Assembly (NCBI GenBank): GCA_031409275.1 | Contig: JANNXA010000016.1 | Location: 1-64,000, forward strand | DNA: 64,000 nucleotides | Source of the DNA: Planctomycetota bacterium | Lineage (GTDB): Bacteria; Planctomycetota; B15-G4; SIAN01 | Direction: 5' to 3' | Shown here: positions 1 through 64,000 of the stretch, piece by piece | Layout of the letters: each line of letters starts with the position of its first letter | Position numbering within the stretch: the stretch's first letter is position 1 | Notes under the pieces: generated by a model | Told to the model about the DNA's origin: nothing | The model's database searches: none | Seen by the model: only the letters and a program-made list of their open reading frames with translations | Translations under genes and position numbers: made by a program

Positions 1-1936
1 TGCAGTCTGCGCCGATGATGCCGCGCCCCAGGTAGGGACTCTTCCACTCGTCGTAGAGTCGGTATTGGTCGCTCGCCGCCGTTGGATCGACTGGGATGAG
101 GGTCGAGCCGTACGGCGTGGACGGCAATTCGAGGATGTGGAGGTACCCTTCGAAGTTGGCGAAGACCACTTCGAGGTTGTTGTCGCCGTCGAGGTCGAGC
201 ACGTGCATGTTGTCGTGGAAGCCGATCCACGTCCCATGCCCGATCGTCTTGATGGTTCCGCCCGTCGTGCCATCGGGACTGCGATAGACTGGCGTCATTC
301 CCGCTTGAGCGTCCATCGGCGTGAGGATCGTCGGGTTGGCGATCGGGTCGACGTGGACGTGGCGCAACGTGTGAGTGTAGGGGTTCGGATAGGGATTGCT
401 GGGCGCGGTGCCAATGGGTGGGAACTCCGCGTTGTCGGCGACCGTCGCGACGCCGGGCTTCAGAGCGTTCCACTCGGTTCCGGCCCATGCCGCGAACTCA
501 TGCACCCCTGGAATGAAGCCCGCCGTCGGGTCGTGCTCCCAGTTCTTCAGCAGTTTCGGTTGGAACGAACCGCCTGTGCCGAAGGTCAGCGTGTGATCCT
601 CGCTTGGCCAGTGCATCGGGTAGTTGAACTCGTTGTCGCCGACGCGACCGTTCACCGGGACCTTCAGTTCTCCCGGACGTCGGTTCGTGGAGATCGCGGC
701 CAAATCCCACGCCTTGTTCGTGCCCTTTGGATCGTCGAATCGAACTCCCAGCACGTCGACCAGCAGGAACTGCGAGGTCCAGATCGGATCGGTCGAGGGC
801 AGCCAGCCGGCATGGCCGATCGCTGCCGATCGGTCCATCTGCAGGTCGTAGTACTCAGTCTGCGCATAACCGAAGTCGCTGATGTTCCATGCCGCCGTAC
901 CGCTGAAGATCGCCGGCTGGAGGAAGTTCATCACGCCGGACGAGAGCTGGCCCCACGACAAACCGTCGAGATAGGACCTCGCGACGGCAATGGGCGGCCA
1001 AGTCGCCGATGAATAGGTGTGAGGAATCGGCGCGGTCGACCACTCCGAGCGCACGAAAGCCTCGGCCTCCTGCGTGCGCTGGATCGAGATCCAGAGGTTG
1101 TTCGAGAGGTTCTCGCCGACGTAAACGACGATGTCGCCCGCCTCGATCGCCTGCGCCGCCATCCCGAGCATCTCGGTGCCGTTGGAGTAGCGGCCACCGT
1201 CGTAGGTCATGAACGCGCCCGACGCCGGTCCCGAGAACTGCTGCGGCCAGCCATCAACGTCTCGGAAGCGGTTCTTGTTGCTGCCGAGGTGGCGCCAGTG
1301 GAAGGGATAGTTCACCAGCAGGATCGACGCAGGCACCACCGGCACCGGCCGCGCTGGCTTCAAGAGGTCGTCCGCGGCCATGCAGATCATCACCGGGCCG
1401 CCATTCAGCTTGTACGGCCACATCAAGACCTTGCGTTTGCCGGCACCCGGCACACCGTTCGTACCCGTGCAGTTCCACCAAGCCTGCGCCACCACCGGGA
1501 AGCTGGTGGCGCCGCCACTCGAAATCAACGAGGTGAGATCCGTGTCGATCTCGGCACGCGTCTGAAGCGCCGTATTGAACGGCAACACTCCCTCCGCTGC
1601 GCCGAGCGCGGCATCAATCCTCGAGTCGAACTCGTAGAGGTCGAGGCCGTACTTCTTCACCAGATCGAGGAAGTTGCCAAAAGTGGGGTTGTACGGCACC
1701 GCATAGTGGTGCCCACCCGTCCCGACCTCGTCGTAACGCTGGTAAGGAATGAACCCGCCGAGATCGACCTGTGTCTCCGCGGCGTCCGCTTCGTAGGTGT
1801 TGCTGCGACCATCGTTGACGTAGTAGCGCTTGACGTTCGTCTGCGCGGCGGCGATTGGAGCGAGGGACGCGAGGGAGACGGCGCACAGCGCCGCACGCAG
1901 GCGCCCGAGTGTCGATGCGCCCCCCCCCCGCACCAT
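1..1936 (-). CDS. Large secreted protein (3' end runs off the window): signal peptide, alpha/beta-hydrolase-like GxSxG region, FG-GAP-type motif
   Basis: Missing from the ORF track because it has no stop in the window. Translated by hand from ATG 1936 to base 2 without a stop: MVRGGGASTLGRLRAALCAVSLASLAPIAAA|QTNVKRYY...; contains SYLDGLSWGQLSSG (GxSxG) and DLDGDNNLEVVFAN. Start uncertain because of the G10 tract. Confidence 0.75.
   Translation of the reverse strand, partial: MVRGGGASTLGRLRAALCAVSLASLAPIAAAQTNVKRYYVNDGRSNTYEADAAETQVDLGGFIPYQRYDEVGTGGHHYAVPYNPTFGNFLDLVKKYGLDLYEFDSRIDAALGAAEGVLPFNTALQTRAEIDTDLTSLISSGGATSFPVVAQAWWNCTGTNGVPGAGKRKVLMWPYKLNGGPVMICMAADDLLKPARPVPVVPASILLVNYPFHWRHLGSNKNRFRDVDGWPQQFSGPASGAFMTYDGGRYSNGTEMLGMAAQAIEAGDIVVYVGENLSNNLWISIQRTQEAEAFVRSEWSTAPIPHTYSSATWPPIAVARSYLDGLSWGQLSSGVMNFLQPAIFSGTAAWNISDFGYAQTEYYDLQMDRSAAIGHAGWLPSTDPIWTSQFLLVDVLGVRFDDPKGTNKAWDLAAISTNRRPGELKVPVNGRVGDNEFNYPMHWPSEDHTLTFGTGGSFQPKLLKNWEHDPTAGFIPGVHEFAAWAGTEWNALKPGVATVADNAEFPPIGTAPSNPYPNPYTHTLRHVHVDPIANPTILTPMDAQAGMTPVYRSPDGTTGGTIKTIGHGTWIGFHDNMHVLDLDGDNNLEVVFANFEGYLHILELPSTPYGSTLIPVDPTAASDQYRLYDEWKSPYLGRGIIGADC
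1920..1929. repeat. C10 (G10 on the coding strand) homopolymer in codons 3-6 of the secreted-protein gene
   Basis: Sequence gcg-cccccccccc-gcaccat; the longest homopolymer I noticed in the window. Confidence 0.9.
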
Positions 1937-2213
1937 CTTGCTGCGAGCCGCCGCCCACGGCGCGGCCCCGCTCAATCCCTGCGCATCGCATCCGCACCAT
2001 GAACTCTTGCATCGACTCGCCCTCCTCTTCGCCGCGGCCGTGGCCAGTCGCCACCCCGTCAGCGCACCCCCAGAGAGCCTGCCCGTCGTGATCGAGAGCG
2101 GGTCAACTCTCCTCGCGATCGGTCGAACGGGACGAAGAGCTAGCTCTCGATTCGAGGGCGTCAAGGGCGCTCAAGAGTCGTCACGACCGGGAGCGGTCTT
2201 CGCGCTCCCTCAG

Positions 2214-3407
2214 TCACGCCTCCTTCTCGGCCGCCCCCACCCGCTCCACCAATTGCATCACAACGTGCGCCATTGCCTGCCACGTGAACTGCGACGCGCG
2301 GGCGGCTCCGCGCTCGATCAGCTCGGCGCGCAACGTCGCGTCGCGGCCCATCTGCAGCAGCGCGGCAGCGATCGACGCTTCCGACTCGGGGTCGATCAGC
2401 AGCGCCGCATCGCCCGCTACTTCACGCGTCGACGAGCGATTCGAGGTGATGACCGGCACGCCGAGCGCGAAGGCCTCGGCAACCGGCAGCCCGAAGCCCT
2501 CCCACAGCGACGGGTAGACCAACGCGCACGCCGAGCGCATCCACGCGACGAGTTCCGCCTCGTCGACCGCGCCGCGCACCAGGACCGGCGCCTCCGGGCC
2601 GCAGCGGGCGAGCTCCGCTTCAAGCTCGGCGCGCTGCCAACCCCACGCCCCCACCAGCACCAGTTCCTGCGTGAGCCCTTCGGCGCGCGCCGCTCGATAG
2701 GCCCGCACCAGGCGCGGCAGGTTCTTCCTCGGCTCGAGCGTGCCAACGTGGACGAAGTAGCCAGAGCGCGGCGGGTTCCACGTTCCGCTCGTCGAGGCGT
2801 CGCTTTGCGCCCCTCGCGTGCGCAGCACGTGATCGCCACCCAGTGGCACCACGTGGATCCGCTCGCTGGCCACGCTCCAGCGTCTCACCAGATCGTCGCG
2901 CGTCGAGACGCTCGGCACGACGATCGCCGCGGCGCCGTCGATGGCCGCGCGCAGCCGCTCGCGCGCCGGTTCGTGGAAGCCTTGGTCGTGGAAGTCGCGC
3001 GACACTTCGAAGGCGAGGTCGTGGACCATCACGATCTGCGGGCAGCGCAGCCCCGCGACGAAGACGAGGTCGGTGTGGAGGAAGGCGTCGAGCGGCCCCG
3101 TCAGCCAATCGGTGGCAAACCACGGCAGGCGCGCGGCCCACTGCAGCACCTTCGCCGGCAGGCGCGGCGCGAAGAGGCGCACGTTCGGCAGGCCGAGCAA
3201 CTCGCGCGGCAGCGGCTGCGCCCAGCCGCGACCGTGGCGCGAGGCGCCGTACAGCACCACTTCGAGCGCCGGGTCGGACAACGCCAACGCGCGCGCTAGC
3301 TCGACCGCGACGCGCCCGATGCCGCACGGTCCGCGCAACGCCGCGCGCACGTCGATGCCGATTCGACGAAGCGGGTGGTGTCGATGGCTCGTCGCCGCGC
3401 CGCTCAT
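2214..3407 (-). CDS. GT4 (GT-B fold) glycosyltransferase
   Basis: IGIDVR...GIGR N-terminus, VHDL, VGTLEPRKN, YPSLWEGFGLPVAEA (E-x7-E); ATG overlaps the flippase TGA (ATGA). Confidence 0.93.
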   Translation of the reverse strand: MSGAATSHRHHPLRRIGIDVRAALRGPCGIGRVAVELARALALSDPALEVVLYGASRHGRGWAQPLPRELLGLPNVRLFAPRLPAKVLQWAARLPWFATDWLTGPLDAFLHTDLVFVAGLRCPQIVMVHDLAFEVSRDFHDQGFHEPARERLRAAIDGAAAIVVPSVSTRDDLVRRWSVASERIHVVPLGGDHVLRTRGAQSDASTSGTWNPPRSGYFVHVGTLEPRKNLPRLVRAYRAARAEGLTQELVLVGAWGWQRAELEAELARCGPEAPVLVRGAVDEAELVAWMRSACALVYPSLWEGFGLPVAEAFALGVPVITSNRSSTREVAGDAALLIDPESEASIAAALLQMGRDATLRAELIERGAARASQFTWQAMAHVVMQLVERVGAAEKEA

Positions 3408-4858
3408 TCGGCGATCCCCAGGCGCAGTGGCAGCGCGCCCGCGAGGAAGAGCGCGCCCGCTTCGAGCGCAAGCCCGATCGGCAGCGTCCACCACGGCGCG
3501 AGGTCGGCCCACGCGAAGACGACCAGCGCCACCGGCAGCGCGGCCAGCAGCGGCCGTGCAAGCGCGCGCGACAACGCCCATTCGCCGGTGGCGCGACGCA
3601 GCTCGAGGCTCACCCAGCCCAGCACGAACCACTCGGTCAACAGCGTCCCCAACGCCGTGCCCGGCACGCCGAGCCAGCGAATGGTCGCGCTCGACAGCGC
3701 CACCTTGAGCAGCAGCGCGACGATCGACACTCGTGCCAACACTCGCTGGCGGCCAAGCGCGGTGAGCGCGTGCATCTGCGGATAGGTGAGGAAGATCGCG
3801 ACGCCCGCGCCGATCAGCAACGGCAGCGCCTCGCGCAAGTCGCCATTCGCGGCCAGGAAGCTCGAGTAGCTCTCCCCGTCGAGATGGCGCGCCCAGAAGA
3901 GGTAGAGCACCTGGCCGCTCCAAGCCACGCCGATGGCGACCGCCGGCAACGCGATGCCAGCCAGCACCGTGCAGGCGCGTCGCGTCAGCGCCATCAGCGG
4001 CGCCGGCCCGCGTCCCGCCGCGCGCGTCAACGCCGGAAAGAGCGCCGACGACAGGTAGGTCGGCACGGCGATGGCCAGCGACAGCATCGGGAAGGTGCGC
4101 GCGTAGCGTCCGTTCGCCGCGTCGCCGCAGATCGAGTTGAGCAGCAGCGCGTCCATGCGGAAGTAGAGCGTGGAGACGGCCGCCGAGAGACCGAGCGGCA
4201 CCATCGCGATCAGCAGCTCGCGCATCAGCCCCGGCTCGACGGGACCGAGCAACGTGACGTGGCGGCGCGCGGCGAACCACGGAACCAGCCCCTGCACGAA
4301 GAGGCCGCCCGCGAACGCGAGCAGGAAGAGCCCAGGCTCATGCACGTCGGTGTGGGTCAACGCGACGACGGCTCCGATGTAGAGCCCGAAGCCGACCAAC
4401 GGCGCCAGCGCGATGGCGGTGAGGCGCACGCGCGACTGCAGCCACGCCGCCGCGGTGCATGGCGCCACCGCCAGCAGGTGAAGCGACGCCACCATCGGCA
4501 GCGCGGCGCGCGCGAGGCTGCCCTCCTTCCACCACGAGATCGCCGCGCACAAGACGACGCAGCCGGCGACCGTCGCGAGGCGGATGCGGAAGGTCGCGCG
4601 CAGGATCGCCGCTTCGCGCTCGGGTCGGCGGGTCACTTCGCGCACCGCGATCGCCATCGACCCGAGGTCGACGAGCGCGCCGACGATGAGGAAGAGCGTG
4701 AAGTGGAAGTTGAAGCGGCCGAGCCGCTCGTCGCCGAGATGGCGGCCGATCAGGACGATCGCCGACGCCGAGCAGAACGCCGAGGCGAGGCGTGCGGCGA
4801 GCTGCAGCCCGGTGCCGGACAGCACCCGTCGCTCGAGCGTGGTTCGTTCGTGGTTCAA
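3404..4858 (-). CDS. Wzx-like oligosaccharide flippase / polysaccharide export protein (MOP superfamily)
   Basis: 484 aa with many hydrophobic segments; LVDLG...AVREV and LYFRMD motifs; coupled to the GT4 gene. Confidence 0.85.
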   Translation of the reverse strand: MNHERTTLERRVLSGTGLQLAARLASAFCSASAIVLIGRHLGDERLGRFNFHFTLFLIVGALVDLGSMAIAVREVTRRPEREAAILRATFRIRLATVAGCVVLCAAISWWKEGSLARAALPMVASLHLLAVAPCTAAAWLQSRVRLTAIALAPLVGFGLYIGAVVALTHTDVHEPGLFLLAFAGGLFVQGLVPWFAARRHVTLLGPVEPGLMRELLIAMVPLGLSAAVSTLYFRMDALLLNSICGDAANGRYARTFPMLSLAIAVPTYLSSALFPALTRAAGRGPAPLMALTRRACTVLAGIALPAVAIGVAWSGQVLYLFWARHLDGESYSSFLAANGDLREALPLLIGAGVAIFLTYPQMHALTALGRQRVLARVSIVALLLKVALSSATIRWLGVPGTALGTLLTEWFVLGWVSLELRRATGEWALSRALARPLLAALPVALVVFAWADLAPWWTLPIGLALEAGALFLAGALPLRLGIAE

Positions 4859-4896
4859 GCGGCGCGAGAAGCTACCGCTGCTACGCTGCGCCGCCC

Positions 4897-5526
4897 ATGA
4901 ACCTCGCCAAGACGCCCGGTGCCGGCCGCCTCATCGTGCTCGAGGGAATCGACGGCACCGGCAAGACGACGCTGTGCGCTCGCCTCGCCGCGGCGCTGCG
5001 GCTGGAGGGGCGCGAGGTGGTCGAGACGCGCGAGCCGTGGCACTCGCCGGCCGGGAAGGCGCTGCGCAAGCTGCTGGCGGCGAAGGAGCGGACCACCAGT
5101 GGCGACGAGGAGCTCGAGCTCTTCCATGCCGATCGCGAGGCGCACGTGCGCGAGCTCGTCGCGCCAGCATTGGCGCGCGGCGCGTGGGTCGTGCAGGACC
5201 GGACCTACTGGTCGACGGCGGCCTACCAGGGCGCGCGCGGCGTTTCGGTGGCGGCGATCCTGAAACGCAGTCGTGCGATCGCGCCGACCCCCGACCTCAC
5301 CGTGCTGCTCGAGCTGTCGCCCGAACAGGCGCTCGCGCGAATCCACGCGAATCGCGCCGGTGTCAGCAGCTTCGAGAAGCTCGACGACCTGCGCGCCGTC
5401 GCCCGCGTCTACGCCGAGCTCGCGCGCACCGAACCTTCCATCGAGCGGATCGCCGCCGATCGACCGCTCGAAACCGTCGCGCACGATCTGCTCACCCTCT
5501 GCAAAGCGCGTCTCGGCGCGCCCTGA
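4897..5526 (+). CDS. tmk: Thymidylate (dTMP) kinase
   Basis: LIVLEGIDGTGKTT P-loop, TREP, DR..H, DRTYWSTAAYQG, PDLT. Confidence 0.95.
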   Translation: MNLAKTPGAGRLIVLEGIDGTGKTTLCARLAAALRLEGREVVETREPWHSPAGKALRKLLAAKERTTSGDEELELFHADREAHVRELVAPALARGAWVVQDRTYWSTAAYQGARGVSVAAILKRSRAIAPTPDLTVLLELSPEQALARIHANRAGVSSFEKLDDLRAVARVYAELARTEPSIERIAADRPLETVAHDLLTLCKARLGAP

Positions 5527-5560
5527 ATCCCGGCGCCGCCCGATCGTCCGCTCGCCAATG

Positions 5561-5678
5561 GGTGGCGGGGATCTTTCCACCACCGTTCCCGCACTAGTGC
5601 GGCTTCGGCGGGGAAAAGATCCCCGCCACCTGTTCGACGGCACGGCGCGGCTTCGGCGGGGGAAAGATCCCCGCCACC
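5561..5678. repeat. REP-like cluster: three copies of GGTGGCGGGGATCTTT(T/C)CC..., one forward and two reverse
   Basis: Forward copy at 5561; reverse copies at ~5599-5630 and ~5647-5678; central perfect palindrome GCACTAGTGC (5591-5600); lies between convergent genes. Confidence 0.8.
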
Positions 5679-5679
5679 G

Positions 5680-6516
5680 TCAGCGGCCGATCAGGACGGC
5701 GGCGTGGCCGGCGAGCGCGTCGAGGTGCTCGCGGGCATCTTCGTCGAGCGGCAAGTTGGAGAGCAGCGCGACGGCACCGAGGTGGCGGTCGCCCTGCGCG
5801 AGCGGGACGAGTGCCAGGCACGGCAGGCGCGCCGCGGTGAAGGCGAGCGGGTCGGGGCACCACGCTTCCTGCGCAAGGTTCTCGCTCTCGAGCGTCGCCG
5901 CCTCGTCCACCAACCGCCAGAGCAGCTTCGCCTCGATCGGCGAGGGCAACGGGCGCACGGAACAAGCGGTCGCCGCGACCTTCGGCGCGCCGTCCAACTC
6001 GGTCCAGATCCATGCCGCCGCACCATCGAGCTGCGCCACCAACGTGCAGGCCAGGAAACGCAGGACCGCATCGGCATCGCCGAGCGTCGTCATCTGGGTG
6101 AGCGTGAAGGCCAGCTGGCGGCGGCGCATGCGCCGCTCGTCGTCGGCGCGCCGATCGATCAGCCGAACGTAGCGGAACGCCGAGTGGTCGCCGACCAGCA
6201 GCGACTCGACGTCGCACGCGATCGGCTCACCGTCGCTCGCGCGTAGCAGCACCGACTGCGGTGCCGCCCCAGCGAGCAGCGCCGCCATGTCGAGCGGCTG
6301 GCTCGGCTCGGCGAACTCCGCCAACCGCCGACCCGCGGCGCGCAGGCGCGACAGGCGTAGCAACCGCTCGGCGGCTGAGTTGCAGTCGACCAGGAGCAGT
6401 TCGTCGCCATGAACCAGAAGGAGCGCTTCGCTCGAGCGCTCGAACAGCAGACGGGCTCGTTGCTCGAGCTCGGCGCTGGAAGCCCAGGTAGCGCTCGGCA
6501 GCAGCAGTTCCGACAT
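5680..6516 (-). CDS. PAS-domain (plus GAF-like) sensory protein with no output domain
   Basis: LFERSSEALLLV...DCNSAAERLL PAS signature; C-terminal LALVPLAQGDRHLGAVALLS...LAGHAA is GAF-like. Confidence 0.75.
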   Translation of the reverse strand: MSELLLPSATWASSAELEQRARLLFERSSEALLLVHGDELLLVDCNSAAERLLRLSRLRAAGRRLAEFAEPSQPLDMAALLAGAAPQSVLLRASDGEPIACDVESLLVGDHSAFRYVRLIDRRADDERRMRRRQLAFTLTQMTTLGDADAVLRFLACTLVAQLDGAAAWIWTELDGAPKVAATACSVRPLPSPIEAKLLWRLVDEAATLESENLAQEAWCPDPLAFTAARLPCLALVPLAQGDRHLGAVALLSNLPLDEDAREHLDALAGHAAVLIGR

Positions 6517-6545
6517 GGTGGACGATTCCGATTGCGGACGCGATC

Positions 6546-6938
6546 TCAGCTCGGCGGGAGCGGCGACGACGCCACGCCACGCAGCCAGCGGCCGACGCTG
6601 TCGAGCTCGCGCTCGACCGCCGCGAGCGCTTCCGGCCCGCCGGCGAACTCGCCGCGACGCGCGTTCGCCTCGAGATGGCGAGTCGGTTCCGCGATCGAAG
6701 CGACGCCCAGGTTGAGCGCCGCGCCCTTCAGGCGATGAGCGGCGCGCTCGAGGCTGCCGGAGTCGCCGGAGGCGAAGGCCTCCTGCATCGCGACGAGCGT
6801 GCTGGCCGCGTCGGTGAGGAAGAGCTCGGCGGTCTCGGCCAGCAGCGACTGTTCTTCGAGCAGTCCGATCTCGCGCAACCGATCGAGCACCTCGGGATAG
6901 GTGCTCGCCCCGCCTGTCGATCCGTCGTTCGCCGCCAT
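6546..6938 (-). CDS. Stand-alone Hpt phosphotransfer protein
   Basis: AAHRLKGAALNLG Hpt motif, ~130 aa. Confidence 0.9.
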   Translation of the reverse strand: MAANDGSTGGASTYPEVLDRLREIGLLEEQSLLAETAELFLTDAASTLVAMQEAFASGDSGSLERAAHRLKGAALNLGVASIAEPTRHLEANARRGEFAGGPEALAAVERELDSVGRWLRGVASSPLPPS

Positions 6939-7183
6939 CGCGCCTGTCTCCAAGCCGCTCGTCGTCGAGATTGCACGGCAACCCCGCCTTACGCCGAGTC
7001 GTCGCGCTCCCTCGATCGGCGCCGGCAGCGGCCCGAGCCGGCACCGATCTGGCCCGCCGAGCCGCGGCCGGCAAACGATTCGCGATTTCCGTGCAGGGTG
7101 AAAACGTTGGAGGGCGCGCCGCAGTCAGGGGAGCGCGGATCGGCGCCGGCCGACCGCATCCCCCCGCACGAAGGAGCACCTCG

Positions 7184-8923
7184 ATGCAGCGCCGCATGAA
7201 CCGCTCGATCCGCCGCGACCGCCACCTCTCCCGCCTGATCACCGTGACCACGGCGTGCCGCCGCGCCGCTTTCGGCATCGCGCTGATGGCGGCGGACGCC
7301 ACCGCGCACGAGACGACGCGCGTCAGCGTGGACTCGGCGGGCACCGAGGCGAACGGCTCCAGCTTCCTCTCGTTGGCGGGGCTTTCCGCCGACGGGCAGG
7401 TGATCGCGTTCCAGAGCTCCGCTTCGAACCTCGTCGCCGGCGACACCAACGGCATCGAGGACGTCTTCGTCCACGATCGCGCGACGGGGCTCACGCACCG
7501 CGTCAGCGTCGACTCGGCGGGCGGGCAGATGGACCAGAGCAGCGCCGGCTACATCGAAGGGGCCTCGATCTCGGGAGACGGGCGGTTCGTGGCCTTCTCG
7601 ACCGACGCCTCCGACCTCGTCGCCGGTGACACCAACGGCGGTTTCGACATCTTCGTCCACGATCTCGCCACCGGCGTCACCGAACGGGTGAGCGTCGACT
7701 CGGCCGGCGCCGAAGCGGACTTCGAGAGCTACGAGCCGTCGCTCTCGGCGAACGGGCAGTTCGTCGTCTTCGCGAGCGCCGCGACCAACCTCATCGCCGG
7801 CGACACCAATGGCGTGACCGACGTCTTCGTCCATGACCGCGCGAGCGGAACCACGGAGCGGGTCAGCGTGGCGACGTCGGGCACGCAGGGGGCCCTCGAC
7901 AGCTACAAGCCGACGATCTCGGCCGACGGGCAGGTCGTCGCCTTCTTCAGCCAGGCGACGACGTTCGCCTCCGGCGATACGAACAACGCGCCCGACATCT
8001 TCGTGCACGAGCGCGCGACCGGCCTCACCACCTGCGTGAGCGTCGACTCGGCGGGCGGCCTCGCCGATGGCGCCAGCGATGCGCCGTCGATCTCCGCGGA
8101 CGGGAAGGTCGTCGCGTTCGAGAGCGACGCCACCAACCTCGTCGCGGGCGACAGCAACGGGACCACCGACATCTTCGTCCACGAGCGGGCGAGCGGCACG
8201 ACGCGCCGCGTCAGCGTCGACTCGGCGGGCGCGCAGGGCGCCGGCTCGAGCAGCGACCCGGCACTCTCCTCCGACGGGCGCTTCGTCGCGCTGCGCAGCA
8301 GTTCCGACCAGCTCGTGCCCGGCGACGGCAACGGAGTGAGCGACACCTTCGTCCACGACTGCACCACCGGGCTCATCGAACGCGTCAGCGTCGACTCGGC
8401 CGGCGTGGAAGGGAACGGCGTCAGTTACCACCCGTCGCTCTCCGCCGATGGGCAGATCGTGGCCTACTACAGCTTCGCCTCGAACCTCGTGGCCGGTGAC
8501 GCGAACGTGGCCCACGACGTCTTCGTCCACAGCCGCTGCGTCGACGCGAGCTGGTCGACCTACGGAGTCGGTTTCGCCGGCACCAACGGCATTCCAGCGT
8601 TCACGGCGCAGGGCGATCCGCTGCTCGGGACGACGGTCACCGTCGCGCTCGCCAATTCCTCGAACGCGACGACCCTTGCCTACGTCTTGATCGGCGGCAC
8701 GTCGATCCTCGTCCCGACCGGCAAGGGCGGCGACCTGCTGGTCGCACCGTCCTCGACGATCGTCCTCGTGTTGCCGACCGGCGGTGCGACGATCGACGGC
8801 GACATCGCCGACGACGAGGCGCTCTGCGGCCTCGAACTGTTCCTCCAGGCGCTCGAACTCGATCCGGGTGCGCAAAAGGGGGTCTCGTTCACCGCGGGAC
8901 TGAACCTCGTGATCGGGCGGTGA
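7184..8923 (+). CDS. Secreted TolB/PD40-like beta-propeller protein with a conserved C-terminal domain
   Basis: SD AAGGAG before ATG 7184; signal-like N-terminus; 7 repeats of RVSVDSAG...SxDG..VAF.S.A.NLVAGDTNG..DVFVHD; distinct ~125-aa C-terminal domain from ~8552. Confidence 0.85.
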   Translation: MQRRMNRSIRRDRHLSRLITVTTACRRAAFGIALMAADATAHETTRVSVDSAGTEANGSSFLSLAGLSADGQVIAFQSSASNLVAGDTNGIEDVFVHDRATGLTHRVSVDSAGGQMDQSSAGYIEGASISGDGRFVAFSTDASDLVAGDTNGGFDIFVHDLATGVTERVSVDSAGAEADFESYEPSLSANGQFVVFASAATNLIAGDTNGVTDVFVHDRASGTTERVSVATSGTQGALDSYKPTISADGQVVAFFSQATTFASGDTNNAPDIFVHERATGLTTCVSVDSAGGLADGASDAPSISADGKVVAFESDATNLVAGDSNGTTDIFVHERASGTTRRVSVDSAGAQGAGSSSDPALSSDGRFVALRSSSDQLVPGDGNGVSDTFVHDCTTGLIERVSVDSAGVEGNGVSYHPSLSADGQIVAYYSFASNLVAGDANVAHDVFVHSRCVDASWSTYGVGFAGTNGIPAFTAQGDPLLGTTVTVALANSSNATTLAYVLIGGTSILVPTGKGGDLLVAPSSTIVLVLPTGGATIDGDIADDEALCGLELFLQALELDPGAQKGVSFTAGLNLVIGR

Positions 8924-8977
8924 GTGCTCGGCCGGGACCACTCGTAGGATGACGCGCCCGTTCGAGGTCCCTGACGC

Positions 8978-11900
8978 ATGGCGGCTGCAGCATCGAGCGA
9001 CGAAGGCGCGGACCGCGCGAGCAGCGGCGAGGAGGCCGATGTCCGCGACGCCGTCGAGGTCCTCGTGGAGGAGTTCTTCGAACGGCGGCGCGCGGGCGAC
9101 GCTTCCGACGTCGGCGAGTTCGCGCGGCGGGTGCCCGGCCGCGAGGCGGAGTTCCGGGGACTCGTCGCGGCGCTCGGGATCCTCGAATCGGCGGCCACGG
9201 CGGCGCAGGCCGCGGCGACGCGCGCGACAGTGCCCGAGCAGCTCGGCCGTTTTCGGCTGCTGCGCAAGGTGGGCCGCGGCGGAATGGGCGTCGTCTACGA
9301 AGCGATCGACGACGAACTCGGCCGCCACGTCGCGCTGAAGGTCCTGCCAGGACATGCAACGCTCGATGAGCGCGAGATCGCGCGCTTCCGCCGCGAGGCG
9401 CAGTCCGCGGCGCGATTGAACCACCCCCACATCGTGCCGGTGTACGGCGTCGGCGAGGAGGCCGGCACCCACTGGATCTCGATGCAGTTCATCGCCGGCT
9501 CGAGCCTCGACCAGCTCGCGCGCGCCGCTCGCGACGATGGCACGGCACGCATGGAGGCGCGCGAGGTGGCGCGCCACGGACTTGCGCTCGCCGACGCACT
9601 CGCCTGCGCGCACGCGGAAGGAGTCCTCCATCGTGACGTGAAACCCTCGAACGTGCTGCTCGATCGCAGCGGAACGGTGTGGATCACCGACTTCGGCCTC
9701 GCGACCGCGGAAGGCTCGGTGGCCATCACGCGCACCGGCGAGACGGTCGGCACCCCGCGCTACATGGCGCCCGAAGCGTTCTCCGGATGGGCCGATCCGC
9801 GCACCGACGTGTGGGGAGTCGGCGTCACGCTCTACGAGCTGCTCTCGGGACACCCGCCGTTCGATGGCACCGACCGCGCGCAGCTGCTGAAGCAGATCGT
9901 GGACCACGAGCCCAGACCGCTGCGCAGCGTCGAGCCGCCGTTGCCGCGCGACCTCACCACCATCGTCCATCGCTGCCTGCAGAAGGACCCCGGCGCGCGC
10001 TACTCCTCCGCGCGCGACCTCGCCGACGACCTGCGCCGCTTCCTCGAAGGCGCCCCGATCCGGGCGCGCGCCCCTTCGCTCGCCGATCGCGCGAGCCTGC
10101 TGATTCGCCGCCATCGCGGCGGCGCCATCGCGGCAGCCGTCGCGCTCGTCACGTTGATCGTGCTCCTCGGTGGCTGGGCCGAGACGCTGCGCCGCAAGAA
10201 CGTCCGGCTCGCGACGGAGATGGCGCGCGCCGAGGAGAATCTCGGAGTGGCCAGCGACGCGATCCAGAGCGTCCTCGACGAGGCTGCCGACGTCATCTTT
10301 CGCGCGCCGGCGCTCGATCCGATGCGGCGCCGACTGCTCGAGGCCGCGCTCGCCTTCGAACTGCGGCTGCTCGCGCATCAGGAGCAGAGCCCCACCAAGC
10401 GCTTCGACGTCGCCCTCGCGCACGTTCGAGTCGGCGCCATCGATTGGTCGCTGCAACGCTTCGAGGAGAGCCGCTGTCACTACGACGCGGCGGTGACGGC
10501 CTTGCGCGCCAGCCGTCGTCTGCCGGGTGGCGCGAACGTCGAATCGACGACGATGCAGCTGGCGACCGCGCTCGCTGGCATCGCATGCGGTGCGCGAGAT
10601 CGCGGCGACCTCGCGACGGCGGAGGCCGCGCTGCGAGAAGCGCTCGCGATGATCGAGGAGTTCATCGCCGGTGCGCCGCGCAGCACCGACCAGGCGTTCC
10701 ACCTCGTCGACACGACCACGCTGCTCGTCGAGCTGCTGGCGCGGCAACGCCGGGCCAGCGAAGGAGCAGCGCTCATGCGGGCGACGCTTCCGCGGGTCAC
10801 GGCCTGGCTCGATCGCGACGACGCCGCGCTCGCGCCCTCGCGAGTGCTGCGCGATGCGTGGCTGCAGCTCGCGGACGTGCAGTTCCAGGCGGGCGAGACC
10901 GGCGCGACGGTCGAGACGTTTCGCGGTGCGCTCGCGATCTCGCAACGGCTGGTCAGTGTCGCGGACCCGGACGTGCGCGACCTCGAGATCGATGCGTGCC
11001 GGCGCTCCTGGCTCGGCGGCCTGTTGCATCGGATCGGTCGGGCGCCGGAGGCTCTGGTGCTCCTCGCCAACGCGAGCGCGGATCTCGAGGCGATCGTCCG
11101 CCGCTGGCCGATGGTGCCGGAGTTCCGACGCGATCTCGCCACCGCCCTCACTCGCGGAGCCGTCGCTGCCGGATCGAGCGATCCAGCCGCCGAGGTCGAG
11201 GCGACGTTGAAGCGCGCCATCGAGCTCGCGGACGAAGGACTCGCGCAACGGCCGGACGACGCGAGCTTTGCGTTCGCTGCGCTCCAGGCACGCAACGTCC
11301 TCACCACGCGGCGCGACGAGCGCGATGAGCCGGACGCGGCGTACGCCATCGCGCTCGACGCGACCCGGCTCGTCGAAGCATGGGATTCCTCGATTGCGAC
11401 CTGGCCGTCCGCCGTCGTCGAGCAGGCGGCCGTCGCGTGGTACGACCGCGGTGTCGTCGAGCGCAAGCAGAGCCGAGTCGACGCTGCGTGCGCTTCGTTC
11501 GCGAACGCCGCCAAGCTCCTCGACATGCAGTCGAATGGCGGCAACGAAGAGCCCGCCGCGCGCGACCTACGCCTGCGTATGAGCGTCGCATCAGCCGACC
11601 TGGAGGCGAGCCGCGGCGCGATCGAGGTGGCACTCACGACATGGGGGAACGTCGAAACGGCCGTGCGACGCCTGCTCGAATCGGCGGATCTCGCCGCCGA
11701 CGCTCGCGCGGGCGATCCGACGCGGGCCGACCTCGCCGCGCTGCTCGTCGAAGCGCTGAACCTCGACGCGAACGTGCGCGCGCGCCATGGCGATCCGGCC
11801 GATCGCGGCGGCGCGGAGCAGCGGCTCGCGGAAGCGCTCCGGCTCGGGAGCGAACTGGTGCAAGGCTGGCCCGAGCGCGCCGACTTCGCCGCGGCGCTGG

Positions 11901-12415
11901 GGATGGCACATGGCGACGCCGGCTGGCTGGCGAAGGTCGCGCAAGATCATCCGCGTGCACGCGCCGAGTTCGCTCTCGCGCTGCCACTCCTCCAGCGGGC
12001 GCTCGAACGCGAACCGCGCCAACGCAGCTGGCGCAACGCGCTCGCGACGGCGCTCGACTGGCTCACCGTCTCGCTGCAGCCCTTCGACGACGCGCACGAC
12101 CGCGCCGCGATGGCGACGTTGCTCGATCGCGCGGCTGCCGCTGCGAGTGCGGCGACGGCGGACCCGGAAGTGCAGTGGGAAGCCGCGCGCCTCTTCGCGC
12201 GCGCCGCGTTCGTCGCCCACGGTCCGCTCGAGCGCCTGCTTGGCGGCGACGCTCGCGATCCGTGGGCCGACGCGGCGATGAAGCACCTGCGCATCGCGAG
12301 CTCCGCCGGATTCGGCGATCCCGGCCGGTTCGAGGGCGACGTCGCGTTCGCCTCGCTCGAGCGGCGCGACGACTTCCGCGACTGGCTCGCCGACCTCACG
12401 GCGACGCGCCGCTGA
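8978..12415 (+). CDS. Hanks-type Ser/Thr protein kinase with TM segment and TPR-like helical C-terminus
   Basis: GRGGMG, VALK, HRDVKPSN, DFG, GTPRYMAPE; TM GAIAAAVALVTLIVLLGGWA; 1145 aa. Confidence 0.95.
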   Translation: MAAAASSDEGADRASSGEEADVRDAVEVLVEEFFERRRAGDASDVGEFARRVPGREAEFRGLVAALGILESAATAAQAAATRATVPEQLGRFRLLRKVGRGGMGVVYEAIDDELGRHVALKVLPGHATLDEREIARFRREAQSAARLNHPHIVPVYGVGEEAGTHWISMQFIAGSSLDQLARAARDDGTARMEAREVARHGLALADALACAHAEGVLHRDVKPSNVLLDRSGTVWITDFGLATAEGSVAITRTGETVGTPRYMAPEAFSGWADPRTDVWGVGVTLYELLSGHPPFDGTDRAQLLKQIVDHEPRPLRSVEPPLPRDLTTIVHRCLQKDPGARYSSARDLADDLRRFLEGAPIRARAPSLADRASLLIRRHRGGAIAAAVALVTLIVLLGGWAETLRRKNVRLATEMARAEENLGVASDAIQSVLDEAADVIFRAPALDPMRRRLLEAALAFELRLLAHQEQSPTKRFDVALAHVRVGAIDWSLQRFEESRCHYDAAVTALRASRRLPGGANVESTTMQLATALAGIACGARDRGDLATAEAALREALAMIEEFIAGAPRSTDQAFHLVDTTTLLVELLARQRRASEGAALMRATLPRVTAWLDRDDAALAPSRVLRDAWLQLADVQFQAGETGATVETFRGALAISQRLVSVADPDVRDLEIDACRRSWLGGLLHRIGRAPEALVLLANASADLEAIVRRWPMVPEFRRDLATALTRGAVAAGSSDPAAEVEATLKRAIELADEGLAQRPDDASFAFAALQARNVLTTRRDERDEPDAAYAIALDATRLVEAWDSSIATWPSAVVEQAAVAWYDRGVVERKQSRVDAACASFANAAKLLDMQSNGGNEEPAARDLRLRMSVASADLEASRGAIEVALTTWGNVETAVRRLLESADLAADARAGDPTRADLAALLVEALNLDANVRARHGDPADRGGAEQRLAEALRLGSELVQGWPERADFAAALGMAHGDAGWLAKVAQDHPRARAEFALALPLLQRALEREPRQRSWRNALATALDWLTVSLQPFDDAHDRAAMATLLDRAAAAASAATADPEVQWEAARLFARAAFVAHGPLERLLGGDARDPWADAAMKHLRIASSAGFGDPGRFEGDVAFASLERRDDFRDWLADLTATRR

Positions 12416-12995
12416 ACTCCGCGAGGATGTCGCGCAGCCGATTCGCCGCACGCAGGTAGCGCAGGCTGGCGCCGGGCGGCGAGAGGTGCAGGAGACGCGC
12501 GACATCGGCATTGGAGAGCTGCTCGAAGTGACGCAGCAGCAGCACTTCGCGGTCCTCCGCCTTCATCGAGTCGAGCGCGACGTGCAGACGAGCGGCGACC
12601 TCATCGCGCGAGGCGACGCCCGACGGCGAGAGGACGCCGCTCTCCGCGATCGCGTTCGCGAGCGTCGCGGCGCTGGCGTCCTCGCGCGCCAGATCGCGCA
12701 TCGCCGTGCCGAGGTGGTGCCGATGCAGTTGCAACAGCTTCTGGCCAGCGATGAAGCGCAGCCAGAGATGGAGCGGCATCGCCTCGCCGTCGAGCCACTG
12801 GGGCAGTCGCTCGATCGCCTCGACGCACGCCTCCTGCACGACGTCGGAGGCATCGACGCGGCCGCGCAGCCGCGGGTCCATCCGCAGCTCGACCATCCGG
12901 CGCAACCGCGCGCGACGCTGCGCGACGAACTCGCCGAACCGCGACGGGTCGATGCGGAGCTGCGCGCGCAACGCCTCCTCGTCATCGCCGTCCAT
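12396..12995 (-). CDS. ECF sigma-70 factor, planctomycete type
   Basis: RLRRMVELRMDPRLRGRVDASDVVQE (region 2), WLRFI, SPS, DREVLLLRHFEQLSNADVA (region 4); overlaps the 3' end of the kinase convergently by 20 bp. Confidence 0.92.
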   Translation of the reverse strand: MDGDDEEALRAQLRIDPSRFGEFVAQRRARLRRMVELRMDPRLRGRVDASDVVQEACVEAIERLPQWLDGEAMPLHLWLRFIAGQKLLQLHRHHLGTAMRDLAREDASAATLANAIAESGVLSPSGVASRDEVAARLHVALDSMKAEDREVLLLRHFEQLSNADVARLLHLSPPGASLRYLRAANRLRDILAEFSGASP

Positions 12996-13039
12996 CTGCT
13001 GCACTCTCCGCGGCCACGACGTGGGCGCGTAGCCGCCCG

Positions 13040-13894
13040 TCAACGCCGCCGCAGCGCCCGCCCGCTCCACGCCGCCGCGAGCACTCCACACAAGAGCGCG
13101 ACCGCCATCTGCGCCTGGTTGAAGTCCAGCTCGTTGCCGATCACGGCGGCCGCGACGGAACTCGTCACGGCGATCAGCGGCGCCGCGACGAACATCGGCA
13201 ACGCGGCCGGACAGAGGCTCTTGGCGATCAGCGCGGGCAGCACGAGGCACCCGAACGAATAGAGCATTCCCGACACGCGCATCGAAAGGCCGAGCGCCAG
13301 CCCGAGCCACGCCGCCGCCAGCGCGTCGGTGCGGCGGCGAACGCCCAACGCGCGAGCGGTCGGCGCGTCGATGGCGAAGAGCAGCAGCGCGCGTCGGCGC
13401 ATGAAGACGAAGAGCAGCGTCGCCGCGGTCAGCACCGCCAGCACGACGACATCGAGCGCCGTCGCCCCGATCCCGCTCGAGGCGAGCAGTCGCTGCACAT
13501 CGTCGAGGCCGTGCGGGCTGTGGGCGATGATCAGCAGCGCCGCGCTGCCGCCCAGCAGGAAGACGAAGCCGGTGATCGCCTCGTGGCTCTCGACGGCGGC
13601 GGTGCCGGCTCCGCCGCGGGCGGTGATCAACGCGGTGACGACGGCGAAGAGGACCGCGACCATCGACAGGAACGTGTCGGAGCGAAAGAAGCTCTCCTCG
13701 GCGCTCCATTCCGAGCCCAGGCACAAACCGATGGCGATGCCGAGCGTGGACGCCTGCGCGATGGCGGCTCCGACGAAGATCTGGTCGCGCACGACGACGA
13801 AGACGCCGACCACCGAGAGCAGCAGCGCGACGAGCCACGCCGCGAGATAGGTCTCGCGGAAGAGCGGCCAGGAATCGAGGAACGAGGCGATCAC
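13040..13894 (-). CDS. Metal (Zn/Mn) ABC transporter permease, ZnuB/MntB-like
   Basis: Hydrophobic, 284 aa; GVFVVVR..IFVGAAIAQ, EAITG, LLFAIDAPTARALG; GTG start overlaps the ATPase stop. Confidence 0.88.
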   Translation of the reverse strand: MIASFLDSWPLFRETYLAAWLVALLLSVVGVFVVVRDQIFVGAAIAQASTLGIAIGLCLGSEWSAEESFFRSDTFLSMVAVLFAVVTALITARGGAGTAAVESHEAITGFVFLLGGSAALLIIAHSPHGLDDVQRLLASSGIGATALDVVVLAVLTAATLLFVFMRRRALLLFAIDAPTARALGVRRRTDALAAAWLGLALGLSMRVSGMLYSFGCLVLPALIAKSLCPAALPMFVAAPLIAVTSSVAAAVIGNELDFNQAQMAVALLCGVLAAAWSGRALRRR

Positions 13895-14670
13895 GCCACA
13901 CCTCCGATCGAGGCGAGACGCGACCGCTCGAAGCCGGGGAGCGGCTCCACCGGGACCGGCGCACCGTACGCCCGCTCGAGTCGCGCCGCGTCGAGGAGCG
14001 CCGCGGCCGGCCCCACGTCGACCGTCCCGTGATGGACCAGTGCGACGTGGGTGGCCAACGCCGCGGCGACCGAGACGTTGTGGCTGACGTAGACGATGGC
14101 GAGGCCATGCTCGCGATTGCGCCGCACGAAGAGCTCGAGCAGTGCACGTTCGGTCACGAGATCGAGGTGGCTCATCGGTTCGTCGACGCACAGCAGTCGC
14201 GGGCGTCGCGCCAACGCGCGCGCGACGATGACGCGCTGACGTTGGCCGCCCGACATCGACCAGTAGCTCGCGTGGAGTCGGTCGAGCAGCCCGACCTGAT
14301 CGAGCGCCTCAGCGATGCGCTCCTCGCGTTGCGCTCGCGTGAGCTTCAGCCCGACGAGGCCGAGCGCGACGAGTTCGTGCGCCGTGGTCGGCAGGTTGCG
14401 CACCAGCTCGCAACGCTGCGGAACGTAGCCGAGATCCGCGCAGGTCACCCCCGGCCCGTACCCGGCGAAGCCGCGCAGCGGCGGCAGCACCCCGAGCATC
14501 GTCGAGAGCAAGGTCGACTTGCCGGTGGCGTTGGTGCCGAGCAGGAACCAGAACTCGCCCGCGCGCACCTGCATCGAGACGTCGCGGAGCACCGTCAGGC
14601 GACCGTGCCCCGCGACCAGCTCGCGACAGGAGAGGAGCGCGGAAGCTTCGAGAACCGGCATGGCGCTCAT
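13891..14670 (-). CDS. Metal ABC transporter ATP-binding protein, ZnuC-like
   Basis: GTNATGKST, GYVPQ, MSGGQRQR, VDEP, SH. Confidence 0.92.
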   Translation of the reverse strand: MSAMPVLEASALLSCRELVAGHGRLTVLRDVSMQVRAGEFWFLLGTNATGKSTLLSTMLGVLPPLRGFAGYGPGVTCADLGYVPQRCELVRNLPTTAHELVALGLVGLKLTRAQREERIAEALDQVGLLDRLHASYWSMSGGQRQRVIVARALARRPRLLCVDEPMSHLDLVTERALLELFVRRNREHGLAIVYVSHNVSVAAALATHVALVHHGTVDVGPAAALLDAARLERAYGAPVPVEPLPGFERSRLASIGGVA

Positions 14671-15734
14671 CCCGGTGGCCGCATCAGCGCGGCGACGATC
14701 AGGCCGACGTCGGCGTCGATCATCGCCACGTAGTCCACGGCGGCGGCGGTCGCCCCCACTTCATGAGCCAGCGTCAGCAGCGGCAACCCGAGCTTCTCGG
14801 CGACGAACTGAGCCGACTTCGGATCGAACCCGGGCGCGGTGAAGACGAGCTTCACGCCGGCTGCCGGCGCGTCGCGGATCAGCTCGCCCAAGTGGCCGGT
14901 CGAAGGCGCGATGCCGGGCTTCGGTTCGAGGTAGCCCGCGAACTCGAGCCCGACGCGCCGACCGAAGTAGATCCACTGATTGTGGTCGCAGATCACCTTC
15001 GTGCCGGCGAACGGCCGCAGCGCGCCGAACCAGCCGCCGAGTTTGCCGCCGCGCCCTTGCTGATCGAGGAACGCGGCGAGACTTCCTTGCGCCTGCAGGT
15101 CGGCAAGCCGCAGCACGGTCTCGGTCGGAAACTCGTCGGCAAGGGCGGCCCCCACCATCGCGGTGCACAACCGCTTCTCGAACGCGACACATCGCTGCGA
15201 AAGCGCGTCGCGTGCCGACGGCCGCAGCTGCGTGAAGCGATCGCGCAGCAGGCGCGCCACCAACAACCCGTTCACGGGATCGGTCATGTAGTGGGGATTG
15301 CCGGCGGGATGCACGTCCCCATGCGATCGATCGACCGGCGTGGTCGGCACCTCGAGCGGCGCCACCACCACCGAAGCGTCGATGAAGCCGGGTTGGCCCG
15401 GCTGCACGCGACCGTTGCGGCATTGTTGCAGGAGGATCGGCGCCCAGCCGATCTCGAGTTCCATGCCTTGCTGGACGAAGACATCGGCCGCCGCCAACGC
15501 CTTCACGTGGCTTGGCCGTGCATCGAGGAAATGGGGGTTCTCAGCTCCTTTCGCGAAGACGGTGACGGCGACGGCATCGCCGCCCACTTCCTGCGCGATG
15601 CTGCCGATCGACGGCACCGTGCAGCAGACGTTGAGCTTCTCCTGCGCGAATGCCGACGCACTGCCGGCGAGGAGCGAAACGAGCAGCGCGACGGCACCCA
15701 CCGGCGAGCGCCCGGTCATTCGAATGGGGTTCAT
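14667..15734 (-). CDS. Metal ABC transporter substrate-binding protein, ZnuA/TroA-like
   Basis: Signal peptide; ENPHF, GDVHPAGNPHY, DHNQW, EPKPGIAPS..H. Confidence 0.92.
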   Translation of the reverse strand: MNPIRMTGRSPVGAVALLVSLLAGSASAFAQEKLNVCCTVPSIGSIAQEVGGDAVAVTVFAKGAENPHFLDARPSHVKALAAADVFVQQGMELEIGWAPILLQQCRNGRVQPGQPGFIDASVVVAPLEVPTTPVDRSHGDVHPAGNPHYMTDPVNGLLVARLLRDRFTQLRPSARDALSQRCVAFEKRLCTAMVGAALADEFPTETVLRLADLQAQGSLAAFLDQQGRGGKLGGWFGALRPFAGTKVICDHNQWIYFGRRVGLEFAGYLEPKPGIAPSTGHLGELIRDAPAAGVKLVFTAPGFDPKSAQFVAEKLGLPLLTLAHEVGATAAAVDYVAMIDADVGLIVAALMRPPG

Positions 15735-15743
15735 GGGCGCCTC

Positions 15744-17060
15744 CTAGTAGGTGTGAGCCGGGTGGTTGCCCACCAGGAACTCGAAACCGATCCAGACGCT
15801 GTGGGCGCGGTCGTGCGCGAGGTGGTCCGCGAGGTCGAGGTTGTATTGCAGGCGCACGCGCGAGAAGTGCGACGGATGCCAGGCCACCATCGGCGAGAAG
15901 CGCTGGCGATCGTCGCGCTGCGGGTCGACGTCGCGCGGATCGACGCCGGCGCCGCTCGAATTCGTGGTCTCCCAACGCAAGCCGGCGGCCCAGTCGCGCC
16001 GGAAACCCCACAACACGTAGGTGTAGAAGCCGGTGTCGTGCAGCGTGTCGCCAGGCAACGCGAACTCGTCGCCGCTGGCGGGCACCTGATCGGGATCGAT
16101 CTGCTGCAGTGTGGTGCCGTAGACGCGGCGAACCGCCTCGCCTTGGAAGATCACGAAGGGCCAGCGCGCGTCGCTCTTCTTGGGCTGCCACTTGATCTTC
16201 GCGTCGGCGCCGTAGATGGCGCTGCGCGTCGACTTGCCGGCGGCGCTGGGACCCCACGCCCCCGACAGCCCGAACTGGCTGACGGTGGCATCGGAGAGGT
16301 CGAACGACTGCAGGAAGCGCGAGCTGTACATGAAGTCCGCGAGGCTGCGCGTCTCGCGTTCCTCGACGAGGTGGCCGCCGGGCGCCGACTCTTCGTCGGT
16401 GAAACGGAAGCTCTTCATCGTCTCGCCGCGCGAGTTCTGCACGCCGACCAGCAGTTCGGCGAACCAGGGCAGCGGTGTCAACCAGGAGAGGCGAGCGCCC
16501 TGCCCGCGCATCCCATCCTCGCCGAAGACGCGGCTGTGGATCACCGGCTGGTCGATGAAGTCCCACGCGTGCGGATGAACCGAGTTGATGCGGCCGAACT
16601 CGGTGAAGTACTGGCCGATCTTGAACTGCAGCCCGTGGTCGAGCGCCGTGGTGCGCGCGAAGACCTCCTCGAGCTCGAAGTTGGACTCGCCGGCTGGATC
16701 GATGAAGTAGATGAGGTGCGACTCGAAGTTGAAGTAGGGGTCGACTGCGCCGATCCCTGACAGCTCGAGCTGCGAGAGCGTGAATCCCCGTTGCCTGGGG
16801 TCATGCCCCCCACCCTGCAGCTGCTCGATCGAGGCGTCTTGTTCGGTCGAGGTGCCAGCGTTCACCAACGCGTCGAGCGACAGGTCGAGCAGTCGAAGCT
16901 GCCCGCCGAAGAGGTTCATGGAGCCGGAAGTCGCGGCTTGCTGCTGGCCCGCCAGCGCCTGGTCGAGCGCCTGCTGGAACTGCGGATCGGGTTGTTGAGC
17001 GGAAGCGCTGCCGAATAGCAGTCCGCACCAGGCGGCTGCCGTGGAGAAAGAAGCATCCAT
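15744..17060 (-). CDS. Putative outer-membrane beta-barrel/porin associated with metal uptake
   Basis: Signal peptide; GGHDPRQRGF, AVDPYF, FGRIN..HPHAWDF, SHFSRVRLQY, C-terminal GNHPAHTY; directly upstream of the ZnuA/C/B-like genes. Confidence 0.8.
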   Translation of the reverse strand: MDASFSTAAAWCGLLFGSASAQQPDPQFQQALDQALAGQQQAATSGSMNLFGGQLRLLDLSLDALVNAGTSTEQDASIEQLQGGGHDPRQRGFTLSQLELSGIGAVDPYFNFESHLIYFIDPAGESNFELEEVFARTTALDHGLQFKIGQYFTEFGRINSVHPHAWDFIDQPVIHSRVFGEDGMRGQGARLSWLTPLPWFAELLVGVQNSRGETMKSFRFTDEESAPGGHLVEERETRSLADFMYSSRFLQSFDLSDATVSQFGLSGAWGPSAAGKSTRSAIYGADAKIKWQPKKSDARWPFVIFQGEAVRRVYGTTLQQIDPDQVPASGDEFALPGDTLHDTGFYTYVLWGFRRDWAAGLRWETTNSSGAGVDPRDVDPQRDDRQRFSPMVAWHPSHFSRVRLQYNLDLADHLAHDRAHSVWIGFEFLVGNHPAHTY

Positions 17061-17156
17061 CGTCGATCGATTCCCGTGCCGGCCCCGACGTGGCGAGTGG
17101 CGCCACGCGCTCGGCCGAACGGGCGGGCGGGGCCGGTGAGGACCCGCGAAGTGCCG

Positions 17157-17654
17157 TCAGGCGACGAGGAGCGCGCAGCGACGAGGCGACGCAACCGCGA
17201 CGGGCGGTCCGCGTGCCTGCGAGAAGACGGCGCGTTGCGCGGGCGGTGACTGCCGCACTTCGGCGCGCGCGAGACGCTCGACGCGAAGCGGCGCGATCGC
17301 GTACGGAACCGGCGCCTCGACGCGCCGCTCGAACAGCGAGGCGCAGCTCTGGCAACCGGCGGCGTCGTGCAGGCGCGCGTCGTGCGAATGGTGGTGATGC
17401 CCCGGCACGTCGCAGTCGCCGCCGTTCTGGCAGCTCGTCGCGAAGGTCGCGTGGGCCGGCAGGACGGGCTGCGGCGCGTGGCAATCCGCCGCTGCGTGGG
17501 AGTCCGCCGCGTGGAGCTCGTCCGCATCGTCATGCCCGACGTGGACATGGAGCGCCGGCGCGATCAGCGCGAGGAGCCACGCCACCAGGAGCGTTGCCAA
17601 CGGCACGCGCATCGGCAGGGCAGCAGGCAAGAGGCGGTGAGGGCGGCGACTCAT
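17157..17654 (-). CDS. His/Cys-rich small protein, DUF2946-like (CxxC ... RGPP)
   Basis: 165 aa; hydrophobic N-terminal segment, 14 His including HHHHSH, CQSC, and RGPP near the C-terminus. Confidence 0.72.
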   Translation of the reverse strand: MSRRPHRLLPAALPMRVPLATLLVAWLLALIAPALHVHVGHDDADELHAADSHAAADCHAPQPVLPAHATFATSCQNGGDCDVPGHHHHSHDARLHDAAGCQSCASLFERRVEAPVPYAIAPLRVERLARAEVRQSPPAQRAVFSQARGPPVAVASPRRCALLVA

Positions 17655-17771
17655 GAGGGGCGGGACTCTACTACGTGCCACCGCGTCGCGGCATCGTTCC
17701 GCGCGCGGCGACGCCATACTTCCGGTCCCGCGACGCCGAACGTGGCGCGCCGGGCCGGAACCGAACGCAGC

Positions 17772-20321
17772 GTGCCGCTCGCCACTCCACTCCTCCTCTC
17801 CACCTGCGTGTCGCTCGCCGCGACGGCGCGCCTCTTCGCGCAGGACGCGCTCCCGACCGCGGCGCCCGTCGTCGACGCCGTGCGCGAACGGGCACGCGCC
17901 ATCGCCGCGATCGTGCCGACCGAGCAGCCGCCGACGCCCCGCACGGTCGACGTCGTCCACTACGCACTGCATGTGACGCTCGACCCGGTCGCGCGCCAGA
18001 TCGAAGGGCGCGCCGACATCGAGCTGCGGCCGAGCGCGGCGCCGCGCCGCATGCTGACGCTCGACGCCGACGGATTGCGAATCGCTGCCGTGACGCTAGG
18101 CGACGCGCCGCTGCCCTTCGTCCTGCAAGGCACCCACCTCGAGATCGACCTCGGTCGCGAAGCGCCGCCGGACGAAACGCTGCGACTGCAGATCACCTAC
18201 TCCGCAGCGCCGCAGCGTGGGCTCTTCTTTGCGCCGGCAGCCGATGGCTCGTGCGAGATGGTCTGGTCCCAGAATCAGTGCCAGATGGCGAGCGCGTGGT
18301 TCCCCTGCCGCGACGATCCCGACGATCGCGCGAGCAGCGAGCTCTTCTTGACCCTGCCGACCGCTTGGCGCTCGATCAGCAACGGCGTGCTGATCGAATC
18401 GACGCCCACCGGCGAAGCGCTCCGCACCGATCACTGGCGGATGGACTTCCCCCACCCGGCCTACCTCACCAGCCTCGTCGCCGGCCCGTTGGTCGAGTTC
18501 GACCTCGGCCGCGTGCGCGACCTGCCGCTCTTCGGCTACGCGCTGAAGGAGCGTCAGGCCGCCGCCGCCGCTTCGCTGCAGCCGACCGGCCGCATGATCG
18601 AACTGCTGGAGCGATTCGCGGGCACGCCCTATCCCTACCCCGTCTATCGCCAAAGCTGCGTCTCCGCGTTCCCGTGGGGTGGGATGGAGAACATCGCCGC
18701 GACGACGCTCGATCAGGACGACCTGCATGCCGTCGACGCCGCACCCGAGGAGCAGCTCGATGCGCAGGCGCTGGTCGTCCACGAGATCGCGCATCAGTGG
18801 TTTGGCGACCTGGTGACGCCCGCGAGCTGGGGCGATCTGTGGCTTGCCGAAGGATTCGCGACCTACGCCGAACTGCTCTGGCTCGAGGCGGAACAGGGCC
18901 CCGAAGCGGCGGCGCTGGGTTGGGGCGCGTTGCACGAGCGCCTCAATGAAGCGCGTCTCGAGGAGGCGCGCCCGCTGGTGAGCACGCGCTGCGTCGAGTT
19001 CGACGACCTCTTCACGCCGATCGTCTACGAGGGCGGCGCCGCGGTGCTGCGGTTGCTGCGCACCGTGGTCGGGCCGGAGAAGTTCGCGACGACGGTGCAG
19101 ACGTGGCTTGCGCGCGGACAGAACCGATCGGTGTCGACGGCCGAGTTCGAAGCGATCGCGAGCGAGGTGGCCGGCTCCGACCTGCAGCCCTACTTCGTCG
19201 AATGGCTGCACGCGCCGGGGCTTCTGCAGCTCGACTGCGAGTGGCGCTACGACGAAGCGAGCCGACGCCTCGAATTGATCGCCCACCAGAAACAGAGCGG
19301 CGAGGGGGTCCCCGAGGTCTTCCACGCGCCGCTCGCGGTCGCCTGGCCGACGGCCAGCGGACGACGGACCGCCACGATCGCGCTCGACGCGCGCCGCTGC
19401 CGCGTCGCCGTCGATTGCGAGGAGCGCCCCGCGTTCGTCCGCTTCAACGACGGCGGCGGGCTGCCCGGAGTGATCCGGACCCAGCAGCGCCCCGAGGAGT
19501 GGCGCGAGCAGTTGGCGCGCGACAGCGACCCGCTCGGCCGCGTCGAGGCGGCGAGCGCGCTGGCGGCCGCCTGGCCGACGCTGCCGGAAGAGCCGACCGA
19601 GGTGCGCGCCGCCACGCTCGCCGCGCTCGGCCGCGCCCTGGTCGAGGAGCCGCAGCCACCCGTGCGCGCCGCCGTTGCGACGGCGCTCGGGACCGTGGGA
19701 GGCGCGGTCGCGATGCGGGCGCTGGGGGTCGCGCTCTTCGATGGCGACGGTCGCGTCCGCATCGCCGCCGCGGAGGCGCTTCGCAAGTTCGCCGACGAAG
19801 AGGAGGCCGCGTCGCTGCTGGTGCGTCGCATGCAGAGCGAGCCGAGCACCAAGGTCCAGCACGCCGTGGTCCACGCCATCGCGGCCCAGAGCGGCGCGCG
19901 CGCCGCCGAAGCTCTGCTGCGACTGGCTCTGCGCGAAGGGACGACCGACTCGCTGCGCGGAGCGGCGCTCGCAGCCGCCGCCAGCTGTTCCGGACTGCCG
20001 CCACCCGGCGTGCTTGCGCTCGCGAGCGCCGCACTCGCGGAATCGGCGGCCGACAAGCCGCTCGAGCGGCGCACCGGAGCCATCGAGGCACTCGGCCACC
20101 TCGCCGCACAAGACGCGACGGCGGCGGACGCGCTCGGCGCGCTGCTCGACGATCCGTCGCCGAAGATCCGAGCGTTCGTCCTCGACGCGCTCCAGGGCGA
20201 GACGATTCCGGCGCGCCTGCTGCCGGCGTTAGTCGCCTTCCACGATCGCGCCGCGCTGCCCGACCAGCGCTCGCACGCGCGCGAGGCGATCGTCGCGCTA
20301 CTGGCCCGCGAACCGCGCTGA
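17772..20321 (+). CDS. M1 family zinc aminopeptidase with C-terminal HEAT repeats, probably secreted
   Basis: GGMEN, HEIAHQWFG...WLAEGFATY (HExxH-x18-E), YEGG; HEAT-like tail; GTG start approximate. Confidence 0.9.
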   Translation: MPLATPLLLSTCVSLAATARLFAQDALPTAAPVVDAVRERARAIAAIVPTEQPPTPRTVDVVHYALHVTLDPVARQIEGRADIELRPSAAPRRMLTLDADGLRIAAVTLGDAPLPFVLQGTHLEIDLGREAPPDETLRLQITYSAAPQRGLFFAPAADGSCEMVWSQNQCQMASAWFPCRDDPDDRASSELFLTLPTAWRSISNGVLIESTPTGEALRTDHWRMDFPHPAYLTSLVAGPLVEFDLGRVRDLPLFGYALKERQAAAAASLQPTGRMIELLERFAGTPYPYPVYRQSCVSAFPWGGMENIAATTLDQDDLHAVDAAPEEQLDAQALVVHEIAHQWFGDLVTPASWGDLWLAEGFATYAELLWLEAEQGPEAAALGWGALHERLNEARLEEARPLVSTRCVEFDDLFTPIVYEGGAAVLRLLRTVVGPEKFATTVQTWLARGQNRSVSTAEFEAIASEVAGSDLQPYFVEWLHAPGLLQLDCEWRYDEASRRLELIAHQKQSGEGVPEVFHAPLAVAWPTASGRRTATIALDARRCRVAVDCEERPAFVRFNDGGGLPGVIRTQQRPEEWREQLARDSDPLGRVEAASALAAAWPTLPEEPTEVRAATLAALGRALVEEPQPPVRAAVATALGTVGGAVAMRALGVALFDGDGRVRIAAAEALRKFADEEEAASLLVRRMQSEPSTKVQHAVVHAIAAQSGARAAEALLRLALREGTTDSLRGAALAAAASCSGLPPPGVLALASAALAESAADKPLERRTGAIEALGHLAAQDATAADALGALLDDPSPKIRAFVLDALQGETIPARLLPALVAFHDRAALPDQRSHAREAIVALLAREPR

Positions 20322-20560
20322 TCGCCCTTCGTTCGCGTGGTGGAGCGGCCACGGCGAGCGCAACGCAACGGCCCGATTTCATCACGAACAACTCGAGGGT
20401 CGGCGTCGTAACGATGCGCCCGCGGCGAAGACCAGGACGGCGTGCGGGGCGACTCCGATGCAACTTCGGCAGCCGGCGTGAATAGAGGTCAGCGAGCGAC
20501 GTCCAAGCGGGTCACTCCATCGCACCCGGGCGATGGCTCGAATCAGGGGGACTGAATCGG

Positions 20561-22237
20561 ATGAGACGATCGGCCGGTTCGTCGCGTGCCGCACGGCGCG
20601 CGCCGCTGCTGTTCCTTGCGACTGCGGCCGGCGCCGTCCTCGCCGCGGCCGGATGCACGAGCGGCTGGTACCACGACAGCGCGGACCGCGAGGTCGACTC
20701 GATCCTCCGCGAGTTCGACCAGAAAGCGCTCTCCAAGCGCGCCGAGAGCCTGGTCATGCCGACGGTGCCGCCACCCGCGCCGGAGGTGCCGGCCGATGCC
20801 GCGCCCACCGAGGGAACGGCCGTCGAACCCGCGGCCCCGGTGGCCCCGCTCATCCTCGACCTCGCCACGACGCTGAAGATCGCGGTCACCAGCAGCCGCG
20901 AATACGTCTCGCGCAAGGAGTCGCTCTACCTCTCGGGCCTCGGCTTCTCCTTGTCGCGCTTCAACTACGGCCCGCAATTCAGCAGCGCCGTCAACTACGT
21001 CTGGGGCGATGGCGAGGGGAGCAGCGCCAGCAGTTCGGTCGGCGGCTCCTTCGGCGTGAGCCAGCTGCTGCCCACCAACGGGTCGCTCGGCCTCTCGACC
21101 GGCCTCTCCAAGGCGATGAACCGCGACGACCGCGGCGCCGGCGACGACTGGTCGACCTCGAGCGGCATCAGCTTCAGCCAGCCGCTGCTGCGCGGCGCCG
21201 GCTACGACCTCTATCGCGAGTCGTTGACGCAGGCCGAGCGCAGCATGGTCTACAGCGTGCGCGCGTTCGAGCTGTTCCGGCAGGACTTCACCATCAGCAC
21301 GGCCCAGGAGTTCTTCGGGCTGGTGAGCCAGAAGCGGCAGTTGAAGAACCGCGAGATCGACCTCGAAACGGCCAACTTCGACCTCGCGAGCGCCGAGGCG
21401 CTGCAACGGGTCGATCGCAAGCAGCCCGAGGACGTCATCCAGGCACGGCGCCGGCGGATCGAGACCGAGAGCTCGGTCACCGACGCTCGCGTCGACTTCC
21501 AGCGCAGCGTCGAGCGCTTCCTGATCAACCTCGGCCTCGACCCGAAGACGCCCATCGACCTGGTCGATCTCGACCCCGACTTCGAATCGGTCTCCTACGA
21601 CCGGGAGTCGGCGGTCACCGCGGCATTGCACAACCGCCTCGACATCCAGACGCAGCGCGACTCGATCGAGGACGCCGAACGCAGCTTCCGGTTGGCGCGC
21701 AACAACCTGCTGCCCGACCTGAGCCTCTCCGCGAGCTACGGGTCGAGCGGTTCGGGCACCGCAGCGCGCGGCGCGCTGCCCGACACCTGGTCGCGCTCGG
21801 CGAGCGTGAGCCTCGAGATCCCGCTGCAGACCATCGATCGGCGCAACGCGTGGCGCTCGGCCGAGATCTCGATCGACCAGACGCGGCGAGGATTCGCCGA
21901 GTTCATCGACGCGCAGAAGAGCGCCATCGAGGACTCGCTGCGCCAGCTCACCAATCTCGCGCGCCAGCTCGAACTGGCGCAAGAGAGCCTGAAGGACGAA
22001 GAGCGCAACACTCGCCTGCTCAAGTTCAAGCTCGAGAGCGGCGAGGCGGGCAGCCGCGACCTGATCGAGGCGCGGCGCACCAAGATCAACGCCGAGAACA
22101 GCATCATCAGCCGGCGCGTGCAGCACTTCATCGCGCGGCTACGCCTCTATCGCGACCTCGGGATCCTGTTCATCGGCCCGGATGGTTACTGGAGCGTCGG
22201 CGCGCCTGCGACCGGCGCATCGGGGGACGGCAAATGA
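20561..22237 (+). CDS. TolC-family outer-membrane efflux lipoprotein
   Basis: Lipobox-like AAGC, SQPLLRGAG, LLPDLSL, LEIPL; first gene of an MFP/ABC operon. Confidence 0.85.
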   Translation: MRRSAGSSRAARRAPLLFLATAAGAVLAAAGCTSGWYHDSADREVDSILREFDQKALSKRAESLVMPTVPPPAPEVPADAAPTEGTAVEPAAPVAPLILDLATTLKIAVTSSREYVSRKESLYLSGLGFSLSRFNYGPQFSSAVNYVWGDGEGSSASSSVGGSFGVSQLLPTNGSLGLSTGLSKAMNRDDRGAGDDWSTSSGISFSQPLLRGAGYDLYRESLTQAERSMVYSVRAFELFRQDFTISTAQEFFGLVSQKRQLKNREIDLETANFDLASAEALQRVDRKQPEDVIQARRRRIETESSVTDARVDFQRSVERFLINLGLDPKTPIDLVDLDPDFESVSYDRESAVTAALHNRLDIQTQRDSIEDAERSFRLARNNLLPDLSLSASYGSSGSGTAARGALPDTWSRSASVSLEIPLQTIDRRNAWRSAEISIDQTRRGFAEFIDAQKSAIEDSLRQLTNLARQLELAQESLKDEERNTRLLKFKLESGEAGSRDLIEARRTKINAENSIISRRVQHFIARLRLYRDLGILFIGPDGYWSVGAPATGASGDGK

Positions 22238-23775
22238 AGGTCTTCATCACGACGATCGTGCTGCTTCTGTTGGGCGGCGGAGGTTGGTGGTGGTGGCGTG
22301 AAGCGCAGGCGTCGGGCGCGGCCACGACCATCTCGAACGACGGCCTCTTCACCGTAGTCAAGGGCGACCTGCCCATCACGCTGACGGAGAACGGGACCCT
22401 GGTCGCGAAGGACTCGCAGAAGGTCGTCCCCACCTTCCGCAGCCGCGGGAAGATCGTCTCGATCGTCGAGGAGGGCAAGGTCGTCGCGGAAGGCGACGAA
22501 CTCTGCAAGTTCGACACCAGCGAGCTGCAGCAGCAGGTCGACCAGGCGCAGCTCGAGATCACGAAGGCGGAGGCCGACGTCCAGACCGCCAAGACCGAGC
22601 TCGAGATCCAGGTCAAGCAGAGCGAGTCGGACATCAAGAAGGCGAGGATCGCGCTCGAGAAGGCCGGCAAGGACAAGGAGAAGTACGAGGAGGGCGAGGT
22701 CCCGCAGGAGAAGCGCCGCCTCGAGATCAGCATCAAGGAGGCGACGACCGCATGGGAGAAGGCGAAGAAGCAGTACGAGGACAGCCTCGAACTGCGCAAG
22801 GAGGACTTCGTCACCCAGTCCGCGCTCGAGCAGGACGAGCAGAACTACGACCGCGCGACCATCGCCAAGGAGCGAGCCGAGGTCGACAAGGCGATCTTCG
22901 AGAAGTACACGCTGCCGATGTCGCTGCGCGACAAGGTGACCGGCCTCGAGGACGCCGACCTGGCGCTGTCCACCGCCGAGAAGCGGACCGAATCGACGCT
23001 TCGTCAGAAGGAGGTCGCGGTCGAGCAGGCGCAGAAGCGGCTCGACAAGCTGAACGAGCAGCTGAAGGAGCGGCAGGAAGAGCTCGGCAAGATGATCCTG
23101 AAGGCGCCGTGCCCCGGGATCGTGATCTTCGGCGACCCGCGCTACTCGTGGGACGACTTCACGCAGAACCTGAAGGTCGGCGGCGAGATCTGGGGCGGCA
23201 ACACGCTCTTCACCATCCCCGACCTGCGCGTCATGCAGGTGAAGCTGCAGATCCACGAAGCGGACATCAACAAGATCAAGCTCGAGATGGCGGTGCGGGT
23301 CACGATGGAGACCTACCCCGGGATCCTCATGGCTGGCAAGGTCACGAAGATCGCCGCCATCGCGACCGAGGGCAACCAGGAGGTGAAGAAGTTCGACGTC
23401 GAGGTGACGCTCGAAGCGCGCGCCGACGTGGAGCTCAAGCCGGGCATCAGCGCCAAGGCCGAGGTGATGATCGACGTGCGCAAGGACGCCACCTACGCGC
23501 CGCTGCAGTGCGTCTTCCTCGAGGGCGGCAAGCACTGGTGCTACGGGCTCGACGCGGCGCGGCAGCCGCAGCGCCTCGAGGTGAAGCCGGGACTCAGCAA
23601 CGACAGCTACCTCGAGATCCTCGAAGGGCTCACTGCGGGCCAGCAGGTGCTGCTCTACAACCCGAGCGTCCCGACCGGCGCGCCGCCACCCGAGGACAAG
23701 AACAAGACGAACGAAGCGCCGCCGGCGACGGCGCCAGCGGCCGCGCCGCCGGCCGCGCCGCCGGCCGGGCCGTGA
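22234..23775 (+). CDS. Periplasmic adaptor (MFP, MacA/HlyD-like) with long coiled coil
   Basis: N-terminal TM, GKIVSIVEEG..V..GD.L, ILKAPCPGIV, IHEADI, LKPGISA; ATGA overlap with the TolC gene. Confidence 0.9.
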   Translation: MKVFITTIVLLLLGGGGWWWWREAQASGAATTISNDGLFTVVKGDLPITLTENGTLVAKDSQKVVPTFRSRGKIVSIVEEGKVVAEGDELCKFDTSELQQQVDQAQLEITKAEADVQTAKTELEIQVKQSESDIKKARIALEKAGKDKEKYEEGEVPQEKRRLEISIKEATTAWEKAKKQYEDSLELRKEDFVTQSALEQDEQNYDRATIAKERAEVDKAIFEKYTLPMSLRDKVTGLEDADLALSTAEKRTESTLRQKEVAVEQAQKRLDKLNEQLKERQEELGKMILKAPCPGIVIFGDPRYSWDDFTQNLKVGGEIWGGNTLFTIPDLRVMQVKLQIHEADINKIKLEMAVRVTMETYPGILMAGKVTKIAAIATEGNQEVKKFDVEVTLEARADVELKPGISAKAEVMIDVRKDATYAPLQCVFLEGGKHWCYGLDAARQPQRLEVKPGLSNDSYLEILEGLTAGQQVLLYNPSVPTGAPPPEDKNKTNEAPPATAPAAAPPAAPPAGP

Positions 23776-23788
23776 CGCGGAGCTGCGC

Positions 23789-24498
<710 letters not shown>

Positions 24499-24502
<4 letters not shown>

Positions 24503-25770
24503 TCGCTCCCGAACTCGCCACCGACGCCGTCAAGAACCTGCTGCGCCACAAGCTACGCAGCTTCCTCACCGCGCTCGGGATCATCTTCGGCATCGCGTCC
24601 GTCGTGCTGATGGTGTCGGTCGGCGAAGGCGGCCGCCAGACGATCCTGAAGCAGATCAGCGAACTGGGCATCAAGAACATCATCGTCAACGCCAAGAAGC
24701 CGCCCGACGATCAGGACTCGATGAAGCAGGAGCAGAGCTGGCTGCTCAAGTACGGGCTCACCTTCCGCGATCAGAAGCAGATCGAAGAGACCGTCCCGAT
24801 GGTCGAGCAGGTGCTTCCGGTCCACGACGTGAAGCGCCCCATCTGGTTCAAGAGCCGCCGGATCGAGGCGAAGGTGCGCGGCGTCTCGCCGGAGTACTTC
24901 GACGCGCTGCACATGGCGCCGATCATGGGCCGCGTGCTGGCCGCCGTGGACGGGCGCGAGCGCAAGCGCGTCGCGGTCGTCCGCGCCCGGCTGCTGCGCG
25001 AGGCGAAATACGTCGGCGACCCGCTCGAGCTCGACTTGAAGGTCGGCAAAGAGTGGTTCCACGTCATCGGCGTGCTGCCCGACTTCGAGTTCCAGAGCCC
25101 CAACAAGGCGGTGCTCGGCATCGACGACCGCGCGCTCGAGATCTACGTCCCGTTCGAGACCGTGCGCGACCGCTTCGGGCTGACCAGCTACACGCAACGC
25201 TCCGGCTCGTTCGAGAACGAGCGCGTCGAGCTGTCGCAGATGGTCTGCCGCGTCGTCAGCGAGGAGAAGGTCCTCGAAGCAGCGCGCTGCATCCATGCGG
25301 TGCTGGGCAAGTTCCACGACAAGCGCGACTACGAGGTGAGCGTCCCGCTCGAGCAGCTCGAATCGCTGCAGACGACGCAAGAGACCTTCAACACGATGAT
25401 CCTGATCACCGCCGCGATCTCGCTGGTGGTCGGCGGCATCGGCATCCTCAACATCATGCTGGCCAGCATCACCGAGCGGACCCGCGAGATCGGCATCCGC
25501 CGCGCGCTCGGCGCGAGCCGCGGCGACATCGTGCTGCAGTTCCTGGTCGAGACCGTCGTGATCTCCACGATCGGCGGCCTGCTCGGCGTCGGCCTTGGCG
25601 TCGGTGGCGCGCCGATCGTCAGCAAGTTCACCGGCTGGCAGACCGCGATCACGCCATGGGCGATCGTGCTGTCGCTCGGCGTGTCGATGCTGACCGGGAT
25701 CGTGTTCGGCCTCTATCCGGCGCGGCGCGCGGCGTACATGGATCCGATCCAGGCGTTGCGGCACGAGTAG
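24499..25770 (+). CDS. MacB/FtsX-family ABC permease
   Basis: RSFLTALGIIFGIASV, GGIGILNIMLASITERTREIGIRRALGA, GLYPARRAA..DPI.ALRHE. Confidence 0.95.
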
Positions 25771-25947
25771 GCGTTGCAGCTGACAACGGCGCCGCGACGG
25801 CGGAACGAAGGCCGATCAGCGGTGGCACGGCGCCGTTGCAGCTGAACGCCCGCGCCGGCGAGACTGCGCGGCGCGCAGCTCGCCTCTCGGGGCTTGCAGC
25901 TGACGAACGGCTGCGGCCGGAGGCCGCAGCGTTCGCAGCTGAAGCCC
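25770..25947. repeat. Two tandem attC-like imperfect hairpins (25770-25850 and 25890-25947)
   Basis: Both read TTGCAGCTGAC...GCAGCTGAA, with the left arm carrying an unpaired G and A; the RYYYAAC/GTTRRRY outer boxes are degenerate. Confidence 0.6.
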
Positions 25948-25984
25948 AACCATCGCGGCGACGGGGGTCGAGCGCGGCTGCGGC

Positions 25985-26061
25985 GCGCGGCTGCAGGTAC
26001 GCAGCGCGCGGCGAGGGGAGAAGACGGGGCGGCGGGGCGCGGCTGCGGGTACGCAGCGCGC
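25985..26061. repeat. 25-bp direct repeat GCGCGGCTGC(A/G)GGTACGCAGCGCGC x2, each able to fold as a hairpin
   Basis: Copies at 25985-26009 and 26037-26061, one mismatch. Confidence 0.7.
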
Positions 26062-26096
26062 CTGGAGCGGGCGCAAGCGAGCGCTTTGGGGGAGCT

Positions 26097-28508
26097 TCAG
26101 CGGTCGGAGGCGCCGGGGAGGAAACGACCGAACTTCGCGACCCAGTACTTGGGCTCGGCGGCGGCGCCAAGCGCGCGATGGTCAGCGGACAGCAGGTTGC
26201 GATGGGCGCCGGCGATCTTCGTCCACTCCTTCAGCGCCTGGCGCGCGCCGAAATGGCCGCGCAGGAAATTCACGCCCGCGGCACCGGCAACGCCGGTCGG
26301 CTCGGGCAGCGGCTGCGGATCGCTCTCCTTCTGACCCTTGGCATCCTTCGCACGCTGCGCGGCGATCAACGCGGCGCTGTTCACCAAGGCAACGTCGAGG
26401 ACGAGCGAGCCGCGGCCGAAGAGCTCGCGATAGGAGTTCACCGCCACCAGCAGCTCGACCGCATCCGAGGAGACGTCGCGCAGACGCTGGTTGGCGCTGC
26501 GTACTTCGCGGTCGCGGTCGAGGCGGGCGCGTTCGTCGACGTCGAGCGCCAGGTTGCGCACGTGGACCTTGGTGGTGCCCGGCGGAAGCAGCCGGGTGGC
26601 GAGGAGCTCCGCGTGATCGGGCAGCGGCCGCTTCTGCGCGGCGAGCAGCGCATCGATCGCCTGCACCTCGGCCACTCGGCGGGCGTAGCTCTCCGACAGC
26701 GCCACCAGCGGCCCGGGCGCGCTGCCCATCTCGTTGCCGAACAGCGCACGCACCGATTCGACCTGGCGATCGGCCTCCTTCTGGGCGGCCGCGAGCTCGT
26801 CGCCGCGTGCCATGTCGCCGGATGACTTCGGATCGAGCATGAAGTAGCGCTGTTCATCGAAGAGGTAGGCCAGCGCGCTTTCGCGCGCAGCGCGCAGCGC
26901 CTGGACCTTCGCCCGCAGTTCGGCGAGCTGCGCTTGCTCCGGCGCGACCGCGAGTTCGGTGGCCAGCGCTTCGAGGCGGGCGAGCAGCGGCCCCACCGCG
27001 GCGCCTTCGGCGCGGTTGGCGGCTTCGACCATGTCGTCGAGTCGCGCGACGAACGACGCCGGCTTCGCACTGTCGATCGCGGCGAAGGCCGCGGAAAGCG
27101 CCGTCTGCGCCGCGAGCTGCTCGGCCGTGAGAGCGACGGGCGCGACCGGTGGCGTCGGAACCCCTGACGTCTCCGCCTCCGGAGTCGGGGCGTTGGGCAT
27201 CGCGCCATCGCTCGGGCGCTTCGCCGGCGGCGTGGTCGGCTCGCGCGGCGGTCCCTTCGCCACCGGCGCGGCGGAGCTTCGCTTGGGAACGGCGGCGAAC
27301 TCTTCCGCGAAGGTGACCTTGGCCGGCGGCGGCGTGCGCGTCGCAAGGTTGGCGGGGCGCGTTCGCGCGTGCTTCTGCGCGAGCGTCGGTCGGCGCGCCT
27401 CGGGCACGCGTTCGTTGATGATCGCCTCGATCTCGTCGGCCTTTTCGAGCAGCGCGTACCACGTCTCGGTGCCGCGGAATCGCTCGATCGAATCCTCGAC
27501 GCAGTGGGACAGCGCGGGCATCAGCTTGCCCTTCTTCAGCAGCTCGTCGACGAATGCGAGGTGCGACTCGCCGCCAGCCTTCGTCGCCGCCTCGACTTCG
27601 GCACGGCGCGTTTCGACGCGCGCGACGTCGTCCGTGCCCTGCGGATTCAGCTTCCACATCAGCCAACGGCAACGCGCGAACTCCTCGTTCTCGAGCAGCA
27701 GCGCCACCTTGGCGAACGTGGCGTCGATCTCGCTGCTGCTGCTCGCCTTGCGCCAGCTCGAGTCGTCGCGCGCGAAGGTCTCGCCCGTATCAGGATCGAC
27801 TTCGAGCGCCGGCGCCATGACGTCCTTGCGCTGCTCGTTGGGGCCCGGCTCCGTCATCCAGTTGCGGCCGTCGCTCGTGGCGCCAGGGGTCGCCGCGGTC
27901 GACGTGGTCGACGCCGAGCGATCCGAGCTCTTCTTGAACGCGCCGTCGAACCAGCCGAGCCGCCAGCCCCACGCGAGCCCGCCTCCCGCCACGGTGATCA
28001 GCAGAGCGCCGACCCACGCCTCGGTCCGCTTCTTCTGCTTGCGGCGCTCGGCGAACGTGCTGCCACGCGGAGGCTCCGCCGTTGCGTCGCCTTCCGCGTC
28101 GTCTTCCGCGGCGGTGGAGTCGCCGCCACCTTCGTTCTCTTGAAAGGCGAGCGCGGCGCGGGGATCGACGCGCAAGGGCGGCCTGGCCATGGGCGAGGGC
28201 GGAGCCGTGGGCGCTGCAGCGGCCTCGCGCGGCGCAACGACGAGCTGGAACGCGCCGACCTTCAGCACGTCGCCCACGTGCACGATCGCCGCTCGCGTGC
28301 GCCGCTCGTTCAGGAAGAACGTGGAGCTCGCGGCTGCCTCGACGACGACGCCGTCGGGACCGCTTTGGATGGTGAGCGCGTGCGCCGCGATCTCGGCATC
28401 CGGTAGCACGAGGTCACAGTCGACTCCGCTGCCAACACGCAGCGGCTGCGCACCGAGATCGAGGACCTTGCGGCGTCCCGAACGAGGATCGACCAGGATC
28501 AACTGCAT
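26097..28508 (-). CDS. Membrane protein with N-terminal FHA-like domain and C-terminal CAP/SCP-like domain
   Basis: LRVGSGVDCDLVL...VHVGDVLKVG (FHA-like); TM after a KKR cluster; VNSYRELFGRGSLVLD...W.....HRNLL...WVAKFG (CAP-like). Confidence 0.7.
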   Translation of the reverse strand: MQLILVDPRSGRRKVLDLGAQPLRVGSGVDCDLVLPDAEIAAHALTIQSGPDGVVVEAAASSTFFLNERRTRAAIVHVGDVLKVGAFQLVVAPREAAAAPTAPPSPMARPPLRVDPRAALAFQENEGGGDSTAAEDDAEGDATAEPPRGSTFAERRKQKKRTEAWVGALLITVAGGGLAWGWRLGWFDGAFKKSSDRSASTTSTAATPGATSDGRNWMTEPGPNEQRKDVMAPALEVDPDTGETFARDDSSWRKASSSSEIDATFAKVALLLENEEFARCRWLMWKLNPQGTDDVARVETRRAEVEAATKAGGESHLAFVDELLKKGKLMPALSHCVEDSIERFRGTETWYALLEKADEIEAIINERVPEARRPTLAQKHARTRPANLATRTPPPAKVTFAEEFAAVPKRSSAAPVAKGPPREPTTPPAKRPSDGAMPNAPTPEAETSGVPTPPVAPVALTAEQLAAQTALSAAFAAIDSAKPASFVARLDDMVEAANRAEGAAVGPLLARLEALATELAVAPEQAQLAELRAKVQALRAARESALAYLFDEQRYFMLDPKSSGDMARGDELAAAQKEADRQVESVRALFGNEMGSAPGPLVALSESYARRVAEVQAIDALLAAQKRPLPDHAELLATRLLPPGTTKVHVRNLALDVDERARLDRDREVRSANQRLRDVSSDAVELLVAVNSYRELFGRGSLVLDVALVNSAALIAAQRAKDAKGQKESDPQPLPEPTGVAGAAGVNFLRGHFGARQALKEWTKIAGAHRNLLSADHRALGAAAEPKYWVAKFGRFLPGASDR

Positions 28509-29269
28509 GGCAGGCGGACCTCATGCAAAGGGGCATGTTCGCAGGGGGCACCGGGCTGGTAGAGCATGGCAATCCGATCGGCGGTCACCTCGACCGCGGT
28601 CAAGCTGACGCTGCTCACCAGGGGCCGGTGCAGGCAGAACGACGCCAACTCGCCGTCGTTTCGAGCGCCCACGTGGCTGCGATGCAGCTCCATCAGGTCG
28701 GCGAGTTGGACGTCTTCGCGGCTCGCAGGTTCCCCGCCGCGCCGTTCCAGCCAGCGATCGAACTGCTCGCGCCGCGCCTGCGCAACGCCGCGCGGATCGA
28801 AGCCATTCGAGGTCACGATCCAGGGCGGCACCGCGACGTCGACGCGCAGCTCGCGCCCATCGAAGCGCCAATGGGTCACGGCGCCGCCGGCCGGTTCGAC
28901 GGCGATCAGCTGGAACGGTCGCACGCGCAACGAGCCCGCCGCGGCTCGATCCGCCAGCTCCTGGCCCAGCGCCGCGCGATCGGGGCATCCCACCAGGTCG
29001 AGCAGCAGCTCGCCGCGGCTGCGCAGTCGCGGCGACTCCTCGAATCCGGGCGCCTGCTCATCACCGTTCAGCAGGCAGAGCGTCCGCCCGGTGGCGTCGA
29101 CGGCGATCCAGCTCCCGCCGGCGTCCGCATCGCGTGGCGCCAGGAAGCGGCGACCGGCGGCGGCACCGAGTTGCGGCGGTGAGCCGACGCCTCGCGTGCG
29201 CCGCTCGTCGCGGGTCATCACGAGGGAGTAGCCACGACCGGATCGGACCAGAAGGCTCAGCGTGCACAT
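28499..29269 (-). CDS. NRDE/TANGO2 family protein
   Basis: MCT start, TRDE (NRDE-equivalent), PRDADAGGSWI, LLNG, SRG, TSNG. Confidence 0.88.
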   Translation of the reverse strand: MCTLSLLVRSGRGYSLVMTRDERRTRGVGSPPQLGAAAGRRFLAPRDADAGGSWIAVDATGRTLCLLNGDEQAPGFEESPRLRSRGELLLDLVGCPDRAALGQELADRAAAGSLRVRPFQLIAVEPAGGAVTHWRFDGRELRVDVAVPPWIVTSNGFDPRGVAQARREQFDRWLERRGGEPASREDVQLADLMELHRSHVGARNDGELASFCLHRPLVSSVSLTAVEVTADRIAMLYQPGAPCEHAPLHEVRLPCS

Positions 29270-29507
29270 GCGGACCGCTCGACGGAAAGCGAGGGCGCGA
29301 AGGGGCGGTGCGGCGACTGCGCGTTGATCGCAATGCTGAACTCGCCAGGACGGCCGCTCGGGTGGAGCTGGCCCGTTCTACCGATTGCCATCGCAGCGCT
29401 GCCGATCCGCGCCGCGAAGGCCATCGCGAAGCGGCGTTCGTCGACGACGTGCGGCGCCTCGCTCCTTCGCATCGCCTCGGCGCAGCGGCTAACGTTCCGC
29501 CCCCACG

Positions 29508-32039
29508 ATGAGCGTACGCCCGCTGACCGATCCTGCGACGTCGGGCCCGAATCGCCTCCACGGGTGGATCCGGGCCCTCTTCTTTGCTTCCGGTGCGGCC
29601 GCACTCGCGCAGGAAGTCCTGTGGATGCGGCGCTTCACCGAACTGCTCGGCGCGACGGCCCCCGCGACCGCAGCAACGCTCTCGGGCGTCTTCCTCGGCC
29701 TCGCGCTCGGCGGTTTCCTCGCCGCCCGCTTCGCGCAGCGCGTGCAACGTCCATTGCGCGTCTACGGACTGCTCGAGCTCGGCGCGGCGCTGGGCGGCTC
29801 GCTCGTCCTGCCGCTCCTGCACGGTGGCGCGGCGCTGCTGCCGACGATTCGCGGCGCGTTCGTCGATGCCCCGGCGGTGGCTCGCTGTCTCGAGACGTTG
29901 CTGGCGGCGCTGACGGTCCTGATTCCGACCGCCTGCATGGGCGCGACGCTGCCAGTGGTCGCACCGCTGCTGGGTACCGGGGGCGGACGCACGCTCTACG
30001 CGTGGAACCTCTTCGGCGCACTGACCGGCGCGCTCGCGATCCCGTACCTGCTGCTGCCCCGCCTGGGGATGACGGCCAGCTACCTCGTGGTCGTCGCTCT
30101 CGGCGCGCTCGCCGGCGGTGCAGCGTTGCTCCTGTCGCGCCGCAGCGAACGCCTCGCGATGGATCACGGAAGCGCCATCCCGAGCTCCACGCACGACTCC
30201 ACCGCTGACTCGGACGCGGACGCGCTGCCGGGACGCACCCTCGGCTGCGTCTCCGGCGCGATCCTGCTCGGCCTCGAAACGGCCTACACGCGCCTGTTCG
30301 CGCAGATCCACGAGAGTTCGCTGCACGCCTTCGCTGCGGTGATCGCCGCCTTCCTGCTGGCTCTCGCGCTCGGTTCGCTGCTGGCGCAGCTCCTCGCGCG
30401 ACTGCGCCTCGATCGCGGCGTCGCGCTCGCTCTCACGTGGCTTGCGGCCGGCGGCGCGCTGGCCGCGGTGCCGCAGCTCTTCCATCGCGCCACCTCCGGG
30501 CTCGAGCCGCTGCGCGGCAGCGCGGACGAACGGTTCACCACGCTGTTGCTGCTCGCGGGGGTGCTGCTCGTGCCACCGATCGCGCTGGCAGGCGCTGGCC
30601 TGCCGCTGCTGCTCGGACCGTTGCGCCGCGCGCCCGATGGCGCCCGCCTCGGCTCCATCCTCGGCTGGAACACCCTGGGCTCGCTGGCGGGACCGCTGGT
30701 CGTGACCTTCGGCCTCTTTCCGACCGTCGGGATGTTTCGCACCTTCGAGGTCGCCGCGGCAGTGCTGGTGATCGTCGGCGCGATCGTCGCCATTCGCCGC
30801 GTCGCCCCGCGGCAACGGCTCCTCGCCCGCCTGTTGCCGCTGCTGCTGCTGGTGGCGATCGGCGGATTCGCGTCACGCCCCCCGCTGCGAGTCCACCTCG
30901 ACCAGAAGGCCGGCGAACAGCTGGTGGCGCTGATCGAAGGGCCGCTTTGCATCGCGGCGACCATCGCCCATCCGCTCGGATCGGGGCCGGGCACCTCGTC
31001 GAGCCTGAAGGTCGACAACCACTACACGCTCGGCGGCACCGGCGCGACCGGCGATCTGCGCCAGCTCGGCCACCTGCCGCTGCTGCTGCACCCGCGACCG
31101 CGCCGCATCGCGTTCCTCGGGCTCGGCACCGCGATCACCGCGGGCGCCTCCGTGCTCCATCCGGTGACGTCGATCGACGCGGTCGAACTGCTGCCCGAGG
31201 CGATCACGTTGGCGCGCCGCGACTTCGCCGGCGCCAACCTCGGCGTGCTGGACGATCCGCGCACGCGCGTCCACGTCGACGACGCGCGCACCTTCCTGCG
31301 CCAGCGACCCGGCGCCTTCGACGTGGTGGTCGGCGACCTCGTGGTGCCGTGGCGCGCGGGAGAGTCGGCGCTCTACACGCGCGAGCACTTCGAGCAAGCG
31401 CGCGCATCGCTGGCTGACGGCGGCCTCTACTGCCAGTGGATCCCCGCCTATCAGTTGCGGTCGGCGCAGCTCGACGCGGTGATCGCGACGTTCCTCGACG
31501 TCTTCCCGCGTGCGACGCTGTGGCGCGGCGACTTCATCGCGGCGCTGCCCACGCTGGGACTCATCGGCCACACCGCCGACCTCGACCCCACGGCGATCGC
31601 CGCCCGGGTCGCGGAGCTGGTCCCGAAGCTCGATGCGACGAGCCCCTACCTCATGCATCCTGCGGGCGTGTGGCTCGACTGCATCGGAGCACTTGATCCG
31701 CAGACGCCGCGTTGGCGTGACGCGCGCCGCCACACGGGCGACTCTCCATGGCTCGAGCTTGCCGGACCGGAACGGAGCGGCGGCAAGGACGCGGTGACGC
31801 TGGTCAGCCACGGGCTCGATTCGTTGCTGGAGCAGGTGAGCGCGGCGCCGCTCGCCCACACTCCGCTGGCGGCGCTCACCGGAACCGAGCTCGCCTGGCG
31901 CAAGGCGGGCACGGAACTCTGGCGCGCCTCGACGTGGGTCCTCGATGGTCAGGGTGCAGCCGCGCGCGTGCTGGCAATCGAGACCTTGGAGTCGCTGCCC
32001 GCCCCGCTGCGCAATGCGGTGCTGCACCCAGGTCGTTAG
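29508..32039 (+). CDS. Fused membrane (MFS-like) / spermidine-synthase-like SAM-dependent protein
   Basis: FFASGAAALAQEVLWMR, MGATLP, LYAWN.FGA, LGLGTAIT, DAVEL, DDAR.FL, FDVVVGD, LYTREHF. Confidence 0.88.
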   Translation: MSVRPLTDPATSGPNRLHGWIRALFFASGAAALAQEVLWMRRFTELLGATAPATAATLSGVFLGLALGGFLAARFAQRVQRPLRVYGLLELGAALGGSLVLPLLHGGAALLPTIRGAFVDAPAVARCLETLLAALTVLIPTACMGATLPVVAPLLGTGGGRTLYAWNLFGALTGALAIPYLLLPRLGMTASYLVVVALGALAGGAALLLSRRSERLAMDHGSAIPSSTHDSTADSDADALPGRTLGCVSGAILLGLETAYTRLFAQIHESSLHAFAAVIAAFLLALALGSLLAQLLARLRLDRGVALALTWLAAGGALAAVPQLFHRATSGLEPLRGSADERFTTLLLLAGVLLVPPIALAGAGLPLLLGPLRRAPDGARLGSILGWNTLGSLAGPLVVTFGLFPTVGMFRTFEVAAAVLVIVGAIVAIRRVAPRQRLLARLLPLLLLVAIGGFASRPPLRVHLDQKAGEQLVALIEGPLCIAATIAHPLGSGPGTSSSLKVDNHYTLGGTGATGDLRQLGHLPLLLHPRPRRIAFLGLGTAITAGASVLHPVTSIDAVELLPEAITLARRDFAGANLGVLDDPRTRVHVDDARTFLRQRPGAFDVVVGDLVVPWRAGESALYTREHFEQARASLADGGLYCQWIPAYQLRSAQLDAVIATFLDVFPRATLWRGDFIAALPTLGLIGHTADLDPTAIAARVAELVPKLDATSPYLMHPAGVWLDCIGALDPQTPRWRDARRHTGDSPWLELAGPERSGGKDAVTLVSHGLDSLLEQVSAAPLAHTPLAALTGTELAWRKAGTELWRASTWVLDGQGAAARVLAIETLESLPAPLRNAVLHPGR

Positions 32040-32048
32040 CGCGCGACG

Positions 32049-33239
32049 CTATTCCGCGTCGAACAGCGCGATCGACGCCGTGAAGCCGTGCAGGAAGTTG
32101 CGGCCGCCGATGGGACCGATCTCGCCGGCGCAGAAGAAGCCGGCCGCTGGCATCGGCCCGGCGTGCCGCTGCAAGGCGCCAGCATCGTGGTCGGGCGCCT
32201 CGAAGAAGCGCGCGCCGCGTCCGTTGCAGGTGAAGAGCAGCGCGCCGCCGGGCGCCCCATCCTTGCGCGCCGCCTCCAACAGGTGGCGCAGGTCCTCGTC
32301 CGCCGACTCGGCATCGCGCACGTGGAAGCGGATGGTCCGGCCGCGGCGCGCATGGTCGCCGATGTGCATCACGCCGCTCTTGGGGTCGATGCCCATGACG
32401 TTGCGCACCAGGAAATCGCCGCGCTCGGGTTGGCTCAGCACCTCGTCGATCACCTGGCCGACGTGCAACCCGCCGCCGCGCAGCGCCTTGGTCAGCAGCA
32501 CCTTCTCGGCGGGCTCCGCCTCCTCGAAGAGGTTCTTCAGCTGCTCGAGCGGCGGCTTGCCGGCCAACTCCTCGACGACGTTCTCCTTCGCCTTGGTGAT
32601 CACCATCGAGCGGCCGATCGGCTTGCAGCCCTGCGACACGACGTGGCGCACGGAGATGCCGCGCAGCAGCACGCCGACGGCTCCCGCGCGCAGGCACTCG
32701 TCATCGAGGAAGAGCGCGTTCACGCCGGGGCCCTGGCCGCCGCTCGCCATCCCGCCGAGCACCTTCAACAGCGGCAGACCTTGATTCACCTGCTGCAGGA
32801 AGAGGTCGGCGGGGAACGAGTAGGGCTCGCCGAGCAGCACCATCGAGACGCGCGCGTCCTGGCCGGGAACCACGCTGCCCACGCCGGGGAAGCCGCGCAC
32901 GTGCAGGGTGTCGCCGTCCTCCTCGACCGCGAGATCGAACGGCTCGACTTCGCCTTCCGGGAACGCGGCGACCCACAACGAGACGCACGGCCCCTGCTCG
33001 ACCTCACGGCCGTTGCCGATGATCGAGTCGCCGCTGCAGCCGATCAGGTGGTCGGCACCGAGCCGAGTGCGGACCAGTCGAGCCACGCGCTCGAACCCGT
33101 CCGAATGGTCATGCGACACGAAGAGCACGGCGAGGCTCGGGCGCTCGCCCGCAAGCGGAACGATGGCGGCGGCGCACACCTGCTCGACGGCGGCATCGAG
33201 GTCGGCATCGGTCGAGACGGCGGCACCGAAACGGTTCAT
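32049..33239 (-). CDS. FIST domain-containing protein
   Basis: LIGCSG, GGMASG, VSQGCKPIG, FHVRDA..A..DL, LLFTCNGRG, GFFCAGEIGP...HGFT. Confidence 0.92.
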   Translation of the reverse strand: MNRFGAAVSTDADLDAAVEQVCAAAIVPLAGERPSLAVLFVSHDHSDGFERVARLVRTRLGADHLIGCSGDSIIGNGREVEQGPCVSLWVAAFPEGEVEPFDLAVEEDGDTLHVRGFPGVGSVVPGQDARVSMVLLGEPYSFPADLFLQQVNQGLPLLKVLGGMASGGQGPGVNALFLDDECLRAGAVGVLLRGISVRHVVSQGCKPIGRSMVITKAKENVVEELAGKPPLEQLKNLFEEAEPAEKVLLTKALRGGGLHVGQVIDEVLSQPERGDFLVRNVMGIDPKSGVMHIGDHARRGRTIRFHVRDAESADEDLRHLLEAARKDGAPGGALLFTCNGRGARFFEAPDHDAGALQRHAGPMPAAGFFCAGEIGPIGGRNFLHGFTASIALFDAE

Positions 33240-33276
33240 GGACGCTCTCGCCAGGAAGGTGGAAGCGGCGCAGCGT

Positions 33277-33328
33277 AATCGAAACGACGGCGGCGACGGA
33301 CGCCCGAAGGTCGCCGTCGCCGCCGTCG
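33277..33328 (-). terminator. Probable intrinsic terminator after the peroxidase gene
   Basis: Perfect 15-bp stem CGACGGCGGCGACGG (33285-33299) / CCGTCGCCGCCGTCG (33314-33328), followed by TTTCGATT on the minus strand. Confidence 0.6.
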
Positions 33329-33350
33329 CGCTACCGGATCGGGGTCCCGC

Positions 33351-35000
33351 TCAGAACAGGTCGAACTCGATCCCCGCGCTGGTGGCGAAGCCGCCGACGG
33401 CCAGCCCGTCCTCGATGAACCACTCGGCGAAGAGCTCGAGGCCGATCAGCGTCGGATCGTCGGGCAGCTCGCCGACGAAGCTGGCGTAGCCGTTGCCGGC
33501 GCCGCTGCTGGCGGTGAGGAAGGTGCCGACGTAGGCGATCTGCGCGAGGTCGATGTTCACCGGGATGCCCTTCCACGTCGTGCCGGGCGGCGCCGCGGCG
33601 AACGCGAGGATCGCCAACGCGAGCCGATTGCCGCGCGCCTCGAAGACACCGAACTTGAAGTCCCAGTTGCCGACGTTGGGCGGCGTCACCGCGATCGCAC
33701 GCGGCTCGAAGCCGCCGGCGCCGCGCGTTCCGCGGCCATAGAGGCTCGGGTTGTTGAGGTTGCGCTCGGTGTAGAGCTGCGGACGGTCGAAGGGCGCCCG
33801 CTCCTGCGCGACCCGGCTGTCGGTGAGGCCGTTGACGACGAAATCGACGAGGTCGTCATGCTCGCGGCGCGTCAGGTTGAGCGGCACGATCGCGGCGTCG
33901 CGATTGTCGGCGAAGTCGCCGCCGCGGTTGTAGAAGTCGACCACCTGGTGCAGGTCGACGAATTGTCCCGTGTGCGTGAAGCGGCGGCGGATGCCGGCGT
34001 TGCGCAGGCTCGGCACCTTCATCTTCCCGCGGTCGCCGAAGTTGCCGGTGACCGTCTGCCGGCCCGGATCGGTCGCCGGATCGCGCAGCCCGATGTTGCG
34101 GAAGGTGTGATCGGAGAAATGGCCGAGCGCATGGCACTTCACGCAGCCCGCCTTGCCGGTGAAGACGTTCAGTCCATTCTGCTGGCGTGACGTCAGCGCG
34201 TTGCTGTTGCCGGCGTTGAAGTCATCCCACGGCGTCTGGTCCGGGATGATCGAGCGCTGATACGTGGCCAGTGCATACGCGATGCGCTCGGCGGTGATGG
34301 CCGGGTCGCCAAACGCCGTGTCGAAGAGGTCGGCATAGGTCGGATCGACGCTCAACGCCGCGACCACGTCGGCCGGCAGGTTGGCCGCGAGCGCCAACGG
34401 ATCGGAGAGCGAGAGCTTGGTCGCGACCTCGGTCCAGTCGCGCGCCGCATGTCCCATCTCGACCGACGAGACGATCGGCGCGACCGCCTGGCTTTCGAGC
34501 GCACCGCCACTGGCGATGGAGACGAGTCCGGTCTGCGGATCGATGAAGGTCGAGGCCGCGCGCCCGTCCCAGAAGTTCTCGGCGGCGAACGCGGCCATCA
34601 GGAACGACGGCGAGTTGCGCGGCGTCGCCTGCGCGAGGAAGCCGTGGATCGGATCGGGCTCGTACTGGTTGAACGCATCCGAACGGATGACGCCCGGCGA
34701 GCCGAACAGGTCATCGGGCGACGGCCGGATCCCATCGGGTCCGGGATTGGCGATGAAGCGCAGATCGGCGCCGCCTTGCGCCGGCCGATGGCACGTGCCG
34801 CACGCCACCGTGTTGTCGCTCGACAGCTGCTCGTCCCAGAAGAGGATCTTGCCCAGCACCGCTTTCTCCGGCGTCACCGGGTTCTCGGGCGGCGCGGTGG
34901 GCGGAGGAATCTGGGCCGACGCGTGGCGAGCCGCGAAGACGACGGCAGCCGACGCGGCGACACGGCCGAGGCAACGAGCAGCGAGCGGGGCTCGAATCAT
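33351..35000 (-). CDS. Secreted di-haem cytochrome c peroxidase (CcP/MauG family) with extra C-terminal domain
   Basis: Signal peptide; LGKILFWD..LS, CGTCH, FWDGRA, CVKCH, KVPSLRN; SD GGAGGT before ATG 35000. Confidence 0.92.
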   Translation of the reverse strand: MIRAPLAARCLGRVAASAAVVFAARHASAQIPPPTAPPENPVTPEKAVLGKILFWDEQLSSDNTVACGTCHRPAQGGADLRFIANPGPDGIRPSPDDLFGSPGVIRSDAFNQYEPDPIHGFLAQATPRNSPSFLMAAFAAENFWDGRAASTFIDPQTGLVSIASGGALESQAVAPIVSSVEMGHAARDWTEVATKLSLSDPLALAANLPADVVAALSVDPTYADLFDTAFGDPAITAERIAYALATYQRSIIPDQTPWDDFNAGNSNALTSRQQNGLNVFTGKAGCVKCHALGHFSDHTFRNIGLRDPATDPGRQTVTGNFGDRGKMKVPSLRNAGIRRRFTHTGQFVDLHQVVDFYNRGGDFADNRDAAIVPLNLTRREHDDLVDFVVNGLTDSRVAQERAPFDRPQLYTERNLNNPSLYGRGTRGAGGFEPRAIAVTPPNVGNWDFKFGVFEARGNRLALAILAFAAAPPGTTWKGIPVNIDLAQIAYVGTFLTASSGAGNGYASFVGELPDDPTLIGLELFAEWFIEDGLAVGGFATSAGIEFDLF

Positions 35001-35213
35001 GGCGGGACCTCCCATCGGGATGCCGCAGCGCGAAGCGGCTGCGAACGGGGCGTCAACCCGGACGGCGACGGGAGGTTTCGAGGAAACCTCGCGACGCTTC
35101 CAGCGCGTCCCATTGCACTCCCCGAACGACCGCTTTCCGTACGCCGCCTCGCCGAATCGTGCGCCACCGCTCGCTGCGACGAGCCGCGGCGACGACTCTC
35201 GGCGACGACTCGA

Positions 35214-36263
35214 TCAGTTGCCCGCGGGTGCCTCGGCCGGCACGACGACGTTCGCGGCGCAGTTCTCCGAGAAGCCGGCGTGCACGAAGGCGAGCGACTC
35301 GACTAGCGCCTTCTGGATCGTGCCGCCGCCCCAGCTGTGCTCGCCCTTCTGGATGAGGCGGAACGTGTGGTCGAGCTTCTGCTCGGTCAGCACCTTGTCG
35401 AGTTCCTGATTGGTCGGGCCGAAGCCGTAGCGATCGGCCGTGCCGGCGTCGAAATAGAGGCGCAGCCCTTTCAAGTCGCCGACGGTGCGAGCGATCGACG
35501 TCGGGTTGATCTTGGCGAACTTCTCCGGCTCGATCGGGCTGCCGAGCAGGAGGTTCCAGCCCAGCGACTCGCCGAAGCGCTCGACGGTGGCGCGGTGCTG
35601 CGGCGGCAGCTTCGCGAGGTCTTCGGGGAAGGTCGCCGCCGAGTGCGTGGCCACGGTGCCGAAGAGCTCGGGCGCGATGAGGCCGTAACGCAGCGCGGCC
35701 ATTCCGCCGAGGCTCACCCCCATCAGCACATGGTCGCGCCGTTCGGGCGAGATGCGGTAGTTCGCCATCGCCCAACCGACGACGTCCTTGGTCACGAGGT
35801 CGAAGAGGTTGCCCTCGACTTCACCGTTCGCGTAGAGCGTGCGCGAGGGCGCCGCCACCGCGATCACGATGCAGCGCGCGAGCTTTCCGCTCGCCACCAC
35901 GTCGTCGAGCACCTTGGCGCCGCCGAAGTGGAACGACTGATCGTCCTCGTTCATGCCGTGCAGCCACAGGATCAGCGGGTAGCGGTCGTCGGCATTCACC
36001 GGATCGGCGTAGTCGAAGGGCAGATAGACGCCGCAGCGCTCCTTGCCCGACGTGAGGTTCTTCGTCTCGAACTCGACGCGCTCATAGGTGAACTGCGTGA
36101 GCTCGACGGTCGCGGGGTCGCGCTCGCGGCCGCCAAAGCGTCCGCCGAAACGTCCACCGCCGCGACCCGGCCCGCCAGGAGGCCCGCCCCCGGGCTGTCC
36201 CTGCGCAAGGGCATCGCTGGCGCCAGCGGCGAGCAACGCCGCGAGGAGGACTGCAAGTCGCAT
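35214..36263 (-). CDS. Secreted alpha/beta-hydrolase (putative esterase)
   Basis: Signal peptide; VYLP..Y, YPLILWLHG, GVSLGG, DAGTAD, GEHSW. Confidence 0.9.
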   Translation of the reverse strand: MRLAVLLAALLAAGASDALAQGQPGGGPPGGPGRGGGRFGGRFGGRERDPATVELTQFTYERVEFETKNLTSGKERCGVYLPFDYADPVNADDRYPLILWLHGMNEDDQSFHFGGAKVLDDVVASGKLARCIVIAVAAPSRTLYANGEVEGNLFDLVTKDVVGWAMANYRISPERRDHVLMGVSLGGMAALRYGLIAPELFGTVATHSAATFPEDLAKLPPQHRATVERFGESLGWNLLLGSPIEPEKFAKINPTSIARTVGDLKGLRLYFDAGTADRYGFGPTNQELDKVLTEQKLDHTFRLIQKGEHSWGGGTIQKALVESLAFVHAGFSENCAANVVVPAEAPAGN

Positions 36264-36414
36264 CACCGGCTCCTGATCGTCGAGAACGCGCGCGGCGCCG
36301 CCGCGGGCGAAGGGCGCGACCTTATCGAGGCGGCGCCGAAGCGACAGCTCCGACCTGCGCCCCGCGCGCGCAAGATGGGGCCGCCGCCCCTCCCACGCGC
36401 CTCTCGGAGCCACC

Positions 36415-37875
36415 ATGCTCGCGCCGCTCTTTCCGCTCGCCCTGCTGACGCAGATTGCGCCTGCCGACACGATGCGGCCGGTCGAGCCGCCGACCGTGCG
36501 CCTCTTCCTGCTCGCCGGACAGTCGAACATGGAGGGGCACGCCGTCGCCGATCTCGACAATCCGCGCGACTACAACGGCGGACGCGGCAACCTGGTCCAA
36601 CTGCTCGCCGATCCGCAGCTCGAGCCACGTTTCCGCCAGTTGCGCGCGGCCGACGGCACCTGGGCCGTCCGCGACGACGTGCTGGTCTCCTACAAGACCG
36701 ACGCCGAACAGAAGGCCGGCCCGCTCTCGCTCGGCTTCGCGGTCTACTCCGATCGCCATCACTTCGGCCCTGAACTCGGCATCGGCCACGTGCTCGGCGA
36801 TCGCTTCGACGAGCCGATCGTGCTGATCAAGACGTGCTGGGGCGGCAAGAGCCTCGCCAAGGAGTTCCGCCCGCCCAGCGCGGGCGGCGCCGTCGGCCCA
36901 TGCTGGACGCAGATGCTGACCGAGTACCGCGCGGCCGTCGCGACGCTGGCGACGACCTTTCCGCAGCTGGCGAACCACGCGCCACGACTCGACGGATTCG
37001 TCTGGTTCCAGGGGTGGAACGATGGCTGCGACGATGCGGCCGCCGCCGAGTACGAGGAGAACCTGGTCCACTTCATCGGCGATCTGCGAAACGAGCTCCG
37101 CGACCCGCAACTGCCGTTCGTGGTCGGCGAGACGGGGAACATGGACAACGCGGTGTTGCGCGGCGCGCAGCAGAAGGCGTGCAGTCGCGCGGAGGTCGGC
37201 GGCGCCGCCCGCTTCGTCCCCACCGCGGCGTTCCTGCGCCGACCCGAGGATTCACCGAACACCGGCCACGGCCACCACTGGTTCGGCAATGCGGAGAGCT
37301 ACCTGCGAATCGGCGACGCGTTGGGTCGCGCGATGGTGGAACTGCTGGAGGAGCGCGCGATGGGAGCGGCGTCACGACTGCTGACCGAGTTCGACGAGGC
37401 CGATGTCGCCGCGCAGTGGATCACCGTCAACGACGGCGTGATGGGCGGCAAGTCGAGCGGCGGCCCGAGCTTCGCCGACGGCCGGCTCCTCTTCGCCGGC
37501 AGCACCAACACCGATGGCGGCGGCTTCTCCTCCATCCGCTCGACCCCGCGCGCGCTCGACCTCGCGGCCTTCGCCGGGATCGCCGTGCGCGTCCGCGGCG
37601 ACGGACGCACCTACAAGCTCGAGCTGCGCATGGCGGGGACCCGAGGGGCGCGCGACATCGCCTACCGCGCCGACTTCAAGACCACGGCCGGCGAATGGTG
37701 CGAGGCGCGGGTTCCCTTCGCCTCGATGAAGCCGACGTGGCGCGGCGAGGACCTCGAAGGGCGCGTGCCGGCGCTCGATCCGGCGCAGATCAGCGCGCTG
37801 GGGCTGATGATCTACGACGGCAAGGACGGCCCCTTCCGCCTCGAGGTCGAGCGCATCAGCGCCTACGCGAAGTGA
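36415..37875 (+). CDS. Sialate O-acetylesterase-like (SGNH/SASA) domain fused to a CIA30-family domain
   Basis: LAGQSNMEG, FGPELG, WGGKSL, WFQGWND; then W..VNDGVMGGKS, GGGFSSIR, VRGDGRTY, GPFRLEV. Confidence 0.88.
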   Translation: MLAPLFPLALLTQIAPADTMRPVEPPTVRLFLLAGQSNMEGHAVADLDNPRDYNGGRGNLVQLLADPQLEPRFRQLRAADGTWAVRDDVLVSYKTDAEQKAGPLSLGFAVYSDRHHFGPELGIGHVLGDRFDEPIVLIKTCWGGKSLAKEFRPPSAGGAVGPCWTQMLTEYRAAVATLATTFPQLANHAPRLDGFVWFQGWNDGCDDAAAAEYEENLVHFIGDLRNELRDPQLPFVVGETGNMDNAVLRGAQQKACSRAEVGGAARFVPTAAFLRRPEDSPNTGHGHHWFGNAESYLRIGDALGRAMVELLEERAMGAASRLLTEFDEADVAAQWITVNDGVMGGKSSGGPSFADGRLLFAGSTNTDGGGFSSIRSTPRALDLAAFAGIAVRVRGDGRTYKLELRMAGTRGARDIAYRADFKTTAGEWCEARVPFASMKPTWRGEDLEGRVPALDPAQISALGLMIYDGKDGPFRLEVERISAYAK

Positions 37876-37929
37876 GCGCGAAGCGCCGCGATCACCGCTT
37901 CCAGCGAAAGGCGTGGCGAAACTTGCGGA

Positions 37930-40900
37930 TCAAGCGGCACCTCCAGGCGCGGGTGCGGCGGCTGACGCCGCGCTGCGCTTCCAGCCGTCGCCCTTGCCGA
38001 ACGCTTCGGCCAGGTCCCAGCCCAGCGTCAACAGCGCCGGCACGAGGAACAGCGTGAAGAGCGTGCTGACCACCAGTCCGCCCAGCATCACGATGCCAAG
38101 CCCCTGGTAGAGCTCGCTGCCGGCGCCGCTGCCGAACGCGAGCGGCAGCAGGCCGCAGACGGTGGTGAGCACGGTCATCAGGATCGGCCGCAGTCGGCTC
38201 TTCGCCGATTCGAACAGGGCGCGCCGTCGCTCCATCCCTTCATCGCGGAAGTTGTTGGCCTGGTGGACGATGAGGATCGCGTTGTTGACCACGATTCCGG
38301 CCAGGATGATGAAACCGAGCATCGTGATGACGTCGAACGAGGCGTTCGGGAAGTAGCGCTGCGCCAGCGCGATCGCCGCGACGCCACCTCCCATCGCCAG
38401 CGGCACCGTCACCATGATGACCATCGGCGAGAGCCAGCTGCGGAACAGCGCGACCAGCAGCAGGTAGGTGATGAGGATCGCCAGCCAGAAGCTGCGAGTC
38501 AGCGCGGCGAGCGTGAGCGTGAGCTTGTCCGCCGAACCGCCGAACTCGATCGAGTAGCCCGGCGGCAGCGTCGCCTGCGCGGGCCGCAGCACCTGCTCCT
38601 CGGCGCGTACCAGCACGTCGCCGAGCGCCACTCCCGGCTTCAGGTTGACCGTCAACGTGATCGTGCGTTGCCGTTCGAGTCGATCGATCGAGACGGGGCC
38701 GCGCCGGCGCTGGATCTGCGCGAGGTCGCCGAGCGTCACCGTCGCGCCGGCCGGCGTCACCACCGGCAGCTCGCGCAGCTCGTCCTCGGAACGGACGCGC
38801 TCCTGCGGGACGACCAGGTTCACGTCGTAGTCGCGCCCGCCGGCGGAGAAGTTGCTGACGCGCCGACCCGCCAGCGCCATCTCGACCACGGCACCGACTT
38901 GCGCAACCGTCATCCCCTGTTCGGTCGCCTTGTGCGGATCGACCTTCACCAGCAGTTCGGGGCGTCCTTCGACGTAGCCGCTGCGCGCGAAGGCGACGCC
39001 GTCGACGCTCATCAGCGCGCCCGTCAGCTTCTGCGCCGCGGCATCGAGCACGTCGAGCTCGGCACCTGACACCTGCACCTCGAACTGCGAACCGGGATCG
39101 TTGAACAGCGAGAAACGGACCGGAAGCATGAAGTTGAAGCCGGGGGTCGTGAAGCAGACCGGCATCATCTTCGAGACGTAGGCGTCGAGCGCTTCGCCGC
39201 TGGCGTACTGCGGCTTGAGGATGATCCCGCCGCCATTGAAGTTGTTCGAGGCGACGGAGAAGCAGACGGCCGACTCCGGCTGCGCGCGCACCCACTCCTC
39301 GACGTGGCCGATGTTCTCGGCGATGCGCTCCATGCGCTGGCCCGGGGTCGGCTGGGCGAAGAAGAAGATGAAGTTCGAGTTGCCCGAAGGCAGGTAGCTC
39401 GGCGCCGGGATGAAGCGCAGCGTCACCAACGACGCCGCGGTGATCGCCAGCACGAGTCCGACGCGATGGCAGCCACCCGCGAAGCCGGGGCGCGTGAGCG
39501 GCGCGATGAAGAAACCGTACAGGCGCTCCATCCAGCCCGGCGCCCCCGCTTCCGCCTTGGTCGCGACCGCCCGCTTGCCGCGCCACAGCAGCGCGCACAG
39601 CGGCGGCACTCCCAGCAGCGCGACGATCAGCGAGAAGCCGACCGCCGAGGCGATGGTGATGGCGAGGTCGGCGAACAACTGACCGGCCTCCTCCTCGACG
39701 CCGAGCACCGGGAGGAAGACCGCCATCGTGGTCAGCGTGCTGGCGAGCACGCCGCCCCACACTTCGCGACCGCCTTCGATCGCCGCCTGCAGCGGAGGCT
39801 TGCCCATCGCCTTGTGGCGGAAGAAGTTCTCCAGCACCACGATCGCGTTGTCGACCACCATGCCCGACGCGAAGGCCAGGCCGGCGAGGCTGATCACGTT
39901 CAGCGTGCGGCCGAGCGCCTGCATGACCAGGAAGACCATCACCAGCGAGATGGGGATCGCCACGCAGATGACCAGCACGCTGCGGAACGAGCGCAGGAAG
40001 ATCAGCAGCACCGCGATGGACAGCAGCGCGCCGACCACGAGGTTGCCGGTGACGAAGTCGAGCGCCTCGTTCAGGTAGGTCGTGTCGCGGTAGACCGACT
40101 CGAAGCGCAGGTCGAGCCCCTGGTCGGCCAGTCGCCGGTTGATGGCCGCGAGCTCGACGTCGCACGTTTCGATCAGCTTCACGACGTTGGCGCCCGCCTG
40201 GCGGTTCACGCCCAGCGCGACGTTCTCGCGCCCGTCGCCCTTCACGAACGAGCTGCGCTCGCGGTAGGTGTCGACGACGGTGGCGACATCGTCGATCCGG
40301 ATGGTGGCGCGCGCGTCGCGACGAACGACGATGGCACCGATCGCGGCGGGAGCCAGCGCCTTGCCCTCGGTGCGAACCACCATCTGGCGCGTCGCCGTCT
40401 CGATCGTGCCGCCGCGCAGGTTCACGTGCTCGCGCGTCAACGCCTCGGCCACTTCGTCGAAGCGCACGCTGAAACCGGCCAGGCGTTCGGGATCGAGGCG
40501 CACCTGGATCTCGCGCTCCTCGCCGCCGAAGACCAGCAGTCCACCGACTCCCGGAACGCGCTTCAGCTGCGGCGCGACCTGATCCTCGACGAGCTGGCGC
40601 ACCCGGCTCGGGTCGTACGGCGATCGCGACACCAGCCACATCGCCGCCTCGCGCTGCATCGGCGGCACCAGCGAGACGATCGGCTGCTCGGCCTGCGCGG
40701 GGAGCGGCGGCATCTCCGCCAGCTTGTTCATCACGTCGACCAGCGACGCGCTCTTGTCGACGCCCCAGTTGTATTCGAGGCTGACGGCGCTGTAGCCCTC
40801 GGTCGAGGTGCTGCGCAGCTTCTCGACGCCCTCGCAGTTCTGCACCACGTCCTCGATGGCGCGAGTCACCTGCTCCTCGACCTCGCCGGCGCTGGCGCCG

Positions 40901-41055
40901 AGGTAGATCGTCTCGATGGTGATGATCGGCGTGTCGACCGTGGGTTTCAGCTGCACCGGGATCGACCGGAACGCGAGCCACGAAAAGAGGACGGCGAGGA
41001 TGCCGGCGACCGCGATCGTGTGGGGACGTTCGACGGAGAAGCGAACGGGATTCAT
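37930..41055 (-). CDS. RND efflux permease (AcrB family)
   Basis: 1041 aa; GMVVDNAIVVLEN, STLTTMAVFLP, GIVVNNAILIV, SRLRPILMT. Confidence 0.95.
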   Translation of the reverse strand: MNPVRFSVERPHTIAVAGILAVLFSWLAFRSIPVQLKPTVDTPIITIETIYLGASAGEVEEQVTRAIEDVVQNCEGVEKLRSTSTEGYSAVSLEYNWGVDKSASLVDVMNKLAEMPPLPAQAEQPIVSLVPPMQREAAMWLVSRSPYDPSRVRQLVEDQVAPQLKRVPGVGGLLVFGGEEREIQVRLDPERLAGFSVRFDEVAEALTREHVNLRGGTIETATRQMVVRTEGKALAPAAIGAIVVRRDARATIRIDDVATVVDTYRERSSFVKGDGRENVALGVNRQAGANVVKLIETCDVELAAINRRLADQGLDLRFESVYRDTTYLNEALDFVTGNLVVGALLSIAVLLIFLRSFRSVLVICVAIPISLVMVFLVMQALGRTLNVISLAGLAFASGMVVDNAIVVLENFFRHKAMGKPPLQAAIEGGREVWGGVLASTLTTMAVFLPVLGVEEEAGQLFADLAITIASAVGFSLIVALLGVPPLCALLWRGKRAVATKAEAGAPGWMERLYGFFIAPLTRPGFAGGCHRVGLVLAITAASLVTLRFIPAPSYLPSGNSNFIFFFAQPTPGQRMERIAENIGHVEEWVRAQPESAVCFSVASNNFNGGGIILKPQYASGEALDAYVSKMMPVCFTTPGFNFMLPVRFSLFNDPGSQFEVQVSGAELDVLDAAAQKLTGALMSVDGVAFARSGYVEGRPELLVKVDPHKATEQGMTVAQVGAVVEMALAGRRVSNFSAGGRDYDVNLVVPQERVRSEDELRELPVVTPAGATVTLGDLAQIQRRRGPVSIDRLERQRTITLTVNLKPGVALGDVLVRAEEQVLRPAQATLPPGYSIEFGGSADKLTLTLAALTRSFWLAILITYLLLVALFRSWLSPMVIMVTVPLAMGGGVAAIALAQRYFPNASFDVITMLGFIILAGIVVNNAILIVHQANNFRDEGMERRRALFESAKSRLRPILMTVLTTVCGLLPLAFGSGAGSELYQGLGIVMLGGLVVSTLFTLFLVPALLTLGWDLAEAFGKGDGWKRSAASAAAPAPGGAA

Positions 41056-42236
41056 CGAGCACCACCTGCCGCTGCGGCAGGCGCCGCCAGCAGCACCGAC
41101 ACGCCGGGGAACACGTTCTCCTTGCCCGTCAGGATCACGAGGTCGCCCTCGTTGAGTTTGGCGTCCCCCAGCGGCGCCACCGCCGCTCGGCGGTCGTCCC
41201 GCGCGAGCACGGTCACGGCGATGAGCGCGGCCGTCGGCGGCGACGAATCGCCGGTCGGAATCGCCAGCGCCAGGCGCGTCCCTTCCGGCCCTTCGATCAG
41301 CGTGTCGACCGGCACCACCAGCGCCGCCTGCGTCGCGCGCAACGTGAGGCGCGCGCGCACGAAGAGGCCCGGCAGCAGACGATGCTGCGGATCATCGGCG
41401 GCGGCGACGCGGACCACGCCCTGGAAGGTGCGCGCGCGCGCCTGCGCCGACGGCAGGATCGCGAACAGCGGAGCGTCGAGCGCGAATCCGGGCAGCTCGT
41501 CGCTGGTCAGCGTCGCTCGGGCACCGACCGACACCACCCCCGCGATCGACGCCGGGATCTCGAGCAGCACTTCGCGCCGCTCGATCGAGAGGAGCTCGCA
41601 GCAGAGATCGCCAGCGGCCACATAGTCGCCGACCGTGAGCGGTCGCGCCGTCACGACCGCATCGAACGGCGCGAGCAGCTGCCCCTGAGCCAGCCGCGCC
41701 ACTTGCAGCGCGAGGTCGGCTTCCATCTGCGCCACGCGCGCCGACTCATTGGCGGCCACCGATTCGGCGCGATCGAGCGCCGCTTTGCTGACCTCGGAGC
41801 CGAGTTCGCGCGAGCGCTGCGCGTCGCGCCCCGCCAGTTACGCCATCGTGCGCGCCTGCGCGACCGCCGCCTCGCTCGAGCGCACCTCTTCCTCGATGAC
41901 GTTGTCATCGAGGCGCGCCAGCACGCTGCCCGCCTTCACTTCATCGCCGAGGCGGACGTTGAGCTCGCGCACGCGCCCCGCCCGCTCGAAGGCCAGCCCC
42001 GCTCGCTCCGGCGCCGCGACGTCGCCCACCAACTCGATCGTCTCTGCGACGTCGCCGCGCGTCACCGCCACCGTCGTCACCGGCACCTTGAAGGGCGGAC
42101 GTGCCGGCGGTTCGGGAGGCAGCTCGCGCGGGCGCTGCATCCACCAAATGACGACACCGACGACCACGAAGCCGGTGAAGAGGGAGAAGAGGCCGGAGAC
42201 GCGTTGTCCGCGCGTTTCGTTCGAAGGTGCGTTCAT
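41052..42236 (-). pseudogene. RND periplasmic adaptor gene interrupted by an in-frame TAA at 41838-41840
   Basis: ORFs 41838-42347 and 41052-41759 share one frame: ...AQARTMA*LAGRDAQRSRELG...; both halves have MFP motifs (GRVRELNVRLGDEV, APFDAVV, LLPGLFVR). Could be a base-call error. Confidence 0.75.
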
Positions 42237-42512
42237 CCGGACGAGCATACGGCGAGCTTCGCCGGGCGGCTCCCGAGCACGGAGCCGCGATCCAGTTCGT
42301 GGACGCGGGAATTCCACGAGCCAAATTTCGACGTCGGGTTGCGCCACGAGCGTTCGGCGCTAAGCACGCGGCGCGCACGGTGCGAACCCCGTCGGTCTTC
42401 CAGCAATTCGTTCCGTTCGAGGCGCGCCCCCACCACCCGTCGCCTTCACCCTCAGCCCCCTCGATTCCACCGGCGAGGATCTGAAAGCCGATCCATCCGA
42501 CACTCACCTTCC

Positions 42513-44027
42513 ATGCGACGAATCACGACGCTCCTGCTGTTGCTGCTGCCCGCCTTTCTTGCGGTGCCGGCAGCGAGCTGCACTCCGCGCGAGCCGCGAC
42601 TGCAGGAAGTCGCAGTCACACCACCCACGAACGGAGTCGTCCCCGAAAAGCGCCCGCTCCCGCTGCCGCCCGCGCGCAAGCGCAACGTCTTCTTAATCAC
42701 CATCGACACGCTGCGCGCCGACCACCTCGGCGCCTACGGCTACCCGCGCAACACCTCGCCGAACCTCGACCGCTTCGCGCGGGAGAACGTGCTGTTTCGC
42801 GAGCCCTTGGCGCAGTGGCCGAAGACCTCGCCGAGCTTCGTCTCGATGCTCTCCGGCCTCCACCCGCAGACGACCGGGCTCACCCGTCTCTGCCCGCTGC
42901 AGATCGCCGAAGAGATGACGATGGTCGCCGAGCGCTTCGGGTCCGGCGGCTACCACACGCTCGCGGTCGTCTCCAATCCGAACCTCGACGCGCAGTTCGG
43001 CTTCGCGCAGGGCTTCGACGACTACTCCGAGGGTTGGAAGCCCGAACAGGAAAAGCGTCTCACGACGAAGGGAAAGCAGCGCGGGCCGGCGAGCTACGCG
43101 CAGTTCATCAATCGCCACGCCTTCTCCGCGCTCGACCGCGCCGGCACGAAAGAGGGCGTGTTCGCCTGGATCCACTACACCGATCCGCACGCTCCCTACC
43201 AGCCGCCCGCCGAGTACGCGAACCGCTTCGTCCGCGACCCCTGGTACGACCCGACGCGCATGGTCGACTTCACCGCGAGCAACGACGCATGCTTCGGCGG
43301 CGTCCGACCCTTCGCACAGCTCGAAGAGCATCGCGAGCTCGCCTACTACGTCGCGCAGTACGACGCCGCGATCTTCACCGTCGACGAGCAGATCGGGGAG
43401 CTCTTCAAGGGACTGAAGGCGCGCAATCTTCTGGATGACGCGCTCGTGATCATCACGGCCGACCACGGCGAGGCGTTGGGAGAGCACGACTACTACTTCG
43501 ATCACGGCGCGCTTCCCTACCAGGACTGCATTCGGGTGCCGCTGATGATGACGATGCCGGGCCTCGCCGCCCCGGTCACGATCGCGCAACCGGTCGGCCT
43601 CATCGACCTGGTGCCGACGATGCTCTCGTTCGCCGGGCTGCCGGCCGACCCGCGGCTCGAGGGGAGCGATCTCCTGCCGGTGATTCGTGGCGACGCGGAG
43701 CCGAGCGACTTCGTGGTGATGGGCGCGGGCTACGCAACCGACCACCAGCACGCCATCCGAGCCGGTCGTTGGAAGCTGATCTACGTGCCGTCCGAAACGG
43801 AACGTGCGTTCATGACCGGCGCCGAGTGGGAGCTCTACGACCTCGAGGTCGATCCCGGCGAGTTGCACGACCGCGCGGCCGAGCGCCCCGAAATCGTCGA
43901 ATCGCTGCGCCTCAAGCTCCTGGAATGGCTCGCGACTCATCACTCGGACGGCAGCAGCGCGGGCGGCGCGATCGCGCTCGATCCGCGCACCGAAGAGCTG
44001 CTGCGCAAGCTCGGCTACATCAAGTAG
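42513..44027 (+). CDS. Sulfatase-like hydrolase (alkaline phosphatase superfamily), exported, possibly a lipoprotein
   Basis: NVFLITIDTLRADH, TSPSFVSMLSG, HYTDPHAPY, ADHGE, VPL, ELYDL..DPGE. Confidence 0.9.
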   Translation: MRRITTLLLLLLPAFLAVPAASCTPREPRLQEVAVTPPTNGVVPEKRPLPLPPARKRNVFLITIDTLRADHLGAYGYPRNTSPNLDRFARENVLFREPLAQWPKTSPSFVSMLSGLHPQTTGLTRLCPLQIAEEMTMVAERFGSGGYHTLAVVSNPNLDAQFGFAQGFDDYSEGWKPEQEKRLTTKGKQRGPASYAQFINRHAFSALDRAGTKEGVFAWIHYTDPHAPYQPPAEYANRFVRDPWYDPTRMVDFTASNDACFGGVRPFAQLEEHRELAYYVAQYDAAIFTVDEQIGELFKGLKARNLLDDALVIITADHGEALGEHDYYFDHGALPYQDCIRVPLMMTMPGLAAPVTIAQPVGLIDLVPTMLSFAGLPADPRLEGSDLLPVIRGDAEPSDFVVMGAGYATDHQHAIRAGRWKLIYVPSETERAFMTGAEWELYDLEVDPGELHDRAAERPEIVESLRLKLLEWLATHHSDGSSAGGAIALDPRTEELLRKLGYIK

Positions 44028-44039
44028 CGCGAGTGGCGG

Positions 44040-46364
44040 TCACTTCTCGTGCGCGAGCGCTCGCGCCAGCTCCTCGCGGCCGCGCGCCAGCCGCGGATCC
44101 TGATGGTGACGGCGGTCGGCCACCGCGACGGCCTCCTTCAGATGCGGCAGCGCGGCGTCGACCTCGCCGGCATCGACGAGCGCCAGCCCGAGCTGCAGCA
44201 GCGAACCGAGGCGCGCCGGCGAATCGACTTCGTAGTGCCTGCTGCGGATCGCCAGCGCGTCCTCGAAGAGCGGCACCGCCTCGGCCGGGCGCCCATCGGC
44301 CGCCTTGAGCTCGCCGAGCAGCGCCAGCGACCAGCCGATGTTGGGGCTCATCGCGTCGAAGAGGCCGCGGCGGATCTCGAGGCTGCGTTCGAAGAGCGCC
44401 TCTGCCTCGCTCCACTGCTCGAGCGCGCGCAGCACGCGGCCCAACGTGTCGAGCGCGATGCAGTAGCGCGGATCGGCTTCCGGCAGCAGCGTCGTGGTCA
44501 ACGCCAGCGCGGCGCGCGCCGGCGCCTCGGCGGCCGCCGTTTCGCCCGCCGCCAGCGAGTTGAGGGCCTGCGCGACCTGCAACCCCGCCATCACCGGGCG
44601 CTCCGGCCCGCCCGTCGGGCGCACCCGCTCGATCGTCGCGCGTAGCAGCCGATCCGCCTCGGGGAAGCGGTTCACCGCGGTGTACGACAACGCGAGGTCG
44701 TTGGCGATGAGCGTCCACTGCTCGCCCGGATCACCGAGCTCGTCGCACATCGCCAGCGCCTGCTGCAGGTGGCCGATCGACGCCTCGTAGCGCGCCGAGT
44801 TTCGCTCGGCCCAGCCGAGCCAGCGCAGAAGCTCGAGTCGATGGGCGGCGTCGAGCGCGCCGCTCGCGTCGGCCAACGCCTGCGCCTTCTCGAACTGCGC
44901 CGCCGCCCACCCCGCGTAGCCGAGCGAGCCGTTCACCCGACCGAGCGCGATGCGCAGCTCGACCTCGAGCGCGGGCTCGTCCTTCAGCAGCCCCTTCTCG
45001 AGCTCGTCGTTGGCGAACTTGAGCTGCTTGTTCAGCGATTCGCCGAAGCCGCGCGCCGAGCTCGGCTCGAGCTGCACCAGCATCTCTCGCAGCAGCTTGT
45101 TGACGCGCGCCGCCGCGTCGGCGTTGCGCCGCGCCTTGCGCGACCCGGAGACGAGCCCCGCGGCGCCCGCTGAAAGCGCGAACAGCGCGATCAGCAGCGC
45201 CGCGGCCAGCGCGCGCCGCCGCCTCAAGAACTTGGCGGTCAGGTAGACGAATCCGGGCGGCCGCGCGACGATCGGCTCGTGGGCGAGGTGGCGGCGCAGA
45301 TCGGCGGCGAGCTGGTCGACCGTCGCGTAGCGCCGCTCCGCTTCGGGCGCGATCGCATTGGCGACGATCGCGTCGAGGTCGCCGCGCAGCCGGCGCCGCA
45401 GCCGGGCCGGATCGGCCTCGCCGCGCGCATGCGCTGCCGCCGCGTCGATCGCCGTCGCGCTCGGCCTCGGAGGCGTCGTCTCGCAGATGGCGCGCTCGAG
45501 GTCGGTCGGCGAAGTCTCCGATTCGCGCCACGGTCGGCTGCCGGTCAGCAGCTCGTGGAGCATCACGCCGAGCGAGAAGACGTCGCTCGCCACCGTGACC
45601 GGCGCGCCGCGCACCACCTCGGGGCTTGCGTACTCGGGGGTGAGGCGCCGTTCGCGCGTGCGCGGCGCCTCCTCGCCGTCGATCGGCTCGAGCAGTTTCG
45701 CGATGCCGAAGTCGAGCAGCTTCGCGGCCCCGTCGGCGCCGATCAGCACGTTGCTCGGCTTCAGGTCGCGATGGATGACCAGCCGTTGGTGCGAGTACTG
45801 GACCGCCGCGCAGACGTCGAGGAAGAGGCGCAGCCGCGCATCGACGGACAGGCGCCGCTCGTCGCACCAGCGGTCGAGCCGCGTGCCGACGACCAGCTCC
45901 ATGACGAGGTAGGGCACCCCTTCCGGGGTCGCACCGCCGTCGATCAGCCGCGCGATGTTCGGGTGGGAAAGTCCGGCGAGGAGCTGCCGCTCGCGACGAA
46001 AGCGCTCGAACGCCTCGGCGCGCTCGACGCCGTGCTTCAGCAGCTTCAGCGCGACCTGCTGCTCGAAGGCGCCATCGTCGCGCGCCGCGCGGTAGACCAC
46101 CCCCATGCCGCCAGCGCCGAGCCGCTCGAGGACGCGCCACCGCTCGATCGTCCGGCCGATCCATGGGTCGGCCGCCTGCTCCAGCAGCCCGCGTGCGCCG
46201 GCGTCGTCGTCGACCGCGAGCAGCGCCGACACTTCGGCGCGCAACGCCTCGTCGCCGCGGCACTGCTCGGCGAGGAACGCGGTGTGACGCTCGCGCGGCA
46301 GCTCCTTCGCGGCGGCGAAGAGCGCTTCGAGTCGCTGCAGTCGTTGGCGATCGGCATCACTCAT
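44040..46364 (-). CDS. Hanks-type Ser/Thr kinase with TM segment and TPR repeats
   Basis: GAGGMG, VALK, HRDLKPSN, DFGIAK, TPEYASPE; TPR-like C-terminus. Confidence 0.95.
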   Translation of the reverse strand: MSDADRQRLQRLEALFAAAKELPRERHTAFLAEQCRGDEALRAEVSALLAVDDDAGARGLLEQAADPWIGRTIERWRVLERLGAGGMGVVYRAARDDGAFEQQVALKLLKHGVERAEAFERFRRERQLLAGLSHPNIARLIDGGATPEGVPYLVMELVVGTRLDRWCDERRLSVDARLRLFLDVCAAVQYSHQRLVIHRDLKPSNVLIGADGAAKLLDFGIAKLLEPIDGEEAPRTRERRLTPEYASPEVVRGAPVTVASDVFSLGVMLHELLTGSRPWRESETSPTDLERAICETTPPRPSATAIDAAAAHARGEADPARLRRRLRGDLDAIVANAIAPEAERRYATVDQLAADLRRHLAHEPIVARPPGFVYLTAKFLRRRRALAAALLIALFALSAGAAGLVSGSRKARRNADAAARVNKLLREMLVQLEPSSARGFGESLNKQLKFANDELEKGLLKDEPALEVELRIALGRVNGSLGYAGWAAAQFEKAQALADASGALDAAHRLELLRWLGWAERNSARYEASIGHLQQALAMCDELGDPGEQWTLIANDLALSYTAVNRFPEADRLLRATIERVRPTGGPERPVMAGLQVAQALNSLAAGETAAAEAPARAALALTTTLLPEADPRYCIALDTLGRVLRALEQWSEAEALFERSLEIRRGLFDAMSPNIGWSLALLGELKAADGRPAEAVPLFEDALAIRSRHYEVDSPARLGSLLQLGLALVDAGEVDAALPHLKEAVAVADRRHHQDPRLARGREELARALAHEK

Positions 46365-46418
46365 GGCCTGGTGCCGACTCCGCCGGTTCGGCGGTCGCGG
46401 CAGCTCACGAGACGTCGC

Positions 46419-47006
46419 TCACGTCGTGTCGCCGCGACGCAACTCGCGCAGCAGCCAGGCGCGGGCGAACTCCCAATCGCGCTTCACCGTCGCCGGCGAG
46501 GAAGCGAGCGCTTCGGCCGTCTCCTCCACCGAGAGGCCGGCGAAGTAGCGCAACTCGACCACCTTCGCCTTGCGTTCGTCGAGCGCCGCGAGTCGCGTCA
46601 GCGCTTCGTCGAGCGCCAGCAGATCGACTGGCTCCCCGGCATCGGGCGCGGGAAGCCCGGCCACGGCGTCGGTCCCTTCGCGCGCCCGCCCGCCGCCGCG
46701 TTTCTCGCTGCCGCGCTTCTCCGCATGGTGGACCAGCACGCGGCGCATCGCCGTCGCCGCGATCGCGAGGAAATGGGAGCGCGACTCGAAATGCGCCTGC
46801 GTCTGGCCGGCGAGCTTCAGGAACGCCTCGTGCACCAGCGCCGTCGGCTGCAGCGTGTGGCCCGGCTTCTCGCGACGCAGTTGCGCCGAGGCAAGATCGC
46901 GCAACTCCTCGTAGACCAGCGGGAACAGCAGCTCCGCCACCGGCTCGCCGCGCGCGAGGTCGGCGAGGAGTCGGGTCACCTCTTCGGAGCGGTCATCCGC
47001 GGGCAT
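46419..47006 (-). CDS. ECF sigma factor of the kinase-associated (TIGR02999/ECF43-like) type
   Basis: VTRLL, LFPLVYEELR, HTLQPTALVHEA, KRGG, VVELRYFAGL, TVKRDW..ARAWL; directly upstream of the kinase. Confidence 0.93.
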   Translation of the reverse strand: MPADDRSEEVTRLLADLARGEPVAELLFPLVYEELRDLASAQLRREKPGHTLQPTALVHEAFLKLAGQTQAHFESRSHFLAIAATAMRRVLVHHAEKRGSEKRGGGRAREGTDAVAGLPAPDAGEPVDLLALDEALTRLAALDERKAKVVELRYFAGLSVEETAEALASSPATVKRDWEFARAWLLRELRRGDTT

Positions 47007-47231
47007 GGCGCGCGATTGTAGGGGACGGCGCAACCCGATGATTGCCGCGACGGCGCCCGCCGCCCGCGTCCACCGTCGGAAACTTCGTCCTCATCCCGCC
47101 ACGAAGAGGCGCTTCAGCCCGGGGGCGAACGACCTCGCAAGGGCAACCGGCGAACAACTCTCGGGGTCGACGATTCGAGCGGGTTGTGGTTCCGTCGGCG
47201 CAACCTAGAACGCTGCGCCGGAGATTGCGCC

Positions 47232-49370
47232 ATGACCCTGCGTCCACCCCGTTTCATCCGCGCGCTGTCGCTGCTCGCTCCGTTCGCGCTCGCCGCTTGC
47301 GGCGGAGGCGGCGGCGGGTCGCAAGCGGTGCGCAACGTCGCGCCGACGGTGACGCTGGCGCTGCAGGGGCCGTCCATGACGGACGCGGCGACGACGACGG
47401 TCCATGGCCTGGCGAGCAGCGCGGCGGGGATCGCCGAGGTGAGCGCCGGCGGCGTGCTGGCCGCGACCAGCGATGGCTTCGCGACGTTTGGCGTGCAACT
47501 GCCGCTCGTGTTGGGCGACAACGCCTTCAACGTCGTCGCGCGCGACCGGTCCGGCCGCACGAAGACGGTGGCGGTGCCGCCGATCCGGCGCGAGACACCG
47601 CTCTTGGCGGGGGTCAGCGCGAGCGCCATCGACCCGACCGGCAACTTCGGGCTCTCCGCTTCCAACAACCTTCCCAACGAGCTCTTCCTCGTCGACACGA
47701 CCACCGGCGCGCGCACTCGGCTCTCGGGTGCCTTGAACGGCGGCGGGTCATCGCTGCCGGTCACGTTCAGGGCCACGTTCACCGCCGACGGCAAGTCGAT
47801 CCTGCTTTCGACGTTCGGCAATTTCAGCGACGGACCGATCTTCGTCGTCGACACCTCGACCGGTGATCGGACCGCCCTGCCATTGACCGCTCGATTCGCC
47901 GGCGGACTGGCCCACGACCCCAAACGCAAGCTCGTGGTGTACACCACCGGCTCCAGCAAGACGCTGCGCATCGCGAAGCTCGACGGCAGCAGCGACGGGG
48001 TCTTCAGCGACGGCAACGACGGCAAGTCGCCGCCGATGTCGCAGCCAGCCGCCGTCGTGTACGACCCGACCGAGGACGACTACATCGTCGTCGATGAGTC
48101 CGCGACGAACCCTTCCGTGTTGCTGGTCTCCACGATCGACGGATCTCGCAAGCTCCTGTCCGACCTTGCCGACCCGGGAGCAGGGCCGACGGTGGCCTCC
48201 CCCGGCCCGATCGCCATCGACGACGCCAAGCGCGAGCTCTACCTGTTCGCCCAGAACTCGGGAGCGATCGTGCGCATCGACCTGAACAGCGGCACGCGGA
48301 CGATCGCCCTCGCCGCCGATCCCAACCTCGGACCACTCCCGGCCTTGGCCGGGGCGCTCAGCCTCGAGCCGAACAGCGGCCATCTCTTCGTGCCAGAAGG
48401 TCGGCGCTGGATCGAGTACGACCTCGCCGCGCAGCGGCGCACCAGTTTCGCCGACGCGATCGTCGGAAGCGGCACGCCGCTCTTCTTCGATCCCTTCGAC
48501 CCCGACCCCGCCCTTTTCACGACGCCCGATCGGTCACGTCGACGCTTGCTGTTGCATGCCGCGAACCGCGGGATCGACGCGCTCGATCTCGCCACCGGCG
48601 TTCGCGCTCCCCTCGTCGATGGAAGCTCGTCGGCGATCGAGTTCGGCGACGTCGAGGTGGGCGCCGACCTCGATCAACTGCTGGTCATCGATGAAGCGCT
48701 GCCCGGCATCCAGCGCCTCGATGCGAAGACGCTCGCCGCGACGCTGGTCAGCGACGACACCCGCGGAAGCGGGCCGAACTTCGGCGTCGGCACCTCCGCT
48801 CCAACGCAGCTCGCCGTCGATGCAGCCGGAGGCCGCTGCTTCGTGATGGACACGTCGAACCGGCGCCTGCTCGCCGTCGATCTCGCCACCGGCAATCGCG
48901 GCGTGCTCGCAGAGGTTGGCGACGGCAAGCCGACGTTCATCACCTTCCTGTTCGGAATCGCGTACGACTCGTTGACCGCCCGGCTCCTCGCCATCGACAA
49001 CAACCAACCTGGCGTCGTCGTGATCGACCCGGACACCGGCGCGCGCACCCTCTTCGCCAACGTTCCCAACGCCTCGATGCCGGACGTGCCGAAGGGCCTC
49101 TGCTGCATCGACGAGGCGTCGCACGCCCTTCTGGTGGCGCAACGCGACTTCGGTGGCACCCAGTCGCTGATTCGCGTCGACCTCGACGATGCGACGCGCA
49201 GCACGATCTCGTCATCGATCCTGGACATCGGAACCGGGCCCGCCATACGCTCCCTTCGCTCGCTCAGCTGCGACGGCTCAACGGGCCGCGCCTTCGGATT
49301 CGAAACCAGCCTGCTGGCGCTGTTCCAGATCGACCTCGAGAGCGGCGACCGCGTGCTGATCGCGAAGTGA
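47232..49370 (+). CDS. Lipoprotein with Ig-like N-terminal domain and beta-propeller repeats (paralog A)
   Basis: Lipobox LAAC then GGGGGGS; LVLGDN Ig-like motif; recurring D..TG.R..LS / GSGP repeats. Confidence 0.8.
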   Translation: MTLRPPRFIRALSLLAPFALAACGGGGGGSQAVRNVAPTVTLALQGPSMTDAATTTVHGLASSAAGIAEVSAGGVLAATSDGFATFGVQLPLVLGDNAFNVVARDRSGRTKTVAVPPIRRETPLLAGVSASAIDPTGNFGLSASNNLPNELFLVDTTTGARTRLSGALNGGGSSLPVTFRATFTADGKSILLSTFGNFSDGPIFVVDTSTGDRTALPLTARFAGGLAHDPKRKLVVYTTGSSKTLRIAKLDGSSDGVFSDGNDGKSPPMSQPAAVVYDPTEDDYIVVDESATNPSVLLVSTIDGSRKLLSDLADPGAGPTVASPGPIAIDDAKRELYLFAQNSGAIVRIDLNSGTRTIALAADPNLGPLPALAGALSLEPNSGHLFVPEGRRWIEYDLAAQRRTSFADAIVGSGTPLFFDPFDPDPALFTTPDRSRRRLLLHAANRGIDALDLATGVRAPLVDGSSSAIEFGDVEVGADLDQLLVIDEALPGIQRLDAKTLAATLVSDDTRGSGPNFGVGTSAPTQLAVDAAGGRCFVMDTSNRRLLAVDLATGNRGVLAEVGDGKPTFITFLFGIAYDSLTARLLAIDNNQPGVVVIDPDTGARTLFANVPNASMPDVPKGLCCIDEASHALLVAQRDFGGTQSLIRVDLDDATRSTISSSILDIGTGPAIRSLRSLSCDGSTGRAFGFETSLLALFQIDLESGDRVLIAK

Positions 49371-49767
49371 CACCCCACGACCGACGATTTCGGAGAGCCT
49401 CCGTGCCCCAGCATCCGCCTCGTTTCATTCGCGCGCTGTCGCTGCTCGCTCCGTTCGCGTTCGCTGCTTGCGGCGGAGGCGGCGGCGGGTCGCAAGCGGT
49501 GCGCAACGTCGCGCCGACGGTGACGCTGGCGCTGCAGGGGCCGTCCATGACGGACGCAGCGACGACGACGGTCCATGGCCTGGCCAGCAGCGCGGCGGGG
49601 ATCGCCGAGGTGAGCGCGGGCGGCGTGCTCGCCGCGACCAGCGATGGCTTCGCGACGTTTGGCGTGCAACTGCCGCTCGTGTTGGGCGACAACGCCTTCA
49701 ACGTCGTCGCGCGCGACCGGTCCGGCCGCACGAAGACGGTGGCGGTGCCGCCGATCCGGCGCGAGAC
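47250..49767 (+). repeat. ~350-bp near-identical direct repeat (47250-47596 and 49421-49767) at the 5' ends of the two paralogs
   Basis: Constant 2171-bp offset, with only a few mostly synonymous differences by eye. Confidence 0.9.
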
Positions 49768-51550
49768 GCCGCTGCTGCGAACGTTCAGAGCGAGCGCCAT
49801 CGACCCGACCGGCGGGCACGGACTCGTCGCTTGCAACCGAACCCCAAGTGAAGTCCTGCTCGTCGACACCACTAGGGGCGCACGCACCCTGATCTCAGGT
49901 CCTGGGAACGGCAACGGCACGTTGCTCGGCGATCCGCTCGATGCCGCCTTCACTGCCGACGGCAACTCGATCCTGGTGTCGACCATCAATCCAGTCGCGA
50001 TGTTCCTGGTGGACGCGGCCAGCGGCGATCGCACGGTCCTTCCGCAGACGGCGAGCTTTGTTGGCGGAATCACCCACGACCCCAAGCGCAAGCGCGCGGT
50101 CTACACCAACAATTTCTTCGCCAAGGCGTTGCGTGCCGTGCCCCTCGCCGGCGGCAGCGACACCGTCCTCAGCGACGGCAACGACGGCAAGTCTCCGCCG
50201 ATGTCGGTGCCGAGTGGCGTGGTGTATGACCCGACGGACGATGACTACCTCGTCGTCGATGCGGACACGAGCGCGCCGACGCTGCTGCTGGTGTCGACGA
50301 TCGACGGCTCGCGCAAGATCCTCTCCGACCTCGTGGATGGCACGGTCGGGCCGACGGTCGCGAAACCGGGGCCGATCGCACTCGACGACGCCAAGCGAGA
50401 GCTCTACTTGTTCGCGCAGACCACGGGCGAGATCGTGCGCATCGACTTGAACAGCGGCACACGGACGCTCGCGCTCGCGGCCGATCCGGCCCTTGGACCG
50501 CTGATCACCTCCGCGGAGACGCTCAGCCTCGACCCGAATAGCGGCCACCTGCTGGCGGCGGACGGCAACTCCGACCATTGGATCGAGTACGACCTCGCCG
50601 CGCAGCGGCGCACCACTTTCGGCGAAGTGACCGTTGGCAGTGGCGACCCGCTCTTCAGCTCCTCGGCCTTTTTCGAGACCCGAGCCTTCGCGACGCCTGA
50701 CCTGACGCGCGGGCGCCTGCTCCTGGCGGCGGAGGATTTCGGTCTCGACGCCCTCGACCTCGCCACCGGCGCTCGCACCCACCTCATCGCGGGAAGCGCG
50801 ACCGCCATCGACTTCCAGAACGTCGCCATCGGCGCGAACGCGAATGAGCTGCTGGTCGCCGATACCGCCCTGCCAGGCATCCAGCGCCTCGACGCGACGA
50901 CGCTCGCCGTGACGCTGGTCAGCAGCAGCACGCGCGGCAGCGGCCCGAACTTCATTTTGGGCACCAGCGGTCCGACGCAGATCGTCGTCGACGCCTCGGG
51001 CGGACGCGGCTTCGTGCTCGACGCGAACGAATCGCGCCTGCTCGCCCTCGACCTCGCGACCGGCGATCGCACCGTCCTGGCGCAGAACGGCGACGGCAAG
51101 CCGGTCCCTCTGTCGTTCCTGCTCGGGATGGCTTTCGACGCCTCGACCAATCGCATCCTCGCCATCGACGCTGTCCAGCCCGGTGTCGTGGTCATCGACG
51201 CAGCGACCGGCGATCGCTCCCTCTTCGCGAACGTGAGCGTCAGCGGAATGTTCGACGTGCCGAAGGGCCTCTGCTGCATCGACGACGCGTCGCGCGCGCT
51301 GCTGGTCGTCGGATCGGTTGCGGGCGCTGGTGGCGTGGTGAACGACGTGATCCGCGTCGACCTCGACGACGCCTCGCGCCAGTTGATCTCGTCGTCCGCA
51401 TCCGGGATCGGCACGGGGCCCGCGCTATTCGAAGTGACCGCGATCAGCTGCGACGGGGCCGCTGGACGCGCCTTCGCCGTCGACGCGAAACTGGACGCGC
51501 TGTTCCAGATCGACCTCGCGAGCGGCGACCGCGTGCTGATCGCGAAGTAG
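49403..51550 (+). CDS. Lipoprotein with Ig-like N-terminal domain and beta-propeller repeats (paralog B)
   Basis: FAAC lipobox; collinear with paralog A; start at GTG 49403 (GGAG upstream) or GTG 49367. Confidence 0.8.
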   Translation: MPQHPPRFIRALSLLAPFAFAACGGGGGGSQAVRNVAPTVTLALQGPSMTDAATTTVHGLASSAAGIAEVSAGGVLAATSDGFATFGVQLPLVLGDNAFNVVARDRSGRTKTVAVPPIRRETPLLRTFRASAIDPTGGHGLVACNRTPSEVLLVDTTRGARTLISGPGNGNGTLLGDPLDAAFTADGNSILVSTINPVAMFLVDAASGDRTVLPQTASFVGGITHDPKRKRAVYTNNFFAKALRAVPLAGGSDTVLSDGNDGKSPPMSVPSGVVYDPTDDDYLVVDADTSAPTLLLVSTIDGSRKILSDLVDGTVGPTVAKPGPIALDDAKRELYLFAQTTGEIVRIDLNSGTRTLALAADPALGPLITSAETLSLDPNSGHLLAADGNSDHWIEYDLAAQRRTTFGEVTVGSGDPLFSSSAFFETRAFATPDLTRGRLLLAAEDFGLDALDLATGARTHLIAGSATAIDFQNVAIGANANELLVADTALPGIQRLDATTLAVTLVSSSTRGSGPNFILGTSGPTQIVVDASGGRGFVLDANESRLLALDLATGDRTVLAQNGDGKPVPLSFLLGMAFDASTNRILAIDAVQPGVVVIDAATGDRSLFANVSVSGMFDVPKGLCCIDDASRALLVVGSVAGAGGVVNDVIRVDLDDASRQLISSSASGIGTGPALFEVTAISCDGAAGRAFAVDAKLDALFQIDLASGDRVLIAK

Positions 51551-51558
51551 GGCGAGGA

Positions 51559-51870
51559 TCAGAAGAGGATCGAGAGCGCCATCGAGGCCCCGTTCGCGGC
51601 CAGCGACCAGAGCAGCGCGCGAGTGGCGCCCGGCTTCAGCAGCGCGGCGTAGAGCAACGCTTCGGCCAGCACCACCGTGGCCTCCACCGCGACGAACGAC
51701 GGCACGCTTCCCGTGTAGGCGAGGTTGGCGAGCGGATGGGTGAAGAGGTTGGCGAAGAGGCTCGCCACCAGCAGCGGACGCGCCGGCGTGCGCGCAGTGC
51801 GGGCCAGCAACGCAAGGACGAGCGCCTCGACGCCGACGGTCAAAGCCAGCGCCAGCAGGTAGCGCATCAT
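51559..51870 (-). CDS. Small integral membrane protein (~4 TM; NLFTHP, VE...E, AN motifs)
   Basis: 103 aa: LALTVGVEA...ANLFTHPL...VEATVVLAEALLY...LAANGAS; ATGA overlap with the upstream gene. Confidence 0.75.
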   Translation of the reverse strand: MMRYLLALALTVGVEALVLALLARTARTPARPLLVASLFANLFTHPLANLAYTGSVPSFVAVEATVVLAEALLYAALLKPGATRALLWSLAANGASMALSILF

Positions 51871-52847
51871 GCGGGCGAAGGCGTCGGCAGCGGAGCGCGA
51901 GCGGCGCCCACGACGACGGCCAGGAACAGCGGCCACTCGACGTAGGCGTGGACGACGGCTGCAATCGCGTAGACGCGGCGAGCTTCGACGAACGATTGCC
52001 CAAACATCACCAGCAGCGCGAGGCCGACGACGACGGCCAGCGCGCCGCCGAACGCGACGCGACGAGGCACCGTCGAGGAAGCGCTCCTCGGCGCCGAAGC
52101 CGACGCGGCCGGACTCGCGAGACGCGGCAGCACGTGCAGCACCGTGAAGTAGTGGGAGCACTGCAGGTAGACCGCGGCGGTGAAGAGGCGTGGCGCGAAC
52201 TCCTCGGCGAGCCACGCCGGTGGCAGAAAGGCGCTGAAGTGGTCGTCCACCTCGCCGATGGCGAGGAACGCGCCGTCGCTCGACGGGATCGAGAGGATCT
52301 CGAGCAGCCGATCGCCGCCGCCCGCCAGCAACAGCAGCGGCACCCCGACGAAGGCGAGCAGCGCCAGAGCGAGCGTCGCTCGACGCGCGCCGCCGCGCAG
52401 TCGCTCGGCGAGGAATCCCAACGGCGTCAAGTTGTGCGCGAAGGCCAGCAGCGCGAGCGTGGCCGCCGGCGGTGCGACGAGGCCGAAACCGACGACGAGC
52501 GCCGTGCACGCGAGCGCCGCCACCCGCCGCTGCGCCGGCGCGGCGAATGCGGTGACGAGGAGGAGCGCCGCCAGCAGCGAGAGTTCCAGCGCGCCGCGAT
52601 CGAACGGCAGCGCGACGTGCAGCAAGGCGCTGATGCGCGCCGCCACCAGCAATGCCAGCAGCGCGAGCCACGCGACGACGAGGCGCGGATCGAGACGCGC
52701 GTCGAAGCGCGAGCGCACGTAGCGCAACTCGACCACGACATGCGCGAACCCGAACAGCGCCAGGGTCGCCGCATAGACCACCAGCGGCGCCGCGGCGACG
52801 ACCATCGCCGTGGTCAACGCCAGCGCGAGCAGCGCGATCGCCGCCAT
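51867..52847 (-). CDS. Polytopic membrane protein with four His motifs, function unknown
   Basis: FGFAHVVVELRY, AHNLTP, QCSHY, VHAYVEWP within hydrophobic helices. Confidence 0.75.
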   Translation of the reverse strand: MAAIALLALALTTAMVVAAAPLVVYAATLALFGFAHVVVELRYVRSRFDARLDPRLVVAWLALLALLVAARISALLHVALPFDRGALELSLLAALLLVTAFAAPAQRRVAALACTALVVGFGLVAPPAATLALLAFAHNLTPLGFLAERLRGGARRATLALALLAFVGVPLLLLAGGGDRLLEILSIPSSDGAFLAIGEVDDHFSAFLPPAWLAEEFAPRLFTAAVYLQCSHYFTVLHVLPRLASPAASASAPRSASSTVPRRVAFGGALAVVVGLALLVMFGQSFVEARRVYAIAAVVHAYVEWPLFLAVVVGAARAPLPTPSPA

Positions 52848-52854
52848 CGCTCGA

Positions 52855-53700
52855 TCACGCGACCGCAGGGGCTCGCCGCCGCAGCGCGAGCAGCCCCACC
52901 GCCCCGATCAGCGACAGGGCGAGCAGCGCGACGGCGCGGGCGGCTCCCGGCCCGCCGCCGGCGTCGCCACCAAGCCACCCTCCGACGACGGGCTTGCCCT
53001 TCTCGTCGAAGCGCTCCTGCTTGCCGGCGACCACCTGCCAGCGCTTCGCACCTTTCGCAGAGGCGTCGACTTCGCGCAGCTCGAGCGTCGTCGTGATCGT
53101 CTCGGCAGCCGAACTCGCCTCGATCGCGTCATGCGTGCGAACGCTCGGCGTGAGGCAGAGCCACGGCAGCGCCGCAGCCCAGCCTTCGGGCTGCCGCTGC
53201 TTGCCATCCGTCTCACGGAGATGGGCAAAGTCAGCGGCGTGCGCGGCATCGACCGCGACCACGTAGTAGCCGCGGCGCGGCGCGCGGAACTCCACGCCAG
53301 GGAAGACCCGATCGGCCTCCGCGAGGGTGTCGTAGCCGGAGCCGACGTAGAAGTGCCAGCCGATCGCCTCGCTCGAGCCGGCGATGGGCGCCTTCTTCGG
53401 CGCCAGCACCAGTGTCGCGCCGACCTTGAGCTTCTCTGGCACGAGGCCTTCGTTGCAGCGCAGCAGGTCGGCGACGCGGGTCGGGTCGCCGTAGACCTCA
53501 CGCGCGATCTTCTCCAGCGTGTCGCCCTCGCGAATGAGGCGCGAGTGCTCGCAGTAGTCGTCAAAGCGACCCGCGTCGATCACCGCCTGGTTCCGGACGA
53601 ACTTCGTCCCCGGCGCAATGAGGTCGGCGGCCGCCGGAGGAGCCGCCGCGACCGACGCCACCACCACCGCCATCGCCGCGAACCAACCCTGCATCGCCAT
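52855..53700 (-). CDS. Secreted LysM-domain protein with C-terminal TM helix and basic tail
   Basis: SD GAGGAG; signal peptide ...PPAAA|DLIAPG; IREGDTLEKIAREVYGD...LLRCN...LKVGATLVL (LysM); Gly-rich linker, hydrophobic helix, RRR. Confidence 0.82.
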   Translation of the reverse strand: MAMQGWFAAMAVVVASVAAAPPAAADLIAPGTKFVRNQAVIDAGRFDDYCEHSRLIREGDTLEKIAREVYGDPTRVADLLRCNEGLVPEKLKVGATLVLAPKKAPIAGSSEAIGWHFYVGSGYDTLAEADRVFPGVEFRAPRRGYYVVAVDAAHAADFAHLRETDGKQRQPEGWAAALPWLCLTPSVRTHDAIEASSAAETITTTLELREVDASAKGAKRWQVVAGKQERFDEKGKPVVGGWLGGDAGGGPGAARAVALLALSLIGAVGLLALRRRAPAVA

Positions 53701-53754
53701 CACCCAGCTCCTCGTCGTACCGCCCGCCGTCGCGCGAACGCTACCGCGCCTCAC

Positions 53755-53782
53755 TCCGACCGCGCGGCCGCGCCGAGGTTCC
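53755..53782 (-). promoter_or_regulatory. Possible ECF-type promoter (GGAACC-N16-GTCGGA) upstream of the LysM operon
   Basis: Minus strand GGAACC tcggcgcggccgcgcg GTCGGA, ending ~55 bp before the ATG; resembles sigmaE-like consensus; could be chance. Confidence 0.3.
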
Positions 53783-53983
53783 CGCCCCGGGAGTTACCCG
53801 GAATGAGCCGCGGCGCGCGCGGTTCCGGCGGATGGAGGTACTCCGCCCCCTCGTCGCTCCGTCGTCGTTCGCTGGACGCTGGCGGCGGGCGCACTCGGTT
53901 CCGCGACGGGCGGCGGCAGCAGCAGCAGCACGCGTCAACTCGAACGGCTCGTGATCGCGAAGTGAGCGACGCCGCCGCCCCGC

Positions 53984-55642
53984 TCACATCCCGCGATACT
54001 TCGGCCCGCTGCCGCCTTCGCGCGGCGTCCAACGCGGGCCGATCACGTCGGTCGCCTTGCAGTCGATGCAGTTCGGGGCGTTGACGCGCAGCTTGCCGTC
54101 GACCACCTCGTAGACGCCGGCGGGACACATCGCGGCGTAGAGCTTCGCGACTTCGGTCGGCACCTCGGCGTTCGAGATCAAGTGCGACGGGATCGAGTCG
54201 CGCGTCTGGTTGCCCGACTTGAAGACCGCATCGACCTTGCTGAAGGTCAGCTTGCCGTCGGGCACGAACGACGCCGGCGGCGTGATCTCCTTGCCCTCGG
54301 CCGCATCCTCCTCGACGTGCTGATGGCCGCCGAAGAGCGCCCCTCCCGTCGCGGTCATCACCGCGGCCTTGAAGCCGCCGACGTAGAAGCCGCTCTTGAA
54401 GGCCAACCGCATGTTGCGCGTGCGATGGAGGTCCTTGACGATCACCGATTCGTTGACCAGGCGGTCGTAGTCGCGCAGCGCGTCGTAGCTGACGTCGTCC
54501 TTCCGCAGCGCCGCGAAGATCGCGCGCGCGGCGAAGATGCCGCTCCACATCGCATAGTGGATTCCCTTCAGCGTCGGCACGTCGACGAAGCCGGCCGCAT
54601 CGCCCAGCACCACCAAACCGTCGCTGCAGCGTCGTTCCGGCAACGACCAGTAGCCGCCCTCGGGGATCGTCTTCGCCCCCCACTCGACCAGCTCGCCGCC
54701 GTCCAGCAGCTGCTTGAACAACGGGTGCAGCTTCAGCCGCTGCAGCAGCGCGTGGACGTCAAGCCCGCTTTGCCGCCAGTCCATGCCGACCACGAGACCC
54801 AGTGCGACGAGGTTCTTCCCCTGCGGATAGGCGAAGCTGCCGCCGAACGCGTCCTTGGGCAGCGGCCACCCCATCGTGTGGATCACGGTGTCGAGCGGGA
54901 CCTTGGTCTCCCACAGCTCCTTCACGCCGAGCGCGTAGATCTGCGGGTTCTTGCTCTGCACCTGCTGCCACTGCATCCACGCCTGCGTCAGCAGCCCGCG
55001 CGTGCCCTCCGACAGCACGGTGACGCGCGCCTCGATGTCGGTCGCGGGGCTCGCGTTGGCGCCCGCGCTGCCGTCACGCTCGAGGCCGCTTGGCGTCGTG
55101 CGCACGCCGACGACCTTCGGGCCGTCGACGCGCAACCCCGCCGCCGGGAAGCCGGTGAAGAGGTTGACGCCAGCCGCCTCCGCCTTCGCCCCGAGCCAGC
55201 GCACCATCTCGCTGATCGAGGCCGCGAAGTTGCCGTGGTTCTTCATCGTGGGCGGCGTCGGCAACTTGGTCTGCCCGTTCTCGGAGAGGAGGTAGACCGC
55301 CTCATCGTTGACCGGAACCTTGAACGGGAACTCGGCGTCGCTCATCCCCGGGAAGAGCTCGCGAAAGGCCGACGGGTTCACCACCGAGCCCGACAGGTTG
55401 TGCTCGCCGAGCGCCTCGGCCTTCTCCAGCACGCCGACTTCGAGGTCGGCCACCGATTCGCCGCGCGCCTTGGCCGCCGCCACCAGCCGCTTCAACTCGA
55501 TCGCGCCCGCCAGGCCACCCGGCCCCGCGCCCACGAAGACCACATCGAGCGGCACCGAGTTGTCGCCCGCGGGCCCCTTCACGATCAGCGAATCGTGCGG
55601 CAGCGACGGCTGGAAGCGCTTCGGGATCAGCGGAGAAGTCAT
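53984..55642 (-). CDS. Electron transfer flavoprotein:quinone oxidoreductase (ETF-QO)
   Basis: DVVFVGAGPGGL, VLEK, LSG.V, YALGVKELW, WGAKTIPEGGY, GDAAG...KGIH.AM.SG, CPAGVYE...NC..C. Confidence 0.92.
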   Translation of the reverse strand: MTSPLIPKRFQPSLPHDSLIVKGPAGDNSVPLDVVFVGAGPGGLAGAIELKRLVAAAKARGESVADLEVGVLEKAEALGEHNLSGSVVNPSAFRELFPGMSDAEFPFKVPVNDEAVYLLSENGQTKLPTPPTMKNHGNFAASISEMVRWLGAKAEAAGVNLFTGFPAAGLRVDGPKVVGVRTTPSGLERDGSAGANASPATDIEARVTVLSEGTRGLLTQAWMQWQQVQSKNPQIYALGVKELWETKVPLDTVIHTMGWPLPKDAFGGSFAYPQGKNLVALGLVVGMDWRQSGLDVHALLQRLKLHPLFKQLLDGGELVEWGAKTIPEGGYWSLPERRCSDGLVVLGDAAGFVDVPTLKGIHYAMWSGIFAARAIFAALRKDDVSYDALRDYDRLVNESVIVKDLHRTRNMRLAFKSGFYVGGFKAAVMTATGGALFGGHQHVEEDAAEGKEITPPASFVPDGKLTFSKVDAVFKSGNQTRDSIPSHLISNAEVPTEVAKLYAAMCPAGVYEVVDGKLRVNAPNCIDCKATDVIGPRWTPREGGSGPKYRGM

Positions 55643-55743
55643 GGAAGGCGCATGTCCTCGCAGGGCGGCCCGCCGCATCGCGTCGCGACGCAGGCGAAAG
55701 AGGGGCGCGAGGATAGCGCCGCTCGCCGCAGCGGTTGGCGGCG

Positions 55744-56769
55744 TCAGCCCCCCTGCTTCCCTCCGCCCTCGAGCTGCGCCTTGATCAAGCCGAGCAGCCG
55801 CTCCTCTTCGAGCTTGTCCTCCTCGATGCGCAGCTCCTGCGACTTCTTGATCGAGCGCGCGGCGGCCTCGCTCCTGCCGAGCGCGCGCTGGGCGCGGGCG
55901 AGCCAGCGCCACGCTTCGCGGCTGGTGGGACGCTCGTCGGTCGCCTGGGTCATGAGCGGCAGCGCTTCGGCGGAACGGTCGCGCTCGACCAGGAACATCC
56001 CGAGATGCAACGCGGCCTGGAAGCGCGCGAGCTTCGAGCCCTGCGTCAACGCCGGGCGCAGCACCTTCTCCGCCGCCTCGTCCTTGCCCTGGCGCGCCAG
56101 CACGTCACCGAGGCGCCAGAGCGCGTCCTCGTGGCCCTTCAGCTTGACCGCGTTCGCGAACTCGCGCTCCGCCGCCGCGTAGTCGCGCAGGTTGGTGTGG
56201 TTCTCGCCGGACGTGAAATGGCACAGGCCGTTGTCAGGCGCGAGCTCGAGCGAGCGCTCGTAGGCAGCGCGCGCCTCGAGGTACTTCTTCTGCTGGCCGC
56301 GCGCGACGCCCAGCCCGAACCACAGCTGCGCCTCGTTGGGGAAGCGATCGCAGCCCGCGCGGAAGACCGCCTCCGCCTCGACCACCTTGCCGCTCATCGT
56401 CAGCGATGAGCCGAACAGGTTGATGACGTCGAGCGTGCCGGGCTTCAGCTCGCAAGCGCGGCGCGCGAAGGGCTCGGCGCCGACGAAGTCGGATCGAACT
56501 TCCGCGAGCCAACGCGCCATCGTCTTGGCCAGCTCGAAGTTGGCGGGGTCGGCGGCGAGCACTTCCGCCATCGCCGCGCGCGCCGCCACGAAGTCGCCAG
56601 CGAGGTGGAGCTTCTGCGCCGCCTCCCAGCGCGCGAAGAGCGCGGCGTTGTCGGGCGCAGCCGGCGCGGCCTGCGGCGCGGCCTGCGGCGTGGCCGGCGC
56701 GGGTGCCGGCGGCGGAACCGACGGCGCGTCCTGCAGCATCACGAAGGCAAGCCACCACGTGCTGCTCAT
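55744..56769 (-). CDS. TPR repeat protein, probably exported
   Basis: Several TPR-like helical repeats; ATGA overlap with the ASPIC/UnbV gene. Confidence 0.85.
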   Translation of the reverse strand: MSSTWWLAFVMLQDAPSVPPPAPAPATPQAAPQAAPAAPDNAALFARWEAAQKLHLAGDFVAARAAMAEVLAADPANFELAKTMARWLAEVRSDFVGAEPFARRACELKPGTLDVINLFGSSLTMSGKVVEAEAVFRAGCDRFPNEAQLWFGLGVARGQQKKYLEARAAYERSLELAPDNGLCHFTSGENHTNLRDYAAAEREFANAVKLKGHEDALWRLGDVLARQGKDEAAEKVLRPALTQGSKLARFQAALHLGMFLVERDRSAEALPLMTQATDERPTSREAWRWLARAQRALGRSEAAARSIKKSQELRIEEDKLEEERLLGLIKAQLEGGGKQGG

Positions 56770-58499
56770 CGCTTCGCCACCTCTTCGAGCGTGCCGCCCT
56801 TCTCGAGCCGCAGTGTCCGCGCGCCCGCGACGTCGACGAACTCCTGCTGCGTGCCGTCGGGCCACGTCACGGTCAGCTTCTCGAGCACGGCGGCGCCGCC
56901 CAGACCGAAGTGCATGCGCAGGTCGCTGCTGCTGGCGAACGAGCCGCCAGCGCGAACCTGACGCGCGAGCTTGCGCCCGCCGACCTGCGCGACCGCGCGC
57001 GCGCCGATCGCGAAGCGGTTCATGCCGGTTGGTTGGCGCAGCTCGAGCAGCAGCGCGTCCTTGCCGCTGCCCTGGTTGATCAGCACGCTCGGGACTTCAT
57101 CCATCGCCATGACGACGACGTCGACATCGCGGTCGCCGTCGAGGTCGCCGAACGCGGCGCCGCGAAACGAGGCGCGCCGCGCGAAGCCCGACCCTGCCGC
57201 ATCCGTGACATCGAGCAGCGTCTTCTTCGCCTGCTGGTAGATGCGGTTCTGCTGGCGATAGGTCAGCTCGGGCGCGCGCACGTCCGCCTGCGGATAGACG
57301 TGGCCGTTGGCGACGAAGAAGTCGAGGTCGCCATCGTCGTCGAAATCGACGAACTCGGTGGCCCAACCCAGCGACAGGTAGGCCTTCGGTCCGAACGGGA
57401 AGCGGGCGGTCACGTCGACGAAGCTGCCACCGCCTTCGTTGCGATAGATCGTGTTGTCGTCGTGCGAGAAGTTGGTGACCGCGAGGTCGAAGAGGCCGTC
57501 GCTGTCGAGATCGCCGCACGCCACCCCCATGCTCGCCTGCGCCACGCCGTCGCGGCTGACGGCAACGCCCGCGAGGTCGGCAAGGTCACTGAAACGGCCG
57601 CGGCCGTCGTTGTCCCACAGCGAGTTGGCACGCGAGTCGTTGCCGACGTAGACGTCGATGTCGCCATCCTGGTCGTGATCGAACGCCGTGACGCCCAGTG
57701 CGTAGCGCGGGTCGTGGTCGCGGATGCCGGCCTTGTCGCTCATGTCGCGGAAGGTGCCATCGCCCTTGTTGCGGAAGAAGCTGTCGGGCTCAGGCACCAT
57801 CCCCTTCGGACCGCACGCGGCCGGCACGTCGAGGAACGGGCAATCGACCTTGCGCCAGCACTTCGGATCGCGCGCGATCGCCATCGCGAGGTAGTTGCCG
57901 ACGTAGAGATCGAGGTCGTCGTCACCGTCCGCATCGAAGAAGGCGGCGCCGACCGACCAGTGCGGGTCGCCGATCGCGACGTCGCGCGTCGCATCGACGA
58001 ACTTGCCGCTGCCGTCGTTGCGCAGGAAGCGGTTGGGCCCCCAGCAGGTGACGTAGAGGTCGAGGTCGCCGTCGCCATCGGGATCAGCGGCCGTCACGCC
58101 CTGGCCGAAGACATGGATCCCGGCGCCGGAGCTTTCAGTGACATCGGTGAAGCGGCCGCTGCCGTCGTTCTCGTAGAGGCGGCAGGTGCCGTCCTTCTTC
58201 GGCTTCCAGTCGACATCGAGCGGATCGACGCCGGGCGGCAGATCGGTCGGCGGCGCGAGCGTCCCCGCGTCGACGAGGAAGAGATCGAGATCGCCGTCCC
58301 CCTCCTTGTCGAAGAGGGCGCAACCGCAACCGATGCATTCGAGCAGGTAGCGCTTGTTCTGCGGATCGCCGCAGTGGTTGACCCACGTCACGCCGCGCGC
58401 GGCCGCTTCATCGACGAAGGTGAACGGCGGCGGCGAGGCCGCGGCGACCGGTGGTGTCGTCTCCTGCAGCAGCGCCAGGGCAAAGCAGAGTGCGTTCAT
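56766..58499 (-). CDS. CRTAC1-like FG-GAP repeat protein with ASPIC/UnbV domain
   Basis: FDxDGDGDLDL repeats, ASMGVACGD, RGAAFGDLDGD, AIGAR...HFGLG...V.WPDG. Confidence 0.92.
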   Translation of the reverse strand: MNALCFALALLQETTPPVAAASPPPFTFVDEAAARGVTWVNHCGDPQNKRYLLECIGCGCALFDKEGDGDLDLFLVDAGTLAPPTDLPPGVDPLDVDWKPKKDGTCRLYENDGSGRFTDVTESSGAGIHVFGQGVTAADPDGDGDLDLYVTCWGPNRFLRNDGSGKFVDATRDVAIGDPHWSVGAAFFDADGDDDLDLYVGNYLAMAIARDPKCWRKVDCPFLDVPAACGPKGMVPEPDSFFRNKGDGTFRDMSDKAGIRDHDPRYALGVTAFDHDQDGDIDVYVGNDSRANSLWDNDGRGRFSDLADLAGVAVSRDGVAQASMGVACGDLDSDGLFDLAVTNFSHDDNTIYRNEGGGSFVDVTARFPFGPKAYLSLGWATEFVDFDDDGDLDFFVANGHVYPQADVRAPELTYRQQNRIYQQAKKTLLDVTDAAGSGFARRASFRGAAFGDLDGDRDVDVVVMAMDEVPSVLINQGSGKDALLLELRQPTGMNRFAIGARAVAQVGGRKLARQVRAGGSFASSSDLRMHFGLGGAAVLEKLTVTWPDGTQQEFVDVAGARTLRLEKGGTLEEVAKR

Positions 58500-58514
58500 G
58501 GCGTGCGCCCGCGG

Positions 58515-59939
58515 CTACGCATGGATGGCGCGGCGATCGACGGCCATCGCCGCCTCCTTGATCGCTTCGGAGAGGGTCGGGTGGGCGTGGCAGCAGCGGG
58601 CGAGATCCTCGGCGCTGGCGTGGAAGTTCATCGCGACCGCTGCCTCGGCGATCAGCTCGCTCGCGTGGGAGCCGAAGATGTGGATGCCAAGCAACCGATC
58701 GGTCTCCGCGTGGGCCAGCACCTTCACGCGCCCCTCGATGGTGTTGGCAGCGCGCGCGCGACCGTTGCCGCGGAACTGGAAGAGCCCCTTCTTGAACGGC
58801 ACGTTCGCCGCGACGAGCTCCTCCTCGGTCTTGCCGACACCGGCGACCTCGGGGTCGGTGTAGACGACCGCAGGGATCGTGTCGTAGTCGACGTGGCCGT
58901 GGCCGCCGGCCATGAACTCGGCGCAGGCGACCCCTTCTTCCTCGGCCTTGTGGGCGAGCATCGGCCCGCGCACGACGTCACCGATCGCGTAGATGCCCGC
59001 CACGTTGGTGGCGAAGCGCTCGTCGATCACCACCCGCCCGCGCGGATCCTGCTTCACCCCCACCACGTCGAGCCCGAGCCCATCGGTGCAGGGCGCGCGG
59101 CCGATCGCCACCAGGACGCGCTCGGCGTGCAACTGCTCGCCCGCGGCGCCGTCCGCACCCACCAACTCGACGATCGCCTCGTCGCCGTTCTTCGGATCGC
59201 GCACGGCGCGCTTGACCTTCACGCCCAGCCGGAAGGCGAGCCCCTGCCGCTCGAGGATCTTCTTGGCGTCGGCGGCGATCTCGCCGTCCATGCCCGGCAG
59301 GATCCGCTCCATCAGTTCGAGCACGGTCACCTGGCTGCCAAGGCGCGCCCACACCGAGCCCATCTCGAGGCCGATCGCGCCCGCGCCGATGACGATCAAG
59401 TGCTTCGGCACGCTGGCGAAGGAGAGCGCCTCGGTGCTGGTGACGACGCGCGAACCGTCGACGTCGAGGCCCGGGATCTTTGCGACCTTGCTGCCCGTCG
59501 CGATCAGCGCGCGCTTCGCGACGACTTCGCCGGTGGCGCCCGCCGCGTTGGTCACCGCGACGCGCACGCCGTCCTGCCCCGCCGCGACGAAGCGCCCGGT
59601 GCCATGGTGGCGCGCGATCTTGCCCTTCTTCAGCAGCGCGTCGATGCCACTGGTGAGCCCCTTCACCACCGAGTCCTTGCGCGCCAGCATCGCCGCGAGG
59701 TCGAGCTCGACGCCGGCGACCTTCACGCCGTGCGCGGCGAGCGCGTGCTTCGCCTCGGCGTACTTCTCGCTCGATTCGAGCAGCGCCTTGCTGGGGATGC
59801 AGCCGACGCGCAGGCAGGTGCCGCCGAGCGCCGCCTCCTTCTCCACCACGGCCACCTTGAGGCCGAGCTGCGCGGCGCGGATCGCGGCGACGTAGCCGCC
59901 GGGGCCGGCACCGATGACGACGAGGTCGAGGGGGTCCAT
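58515..59939 (-). CDS. lpdA: Dihydrolipoyl dehydrogenase (E3)
   Basis: GAGPGGY, GGTCLRVGCIPSK, MLAHKAEEEG, HAHPTLSE. Confidence 0.97.
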   Translation of the reverse strand: MDPLDLVVIGAGPGGYVAAIRAAQLGLKVAVVEKEAALGGTCLRVGCIPSKALLESSEKYAEAKHALAAHGVKVAGVELDLAAMLARKDSVVKGLTSGIDALLKKGKIARHHGTGRFVAAGQDGVRVAVTNAAGATGEVVAKRALIATGSKVAKIPGLDVDGSRVVTSTEALSFASVPKHLIVIGAGAIGLEMGSVWARLGSQVTVLELMERILPGMDGEIAADAKKILERQGLAFRLGVKVKRAVRDPKNGDEAIVELVGADGAAGEQLHAERVLVAIGRAPCTDGLGLDVVGVKQDPRGRVVIDERFATNVAGIYAIGDVVRGPMLAHKAEEEGVACAEFMAGGHGHVDYDTIPAVVYTDPEVAGVGKTEEELVAANVPFKKGLFQFRGNGRARAANTIEGRVKVLAHAETDRLLGIHIFGSHASELIAEAAVAMNFHASAEDLARCCHAHPTLSEAIKEAAMAVDRRAIHA

Positions 59940-59963
59940 GGCGCGATCAGGCTCCGGTGGCGT

Positions 59964-61169
59964 TCAGGCGTCCAACATGATGCGCGCGGGCGACTCGATG
60001 CACTCCTTCACCCGCTTCAAGAACATCACCGCTTCGCGGCCGTCGACGATGCGATGGTCGTAGGTCAGCGCGACGTACATCATCGGACGGATCACCACCT
60101 GCCCCTCGCGCGCCACCGGCCGCTCCTGGATCGCGTGCAGGCCGAGCACGCCCGACTGCGGTGGATTGACGATTGGCGTGGAAAGAAGCGATCCGTAGAC
60201 GCCGCCGTTGCTGATGGTGAAGGTGCCGCCCGAGAGCTCCTCGAGCGAAAGCTGGTTGCTCTGCGCGCGTTTGCCGAAGTCGGCGATCGCCCGCTCGACG
60301 TCGGCGAACGAGAGCCGCTCCGCATCGCGGATGACCGGCACGACCAGCCCCTTGCCGCCACCGACCGCGACTCCGAGGTCGCAGTAGTGGTGGTAGAGGA
60401 TCTCGTCACCATTGGCGCCCGCGCGGATCTGCGCGTTCAACGCCGGCACCGCCGCGAGCGCCTCGACCACGGCCTTGACGAAGAAGGACATCAGCCCGAG
60501 CTTCAATCCGTGTTTGTTCAGGAACGACTCGCCGTGGAGCTGGCGCAGCCGCTGCACTTCGCCCATGTCGATCTCGTTGAAGGTCGTGAGCAGCGCGGCC
60601 GTCGCCTGCGCCTCGACGAGGCGGCGCGCGATCGTGCGACGCAGCGGCGACATCGCGACCGCTTCAGTGGCGCGCGCCCCGGGCGTCGCGGCGGCGGGCG
60701 CGGCGCTCTTCGCGGCGACCGCTCGCAGCGCGTCCTCCTTCAGCAGGCGGCCGCCAGGACCGGTGGGTGTCGCCGCGCTGGCCGCGACGCCCGCGTCGGC
60801 GAGCACGCGCGCCGCAGCCGGCATCACCTTGCCGCTCGCGGCGGAGGAAACGGGCACGGCGGAAGGCGCCGGCGAACTGGCAGCAGCAGCAACGCTGGCG
60901 CTGGCGCTGGCGCTGGCCGCGCCGCTCGTGCCGCTCTCCTCCATCACGCCAAGGACCTCGCCGACGCGCACCTTCATGCCCGAGGTCTTGGCGATCTGCG
61001 TGATGACGCCGGCGACAGGTGCCGGGATCTCGACGGTCGCCTTGTCGGTCTCGATGACCACCACGACCTGGTCGCGCTCGACGCGCTGGCCCGGTTGCAC
61101 GAGCCAACCGCCGACCTGCACCTCGGTCACCGACTCGCCGACGCTCGGCACCTTGAGTTCAACGCTCAT
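59964..61169 (-). CDS. sucB: Dihydrolipoyllysine succinyltransferase (2-oxoglutarate dehydrogenase E2)
   Basis: VPSVGESVTE, ETDKAT lipoyl site, TTFNE, GGVYGSLLSTPIVNPPQSG, YDHRIVDG. Confidence 0.93.
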   Translation of the reverse strand: MSVELKVPSVGESVTEVQVGGWLVQPGQRVERDQVVVVIETDKATVEIPAPVAGVITQIAKTSGMKVRVGEVLGVMEESGTSGAASASASASVAAAASSPAPSAVPVSSAASGKVMPAAARVLADAGVAASAATPTGPGGRLLKEDALRAVAAKSAAPAAATPGARATEAVAMSPLRRTIARRLVEAQATAALLTTFNEIDMGEVQRLRQLHGESFLNKHGLKLGLMSFFVKAVVEALAAVPALNAQIRAGANGDEILYHHYCDLGVAVGGGKGLVVPVIRDAERLSFADVERAIADFGKRAQSNQLSLEELSGGTFTISNGGVYGSLLSTPIVNPPQSGVLGLHAIQERPVAREGQVVIRPMMYVALTYDHRIVDGREAVMFLKRVKECIESPARIMLDA

Positions 61170-61272
61170 CCGCTCGATCCCCGCAGGCTGCCGGCGGCGC
61201 CGCGAACGGGCGCTCCGAAGAGCCGGGCGCGAGAGTAGCGAGCGGCGGCGCGCCGCGGCGGCGCGCAACGCC

Positions 61273-63531
61273 TCATGCCGACTCTTGCGGGACCTCGGCA
61301 GTCACGCGGCGTTCCAGGTAGACGGTCAGCACCCGCTCGAGCGTGGCGAGGTCGATCGGCTTGGTGACGAAGTCGTTCATGCCGGCGGCGAGGCAGCGAT
61401 CGTGATCGCCTTGCGTCGCATTGGCGGTCAACGCCACGATCGGCACGCGCGCCGCCGATTCCGGAAGCTGACGGATCGCGCGGGTCGCGTCGAAGCCGTC
61501 CATCACCGGCATCTGGCAGTCCATCAGCACGAGGTCGAAGCGACCGGCGCGAACCGCCTCGAGTCCAAGACGGCCATTCGCCGCCACGGTCGGCGTGATG
61601 CCGAGCCGCGCGAGCATCTTCTTGGCAACCAGCTGGTTCAGCGGCTGATCCTCGACCAGCAGGACCTTGGTCGTCGCTGGAAAGCGTGGCGCGACGGTGT
61701 CCGCCGGGTTCACGGTCGATAGCGCGGTCGATAGCGCGGTCGAGGGCGCTGCCGGCGGCGGCACGGACGGCGAAACGACCGGCGCGGCGACGCGGGGCGC
61801 GATCGCGGGAGCGGCGACCGCCGGCGCGTGGCCGAGGCGGCTCAGTTGCTCGCTGCGCGCAGGCGCCATCAACGTGGTGGAGACGCTCGCGGCAGCCAGC
61901 ATCGCCGCATTCGGCGGCTCACGCCGCGGCACCAGCAGATGCAGCGGCGGCAACTTCTCGCCGCACTCAGCGGCGAAGCGGCGGCAGCTCGCCAACGCGC
62001 GCGCCGGATCGAGCGTGCCGTCGACCAGGACGAAAGCGGGCGCCGGCACGTTGCTCAGTGCGAGCAACGCCGTCGCGTCATCGGCAGCGCTCAAGACTCG
62101 CCACCCCTGCAGGGCGAGTCGCACCGAGAGGCTCGAGCGCGTCGCGCCGCGGCTCGCGACGACCAGCGCCGTCTCGTCGCGCTGCGGCACCACCGGCGCC
62201 GCCACGGCGCCGCGCAGCGGCAACTGCAGCCAGAAGGTGCTGCCGATCCCGATCTCGCTCTTGAGGCCGATCGTGCCACCCATCGCCTCGATCAGGCGCC
62301 GCGAAAGCGCCAGCCCGAGCCCGGTGCCGCCGAAGCGGCGCGTCATCGACGAGTCGGCCTGCGTGAACGCGCCGAAGAGCCTCGTCTGCGCCTCCGCGTC
62401 GATCCCGATGCCGGTGTCGACGACCGCGTAGCGCAGGCACGCGCCGCCCTCCGCATCGGTTCGGCACCCCAGCTGCAGGCGAACCTCGCCGAGCATCGTG
62501 AACTTCACGGCGTTCGAAAGCAGGTTGAGGAGAGCCTGGCGCAGACGCCGCGGATCGCCGGTCAAACGCGCCGGCACGTCGCGCCCGATCTCGAGGACGA
62601 GCTCGAGCCCCTTCTTCTGCGCCGTCTCGGCCACGAGCTCGATCGTCTCCTCGGCATTCGCCCGCGGATCGAACTCGATCTCATCGATCTTCAACCTGCC
62701 GGCATCGACCGCTGAGAAGTCGAGGATGTCGTTCAGGATGTCGAGCAGGGCATGGCTCGATCGCAGGACGGTGTCGACGCACTCCCGCTGCTCCTCGGTG
62801 AGAGGCGTGGCCGACATCAGCTCGGCCATGCCGATCACGCCATTCAACGGCGTGCGAATCTCGTGGCTGATGACGGCGAGGAAGTCGCTCTTCGCACGGT
62901 TGGCGACCTCGGAGTGGAGCTTCGCCGTCGTCAGTTCCGCGACCATCGCCTGGCTCGCGGTGACGTCGCGAAACACGAGGACCGCGCCACGCGGCTCACC
63001 CTGGAAGACGACCGGCGCCAGGACGCATGCGGCGGGAAACTCGGCGCCACCGCGCCGCATGAAGCGTTTGTCGTCGCTGCGCACGCCGCGGGCCGCGCGC
63101 GCCGCGAACGCCAACGGCTCGCCGCCGCTGCCCGCGGCCTCGAGGCGATCGAGCAGCGTCTCGCGACCGAGTTCCTGCGCCGTTCCGCCGAGGAGCTGCT
63201 CGGCCGCCGGGTTCATGAACTGCACGACGCCCTCGACGTCGAGCACGATCAGGCCATCGCCGATGGCGGCGATCACCGCCTGCAACCGGCTCTTCTCCTC
63301 GGCGAGCGACGACTCGGAGGTCGCGCGCAGCTGCTCGTAGAGACCGGCCATCTCGCGCGACGAGATGTCGAGCGACCGCTCCATCGTGTAGCGCTCGCTG
63401 TCCCCGTCGACGTAGACGCGCGAGATCCGTTCGAGCAGCTGCGCCCAAGTGGCGGCATCGGGCGGCTGCGACGGATCGGCGAGGCCGATGCGCTTCAGCT
63501 GACGCAGCAGGAGTGGGTGGAGCTCGCTCAC
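61273..63531 (-). CDS. Cytoplasmic hybrid sensor histidine kinase (PAS, HisKA, HATPase, degenerate REC, REC)
   Basis: LLLRQLKR N-terminus, [33 protein letters not shown]...MDCQMP...K. Confidence 0.95.
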
Positions 63532-63541
63532 GCGCCCGGCA

Positions 63542-64000
63542 TCAATCTTCAGAGAGCGTGGTGACGGTCATGGTCTGGTTGTGCAGGTCGCACGAGCCGC
63601 TCGTGTAGGGCGAGATCTCGCCGTACGAGTAGAAACCGACCTGGCGCGTGCCCGGACGGAGCGCGTGCAGCGTTCCTTCGACCTCTTCTTCGGCGCGCTC
63701 GCCCAGCACCAGGCGACGGCCGACGCAGCTGATGGCGATCGACAGCGAATCGCCATGCGCTTCCATCGGCAGGACCACTTGCTCGGCAGCCTCGATGGCC
63801 CCGCCGACCAGTCGATCGAAGTTGGCGCGCATGAGCTGCATCGTCGAGCCGGTCGGCACGTCGCCGGCGAAGGTCATCGATTGATCGCGCTCGTTCACCG
63901 CGAGGATCGTGCGCACGAGCGACTTCTCGGCACCGCTGTCCTGGCGCAGCGCGATCGGGAAGAGCAGCCCCGTCGCCGGCAACCCTGCAGCCCGTTCGCC
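63542..64000 (-). CDS. FIST domain protein (C-terminal part; 5' end beyond the window)
   Basis: ISCVGRRLVLG, GFYSYGEISP, LHNQTMT; frame open to the window edge. Confidence 0.9.
   Translation of the reverse strand, partial: GERAAGLPATGLLFPIALRQDSGAEKSLVRTILAVNERDQSMTFAGDVPTGSTMQLMRANFDRLVGGAIEAAEQVVLPMEAHGDSLSIAISCVGRRLVLGERAEEEVEGTLHALRPGTRQVGFYSYGEISPYTSGSCDLHNQTMTVTTLSED

Follow-up and report, generated by a model that had tools for sequence, protein, structure and literature searches.

Two otherwise unrelated proteins encoded in the window, the stretch of 64,000 nucleotides of planctomycete DNA analysed here, end in tails that, judged by their sequences, are one domain family. A terminal, multi-copy and lineage-specific tag is a known kind of thing, while the tail family itself is nameless in the libraries searched. 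Since the domain is placed singly at the terminus of diverse exported cargo and is exchanged with known tags, we consider it likely that it serves an address function, all readings of this kind taken together.

The propeller protein consists of a signal-like N-terminus, a PD40/TolB-like propeller and a C-terminal type A tail, and translation of the peroxidase gene gave a signal peptide, a CCP_MauG di-haem domain and a C-terminal tail. A sequence-only reading of the window had proposed a shared terminal domain on two secreted proteins with unrelated cargos. Indeed, the C-termini that it quoted were correct, both tails (123 and 132 residues) running to the stop codon; Pfam assigned the cargos to unrelated families, PD40 propeller and di-haem peroxidase; and signal-like N-termini were recognised by eye on both proteins. 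That the tails align was borne out through intermediates and a profile, whereas the direct pairwise match was modest. BLASTP aligned 41 residues at 39% identity, the Smith-Waterman score of 64 was equalled in 1 of 2000 shuffles, and phmmer with the propeller tail did not return the peroxidase tail at E≤1. However, both tails matched the common intermediates C28:41547 (E 7e-6 and 1e-5 to the two window tails), C9:18703 (4e-6 and 1e-5) and C5:6920 (1e-3 and 3e-7), and an iterated profile converged at 62 ORFs of the host genome, with the two tails as its seeds and their own profile scores hence circular. We therefore conclude that the two tails are homologous despite their modest direct match. 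Directly after the propeller gene, at 8978-12995 of the window, a Ser/Thr kinase gene with a long helical C-terminus, convergent with an ECF-type sigma gene, was noted by eye, as was a second Ser/Thr kinase/ECF-type sigma gene pair at 44040-47006. A tandem pair of near-identical lipoproteins (712/715 aa) is located at 47232-51550.

Table. Positions of the two tail-bearing window proteins, their tails and the Ig-like lipoproteins of the host genome
Feature	Position	Strand	Basis
PD40/TolB-like beta-propeller protein, 579 aa	7184..8923	+	gene call; ATG, GAAGGAG upstream; PF07676 E 1.6e-20
Type A tail of propeller, 123 aa	8552..8923	+	translation; AlphaFold2 model
Di-haem cytochrome c peroxidase (CcP/MauG), 549 aa, two CxxCH	33351..35000	-	gene call; PF03150 E 2.2e-37
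Type A tail of peroxidase, 132 aa, divergent subgroup	33351..33749	-	shared intermediates and profile
Ig-like lipoprotein L176	C16:217866-220970	-	
Ig-like lipoprotein L177	C27:147587-150649	-	
Ig-like lipoprotein L180	C36:116718-120155	-	

Many further matches had been predicted, and they were found. In the host genome (5.59 Mb, 69.4% GC, 92.9% complete; 4,109 genes in our own gene calling), the 59-tail profile A1 detected type A tails in 64 genes, one domain per gene and never two per protein. The domain was C-terminal in 55 of these (at most 12 residues from the ORF end, a few such ORFs running into contig ends), lay directly behind the signal peptide in eight and was a broken fragment in one; it was neither tandem nor internal. 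When all C-termini were compared with one another, a shorter subtype emerged, type B, in 33 genes including four partial ones (HHalign probability to type A 96%), and a type C in seven genes (91% to A, 58% to B). Together the three subtypes amount to 104 of the 4,109 genes, or 2.5%. Family domains are 100-135 residues long, and the tails of this genome share 14-55% identity with the window tail. One cargo family carries the domain at either end, N-terminally in L041 and C-terminally in L038 and L054. Tail genes lie next to one another in 31 of 97 cases, and no recurrent secretion or sortase gene was present among the 375 neighbours of the 97 family genes. Several family genes are fragmented or frameshifted (C38:3063-5002, C40:241676, C17:1201, C30:41036).

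The expected taxonomic restriction was confirmed as well, the tail being confined to part of the Planctomycetota, where it was present in 41 of 201 genomes in a nearly all-or-none fashion: in 40 of the positive genomes, 7-22 candidates matched where no more than 22 were scored, and the remaining one had a single match. Within the order of the host, all 31 genomes were positive, with 20 to at least 143 matches each. Two distant genomes contained 125 and 110 matches; of their 30 best tails, 28 were C-terminal, one had a 26-residue extension and one was N-terminal. At E≤0.001 the profile retrieved 21,617 representatives (50% identity clusters), and the best 150 of these all ended within 4 residues of the C-terminus. 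Hits bearing names belonged to Planctomycetota, as did the ESM Atlas clusters, which are unnamed. Of 40 genomes tested, only those of families f1 and f3 showed an expansion of type B. The extreme C-terminal placement that had been claimed thus describes the majority of copies, in the host (55/64) and in the distant genomes (28/30), but not the copies after signal peptides (8/64 and 1/30) or the internal tails of 37 of the 78 peroxidase relatives considered below. The tail-rich genomes are probably one clade. The host also encodes, besides MreB, a MamK-like actin (L173, C55:167379-168458, plus strand; 399.6 bits against a cut-off of 400) which is probably a saltatorellin. High GC, MreB and a MamK-like actin agree with the description of the Saltatorellus clade (10.1101/817700; 10.64898/2026.10.26.761892), and from the 69% GC and this actin the tail-bearing branch appears to include this shape-shifting clade.

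The earlier remark that the domain matches no named family proved accurate for the libraries searched. The window tails had no match in Pfam or NCBIfam at E≤1, and the 59-tail profile found no PDB sequence match (best E 0.64). A description of the domain was likewise not found in the openly accessible literature searched. AlphaFold2 modelled both main subtypes as all-beta domains with high confidence (pLDDT 97.4 for type A, 94.1 for type B), type A being predicted as an Ig-like sandwich with an N-terminal Gly-rich arm and an inserted hairpin. The predicted final element is a beta-strand, not a transmembrane helix with a basic tail. VIA-align gave best Z-scores of 8.7 (type A, to Ig/macroglobulin domains) and 11.4 (type B), both to generic Ig-like domains. 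Below these, the models aligned to residues 1054-1158 of 6za2 (type A: Z 7.0, rmsd 3.4, 94 aligned, rank 23; type B: Z 9.6, rmsd 3.0, 99 aligned, rank 16) with 8-11% identity; this segment is the uncleaved PorU CTD (PMC11285876). No T9SS CTD structure other than PorU was among the VIA matches listed, and the PorU match of the models is suggestive, a hint that does not discriminate. With Foldseek, type A stayed without a match at E≤0.001 and type B gave generic Ig matches only; among the weak rows were ML-domain proteins that bind lipid (E about 1e-3, TM 0.36-0.46).

Conserved positions of the tail are mainly Gly and Pro, in addition to Asp88, Gln99 (98%) and Asp104. Surface-type aromatics are poorly kept (W1 32%, Y4 45%), and Pfam returned no CBM match, although the tail may still be a CBM of a kind yet to be described. 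Strands at positions 44-47, 62-64, 67-74 and 96-103 are hydrophobic on both faces. Among 183 C-terminal copies, a Cys directly upstream of the tail was associated with a Cys near position 91 (63/26/25/69; both in 63, one in 51, neither in 69; odds ratio 6.7, inflated by kinship). This pairing in the sequences suggests a disulfide staple between tail and cargo rather than removal of the tail.

Ninety cargos of the host genome fell into 33 clusters. On 60 type A ORFs, Pfam recognised PD40, FG-GAP, Kelch, S8, M14, CcP, CHRD, GDSL, LVIVD, beta-helix and multihaem domains, and no cytoplasmic family. NCBIfam, run on 40 type A ORFs, gave matches above cut-off to choice-of-anchor B (L029) and choice-of-anchor V (L035, L037), the latter with a below-cut-off resemblance to the MYXO-CTERM-anchored MXAN_6652 family. 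By eye, the N-termini are Sec/SPI-like and frequently end in A-x-A-Q. In agreement with the predicted link to signal peptides, a simple and weak rule detected one in 79 of 92 family proteins, compared with 1,226 of 2,359 background proteins, and the same rule detected no convincing lipobox in the family. Similar cargos without any tail also exist in the host genome, for example C44:88061.

Some tail proteins and their neighbourhoods deserve a separate mention. Five paralogues (L034, L022, L025, L028, L027; C9:26350-31192 and C16:125929-126924, plus strand), four of which follow an ECF-type sigma gene as a tandem array, consist of a signal peptide, an N-terminal tail domain and a 200-aa Cys/Asp-rich domain that had no Pfam or NCBIfam match. 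In L039 (C47:17394-18023, minus strand), signal peptide and tail domain are followed by an Asp/Ser/Lys low-complexity repeat with weak matches to the SD repeats of MSCRAMM adhesins. A 140-160-aa protein ending in CCFGQCDD... lies beside type B tail genes in five places (C10:258009, C18:119763, C28:12473, C33:38119, C6:20303), several of which also adjoin related proteins of ~1,430 aa (C28:6538, C33:32169) and so form a repeated three-gene module. The tail-bearing L016 was seen by eye to be first in a cluster (C34:111794-122227) with a TonB-dependent receptor and ExbB/ExbD/TonB-like genes.

Choice-of-anchor families are defined by variable anchors of this sort. Where the host choice-of-anchor B protein carries the tail, its homologues end in TIGR04183 (P0199, P0201; the T9SS CTD, in Bacteroidota-type homologues), GCX_COOH (P0205) or dockerin_GC (P0204). 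A comparable exchange was observed in 78 relatives of the window peroxidase. The tail was at the end in 23, followed by a dockerin-like module in 34 (four of these assigned by eye) and followed by another domain in three; the rest had a dockerin-like module alone (10), other ends (5) or were truncated (3). The tail was thus kept in 60 of the 78. NF041540 scored above cut-off in three of 12 scanned C-termini. In a peroxidase tree, built by a quick method with a long-branch outgroup and an unsure root, all forms with other tags fell into one 98%-supported group of 53 rows. In Phycisphaerales, the window's type of peroxidase additionally bears a dockerin. Because the homologues of both cargos swap ends in this way, we conclude that the tail takes the position which in other lineages belongs to recognised sorting or anchoring domains. 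The T9SS-like modular organisation that had been postulated agrees with the presence of dockerins or T9SS CTDs in the tail's place on homologous cargo. Other lineage-specific C-terminal domains occur on the same peroxidase in Polarisedimenticolaceae, Binatia and others (L072, L082, L133, L085, L123, L139), those scanned being without an NCBIfam match, and one relative (L110) has an end resembling a membrane-anchored tag.

At the level of genomes, three Phycisphaerales had 150, 65 and 112 GC-dockerin matches and 2, 1 and 1 tails, and two further genomes each had two weak matches to the dockerin, with one tail in the first and none in the second. Conversely, among 33 tail-rich genomes, four had one GC-dockerin match and the others none. 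The reciprocity of tail and dockerin rests on three chosen genomes, because the 27 other genomes of the panel, 26 of them tail-negative, were dockerin-poor too, and two of the five genomes just named were low in both.

With respect to machinery, the proposal of a dedicated translocon was not upheld: none was found in the host genome. PorV (PF19572) had no match in this 92.9% complete genome, with B. thetaiotaomicron as a positive control, and SprA_N (PF14349) had none either, with an equally silent control; the control of the PF18962 genome search was silent as well. A C25 peptidase was dropped as a candidate PorU-like sortase, its sole copy lying in a 519-aa ORF of about half the PorU length. 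The genome encodes one BamA and six secretins, among them that of a gspD-E-F-G-pseudopilin cluster (C52:22865-31114) in which GspD scored 323 bits, below the TIGR02517 cut-off of 351. Two of the secretins lie beside a gene for a 964-aa TPR protein and ExbB/ExbD/ExbD-like motor genes at C36:82383-96477, possibly a proton-driven secretin system. A heuristic scan with a crude rule for outer-membrane barrels gave 24 candidates of ordinary size and no giant barrel, and an internal-repeat search detected no cohesin-like scaffold. A candidate partner is the family of L176, L177 and L180, Big_5-like lipoproteins of 1,000-1,700 aa that share a conserved, unnamed domain at the C-terminus (FQGAD...RFRVxFD), number as many as 18 per genome, are almost restricted to tail-rich planctomycetes and have no PDB sequence match. 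It co-occurred with the tail in 27 of 35 tail-rich and 0 of 30 other genomes when searched with a single protein, and in 38 of 43 and 4 of 37 with a C-terminal-domain profile, which was itself built from tail-rich genomes, both counts being confounded by kinship. As the tail-rich genomes are probably one clade, we regard this co-occurrence as a lead only.

Our preference, held tentatively, is that the tail is an uncleaved docking or anchoring tag with which a shared envelope partner holds Sec-exported proteins at the cell envelope. The proteins would pass through Sec by means of their signal peptides and fold in the periplasm, where the peroxidase must acquire its two haems. Transfer of the folded cargo to the surface would then follow a general pathway, for which the host's own type II secretion system is the most plausible choice, and the tail would bind a lineage-specific envelope component non-covalently, with the Ig-like lipoproteins as candidate and an outer-membrane lipid as an alternative ligand. 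Distribution, position, copy number and tag swapping of the domain are observed; location, partner and uncleaved state are proposed. The modular export or anchoring domain with a translocon of its own that was originally suggested is thus retained as a modular terminal tag, for which anchoring fits better than an own-translocon export signal because the domain is not strictly C-terminal, is kept in genomes with one or two copies and a dedicated translocon was not detected. On the other side, a genomic link between the tail genes and secretion genes was not seen, kinship confounds the co-occurrence counts and the Cys association, and the lipoprotein was absent from five of the 43 tail-rich genomes and present in four tail-poor ones. 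Moreover, the internal tails of Phycisphaerales peroxidases persist in genomes with almost no other copies, which a passive accessory domain would explain too. Such a domain (a stalk, a folding or stability cap, or a CBM-like binder of polymer or lipid), shuffled within one clade and without a sorting role, would also suit the generic Ig fold, the similar cargos without a tail and the weak ML-domain matches. We nevertheless consider it rather improbable: stalk repeats would be expected in tandem or internally, unlike the 64 host genes; there is no CBM or other Pfam match, conservation resides in Gly, Pro, Asp and Gln99 and not in aromatics; and the tail sits where recognised sorting domains sit.

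It seems unlikely to us that the tail acts as the T9SS CTD does, as an export signal which a translocon of the outer membrane (either a type II secretin or some machine not yet recognised) reads and which may be removed later. Such a signal would account for the mostly extreme C-terminal, single-copy placement of an Ig-like domain with near all-or-none distribution, for the replacement of TIGR04183 on choice-of-anchor B and for the alignment of both models to the PorU CTD, and the six secretins, two with motor genes beside them, offer potential machinery. However, the PorU match ranks below generic Ig domains, PorV was not found (SprA_N is uninformative given its silent control) and only one BamA is encoded. 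Retained docking is favoured over CTD-like export because of the eight N-terminal copies, the cargo tagged at either end, the exchange with dockerins, the putative disulfide staple and the missing PorV. A more far-reaching reading makes the tail the address label of an undescribed Saltatorellus-clade export-and-display system: a functional T9SS counterpart evolved without T9SS parts, serving 2-5% of the proteome through a secretin-based or new translocon, docked on the giant Ig-like lipoproteins and with a separate address for each of the types A, B and C. This, too, we regard as doubtful. Finally, the tails might bind one another and so display the cargos on a lattice or an extracellular matrix, S-layer-like with mixed subunits. 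The several strands with consecutive hydrophobic positions and copy numbers that reach the hundreds in some genomes would suit this arrangement, and strain Pla163, a cultured member of the Saltatorellus clade, is described as making an extensive matrix (10.1101/817700). Yet the tails of one genome are highly divergent and belong to three subtypes, and the arm and hairpin may cover the hydrophobic faces. We consider a lattice very unlikely.

Together these findings describe a nameless family of more than 21,000 clusters at 50% identity that marks about 2.5% of host genes and more than 100 genes in many relatives. As a marker at the sequence level, the tail points to the proteins that probably make up the envelope or surface proteome in a large and for the most part uncultured planctomycete branch, and it makes testable the long-open question of how proteins are placed on the unusual planctomycete envelope. 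Should the tail prove to be an export signal, it would stand for a new secretion route; should it prove to be a docking tag, the chemistry of display would be new. New in the present analysis are the division into three subtypes, the copies at the N-terminus, the reciprocity with dockerins and the lead to the lipoproteins.

Among known systems, the T9SS type A CTD of Bacteroidota (TIGR04183/PF18962) resembles the tail in combining a signal peptide and variable cargo with one terminal Ig-like beta-sandwich (predicted in the case of the tail, and C-terminal in most but not all of its copies), in its tens to hundreds of copies per genome, in overlapping cargo sets with a direct swap on choice-of-anchor B and, at the generic-Ig level, in the structural alignment of the models to the PorU CTD. 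In contrast to the CTD, the tail is longer (about 120 aa in type A, with Gly-rich arm and hairpin) and occurs N-terminally, and its host is a planctomycete. TIGR04183/PF18962 had no match in the window tails (E≤1), in the sets of 60 and 40 ORFs of the family or in three tails of type B, while P0199 and P0201 passed. Given the lack of a CTD model match, the failure to find PorV and the N-terminal copies, we do not count the tail among the T9SS CTDs. The GC-type dockerin of Phycisphaerales (NF041540) is, like the tail, a multi-copy C-terminal module on exported planctomycete proteins, with peroxidase and choice-of-anchor B as common cargos and expansions that did not overlap in the genomes tested; NF041540 matched neither the tails nor any host gene, as opposed to 65-150 in the three Phycisphaerales genomes. 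Dockerins are helical and bind calcium, whereas the tail is predicted to be all-beta and is about twice as long. PEP-CTERM, MYXO-CTERM and GlyGly-CTERM are likewise many-to-one terminal tags on exported proteins, and the NCBIfam CTERM models did not match the tails. These tags consist of a short motif, a membrane helix and basic residues, whereas the tail is predicted to be a folded domain that ends in a beta-strand.

Follow-up and report, generated by a model that had tools for sequence, protein, structure and literature searches.

A conserved leader peptide at the head of an operon for a porin and a ZnuA/C/B-type ABC importer appears to act in cis as a metal-released ribosome-arrest switch, with zinc as the probable metal. 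We hold this mechanism as a whole with somewhat more confidence than doubt. Its central element, that the leader is a cis-acting ribosome-arrest leader, is very probable, and that the leader itself is real and conserved follows directly from comparison of related loci. The operon lies in a 64,000-nucleotide stretch of planctomycetote DNA, referred to below as the window. The leader, its parts and the downstream genes are as follows.

17665..17670, minus strand: possible -10 element (TAnnnT), 10 nt 5′ of the leader ATG (hexamer comparison)
17157..17654, minus strand: leader ORF, 165 aa, CruR/CutF-like candidate arrest peptide (codon usage, conserved position)
17550..17609, minus strand: hydrophobic helix, residues 16-35, candidate signal peptide or membrane anchor (sequence and AlphaFold2 model)
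17343..17432, minus strand: candidate metal site C75, C81, H86-H89 and C101xxC104 (conservation)
17343-17354, minus strand: CQSC, C101-C104 (sequence)
17214..17342, minus strand: 43-residue spacer from CQSC to RGPP, fixed in length and free in sequence (conservation)
17202..17213, minus strand: RGPP candidate arrest motif (conservation)
17160..17201, minus strand: 14-codon tail past RGPP, in which bases 17169-17180 are the 5′ strand of helix A (conservation, pairing)
15744..17060, minus strand: porin, predicted beta-barrel, 438 aa (structure model, Foldseek)
14667..15734, minus strand: ZnuA-family substrate-binding protein with H68, H148 and H251 (PF01297, E 2.7e-35)
13891..14670, minus strand: ABC ATPase, ZnuC/AztA-like (PF00005, E 6e-22)
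13040..13894, minus strand: ABC-3 permease, ZnuB/AztB-like, start approximate (PF00950, E 9.5e-20)

An earlier note on this DNA had described the leader as a 165-residue ORF with 14 His residues, a CQSC, an RGPP 43 residues further on, a 14-residue tail and a 96-bp gap to the next gene, and all of these are present where it placed them; the leader stop ends 96 nt before the porin ATG at 17060. The leader begins with a basic N-terminus followed by the hydrophobic helix at residues 16-35, which is the sole confident part of an AlphaFold2 model with a pLDDT of 52, and this model was left out of the fold search. The leader frame is the best of six by codon usage, albeit weakly (0.089, versus -0.17 to -0.87 for the others and 0.367 for the porin). 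Third-codon-position substitution bias is absent from the 43-residue spacer, which consequently provides no coding evidence and behaves as a constraint on length only would predict. A TAnnnT-type hexamer is found 10-11 nt 5′ of the leader ATG in all four same-genus genomes, a position implying that the leader mRNA is possibly near-leaderless. No full sigma-70 promoter was found upstream of the leader in a scan for consensus promoters.

With respect to genomic context, the gene upstream of the leader is divergent, which makes the leader the first small gene of the operon on its strand. The ZnuA/C/B-like identities proposed in the earlier note hold up well, with PF01297, ABC_tran and ABC-3 matches above cut-offs, and the first gene after the leader is a predicted beta-barrel porin. 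At the level of substrate, the Zn-specific NCBIfam matches all fall under cut-off; the binding protein scores below the ZnuA and AztC cut-offs, and the best NCBIfam model for the ATPase, AztA, is likewise under its cut-off. The porin model has a pLDDT of 70.5, and the Foldseek matches listed for it are general porins, OprP/O, AlgE and Occ channels. The database name of this porin family is TonB-dependent receptor, a class of large barrels with an N-terminal plug domain. We rejected that assignment given the length of 438 residues, the porin, AlgE and Occ structural matches and the lack of any Pfam or NCBIfam match; searches of both profile sets returned no family for the leader either. Close porin relatives come from Planctomycetota records.

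Several neighboring and related loci were also recorded. The upstream flank (17754-20321) carries the divergent gene, an M1 aminopeptidase with HEAT repeats, and the downstream flank (8978-13031), judged by eye, a Ser/Thr kinase-like ORF and a possible ECF sigma factor-like frame. A second ZnuA/C/B-type operon, which has no porin, is found elsewhere in the genome (G000:C22:161747-164150; L227, L031); no arrest leader was seen before it, and the adjoining upstream frame looks like an ordinary gene. The genome also contains two Fur-family genes (G000:C40:238976-239332 and G000:C7:120144-120485), the latter preceding an ORF that by eye is catalase-peroxidase-like.

The motif pair by itself is not significant, since this 69% GC genome has 46 instances of CxxC with a later R[AG]PP close to a stop among its 129,822 stop-to-stop frames. 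A chance origin, plausible on that basis, is ruled out by conservation. The porin is present in 23 of the 41 genomes of the order, and a leader lies upstream of it in 20 of these 23 loci. Specifically, in 17 the ORF is hydrophobic, rich in His and Cys, and contains both CxxC and R[AG]PP, and in three it is of an APKT[SP]PP form that lacks CxxC; two of the remaining loci are cut by contig ends, and one has what appears by eye to be a ZIP-like gene instead. All eight close leaders share C75, C81, H86-89, C101, C104, A147, R148, P150 and P151 without exception. The HHHH tract, for which the earlier note proposed a role in metal specificity, is limited to this genome's family and one neighbor. The earlier note had held that loss of RGPP in orthologs would tell against its reading; R[AG]PP, CxxC and the spacer length are all kept, the last at 43 residues in seven of seven genomes of the family. 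These conserved features and their spacing support its proposal of a nascent-chain sensor.

Because a homolog search with the leader alignment returned only 10 proteins, the breadth of this arrangement was taken from the porin. Of 183 genome loci the best 80 were retained, and 71 had 950 nt or more of upstream sequence; a rule-based classifier assigned a leader before the porin to 60 of these 71. The count is in-sample in that the motif list had been widened (HGPP, PKxxPP) after seeing the data. The unchanged classifier found one in 48 of 59 metagenome loci (among the best 80 of 501). Six of the genome loci repeat genomes of the order set, and a few metagenome loci repeat genome loci. As a control, the classifier was applied to 2299 long ORFs from this genome and accepted three, namely the leader itself, one true paralog and one junk frame. 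The 11 genome-locus misses comprise six that show a leader by eye, one that is apparently frameshifted and four with none; in the frameshifted case (L043, about 4020-4140) CxxC and RAPP lie in different frames. Named hosts in the wider scan include Planctomycetota, Verrucomicrobiota, Acidobacteriota, Binatia, Nitrospirota and Myxococcota, and on a Sulfurovum plasmid the same set of genes is preceded by a CQVC...HAPP leader.

The scan yielded 112 distinct leaders, whose motifs are RAPP (58), PKxxPP (27), RGPP (23) and HGPP (4). CxxC is present in 61 of them, 42-48 residues before the motif with a mode of 44, and absent from 51, and C101 is invariant in a 113-sequence leader alignment. The leader-to-porin gap has a median of 95.5 nt in 104 relatives. 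Tails past the motif are 1-10 residues long in 105 of the 112, compared with 14 in the present leader; the other seven, with tails of 13-20 residues, all belong to this genome's family.

In terms of the metal that is sensed, the earlier note had spoken of a probable Zn/Mn/Ni importer, and of these zinc is better supported than Mn or Ni by the three-His site and a Vibrio homolog. Three His ligands without the Glu/Asp pair typical of manganese sites mark zinc binders. Across 126 distinct relatives of the binding protein, H68 and H148 are found in all and H251 in 125, with no conserved Asp at the fourth ligand position (323-326). The best solved-structure match of this protein is a ZnuA, at an E value of only 1e-12.

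A V. campbellii locus encodes homologs of the porin, the binding protein and the permease (E values of 1e-18, 1e-28 and 8e-16, respectively); it lacks a leader, having a divergent gene in its place, and contains two perfect TGTTATnnnATAACA boxes. According to the available portion of PMC9817125, TGTTATnnnATAACA is the core of a predicted Zur site, the omr, znuA2 and znuB2 genes of V. parahaemolyticus rise 1034-, 543- and 283-fold under zinc deficiency, and V. campbellii is said to have the same cluster. The Zur-controlled omr-znuA2-znuB2 operon of Vibrio shares these three homologous proteins, as tested on V. campbellii, but has two Zur-type boxes instead of the leader. The earlier note saw no obvious Zur/Fur box here, in agreement with our finding that the best match to the gammaproteobacterial Zur-type box has 6-7 mismatches in the 300 nt upstream of the leader and in the spacer. 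More broadly, none of 108 leader-bearing loci has such a box within one mismatch (two do at two mismatches), versus 2 of 11 leaderless loci. The consensus is gammaproteobacterial and AT-rich, so its absence is weak evidence in GC-rich phyla. If the leader is indeed a cis-acting arrest leader, we consider zinc its likeliest metal with reasonable confidence.

The same arrest switch could instead respond to copper, or to nickel or cobalt, which we regard as unlikely. Both characterized relatives sense copper through CxxC or CxxxC, His-only CutF-like leaders adjoin Ni/Co genes in the accessible text of PMC9973294, a HupE/UreJ gene lies upstream at one leader-bearing locus, and the under-threshold NCBIfam matches noted above leave room for such a reading. 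Set against these points are the three-His binding protein with its ZnuA match, the Vibrio homolog with its Zur-type boxes and induction by zinc limitation and, for copper specifically, the absence of any copper gene family among the 10 neighbor and regulator proteins scanned.

How a stall within the leader might be passed on to the porin gene was considered from the RNA between them, for which the relevant elements are listed here.

17061..17156, minus strand: 96-nt intergenic region with competing helices (folding, alignment)
17101-17112, minus strand: 3′ strand of helix A, pairing with tail bases 17169-17180
17128-17136 with 17079-17087, minus strand: stem P1 (folding)
17089-17107, minus strand: CGTGGCG/CGCCACG hairpin (sequence, predicted minimum-energy fold)

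The CGTGGCG/CGCCACG hairpin pointed out in the earlier note is present and forms part of the minimum-energy fold, but it is the longer competing helices, and not this hairpin, that are conserved. The 201-nt spacer region as a whole folds no better than shuffled sequences (z -0.04). Pairing of leader codons with the porin Shine-Dalgarno (SD) region was assessed in 95 of the 112 leaders, those with a porin start call and a gap of 50-200 nt, or 61 after dereplication; porin starts in this set come from heuristic calls, and related loci do not count as independent of one another. For a 24-nt window starting at the Arg codon, pairing with the leader's own SD region is only slightly better than with GC-matched foreign ones (34 of 61 loci, p 0.089). 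A scan of 15 windows peaks at +9 to +27 from the Arg codon, where the own porin SD region pairs 2.28 kcal/mol better than GC-matched foreign regions, at 40 of 61 loci (p 2.8e-4, or about 0.004 after correction for 15 windows). No SD-pairing signal was obtained upstream of this peak or past +24 in the same scan of 61 loci. The peak begins at the second Pro codon and takes in the tail and the stop, and it is the stretch under a ribosome stalled at Pro-Pro, given the P- and A-site placement in the available parts of PMC12992588 and a typical ribosome footprint length.

In this genome's own family, the long tail could contribute a further pairing. Helix A, a tail-spacer helix of 10-12 bp, can form at the same offsets in all four same-genus genomes, is reached by 0, 6, 4 and 0 of 200 shuffles, respectively, and is found by RNAalifold. 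Changes on both sides are seen in 4 of 27 pairs, a covariation count that comes from four sequences from which the structure itself was derived. Identity between three genomes is 76-86% over the last 21 nt of the tail and 38-57% over the first 21 nt. Helix A is mutually exclusive with stem P1, whose closing point is just 5′ of the porin SD and which in some genomes reaches across the SD itself. A switch between stalled and released states is predicted in two of the four same-genus genomes, not including this one, where helix A has a probability of 0.00 in the folding ensemble and SD accessibility hardly changes between ribosome states. Helix A is within chance in the other four family sequences (26-53 of 200 shuffles), and RBS-opening energies do not separate ribosome states in the family. 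The idea that the tail serves as an RNA relay is a hypothesis that we consider evenly balanced.

An alternative is that zinc-released arrest controls Rho-dependent termination in the spacer as opposed to SD access. CruR works by Rho, a Rho homolog is encoded in this genome (485.6 bits, just under cut-off), the tail helix would hide a C-rich stretch of the spacer here, and no change in SD accessibility is predicted in this genome. Nonetheless, a comparison of 92 regions past leader stops with 102 control intergenic regions revealed no C-over-G excess of the rut-like kind (p 0.26), and complementarity to the SD is greatest precisely where the stalled ribosome would sit, so that we view this alternative as quite improbable and retain SD access as the more attractive target of the switch.

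Further from the proposed mechanism, the leader could be an ordinary exported metal-binding protein acting in trans, with an incidental RGPP. Its signal-like N-terminus, 14 His and a motif lying 14 residues from the end would suit such a protein, and RGPP and RAPP do occur 11 and 14 times within the 1528 long ORFs of the genome. They are, however, rarer than RGPA (23) and RAPA (78), and the leader shows no confident fold beyond its N-terminal helix, a spacer that drifts in sequence while keeping its length, and other Pro-Pro motifs (HGPP and PKxxPP, in 4 and 27 of 112) at the same place in relatives; a role in trans is thus very unlikely. A SecM/ApdP-type monitor of envelope redox state or of secretion, in which the arrest would be released by Sec pulling or disulfide formation rather than by metal and would set the timing of porin synthesis, is highly improbable given the metal transporters downstream, the conserved His beside Cys and a second leader heading a CusB/CusA-type efflux operon, even though RAPP/RGPP peptides monitor Sec/YidC in other systems and disulfides feature in the CutF model.

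The second leader just mentioned is also His-rich (L226:493-972; G000:C1:31992-32471, plus strand) and ends in RAPP plus four residues. It sits 47 nt before a gene for a CusB/HlyD-type adaptor; what by eye is a CusA/CzcA-like pump comes next, and then an ORF resembling an outer-membrane factor. In the predicted fold, the codons of this leader's tail are paired directly with the SD that follows, and since the leader heads an efflux operon its regulatory sign may be opposite.

The 27 PKxxPP leaders (Myxococcota records within L071-L113, together with L010, L013 and L015) mostly end in PK[AST]SPP in place of RAPP and have a single H..C site 46-52 residues upstream of the motif. The PKxSPP form is carried by cultured Corallococcus, Myxococcus and Pyxidicoccus; PKxxPP was not found as an arrest motif in the accessible parts of PMC12992588. 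Three loci labeled Klebsiella, Enterobacteriaceae and Alphaproteobacteria (L102, L103 and L113) have myxobacterial-type PKTSPP leaders and porins, and these labels may be binning or naming errors. In myxobacterial operons (L096:6994-7851 and 22 related loci), an unannotated gene for a 286-residue lipoprotein-like product separates the binding-protein gene from the ATPase gene; no Pfam match was found for this product.

In the mechanism that we favor, the hydrophobic N-terminus would target the nascent chain to Sec, and the ribosome would then stall at RGPP with the Cys/His cluster, 43 residues off, just outside the tunnel, as RGPP data from other proteins suggest. At low metal the stalled ribosome would keep the porin SD free and allow translation of the uptake genes, a step consistent with the computed pairing across relatives. 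By analogy to CruR, and by the logic of an importer, metal would fold the Cys/His cluster, relieve the arrest and let a helix close over the SD. For most relatives, the anti-SD would be directly under the stalled ribosome, whereas in this genome's family the anti-SD apparently lies further downstream and the long tail may relay the signal by staying paired with the spacer up to the moment when the ribosome passes through the tail.

Bacterial zinc uptake is usually explained by DNA-binding repressors such as Zur. Nascent-chain metal sensing has so far been shown for copper only (CruR, CutF), and no zinc arrest leader was found in the literature searched, which included few subscription papers. 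Should the leader sense zinc, the ribosome would exert in several other phyla the control that a repressor exerts over the same operon in Vibrio. A broader synthesis, which we offer only tentatively, is that nascent-chain zinc sensors replace Zur on porin-ZnuABC operons across Planctomycetota, Verrucomicrobiota, Acidobacteriota, Nitrospirota and Myxococcota, using interchangeable stall motifs that include the candidate PKx[SA]PP, and that the long tail here is an RNA relay unwound by the released ribosome to shut the operon. The leader also offers a way to test directly whether a RAPP/RGPP chain is pulled from arrest by metal-driven folding, a question left open in the accessible portion of PMC12992588.

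Among known systems, the leader would by analogy work like CruR and CutF, though it is not filed as DUF2946. The likeness to these proteins drawn in the earlier note holds in this proposed functional sense; strict family membership does not, as the HMM search that it recommended gave no match of the leader to PF11162 (DUF2946) even at E<=1 (Pfam cut-off 23.7 bits). In comparison, 25 of 113 positional relatives match PF11162 at E<=0.1 (best 7.2e-7), and DUF2946 clusters account for 13 of 30 matches among the leader's Atlas neighbors (0.95, with only 150 shared features). A separate observation is that 2 of 113 leaders match DUF2607 (best E 8.3e-6). The zrg operon of Vibrio, which is under Zur control, has at one of its ends zrgD, a DUF2607 gene in the available text of PMC9817125, and by analogy ZrgD may itself be an arrest leader.

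The closest general framework is that of RAPP/RGPP arrest peptides, defined in the accessible text of PMC12992588 (2025) by a conserved R-[AG]-P-P core in a small secretory protein of <300 aa. The leader has both the conserved core and a suitable length of 165 aa. As described there, arrest occurred in seven of seven Streptomyces proteins tested and in CruR (in vitro for the latter), RGPP was the strongest and most robust motif across contexts, the Arg-dependent stall places Pro-Pro in the P and A sites, and small secretory RAPP/RGPP proteins are enriched before metal genes. Its source table holds at least 9 RAPP leaders before proteins with this porin's database name; the words 'zinc', 'porin' and 'ABC transporter' are absent from the main text. 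In the parts available, that survey differs from the present case in that no zinc leader was tested and long-tail forms were not found.

CruR (Bp2923, DUF2946/PF11162) of Bordetella pertussis senses copper through Rho-dependent termination, as reported in the accessible portion of PMC9426467. Its CxxC-to-RAPP distance is 45 residues with a tolerance of 1-2, and adding five residues strongly lowered copper control. Like CruR, the leader is the first gene of a metal-import operon, with a (here putative) export signal, a long intergenic region and a CxxC about 45 residues before R[AG]PP, here 43; release of arrest by metal to turn the importer off would be a further shared feature. The leader differs in adding a Cys-x5-Cys and HHHH cluster, in lacking a PF11162 match and in its 14-residue tail, versus RAPP plus three residues in CruR. 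The targets also differ, being a TonB copper transporter for CruR and a porin with a ZnuA/C/B-type ABC importer here, and in contrast to the use of Rho by CruR the family evidence here favors SD pairing. CutF of Rhodobacter capsulatus, as far as it is described in the parts available of PMC9973294 and bioRxiv 10.1101/2025.02.05.636593, is an exported leader with a Cys site and a C-terminal Pro-rich stall; its export and its stall have candidate counterparts here. The 165-aa leader exceeds the <150 aa filter of the CutF survey in PMC9973294, and its PP lies just inside or at the edge of the last 15 residues. CutF has CxxxC and EGPPP, a stall induced by copper and a detoxifying oxidase as its target. 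In CutF, as proposed for the present leader, the stalled ribosome opens a stem over the SD of the next gene.
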